A DNA stretch of 13,069 bases, taken from positions 1 to 13,069 of the forward strand of contig JBQTGV010000025.1 of NCBI GenBank assembly GCA_052390515.1, read 5' to 3'. Shown here piece after piece: positions 1 to 13,069 of the stretch (positions within the stretch are counted from its first letter, which is position 1; each line of letters starts with the position of its first letter). The translations under genes and the position numbers were made by a program. The stretch is from Candidatus Eiseniibacteriota bacterium. GTDB lineage: Bacteria; ARS69. The notes under the pieces are model-generated. The model did no database searches. It had not been told where the DNA came from and saw only the letters and a program-made list of their open reading frames with translations.

Positions 1-15
1 GCCGCCGTGTCCGGA

Positions 16-85
16 GCCACGGACGGCGGAGGCCGGCGGCCACGAAGCGAGCGAGGCACGGATGCCGAGCGAGCGTAAGCGAGGC
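16..85. repeat. Small palindromic/direct-repeat cluster (REP-like miniature element candidate), possibly continuing left of the window
   Basis: Two related mini-palindromes, GCCACGGACGGC (16-27) and GGCACGGATGCC (55-66). The second is flanked by AGCGAGCG direct repeats (46-53, 68-75), with a further AAGCGAGGC at 77-85. The cluster lies downstream of the MATE stop. Confidence 0.4.
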
Positions 86-148
86 CATCTGATCATTTCT
101 TTCGAGACGGAACATTGGCCTCCGAGCTCGGGAAGATGGTCGCCAGAG

Positions 149-1537
149 CTACGCCACCTCCGTCTCCGGCGCCGGCCGCGGCTCCAGGTTGAGGCGCGCC
201 TCCTTCCAGCGGTCGCCACGGAAGCGCGCGATGAGCAGCACCGATAGCGCGACGACCCAGGCGTTGATGGCGATCCAGCCGGCCTCGACGCCGAGGCCGA
301 GCCCGGCCATCAGCCCGAAGGCCAGCGGAGCGAAAACGAACCAAGCACCCGCGAGGCTCGTCAGCATCACGTACTTCGTGTCGCCGGCGCCGCGTAGCGC
401 GCCGGCCAGCACGACCTGCACGCCGTCGCCGAGCTGGAAGAGCGCCGCCCACAGCATCAGCCGCGCGGCGAGCTCCACGACCGCCGGGTCGTCGGTGAAC
501 GCGGCGACGAGCGGCCTCCCGAAGAACGCGAAGACGAGCCCCATCGCGGCCATGTACACGGATGTCACGCGGATGCTGGTCCACCCGGCGCGCGTCGCCG
601 ACACGCGATCGCGCGCGCCCAGGTACTGCCCCACCAGCGTCTGCGCCGCCGTGGAGATGCCGTACGCGGGCATGAACGCGGCGCGGATGATGGTGATGCC
701 GATGAGGTTCGCCGCCGACTGGATCGCGTCGAGCCTCGCCACGGCGATGGTGAAGAGCGTCCACGCGCCGAGATCGAGCAGCCAGTGGAAACCCGACGGT
801 GCGCCCACCCGCAGGAGCTCACGGACGTCGGCCCACGTCGTGCGGTTCCGGTAGCGGGGCGCCTCGAGCTTCGCCCTGCGCCGCCTCCACCACAGCACCT
901 CGTAGACGGCGACTTGCAAGAGCGTCGCCGCGACCGTCGCCCAGGCCACCCCCGCGACTCCGAACGCCGGAATGCCGAGCGGTGCCCACCCCAGCACGAG
1001 GATCGCGTCGAGCACGCAGTTCACCAGGTTGACGACGACGGCCACCACCATGGGCGTGATCGTGTCGCCGACGCCGCGGAAGTAGGCGTCGCCGACGCGC
1101 GTGGGCAGGTAGATCAGCGTGCCGATCATGCGGATGCGGAAGTACGTCTCCGCGGCCGGCACCATGTCGGGGGAGATGCCCGCGGCACGGAACATCGGAC
1201 CGCCGGCGAACGCCAGGGGCAGGATCGCCAGCGCGAACGCGAACGCGAGATGCAGCCCGACGGACCCCCAGCGGGCCGCACCGCGCTGGTCGCCCGCACC
1301 CACGCACTGCGCCACGAAGGTCTGCACCAGCTCCAGCGTGCCGACGAAGAAGCACAGCAGCGCCCAGATGATCGTGCCGCAGAACCCCACCGCGGCCTGC
1401 TCGGCGGTGCCCACCCTGCCGGCGAAGAACGTGTCCGCTCCCGACATGACGGTGAACGAGAGCATGTTGACGACGGCGGGCCAAGCCAGCCGGATGAGCT
1501 CGCCCGCGCTGCCGGCGCGGGTGTTCGCCTCAGCCAC
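149..1537 (-). CDS. MATE family efflux transporter (462 aa)
   Basis: About 12 hydrophobic segments in two homologous halves. Typical MATE motifs: 'ELIRLAWP', 'DTFFAGRVG', 'YFRGVGDTITPM', 'GVAGVAWAT', 'TLVGQYLGA', 'GALRGAGDTK'. GTG start overlaps the upstream stop by 8 nt (GTGGCTGA). Confidence 0.95.
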   Translation of the reverse strand: MAEANTRAGSAGELIRLAWPAVVNMLSFTVMSGADTFFAGRVGTAEQAAVGFCGTIIWALLCFFVGTLELVQTFVAQCVGAGDQRGAARWGSVGLHLAFAFALAILPLAFAGGPMFRAAGISPDMVPAAETYFRIRMIGTLIYLPTRVGDAYFRGVGDTITPMVVAVVVNLVNCVLDAILVLGWAPLGIPAFGVAGVAWATVAATLLQVAVYEVLWWRRRRAKLEAPRYRNRTTWADVRELLRVGAPSGFHWLLDLGAWTLFTIAVARLDAIQSAANLIGITIIRAAFMPAYGISTAAQTLVGQYLGARDRVSATRAGWTSIRVTSVYMAAMGLVFAFFGRPLVAAFTDDPAVVELAARLMLWAALFQLGDGVQVVLAGALRGAGDTKYVMLTSLAGAWFVFAPLAFGLMAGLGLGVEAGWIAINAWVVALSVLLIARFRGDRWKEARLNLEPRPAPETEVA

Positions 1538-2189
1538 GGCCGCGCCGGTACGATCTCACGGAGGGGGGAGGTTCGAGGCCGGGCGCCAGGCGAGGATCGG
1601 GGACGGGCTCGCCGGCAACCGGGGCGAACGGCACGACTCCGGCCCAGACCGGAAGCGCGTAGTCCTCCTCCTCGTCCTTCGGCGGCCCGGAGCGGATCTT
1701 CGCCGAGGCCTCGGCGAGCGACAGCCGCAGTACGAGAGTCTTCGCCAGCTCACGATCGTTCGGGGTTCGCGCGACGGACCACTGCCCCGGCGCCAGATGC
1801 TCGGTGAGCTTCTCGAGCGCGTGCAGCTTCGCCTCCCGCTGCGTGACGACCTCCGGCCGTCCGAGGACGACAACCGAACGGTAGTTCATCGAGTGATGGA
1901 AGACCGACCTTGCCAGGACCAGGCCGTCCACGAGCGTAACGGTCACGCAGACCGGAGATCCGGCGGAAAGCGCGCGGAGCATCCGGCTGGCGACCGATCC
2001 ATGGAGAATCAGGTCGTCGCCGTCGCGGCCGTATCCCATCGGAATGACGAACGGTTGTCCGTCCGACACGAAACCGACGTGACAGACCAGACCCTCATCG
2101 AGGATGGCTCGGATCGTCGCGGCATCGTAGTGACCGCGGTCGGGCAGGCGGCGAACAGTCGTTCGTGCTGAGGAAGACGTATTGCCCAT
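1530..2189 (-). CDS. Pyridoxamine 5'-phosphate oxidase-like (NimA-like) flavin-binding split-barrel protein (219 aa)
   Basis: Family-typical sequence: 'RGHYD...IRAILDEGLVCHVGF...PFVIPM', 'LHGSVASRML', 'DGLVLARSVFHHSMNYRSVVVLG', 'SAKIRSGPPKD', 'PVWAGVVP'. Start reassigned from 2330 to the ATG at 2189, which has AGGAG 5 nt upstream; the longer ORF would overlap a terminator and the upstream gene. Confidence 0.92.
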   Translation of the reverse strand: MGNTSSSARTTVRRLPDRGHYDAATIRAILDEGLVCHVGFVSDGQPFVIPMGYGRDGDDLILHGSVASRMLRALSAGSPVCVTVTLVDGLVLARSVFHHSMNYRSVVVLGRPEVVTQREAKLHALEKLTEHLAPGQWSVARTPNDRELAKTLVLRLSLAEASAKIRSGPPKDEEEDYALPVWAGVVPFAPVAGEPVPDPRLAPGLEPPPSVRSYRRGRG

Positions 2190-2208
2190 GTGGACTCCTG
2201 GTCGGGCG

Positions 2209-2241
2209 AAAAGGAAACGGGGAAGGCCGAAGCCTCCCCCG
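2209..2241 (-). terminator. Rho-independent terminator after the TPR-bEBP gene
   Basis: Minus strand reads CGGGGGAGGC-TTCG-GCCTTCCCCG-TTTCCTTTT: a 10-bp stem with one G-U pair, a C(UUCG)G tetraloop and an interrupted U-tract. Confidence 0.8.
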
Positions 2242-2265
2242 CGTAAGATACCGCTCCTCCGGCGA

Positions 2266-4701
2266 TCAGTCGGTGGGGACGTCCCGCCCGTTCGACGACG
2301 ACCGCTCCGTCCCGAGCCCCAGCCTCGCAATCTTCTTGCCGAGCCCCCGGTACGACACGCCGAGGATCTCCGCCGCGCGACGCCGGACGCCCCCGGCCTG
2401 CTCGAGTGCCCGCTGGATCTCCTCGCGCTCGACGTTCTCCATCCGCCCGGCGAGGCCCGACTCGGTCTCGGCCCGGTTCAGCGCGCGCAGCGTGGATCCG
2501 ACCGGCGCGCTGCCCAGGATCGTCGTCGCGTCGAGCTCGACCGCGCCGCGGTTCAGCGCGACGGCCCGGTGCAGCAGCGAGCGCAGCTCGCGGACGTTGC
2601 CCGGCCACGCGTGCCCGATGAGCAGCGCCCAGCCGTCCTCCGAGATCTCCGGAAGGGCGGCGCCCTCCAGCGCGCAGATCTCGGTCAGCAGCGCGCGGGC
2701 GAGCGTGCGAAGATCCTCGACCCGGTTGCGCAGCGCGGGCACCTCGATGATCCCGCACATCAGGCGGTGGTGCAGGTCGGGCAGGAACTTGCCCTCCTCC
2801 ACGCGATGGAACAGGTCGCGGTTCGTCGCGCAGATGATGCGCGCGTCCACCGCGATCGGCCGCGTCGATCCGACCGGACGGATCTCGCGCGCGTCGAGCA
2901 CGTGCAGCAGCTTCGCCTGGAACTCGAGCGACGTCTTGTCGATCTCGTCCAGGAACACCGTGCCGCGCCCGGCCTCACGGAAGATCCCGGCGTGCTCGCG
3001 CTCCGCTCCCGTGAACGCACCCTTGCGATGACCGAAGAGCTCGGACTCCTGCAGGTGCTCGGGGAGCGCCGCGCAGTTGACGGGGTAGAACTCGCCCTGG
3101 TCCCCGCGGCCCAGCTCGTGGATGGCCTCCGCGAGGATCGTCTTGCCGGTGCCGGTCTGGCCGACGAGCAGCAGAGGCAGGCTCGTGGGGCCGAGCTTGC
3201 GGCACTCCTCGAGCGTCGCGCGGAAGGCGGGCGAAGGCCAGTCGGTGGTGAGCACGCGGACTGCTCGCCGGCCGCCGGAATCGGCGCGCCCCGAAGGTCC
3301 GCGGCGATCCGCGTCGAGCCGCGCTTCCGCGGCGCGCACCGCGCCGAGCCCGCCGAGCGCTCCCATCCGGTCGAAGATCCGCCGCGCGGCGGCCAGGTGC
3401 TGGCGGCGCTCGCTGCGGATGGAGTCCGAGTCCGACCCGCACTCCGCGAGCGCGCGGTCCACGGCCAGACAAGTCCAGCCCTGCTCGTACGGAACGGCCA
3501 GGGTCTCCAGGACGGAGAGGCTCTCCCCGAGATCACTGCGCGCTTCCGCCTCGCGCCCGCGCAGAGCGTGCAGCAGACCCCGCGCGCGCAGCGCGAGAGC
3601 GCGCTCCTTGCGCTCGCCGGCGCGCTCCGCGACCAGCACGCTGCGGTCGATCCACGACCCCGCTTCATCCAGCTTTCCGGTCTCGAGCAGCGCGAAGCCG
3701 ATTCGCCACGCCAGCTCGGCGACCAGGTCGCCCTCGGCGGCGATTCCCTCCGCGCGATGCAGCGCGGCGCGGTACTTCTCGAGCGCCCCGCGGACGTTGC
3801 CCGCGGCGAATTCCAGGTCGCCCACGTCCTCCAGCACCAGCACGCGGTCACGCTCCCGCTCGCCGCTCTCGGCGGCCGCCCACGCCCCCACCGCGAGCTC
3901 CCGCGCCGCGTCGAGGCGGCCGGCTTCGCGCAGCGCCCGGCTGGCCGCCAGACGCGCGCTCACCGCGAGGTTCGTGGCACCGGATTCCTCGGCGCTGGCC
4001 AGCGCCCGCATCGCGTGGTTCGCGGCCAGGTCGAGCTGGCCCGACAGCCGCGCCGCGATGGAGAGGTGCAGGTTGTGGCGCGTGATACCGGACTGGTGTC
4101 CGAGAAGCGTCGCGATGTCCAGCGCTTGCTTCCCGTGCGCCATCGCCGCCTCGTACTGCCCCCGCTGGATGCACGCGACGGAAAGGACGCCGTGCGCGTG
4201 ACCCACTTCGCTCTGCAGGCCGGCGTGCCGCGCCTCGGCGAGCGCGCAGTACGCGTTCTCGAACGCTTCCTCGAGCCGGCCGAGCCGCAGCTGGATCATG
4301 GCGAGCCAGCGCAGCGCGGACGTCAGTCCCTCCGGATCCCCGAGACCGCGGAGCGACTCCGCAGCCGTCCGGCAGACCTCTTCGCCGCGGACATAATCCC
4401 CGCGGGAATAAGCGCTGTACCCGCGGACCGATTCGAGCCGGCTGACCATCCGGGGCGAAAGGTTCGGCCGCTCGGAGATCTCGTCGACGATCCGGTCCGC
4501 CTCGTCCGTGAACCCGAGGGCAGCACAGCAGCTCGCCAGACGCCAGCGGACCTCCGCTTCCTCGTCGGGTTCCTGCAGCGCGCCGGTGGCCAGAAGCCCT
4601 TCGAGCTCCTGCCGCGCGAGCGCGTACATGCCGCGCCGGAAGTGCATGGAGGCACGCCGGTATCGGTCGCCCAGGGAAGGGCTCTGCAACCGATACGTCA
4701 T
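2266..4701 (-). CDS. Sigma54-dependent transcriptional activator (bEBP) with N-terminal TPR-like helical repeats, AAA+ domain and Fis-type HTH (811 aa)
   Basis: Walker A GQTGTGKT, 'VNCAAL', 'ESELFGH', intact GAFTGA (3004-3021), Walker B FLDEID and sensor II WPGNVREL. C-terminal HTH 'ALEQAGGVRRRAAEILGVS'. The N-terminal ~460 aa are Ala/Leu-rich helical repeats ('LGRLEEA', 'RGQYEAA', 'SGQLDLA', 'AGRLDAA', 'AGNVRGA', 'TGKLDEA'). No REC, GAF or PAS domain was recognised. Confidence 0.93.
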   Translation of the reverse strand: MTYRLQSPSLGDRYRRASMHFRRGMYALARQELEGLLATGALQEPDEEAEVRWRLASCCAALGFTDEADRIVDEISERPNLSPRMVSRLESVRGYSAYSRGDYVRGEEVCRTAAESLRGLGDPEGLTSALRWLAMIQLRLGRLEEAFENAYCALAEARHAGLQSEVGHAHGVLSVACIQRGQYEAAMAHGKQALDIATLLGHQSGITRHNLHLSIAARLSGQLDLAANHAMRALASAEESGATNLAVSARLAASRALREAGRLDAARELAVGAWAAAESGERERDRVLVLEDVGDLEFAAGNVRGALEKYRAALHRAEGIAAEGDLVAELAWRIGFALLETGKLDEAGSWIDRSVLVAERAGERKERALALRARGLLHALRGREAEARSDLGESLSVLETLAVPYEQGWTCLAVDRALAECGSDSDSIRSERRQHLAAARRIFDRMGALGGLGAVRAAEARLDADRRGPSGRADSGGRRAVRVLTTDWPSPAFRATLEECRKLGPTSLPLLLVGQTGTGKTILAEAIHELGRGDQGEFYPVNCAALPEHLQESELFGHRKGAFTGAEREHAGIFREAGRGTVFLDEIDKTSLEFQAKLLHVLDAREIRPVGSTRPIAVDARIICATNRDLFHRVEEGKFLPDLHHRLMCGIIEVPALRNRVEDLRTLARALLTEICALEGAALPEISEDGWALLIGHAWPGNVRELRSLLHRAVALNRGAVELDATTILGSAPVGSTLRALNRAETESGLAGRMENVEREEIQRALEQAGGVRRRAAEILGVSYRGLGKKIARLGLGTERSSSNGRDVPTD

Positions 4702-4985
4702 GGAGCGGAATCCTCCGCGGGAAGCAGGCCGAGTGCGCGCAGCAGCTCCAGGAGCGCGCGGTACCAGGAGTCGTGGTCCGCCTCGTTCACCGGTGGGGTC
4801 AGGGAGATCCCGTGTCCGGCGAGATCATCCGACCGGACCTCGAGAACCAGGATCTTCTCCGGGTCCGTCGGTTCGCCTTCGTAGTGCTGGATCTCCTCGG
4901 CGGCCGCTGGCCAGACCGTCAGCGCGCCCACGGCGAGCGCGAGGAGGAGAACGGACACGGAGCGTCCGCGTTCGATCCGGAACAT
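4698..4985 (-). CDS. Small hypothetical secreted protein (95 aa) with Sec-type signal peptide
   Basis: From the ATG at 4985: basic n-region MFRIERGR, hydrophobic h-region SVSVLLLALAVGALTVW, and a PAAA|EE cleavage site. AGAAAGG lies ~11 nt upstream. The stop overlaps the bEBP start (ATGA, 4698-4701). The start choice is inferred; the ORF track extends it to 5234. Confidence 0.7.
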   Translation of the reverse strand: MFRIERGRSVSVLLLALAVGALTVWPAAAEEIQHYEGEPTDPEKILVLEVRSDDLAGHGISLTPPVNEADHDSWYRALLELLRALGLLPAEDSAP

Positions 4986-5232
4986 CCGATCAAGCCGCCT
5001 TTCTGGGTGGGGGAACATCCTGCTGCGAGAGCAAGTCGTGGGTCCATTGGATGTCGGCATGAGCGAGCTCTGCTCTGACCGAAGAGATGCGAGCGCCAGT
5101 GCAGGATCGAGCGGTCGGAGAGGAGGCGAGCGCCATGAACTCATCCCATGAGCGAAGGGCCCTCCCGCCTCGGGGGTTGCGGAAGGGGGCCCCCGGTCGG
5201 GGGAACGCGAGAGACTCCGGGAACGTGTGCCC

Positions 5233-5262
5233 ACCGTAGCAACGTGGACCTTTCGGTGTCAA
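5233..5262 (-). promoter_or_regulatory. Sigma70-type promoter candidate for the small-protein/bEBP cassette
   Basis: Perfect TTGACA (5262-5257), an 18-nt spacer, then TG-C-TACGGT (extended -10; hexamer 5238-5233), located in intergenic DNA. Confidence 0.65.
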
Positions 5263-5342
5263 CGGGCGGGCGGAAACGTGCCGCAGCGCCGCAGTCGGGC
5301 CTTCCTCGGGGGGCAGAACTGCGGCAAGCCGAGGCGATTGCC

Positions 5343-5729
5343 TCAGCCGACCGCCAGGACCTCGAGGTCCACGATCAGGGTGGCGTAGGGGGGGATCCGC
5401 GGCGCCAGCCCACGCGGCCCGTATGCCAGGTCGGAGGGGACGATGAGCCGGCGCTTTCCGCCGGCGGAGAGTCCCAGCACCCCCTCCTCGAGCGCCGGAA
5501 TCACGGTCCCCGCGCCAGGGACGAAGTCGCGGGGGGCGCCGCGCTGGCCGGTCGAGTCCACCAGGGACCCCTCCGCCAGCCAGACCGTGTAATGCACGCG
5601 CACCTTCGCGCCGGAGCACGCGACGGCACCCGCGCCGGCGGCGATCTCGACGTACTCCAGTCCGGAGGGAAGCCGTACCGGCTCGAGCCCGGGTGGCAGG
5701 GTCGGCGGCTCTTCCGAGGAGGGGCTCAT
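5343..5729 (-). CDS. FKBP-type peptidyl-prolyl cis-trans isomerase, single domain, no signal peptide (128 aa)
   Basis: Motifs 'LPSGLEY', 'VRVHYT', 'DST', 'GTVIPALEEGV', 'GGKRRLIVPSDLAYG', 'IPPYATL'. ATGA overlap with the GT4 stop (5726-5729). Confidence 0.92.
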   Translation of the reverse strand: MSPSSEEPPTLPPGLEPVRLPSGLEYVEIAAGAGAVACSGAKVRVHYTVWLAEGSLVDSTGQRGAPRDFVPGAGTVIPALEEGVLGLSAGGKRRLIVPSDLAYGPRGLAPRIPPYATLIVDLEVLAVG

Positions 5730-6877
5730 CCCGTCGTCTCCCGGCTGGCGAGAACCTCACGATACACGTCGAGCGTGCGCCGGCATACGTCGTCGAGGCG
5801 AAATCGCTCCTCGGCGAGGGTCCGACCCGCGGCGGAAAGGCGCTCTTGAAGGGGCCGGTCCCGCAGGAGCCGGACCATCCGCTCGGCGAGAGCCGCGGGG
5901 TCGCCGTGCGGCACGAGGAAACCGTTCTCTCCGTCGCGGACGAGATGCGGGACACCCCCGACCGGCGACGCGATCACCGGCAGCCCCACGGCCATCGCCT
6001 CCTGCACCGCCACCGGCAGCGTCTCCTGCCGGGAGACGAGCACCAGGCACGTGGCCCGCGCGTACTCCCTCGCCAGCTCCTCCGGCGGAACCGACCCGAG
6101 GAAGCGTACCGCGTCGCCGAGGTCGAGGCGTGCCAGCTCCTCCCGCACGCTCGCCTCGTAGTCGGGGCGCGGAAAGCCGCCGGCGATCCGGAGCTTCGCT
6201 TCGGGGGCTTCCCGGCGAGCGAGCGCCAGCGCCTGCAGCAGGTTTCGGACCCCCTTGCGCGGGATCACCAGACCCGAGAACAGCAGCACTCCGGGCTCTG
6301 GCTCCCTGCGCTGGTCGAAGAAGAGGTCGTCGACCGGATTCTCGATGGTCCAGGTCCGGGCCCGCCCCAGGCGGCTGCGGTAGTGCTCCTCCACCGCCGG
6401 GCTCAACACGATGACGTTGCGCATCCGGGCGAAGACGCGCGAGACGAGCCGGCGACGCGCCCAGCCCCGGACGCGCCGGCCCAGCCGCGTCTCCAGCGCG
6501 ATCTCCTGCTCGATGAGGCCGTGGATCGTCACCACCGCGGGGATCCCGCTCTCGATCGCCGCCAGCGCCTCGCGGTGCGTGCTGTGCGCGTGCACGATGT
6601 CGGGGCGAAGCTCGCGGAGCGCCCGGGCGATGCGAAGGCGGTCGGGCAGCTGGAAGAGCAGATTGCCCAGGTGGCGGGCACCTCCGATGGAGTGCACGGC
6701 CACACCGTTCCCGTTCCGGGTCGTGCCCAGCGGGCGGTCGGGCTCGGATACGACCACGTGGACCTCCACCCCCGGCAGCCGCGCGAGCCCCTCGGAGAGG
6801 CGCAGCGTCACGGCCTCGACGCCCCCCCGGAGCACCGAGGGATCCCGCGGGTAGATTCCGACGATGGCGACTTTCAT
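5726..6877 (-). CDS. Glycosyltransferase family 4 (GT-B fold) protein (383 aa)
   Basis: N-terminal 'MKVAIVG..P...GGVE', 'RPDIVHAHS', 'VVTIHG', 'IENPVD' and 'RKG'. EX7E motif in 'SRQETLPVAVQEAMAVGLPVIASPVGG', followed by 'DGENGFLV'. Start set at the ATG at 6877. Confidence 0.95.
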   Translation of the reverse strand: MKVAIVGIYPRDPSVLRGGVEAVTLRLSEGLARLPGVEVHVVVSEPDRPLGTTRNGNGVAVHSIGGARHLGNLLFQLPDRLRIARALRELRPDIVHAHSTHREALAAIESGIPAVVTIHGLIEQEIALETRLGRRVRGWARRRLVSRVFARMRNVIVLSPAVEEHYRSRLGRARTWTIENPVDDLFFDQRREPEPGVLLFSGLVIPRKGVRNLLQALALARREAPEAKLRIAGGFPRPDYEASVREELARLDLGDAVRFLGSVPPEELAREYARATCLVLVSRQETLPVAVQEAMAVGLPVIASPVGGVPHLVRDGENGFLVPHGDPAALAERMVRLLRDRPLQERLSAAGRTLAEERFRLDDVCRRTLDVYREVLASRETTG

Positions 6878-6885
6878 GGCGCGGG

Positions 6886-6894
6886 ATCTTAGCA
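6886..6894 (-). promoter_or_regulatory. Extended -10 element, suggesting a leaderless or near-leaderless GT4 transcript
   Basis: TG-C-TAAGAT lies 8 nt upstream of the GT4 ATG, with no Shine-Dalgarno and no recognisable -35. Confidence 0.5.
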
Positions 6895-7004
6895 CCCCGC
6901 TGACATCACCCGCGCCGGCGGATTCCCGCTGGCTGGAGTGAGCCCGGACCGTTACCCTTCACCGCGCCAATCGCCGGTCCCGAGCCATCCGGCGGCCACA
7001 GACT

Positions 7005-7010
7005 AAGGAG
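7005..7010 (+). promoter_or_regulatory. Ribosome-binding site of the OmpA-family gene
   Basis: AAGGAG 6 nt upstream of the ATG at 7017. Confidence 0.85.
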
Positions 7011-7016
7011 CTCGAG

Positions 7017-8342
7017 ATGAATCGATCCCCCCTGGCACTCTTCGGGACGGCCCTCGCGATCATCGTGACGGCCGTCGTCATCGCATCCCCTGCTCTGGCC
7101 GACCGGCCGACGGCCGAGGTCGGCGTCCTCGGCGGTCTCGTCTTCCCCGACGACGTGCTGATCGGCCACGGTACCGACGCCGATGACGTCACGGTCGGAT
7201 TCGGTCTGAACGGGAACTGGTTCCTGCACGACAACTGGGCGATCTACGCCGACGGCCTTTACACGCCCGCCGGGGGCGCGCGCTTCGGCGACGTGACCGT
7301 TCGGGCGCTGCGCGTGGGCCCGCGGCTCTTCCTGCCGTCGGCGGGCGACCGCGTGCAGTTCTTCCTGAGCCCTGGGATCGGCTGGATGAGCGTCGATCTC
7401 GACGACGCGGACTCCATCAGCCGTCCGTTCCTCTCCGCCGGCTTCGGGCAGCGCTACCTCATCGGCCAGCGGCTCACCGCGCATTGGGAGCTTCGCGGCG
7501 ACGTCACGGCCACCGACAAGGACGATGACGTAGTCGAGCAGTCCATCAGCCAGGGCCATGCCCTCGTTGGGCTATCCTGGAGGTTCGGTGGTGTCTCGAC
7601 CGACGGCGACGCCGACCGGGACGGCGTTCGCGACAGCAGGGACGCGTGCCCGGACACGCCTCGCGGGGCGAAGGTGGACGCGAACGGCTGTCCGCTCGAC
7701 ACCGACGGCGACGGCGTCTGGGACGGGCTCGACCAGTGCCCGGGCACGCCCGCGGGCGCGCGCGTCGACTCCCGCGGCTGCTCGGACTCGGACGGTGACG
7801 GCGTCACCGACGACAAGGACCGCTGCCCGGACACGCCTGCCGGCTGGCCGGTGGATTCGTTCGGTTGCCCGCTCGACACCGACGGCGACGGCGTCGCCGA
7901 CGGCGCGGACGAGTGCCCGAACACGCCGCGCGGCACCGAAGTGGACGCCAAGGGCTGCCCGAAGGTCGCTCAGCTCTTCGAGGTGGACGAGAAGGGACAG
8001 ACGAAGGCGCTGATCCTGCAGGGCGTCAACTTCGAGTACAACAGCGCGAACCTCACCGCGGACTCCCGCGGGGTGCTGGATCGCGTGGCCGAGTCCCTCG
8101 TCGCGTGGCCCGACGTGCGCGTCGAGATCGGCGGCCACACCGATTCGGACGGGTCCGCCGAGTACAACCGTGATCTCTCGCAGCGGCGCTCGGATTCGGT
8201 GCGGGCGTATCTCGTCCAGGCCGGCGTCGGGGAGTCGCGCATGACGACGCGCGGCTACGGCGAGGAGTCGCCGATCGCGACGAACGGCACGCCGGAGGGT
8301 AAGGCGCAGAACCGCCGCGTCGAGCTGAAGAAGATCGACTGA
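7017..8342 (+). CDS. OmpA/OprF-like outer membrane protein: beta-barrel, thrombospondin type-3 repeats and OmpA C-terminal peptidoglycan-binding domain (441 aa)
   Basis: Signal peptide ending ALA|D. Amphipathic beta-strands ending 'VGLSWRF'. Four Asp/Cys repeats. C-terminal motifs 'GVNFEYNSANL', 'VEIGGHTDSDG...YNRDLSQRR', 'GYGE..P' and 'QNRRVE'. Confidence 0.95.
   Translation: MNRSPLALFGTALAIIVTAVVIASPALADRPTAEVGVLGGLVFPDDVLIGHGTDADDVTVGFGLNGNWFLHDNWAIYADGLYTPAGGARFGDVTVRALRVGPRLFLPSAGDRVQFFLSPGIGWMSVDLDDADSISRPFLSAGFGQRYLIGQRLTAHWELRGDVTATDKDDDVVEQSISQGHALVGLSWRFGGVSTDGDADRDGVRDSRDACPDTPRGAKVDANGCPLDTDGDGVWDGLDQCPGTPAGARVDSRGCSDSDGDGVTDDKDRCPDTPAGWPVDSFGCPLDTDGDGVADGADECPNTPRGTEVDAKGCPKVAQLFEVDEKGQTKALILQGVNFEYNSANLTADSRGVLDRVAESLVAWPDVRVEIGGHTDSDGSAEYNRDLSQRRSDSVRAYLVQAGVGESRMTTRGYGEESPIATNGTPEGKAQNRRVELKKID
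7608..7961 (+). repeat. Four tandem ~29-30-aa thrombospondin type-3 (Ca-binding) coding repeats
   Basis: DxDxDGVxDxxDxCPxTPxGxxVDxxGC occurs four times. CCGCTCGACACCGACGGCGACGGCGTC recurs exactly in units 2 and 4. Confidence 0.9.
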
Positions 8343-8362
8343 CAGCGGGCGGCGAAGCCACG

Positions 8363-8397
8363 AGGCCGGTCCCGGTTTTCCGGGGCCGGCCTTTTTC
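8363..8397 (+). terminator. Rho-independent terminator after the OmpA-family gene
   Basis: AGGCCGGTCCCGG-TTTT-CCGGGGCCGGCCT forms a 13-bp stem with one U-G pair and runs into TTTTT. Confidence 0.85.
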
Positions 8398-8422
8398 TCC
8401 GCAAGCCGGAGGAGAGGCGACG

Positions 8423-10876
8423 ATGAGCGCCGCCTACGAGAAGCTGGGGGTCTTCTATCTCGGTCGGACCGTGAATCCGGCCGGCGAGGGCGCCGAGCCG
8501 CTGCTCTACGACAGCAAGGACCTCGTGACCCACGCGGTCTGCGTGGGCATGACCGGCAGCGGCAAGACCGGGCTGGGCATCGGGCTGCTGGAGGAAGCCG
8601 CCCTCGACGGCATCCCGGCCATCGCCATCGATCCCAAGGGCGATCTCGGGAACCTGCTGCTCACGTTTCCGGATCTCTCGCCCGCGGACTTTCGCCCCTG
8701 GATCGACGAGGCCGAGGCGGCACGTCTGGGAATGACGTCGGACGCGCTCGCGGCGAACCGGGCCGAGGCGTGGAAGAAGGGCCTGGCCGAGTGGGACCAG
8801 GACGCGGACCGGATCCGTCGCTTCCGCGATTCCACCGGAGCGGTCATCTACACGCCGGGCAGCGACGCCGGCATCCCGCTGCGTGTGCTGCGCTCCTTCG
8901 CCGCGCCGCCCCCCGCGGTGCGGGAGGACGCCGAGCACTTCCGCGAATGCGTGTCGGCCGCCGCCTCCGGGTTGCTGTGCCTGGCAGGCATCGACGCCGA
9001 TCCGGTGACGGGGCGCGAGCACATCCTCCTCGCGAACATCCTCGACCGCGCCTGGCGTGAAGGCGAGGACCTGGATCTGGCGGGCGTGATCCGCAGGATC
9101 CAGAACCCGCCCTTCACCGAGGTCGGCGTCTTCGATCTCGAGTCGTTCTTCCCTGCGAACGAGCGCTTCGCGCTGGCGATGGCGGTGAACCACCTGCTCG
9201 CCTCGCCGGGTTTCGCGGCGTGGATGGAGGGCGAAGCGCTGGACGCCGGGCGACTGCTCTTCGGCCCGGACGGGAAGCCGCGGCTGTCCGTCGTGTCCAT
9301 CGCCCACCTCGGCGAGCGCGAGCGCATGTTCCTCGTGACGATGCTGCTGAACGAGGTCGTGTCGTGGATGCGCTCGCAGCCGGGCACGGGAAGCCTCCGC
9401 GCGATCCTGTACATGGACGAGGTGTTCGGCTATCTCCCGCCGACCGCGAATCCGCCGTCCAAGACGCCGCTGCTCACTCTCCTGAAGCAGGCGCGCGCGT
9501 ACGGCGTCGGAGTCGTGCTCGCGACGCAGAACCCGGTCGACCTGGACTACAAGGCGCTGTCCAACGCGGGCACGTGGTTCCTCGGACGCCTGCAGACCGA
9601 GCGCGACAAGCTGCGCGTGCTGGACGGGCTGGAGGGTGCGTCCGCAGCGGGCGGGCGCGCGTTCGACCGCGCCGGAATGGAGAGGCTGCTCTCCGGTCTC
9701 GGGAGCCGCGTCTTTCTGATGAACGACGTGCACGACGACGCGCCGGTGCTCTTCAAGACGCGATGGACGCTCTCGTACCTCGGCGGTCCGCTCACGCGGG
9801 CGCAGATCGGGCGCCTCATGGCGGGGAGGAAGGCGGCGGCCGGCGGCGTACCCGCTACGGTGACCCCGACCGCGGCGACGGCGGCGGCCGGCGGCGAACG
9901 GCCGGCTCTCCCGCCCGGCATTCCGGAGACGTTCCTCGAGCCCGCCGGCGGCGCCGGAAGCGGAGCGCCGGTCTATCGGCCCGCGCTGCTCGGCCGCGCG
10001 AAGCTGCACTGGGCGTCCGCCGCAGCCGGCGTCGACGAGTGGAAGGACATCGCGCTCCTGTCGCTGTTGCTGGACGGCGTGGAAGAGGATCCCTGGGCGT
10101 CGGCCGAGGAGCTTCCGCCGGGGGCCTCGCTCGGCTCCGCGCCCGTCGAGCCGTGCCGCTTCGCCGATGTTCCAGCGAAGGCCCGCGCCGCCGCCTCGTA
10201 CTCGGCGTGGGCGAAGGCACTCGCCGCGCACCTCTATCAGGACCGGCCTGTCGTGCTGCGGCGCTCCCCTGATCTCCGCCTGACCTCGCGGCCCGGCGAG
10301 GCCGAGGGCGACTTCCGCGCGCGACTCTCTCTGGTTCTCCGGGAGCGCCGCGACGACGCCGTCGCGAAGCTGCGGCAGCGCTACGAGCCGAAGGTGGCGC
10401 AGCTCCAGGAGCGGATCCGTACCGCGGGGCAGCGCGTCGAGCGAGAGAGCGCGCAGAAGAGCCAGCAGCAGCTCTCCACCGCGGTGGCCGTGGGCGCCAC
10501 CGTGCTCGGCGCGCTCTTCGGCCGGAAGAAGCTCTCCGTCGGGACCGTCGGGCGCGCCTCCACGGCGATGCGCAGCGCCGGCCGCGCTCAGCAGGAGGCC
10601 GGTGACGTACAGCGCGCCGAGGAATCCCTCGAAGCGACGCGACAGCGGCTCGCCGCGCTGGAGGAGGAGGTCCGCTCCGAGGTGGCGAAGCTCGAGGGCG
10701 GCGTGGACGCGTCCGCGCTCCCGCTCGAGGAGGTCGTCGTGCGCGCGAAGAAGACCGATCTCGTCGTCCAGCCGGTCGCGCTGGCCTGGACGCCATGGCG
10801 CGCCGGTGCGGAGGGAGCGCTCGTGCCCGACTTCACCCGGGCTTCCGGCGACGACCCGCGTTCCGCCTCCACGTGA
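8423..10876 (+). CDS. HerA/FtsK/VirB4-superfamily P-loop ATPase (DUF87/DUF853-like) with C-terminal coiled coil (817 aa)
   Basis: Walker A GMTGSGKT (8546-8569), 'IDPKGD', Walker B 'LYMDE' and the HerA-type 'LLKQARAYGVGVVLATQNP' motif. GGAGGAGAGG RBS upstream. Confidence 0.88.
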   Translation: MSAAYEKLGVFYLGRTVNPAGEGAEPLLYDSKDLVTHAVCVGMTGSGKTGLGIGLLEEAALDGIPAIAIDPKGDLGNLLLTFPDLSPADFRPWIDEAEAARLGMTSDALAANRAEAWKKGLAEWDQDADRIRRFRDSTGAVIYTPGSDAGIPLRVLRSFAAPPPAVREDAEHFRECVSAAASGLLCLAGIDADPVTGREHILLANILDRAWREGEDLDLAGVIRRIQNPPFTEVGVFDLESFFPANERFALAMAVNHLLASPGFAAWMEGEALDAGRLLFGPDGKPRLSVVSIAHLGERERMFLVTMLLNEVVSWMRSQPGTGSLRAILYMDEVFGYLPPTANPPSKTPLLTLLKQARAYGVGVVLATQNPVDLDYKALSNAGTWFLGRLQTERDKLRVLDGLEGASAAGGRAFDRAGMERLLSGLGSRVFLMNDVHDDAPVLFKTRWTLSYLGGPLTRAQIGRLMAGRKAAAGGVPATVTPTAATAAAGGERPALPPGIPETFLEPAGGAGSGAPVYRPALLGRAKLHWASAAAGVDEWKDIALLSLLLDGVEEDPWASAEELPPGASLGSAPVEPCRFADVPAKARAAASYSAWAKALAAHLYQDRPVVLRRSPDLRLTSRPGEAEGDFRARLSLVLRERRDDAVAKLRQRYEPKVAQLQERIRTAGQRVERESAQKSQQQLSTAVAVGATVLGALFGRKKLSVGTVGRASTAMRSAGRAQQEAGDVQRAEESLEATRQRLAALEEEVRSEVAKLEGGVDASALPLEEVVVRAKKTDLVVQPVALAWTPWRAGAEGALVPDFTRASGDDPRSAST

Positions 10877-10881
10877 GCGGC

Positions 10882-13069
10882 ATGGCCCTGACGCCCGGGG
10901 CGCGCCTGGCCCACTACGAGATCCTCGCCGTCCTCGGGGCCGGTGGCATGGGCGAGGTGTACCGCGCGCGGGACACGCGTCTCGGCCGCGACGTCGCCGT
11001 GAAGGTGCTGCCCGACGCCGTGGCGGCGGATCCCGAGCGCCTCGCCCGATTCGAGCGAGAGGCCCGGGCCGTCGCCGCGCTGAGCCATCCCAACATCGTG
11101 GTGGTCCACTCCATCGAGGAGGGCGGCGGCCTCCATTTCCTGACCATGGAGTTCGTGGACGGCCAGACGCTGGACGCGCTGATCGTTCCCGGTGGGCTGC
11201 CGTTCGAGCGGGTTCTCGGGCTCGTCGTCCCGCTCGCCGAGGCGATGGCCACGGCCCACGAGCACGGAATCGTGCACCGCGACCTCAAGCCACAGAACGT
11301 CATGGTGACGCGCGACGGTCGCGTGAAGGTCCTCGACTTCGGTCTCGCCAAGCTGGCCGCGGCCGATGATCCGGATCCAGGCGCCAGCGGTGTCAGCGCG
11401 GCGCCCACCGTCGCCGCGAACACGAGATGGGGACAGGTGGTCGGGACCGTCCCGTACATGGCTCCGGAGCAGCTCCGCGGCGAAGCGGTCGACGCCAGGG
11501 CCGACCTCTTCGCCCTGGGCATCATCGCCTACGAGCTGGCCACGGGGCGATCGCCCTTCACCGGCGCGACGCGCGCGGACCGCACCTCGTCCATCCTGCG
11601 CGACGCTCCGGATCCGATCACGAGTCATCGCTCGGACCTTCCCGGCGGTCTCGACCGGATCGTGGGGCGCTGTCTCGAGAAGGACCCGCACCGGCGATTC
11701 GAGGCCGCGCGCGAGGTCGCCGCGGAGCTGCGCGGCTTGCAGGCGGCACCGGGCAGGGCGGGCGACGAAGGCGACGCCGTCGTCCGCTCCCTCGCCGTGC
11801 TACCGCTGGAGAACGTTTCCCGCGATCCGGCGCAGGAGTACTTCGCCGTCGGGATGACCGAAGCGCTCATCTCCGACCTCGCGCGGCTGCCCGATCTGCG
11901 CGTGATCTCCCGCACCAGCGCGATGAAGTACAAGGGCGTGCACCGGGCGCTGCCCGAAATCGCGCGCGAGCTGAACGTCGACGCCATCATCGAGGGCACG
12001 GCGCTTCTGGTCGGCAAGCGCGTGCGTATCCACGTGCAGCTCGTGTCCGCGCGGCGCGACGAGACTCTGTGGAGCGATCGATACGACCGTGACCTCGAGG
12101 ACGTGCTGGATCTGCAGAGCAGCGTGGCCGAGGCGGTCGCGCGGGAGATCGCGCTGCGCCTCCCCGCGCGCGACACGCGGCGCCTGGCGCGGCGGCAGGA
12201 GGTGAACCCGGAGGCGCACGTCGAATACCTCAAGGGCCTGCACACCGCGGCCGCGACGTCGCCCGAGGCGATCGACCTCTCCCTCAAGCACTTCCAGCGG
12301 GCGCTGGAGCTGGATCCGACGTTCGCGCCCGCCTGGGCCGGTGTCGCCGAGTGCCACTACACCCGCGCCGGCCGTGGAATGGCGCCGCCGGCCGAGGCGC
12401 GGGAACTCGCCCGGGCCGCGGCGATGAAGGCGCTGCACTTGGACGAAGCGCTCGCGGACGCCCATGTCGTGCTGGGCGCGCTCGCCGCCCGCGAGCTGGA
12501 CTTCGCGGGGGCGATTCGCTGGCTCCGGAGGGCCGTCGAGCTGAACCCGGGGCTGTCTTCTGCCCACTACACGCTCGGGCGAATCTACTACTGCAGCGAG
12601 CGCCACGCCGAGGCGGAAGCGGCGATGCTCGAGGCCCTGAGCCTCGACCCTCTCTCGATGATCATCCATACGGCCGTCGGCGACGCGTACTACTACGCTC
12701 GCGAGTACGAGAAGTCGGTGGCGTACTACCGCAAGGCCATCCGCCTCGATCCGCGCTTCGACGGCGCGCACACCGATCTCGCGCGCTCGCTGGAGGCGCT
12801 CGGCCGCTTCGACGAGGCCCGCGCGGAGTACGAGGAGGGACGGCGGCTGGCGGGCACCGTCGCCGGCCCGTCGTTCGGCCTGGCGCACCTGGAGATCAGC
12901 CGGGGCAACCCGGACGCGGCGCGTCGCATGCTCGCCGAGCTGACCGCGGCGCGCTCGCAGCGCGTCGTGTCCGCGTGGGGAATCGCCGTGCTGCATGCCA
13001 GCCTCGGGGAGGCGGACGAGGCCTTCCGCTGGCTCGAGGCCGCCATGGACGAGGGCGCGAGCGGGCTCA
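10882..13069 (+). CDS. Hanks-type Ser/Thr protein kinase with TolB-like domain and TPR repeats (partial, at least 729 aa, 3' end outside window)
   Basis: Hand translation from the ATG at 10882 gives GAGGMGEVY, VAVK, HPNIV, HRDLKPQN, DFG, GTVPYMAPE and DLFALG. These are followed by 'SLAVLPLEN...EYFAVGMTEALISDL' (TolB-like) and TPRs ('FQRALELDP', 'AVELNP', 'AIRLDP'). The frame stays open to the window end, so it is absent from the ORF track. Confidence 0.95.
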   Translation, partial: MALTPGARLAHYEILAVLGAGGMGEVYRARDTRLGRDVAVKVLPDAVAADPERLARFEREARAVAALSHPNIVVVHSIEEGGGLHFLTMEFVDGQTLDALIVPGGLPFERVLGLVVPLAEAMATAHEHGIVHRDLKPQNVMVTRDGRVKVLDFGLAKLAAADDPDPGASGVSAAPTVAANTRWGQVVGTVPYMAPEQLRGEAVDARADLFALGIIAYELATGRSPFTGATRADRTSSILRDAPDPITSHRSDLPGGLDRIVGRCLEKDPHRRFEAAREVAAELRGLQAAPGRAGDEGDAVVRSLAVLPLENVSRDPAQEYFAVGMTEALISDLARLPDLRVISRTSAMKYKGVHRALPEIARELNVDAIIEGTALLVGKRVRIHVQLVSARRDETLWSDRYDRDLEDVLDLQSSVAEAVAREIALRLPARDTRRLARRQEVNPEAHVEYLKGLHTAAATSPEAIDLSLKHFQRALELDPTFAPAWAGVAECHYTRAGRGMAPPAEARELARAAAMKALHLDEALADAHVVLGALAARELDFAGAIRWLRRAVELNPGLSSAHYTLGRIYYCSERHAEAEAAMLEALSLDPLSMIIHTAVGDAYYYAREYEKSVAYYRKAIRLDPRFDGAHTDLARSLEALGRFDEARAEYEEGRRLAGTVAGPSFGLAHLEISRGNPDAARRMLAELTAARSQRVVSAWGIAVLHASLGEADEAFRWLEAAMDEGASGL

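Follow-up and report, generated by a model that had tools for sequence, protein, structure and literature searches.

Activators of σ54 promoters usually take their input through REC, GAF or PAS domains, in the form of phosphorylation or a small molecule, and RRNPP receptors act through an N-terminal XRE-type HTH or a phosphatase surface. In the accessible part of PMC10075063, cytoplasmic TPR receptors for exported peptides are framed as a speciality of Firmicutes and phages, and the RRNPP signature set out there comprises a propeptide (10–100 aa in the detector), its secretion by Sec, a receptor of 250–500 aa, peptide-binding TPRs within that receptor, and genes that are direct neighbors. A detector that screens receptors of 250–500 aa, as that part describes, would miss a family of 811-aa TPR-σ54 proteins such as the one analyzed here. 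Our literature search found no description of a σ54 activator with TPR input and an exported partner, and signal-receptor pairs of this kind are not known to have been described outside Gram-positive bacteria.

The locus lies on the minus strand of the window, by which we mean the whole 13,069-nt stretch of DNA that was analyzed. Its putative σ70-type promoter (5233–5262), read from the sequence, consists of TTGACA (5262–5257), an 18-nt spacer and a TG-extended −10 element, TACGGT (5238–5233); a strict consensus scan of the window listed no promoter because this −10 fits just three of six positions. TTGAC[AT] and TAnnnT, 17–18 nt apart, recur at the same position before a conserved leader in nine of 11 loci (the window and 10 orthologous loci), and the other two keep the −10 alone. 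The 5′ leader of about 240 nt (4986–5226), counted from an inferred transcription start, shows conserved blocks in an alignment of orthologous upstream regions: a GTTCCCGG block with a C-run near the 5′ end and a GCCGACATCC block some 70 nt ahead of the ATG. Rfam returned no family at threshold for this leader (sole match M23 RNA, E 0.68), and RNAalifold gave a weak structure of −6 kcal/mol without covariation, with a possible pairing between a CCGCU block and the GGCGG of the ribosome-binding region. That region, AGAAAGGCGG (4995–5004), ends 9 nt before the ATG and is invariant across the 10 aligned orthologous upstream regions, bar one first-base difference. The small ORF (4698–4985) encodes a 95-aa precursor of a predicted exported protein and ends on the 811-aa enhancer-binding protein (2266–4701) in a 4-nt ATGA overlap, its TGA (4700–4698) falling on the activator ATG (4701–4699). 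The GGAGGA Shine-Dalgarno sequence of the activator (4711–4716) sits within the final codons of the small ORF, which accounts for the G/E/D-rich tails of the small proteins. An intrinsic terminator found by the terminator scan (2217–2242; 11-pair stem with eight G-C pairs, T-rich tail) closes the two-gene operon, and similar stem-loops with T runs, read by eye, follow the orthologue in three other loci (L025, L026, L027). The putative promoter thus serves one transcript that carries the small ORF and the translationally coupled activator. The earlier note had called the promoter, the small ORF with its signal peptide, the overlap, the activator and the terminator, and its calls stood: the promoter was correctly positioned and its core is retained in nine of 11 loci, the small ORF is conserved and has the features of a signal peptide, the overlap can be read directly and the activator domains are recovered by Pfam, and the terminator appears at 2242–2217.

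The small ORF is a real gene rather than a chance frame, as its conservation, its pairing with the activator and purifying selection (dN/dS 0.05–0.51 in 10/10 pairs) attest. Its predicted signal peptide (residues 1–29; 4899–4985), called from hand-made features rather than by SignalP, begins with a positively charged n-region, continues into a hydrophobic core and ends at the small-x-small site AAA|EE; AF2 places a helix at residues 6–22. By the same heuristics, the n-region is net positive in 37 of 38 family members, and a hydrophobic core and a candidate small-x-small site occur in all 38. An alignment of 50 sequences, with a mean column identity of 36%, brings out a GEPTDP motif (residues 37–42; 4860–4877) in which G37, P39 and T40 never vary and E38, D41 and P42 are each found in 90% of the sequences or more. 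W74, L82 and G86 are nearly invariant in the same sequences, and residues 68–84 (4734–4784) form a predicted amphipathic helix with the pattern W..LL.LL..LGL (AF2 helix, block pLDDT about 79–85); the best C-terminal 14-mer has a median hydrophobic moment of 0.64 across 38 proteins. AF2 models the protein as disordered except for the signal-peptide helix, a short helix at residues 52–57 and the C-terminal helix, and disorder of this predicted kind is as expected of a linear-motif ligand. The mature proteins are acidic (charge −4 to −19), and the small ORFs of clade A encode 85–112 aa (n = 11). The small protein is without a Pfam or NCBIfam family; an HMM search of 1.84 billion proteins gave 52 representatives, all of at most 181 aa, and the clade B proteins form 19 clusters in a set of 5.8 billion proteins, every one annotated as “hypothetical.”

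The sole input domain of the activator is a predicted TPR superhelix of 23 helices (residues 10–466; 3304–4674; pLDDT 92), over which Pfam reports TPR_12, TPR_2 and TPR_MalT at about residues 20–400. It is followed by the Sigma54_activat AAA+ core (residues 490–649; 2755–3234; PF00158, E 2.1e-55), with GAFTGA at residues 561–566 (nt 3021–3004 on the minus strand), by an AAA_lid_14 domain, and by a Fis-type HTH_8 DNA-binding domain (residues 754–793; 2323–2442; PF02954, E 1.6e-11). The genome has one rpoN (Sigma54_DBD, E 1.4e-64), and GAFTGA frames with long N termini also occur on its contigs C56 and C62. The TPR domain shows 74% mean column identity and many invariant Arg residues; this conserved domain contrasts with the acidic partner, which we count for the signal-receptor reading developed below. 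A fold search with this part of about 460 aa placed Rap and NprR among the best matches, at about 11% identity in the fold alignments, and no Rap, NprR, PlcR, PrgX, Rgg or AimR Pfam family was detected in the activator at E 0.01 or better. Membership in RRNPP by sequence was accordingly considered and rejected. Orthologues with 57–66% identity over the full length are present in 10 of the 11 other genomes of the family. Beyond these, phmmer against PDB sequences gave matches limited to Pins and MamA, a sequence-pattern search with the full activator returned 600 matches with no relatives among them, and a locus search with the TPR alignment yielded nine loci, all from the same lineage. In 289 genomes of other families, where the search would miss TPR activators whose TPRs do not align, just two matches to the full-length activator reached E 1e-68 or lower, and these were confined to the AAA+ part.

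Across the phylum (12 genomes), the small gene and the TPR-σ54 activator are a conserved, tightly linked pair of which a genome carries several diverged copies. In all 10 orthologous loci, the distance from the end of the small ORF to the activator start is −3 to +4 nt. An ORF of the same build (signal peptide, [GSN][DE]Pxx(x)P motif, W-rich amphipathic C terminus) precedes the activator in two sets of paralogue loci, 10/10 and 17/17, L062 having been left out for showing no activator motif in its stretch; automated extraction gave 38/38 TPR-activator loci in the 12 genomes, in four paralogue clades. Two expectations of the earlier note are thereby borne out, namely that homologous activators have a small signal-peptide ORF directly upstream (38/38 loci, 10/10 orthologous) and that the two co-vary, the motif of the small protein changing with the activator clade. 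The [DE]PxxP variants sort by the four clades of the activator tree, between which activator identity is 34–37%, and all four have just one element in common, the C-terminal amphipathic helix; three to five pairs, diverged from one another, are present per genome. Shared descent makes linked genes diversify together, and this tracking is therefore no proof of contact. The pair is vertically inherited: an FKBP gene lies 5′ of the cassette in nine of 10 orthologous loci, and a GT4 gene and an 817-aa gene recur. The idea of a portable cassette, which the earlier note had raised, was rejected on this synteny.

Such evidence for pairing comes from sequence, and it leaves some room for co-expression without contact, in which the small protein would have a separate function in the periplasm or at the membrane surface and be produced at a fixed ratio to the activator, and the TPR domain would bind an unrelated cytoplasmic protein. 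TPR domains do take many kinds of partner, and TPR-bearing kinases abound in the genome, one of them starting at 10795 in the window. We nevertheless think this account quite unlikely, because the pairing is kept through four clades as deeply diverged as these, and because a genome-wide filter found such small genes solely beside TPR activators. This filter, for open frames of at least 70 aa with a signal peptide, a [DE]PxxP motif and a W-containing C terminus, passed four of 29,504 frames of the window's own genome: two small genes that adjoin TPR activators, thus 2/2 true matches, and two false positives. A third pair, on C214, escaped it.

Held against the RRNPP signature as given in the accessible part of PMC10075063, the window pair agrees on four of five counts, the Sec count being scored on heuristic features alone: the 95-aa protein falls within the propeptide range of 10–100 aa, the activator has TPRs (TPR_12, TPR_2, a predicted 23-helix superhelix with a Rap/NprR-like fold, peptide binding being putative), the genes are neighbors (4-nt overlap here, adjacency in 38/38 loci), and the departure is in receptor length, 811 aa in place of about 250–500 aa. 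Like Rap-Phr, NprR-NprX, PlcR-PapR and AimR-AimP, the locus places a small precursor with a predicted Sec signal beside a putative cytoplasmic TPR receptor, and like them it recurs as several diverged pairs per genome. Unlike in RRNPP systems, the receptor output is an AAA+ σ54 activator with a C-terminal Fis-type HTH, the precursor gene lies upstream and is translationally coupled, and the promoter is of the σ70 type with no visible autoinduction. The predicted mature product of about 66 aa carries its motif near its N terminus, whereas known RRNPP signals are far smaller, and the cassette resides in an uncultured lineage that has outer-membrane proteins, whereas RRNPP systems belong to Firmicutes and their phages.

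The reading we favor, to which we give slightly less than an even chance, is that the small protein and the activator are a cognate exported signal and its cytoplasmic receptor. The precursor would be exported by Sec and cut after AAA, freeing a largely disordered, acidic protein of some 66 residues with GEPTDP and the C-terminal amphipathic helix; the ligand of the TPR superhelix would be this mature protein or, more likely, a fragment bearing the clade-specific [DE]PxxP motif; and its binding would alter the restraint or permission that the TPR domain exerts on AAA+ ring assembly, thereby switching σ54-dependent promoters. This signal-receptor reading is favored by the linkage at every locus, the clade-specific motifs, the purifying selection on the small ORF, the rpoN gene and the functional look of the paralogue activators. 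Against it stand the lack of sequence relation to RRNPP families, the size of the predicted mature protein, a best-conserved motif that lies near the N terminus and not the C terminus, and an operon promoter that offers no autoinduction loop. Six SBP_bac_5 (Opp-type binding-protein) genes score above the family cutoff in the genome and make peptide uptake possible, and say nothing beyond that. Pfam also identifies an OmpA/β-barrel gene in the window, from which we infer an outer membrane, so that a returning peptide would have to cross two membranes.

No such re-import would be needed if the cytoplasmic precursor itself bound the TPR domain, for example via its C-terminal helix, and held the activator off or on until Sec export removed it, in which case the readout would be export flux rather than cell density. 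Translational coupling places both nascent proteins on one mRNA, and the helix shared by all four clades offers a common binding element. In type III secretion, moreover, TPR chaperones double as co-activators after their secreted partner leaves, which provides a precedent. This secretion-coupled switch is hard to square, however, with three to five diverged pairs per genome if it were a general export sensor; it assigns no role to the clade-specific [DE]PxxP motif beside the cleavage site, and in clade C the small gene and the activator gene do not overlap but lie about 77–123 nt apart. We consider it unlikely.

The order of elements at the locus is also that of nascent exported sensors. As in the accessible parts of the accounts of SecM, VemP, MifM and CutF (PMC7897499, PMC5449182, PMC11470409, PMC9973294), a small upstream ORF combines an export signal with a conserved C-terminal segment next to a regulated start, and the fit to CutF, as far as that account extends (PMC9973294), includes a signal peptide, a short conserved motif that is exposed first, a conserved C-terminal segment and a downstream start. 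Co-translational export of the small ORF would then set the ribosome supply to the activator start in cis, with the exposed motif and a stalling segment at the C terminus doing the sensing, and the TPR domain would read another ligand. The conserved helix does stop 5–11 residues short of the stop codon. Unlike in those systems, however, the starts overlap without a structured spacer, and the regulated gene encodes a transcription activator rather than a component of export, insertion or metal homeostasis. Given the ATGA overlap, the activator start codon would lie under a stalled ribosome. Minimum-free-energy folds of 10 orthologous junctions differ and share no common hairpin, giving no sign of a conserved stem-loop over the activator ribosome-binding site, and neither RAPP nor GIRAGP, which we take to be the known arrest motifs, occurs in the 50 small-protein sequences. 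With the clade-specific motif, the 460-aa TPR sensor and its Rap-like fold left unexplained as well, a cis-acting sensor appears very unlikely.

PspF-PspA, HrpS-HrpV, FhlA-HycA and NifA-NifL each combine a σ54 activator with a protein regulator that acts in trans, and the control proposed by the signal-receptor reading resembles theirs in coming from a co-encoded protein, not from phosphorylation or a small-molecule domain. Regulators of the PspA, HrpV, HycA and NifL type are cytoplasmic or at the inner membrane face and act on AAA+ or other sensor domains; to our knowledge, none of those in the PspF, HrpS, FhlA and NifA systems is exported by Sec, and none of the activators has TPR input. MalT-type SUPR/TPR STAND ATPases differ in that the ATPase here is a σ54-type AAA+ with GAFTGA, not NACHT/STAND, and in the domain order, which runs the other way here, from an N-terminal TPR. 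The MalT ligand is a sugar, and MalT has no co-encoded exported partner.

The promoters that the window activator would serve did not show themselves nearby: −24/−12 sites matched five times in the window with at most two mismatches, against 8.35 expected by chance, and none was sensibly placed; upstream of 21 small ORFs, one locus scored 9 and one scored 8, neither conserved, and downstream of 10 orthologues the best scored at most 7 of 11. With the operon under a σ70-type promoter, no σ54 autoinduction loop is visible. The paralogue activators look functional, judging from −24/−12 promoter sequences directly 3′ of the activator gene in 9/9 clade C loci and in five clade B loci. In clade C, which does not include the window, the gene for a TPR-GAF activator is followed by a −24/−12 promoter and then by a gene for a σ70-family σ factor. 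This arrangement resembles the Borrelia Rrp2-RpoN-RpoS cascade, as outlined in the accessible part of PMC4014564, in running from an activator through σ54 to a second σ factor, and differs from it in input, which is a receiver domain in Rrp2 and, in clade C, TPR and GAF domains together with a small exported partner. The output in clade B would be a long conserved RNA leader, to which Rfam gave no match. Because the putative targets lie next door in these two clades, orthogonal signal-receptor sets, if real, would be directly testable in a heterologous host.

At its widest, the signal-receptor reading would amount to peptide communication in an outer-membrane phylum over three to five orthogonal channels per cell, with clade-specific [DE]PxxP codes read by Rap-like TPR-σ54 activators and with outputs that include the second σ factor of clade C and the RNA leader of clade B. 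It would parallel RRNPP outside Firmicutes, by convergence or very distant kinship and with an ATP-driven transcriptional output, and we regard so broad a claim as somewhat doubtful. If true, peptide or protein signaling would extend to a poorly known, uncultured phylum, enhancer-binding proteins would have a new kind of input, and natural orthogonal signal-receptor sets would exist. Relatives of the locus recur in environmental data: contigs 85–94% alike, covering 4776–5158 and parts of the activator, are present in the RNA library of one soil metatranscriptome, which does not prove transcription or a 5′ end, and parts of the stretch occur in public DNA runs labeled sediment, soil and freshwater.

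The two genes are best read, if tentatively, as a cognate signal-receptor pair in which the predicted exported small protein would act as the signal and the TPR superhelix of the activator as its receptor. They form a minus-strand operon whose layout, described in the earlier note as a promoter candidate, a signal-peptide ORF, an ATGA overlap, a TPR-GAFTGA-HTH activator and a terminator, is recovered from the sequence itself, Pfam and a hairpin scan. The small ORF (P0001, 95 aa) occupies 4985-4698 and the activator gene (P0002, 811 aa) 4701-2266, the ATG of the latter sharing three bases with the TGA of the former. Pfam places TPR families at about residues 20-400 of the activator, Sigma54_activat at residues 490-649 (E 2.1e-55, with the AAA lid also matched) and HTH_8 at residues 754-793, and the GAFTGA loop lies at residues 561-566. 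NCBIfam has no match for the activator N-terminus or the small protein; its matches for the activator are confined to the AAA+/HTH part of named activators and all fall far below cut-offs. The promoter candidate, TTGACA followed after 18 nt by a TG-extended TACGGT (5262-5233, minus), was not listed by a strict consensus scan; TTGAC[AT], a 17-18-nt spacer and TAnnnT recur at equal distance before the conserved leader in 9 of 11 loci, including the window, and the remaining two retain only the -10 element. The 5' leader of about 240 nt (4986-5226, minus) is conserved in orthologues; its final block, AGAAAGGCGG, is the ribosome-binding region and barely varies among the orthologous upstream regions. 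Conserved blocks of the leader include a CCGCU near the 5' end that could pair with GGCGG of the ribosome-binding region; this pairing shows no covariation because both sides are invariant. The Shine-Dalgarno sequence of the activator, GGAGGA, sits within the last codons of the small ORF, which accounts for the abundance of G, E and D in the small-protein tails. A terminator-like, G+C-rich hairpin of 11 pairs with a T-rich tail (2242-2217, minus) closes the operon, as do hairpins with T runs, read by eye, in three other loci. The order of these elements fits that described for CutF (PMC9973294) and would suit a CutF/SecM-like sensor acting in cis during its own export; however, no shared hairpin shields the activator ribosome-binding site and the downstream gene encodes a regulator, and we hold this alternative to be very unlikely.

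Judged from comparative sequence data, the small ORF-activator pair is real and conserved. At phylum scope the set comprises 12 genomes of one family, and all but one of the 11 other genomes carry a full-length activator orthologue (57-66% identity), that one being 73% complete. With the small protein as query, a match turns up immediately ahead of the activator gene in 9 of the 10 genomes with an orthologue, and reading of frames finds a small ORF there in all 10, its stop offset from the start of the activator by -3 to +4 nt. The small proteins are less alike than their partners (mean column identity of 43% for the 11 small proteins vs 74% for the activators), and dN/dS of the small ORF is below 1 in 10/10 pairs (0.05-0.51). 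Besides a predicted signal peptide, all 11 retain a G-E-P-T-D block without variation, a W and a pattern reading LL..LGL. When 1.84 billion representatives were searched with a profile, 52 small proteins came back, none longer than 181 aa, and a word-based search returned 35, all annotated as hypothetical and devoid of Pfam domains. Fifty of these sequences were aligned (mean column identity 36%): G37, P39 and T40 do not vary, and at least 90% of the sequences retain E38, D41, P42, W74, L82 and G86. Nine public loci were recovered with a TPR alignment, all from MAGs, four titled Gemmatimonadota/Gemmatimonadetes bacterium and five simply bacterium. A second clade A-like small ORF, 48% identical to P0001 (E 1.9e-7), lies in a related genome (L034, G002:C20:3843-4040) where a contig of 4,177 nt ends, so that the view stops before any following gene.

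The pair belongs to a wider family. Further TPR-activators with 34-37% identity occur in every one of the 12 genomes; 10 and then 18 paralogue loci were fetched, one of which (L062) was left out since its fetched stretch held no activator motif, and each of the 27 others has, ahead of its activator, a small ORF built in the same way. The build starts with an n-region of positive charge, a hydrophobic core and a small-x-small site; 1-24 residues past the site that a script picked comes a [GSN][DE]Pxx(x)P motif, and a variable linker then leads to an amphipathic helix, rich in W and R/L, at the extreme C-terminus. Automated extraction finds the small ORF at 38/38 loci, a positive n-region in 37 and the motif in 36, the other two having GEPTDL. 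The earlier note had asked whether a small signal-peptide ORF consistently lies just upstream of such activators and whether the two co-vary; both are borne out, the first by 10/10 orthologous loci and by all 38 loci over four clades, the second by a tree of the 38 activators in which the motif variants track the four clades. Clade A, that of the window, has GEPTDP, activators of 800-815 aa and genes that overlap or abut; clade B has SDPW[RV]P or [NS][DE]PEVP, activators of about 770-790 aa that follow an MgtE-like gene, and overlapping genes; clade C has GDPDxP, activators of about 1030 aa with TPR-GAF-AAA+-HTH_8 architecture and a GAFTDA or GSFTDA loop, and genes about 77-123 nt apart; clade D has mixed GDPxxP motifs, activators of 726-790 aa and a gene spacing of -4 to 143 nt. 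Predicted mature clade A proteins are acidic (charge -4 to -19), and 26 of the 27 clade B-D small proteins have basic C-termini (+1 to +7). One clade D activator (L056, G007:C9) is preceded by two tandem copies of the small ORF. The genome of the window has three pairs, on contigs C25, C214 and C122; a genome-wide filter for the small-protein build passed 4 of 29,504 open frames, two of them pair genes and two polytopic membrane proteins, and missed the pair gene on C214. The universal C-terminal helix and the translational coupling of the two genes would also suit a partner switch that operates before export, an explanation which we regard as unlikely and against which the 3-5 channels per genome argue.

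Our preference for an exported cognate signal draws on the linkage through four old clades and the tracking of motif by clade, on a TPR sensor whose nearest structural relatives bind peptides, and on a partner, predicted to be exported and disordered, in which a single short motif is invariant. In the model of the small protein (mean pLDDT 68.5), helices span the signal peptide (6-22), a short stretch of the otherwise disordered middle (52-57) and the C-terminus (68-84). The TPR domain model has 23 helices between residues 10 and 466 (mean pLDDT 92.2, pTM 0.88). Foldseek ranks LGN/Pins first (E ~1e-8) and phage Rap 26th; fold-comparison scores are 27.0 for NprR and 22-23 for AimR, with APPBP2 (27.9), LGN (27.7), MalT domain III (26.9) and an APC subunit (26.7) nearby, and a PDB sequence search yields Pins and MamA only. 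The fold match says that the domain is a long, probably peptide-binding TPR superhelix of the Rap/NprR shape and does not support reading it as a homologue. The RRNPP-like character proposed at the outset stands in part: linkage, motif-clade tracking and four of the five signature points of PMC10075063 agree with it, Sec export being judged by predicted features, but the 811-aa receptor departs from the length point (250-500 aa) and falls outside the RRNPP receptors by sequence. A full-text literature search found no description of a TPR-input σ54 activator with an exported partner; automatic annotation names the activator a sigma 54-interacting transcriptional regulator or an NtrC family response regulator/TPR repeat protein, with the label hypothetical for the small protein, and full-length P0002 has no match into its TPR part at E 1e-68 or better in 289 genomes of other families. 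The two genes probably work together in some way, and co-expression alone, with no contact between the products, appears quite unlikely. Six genes for Opp-type binding proteins in the genome leave re-uptake of a peptide possible; an outer-membrane β-barrel protein that combines an OmpA domain with thrombospondin type 3 repeats (Pfam; 7017-8342, plus) implies an outer membrane, which a putative returning peptide would have to cross.

The suggestion that the cassette is a portable module was rejected, as FKBP, GT4 and 817-aa genes recur beside orthologous loci. Of 10 such loci, 9 have upstream, on the same strand, an FKBP gene whose product looks cytoplasmic; GT4 follows beyond it in three (61-64% identity), with weaker or differently placed matches in two more; the 817-aa P-loop gene adjoins the cassette in four (57-62% identity); and MatE is downstream in two loci plus the window. 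Genes past the operon end differ between genomes. In the window, the 817-aa protein (8423-10876, plus) has only a weak HerA/FtsK-type P-loop match, and its gene shares about 80 nt at the 3' end with the beginning of a gene for a Ser/Thr kinase with C-terminal TPRs (10795-13068, plus).

The genome of the window encodes rpoN. No -24/-12 site stands above chance in the window, and none was found upstream of the small ORFs or after clade A activator genes; the targets of this clade therefore presumably lie elsewhere, and the operon is not visibly autoinduced. In 9/9 clade C loci (L045-L053), a TGGCA(C/T)-N5-(C/G)TGC(A/G) site lies just past the activator on the same strand, with a conserved leader behind it; the next gene has similar N-terminal parts in the three loci where the ORF picker resolved it and matches Sigma70 regions 1.2, 2, 3 and 4 in L045 (Pfam). 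The same arrangement of activator, site and sigma gene recurs in the window's own genome (C203:1180), and it makes a putative cascade from activator through σ54 to a second sigma factor. Clade C-type activators are also placed at C122:~19050-21706 of that genome, and upstream of the clade C small ORF lie two more conserved small genes, one coding for a membrane protein of two helices and the other for a protein with a signal peptide. In clade B (L039, L041, L042, L057, L058, L061), a weaker -24/-12 site, counted in 5 loci, lies just after the activator stop. Behind it come a leader of some 400 nt, conserved and rich in hairpins, then a gene whose secreted product has about 330 aa, and recO; this leader has no Rfam match and may be an undescribed σ54-dependent leader or small RNA. 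Because such promoters and neighbors follow clade B and C genes, members of the family look functional as σ54 activators. Genome-wide, the window's genome has 37 strong -24/-12 candidates, no link of any of which to the window's activator was made; several precede genes for signal-peptide proteins, a pilin-like gene and a flagellar rod-like gene.
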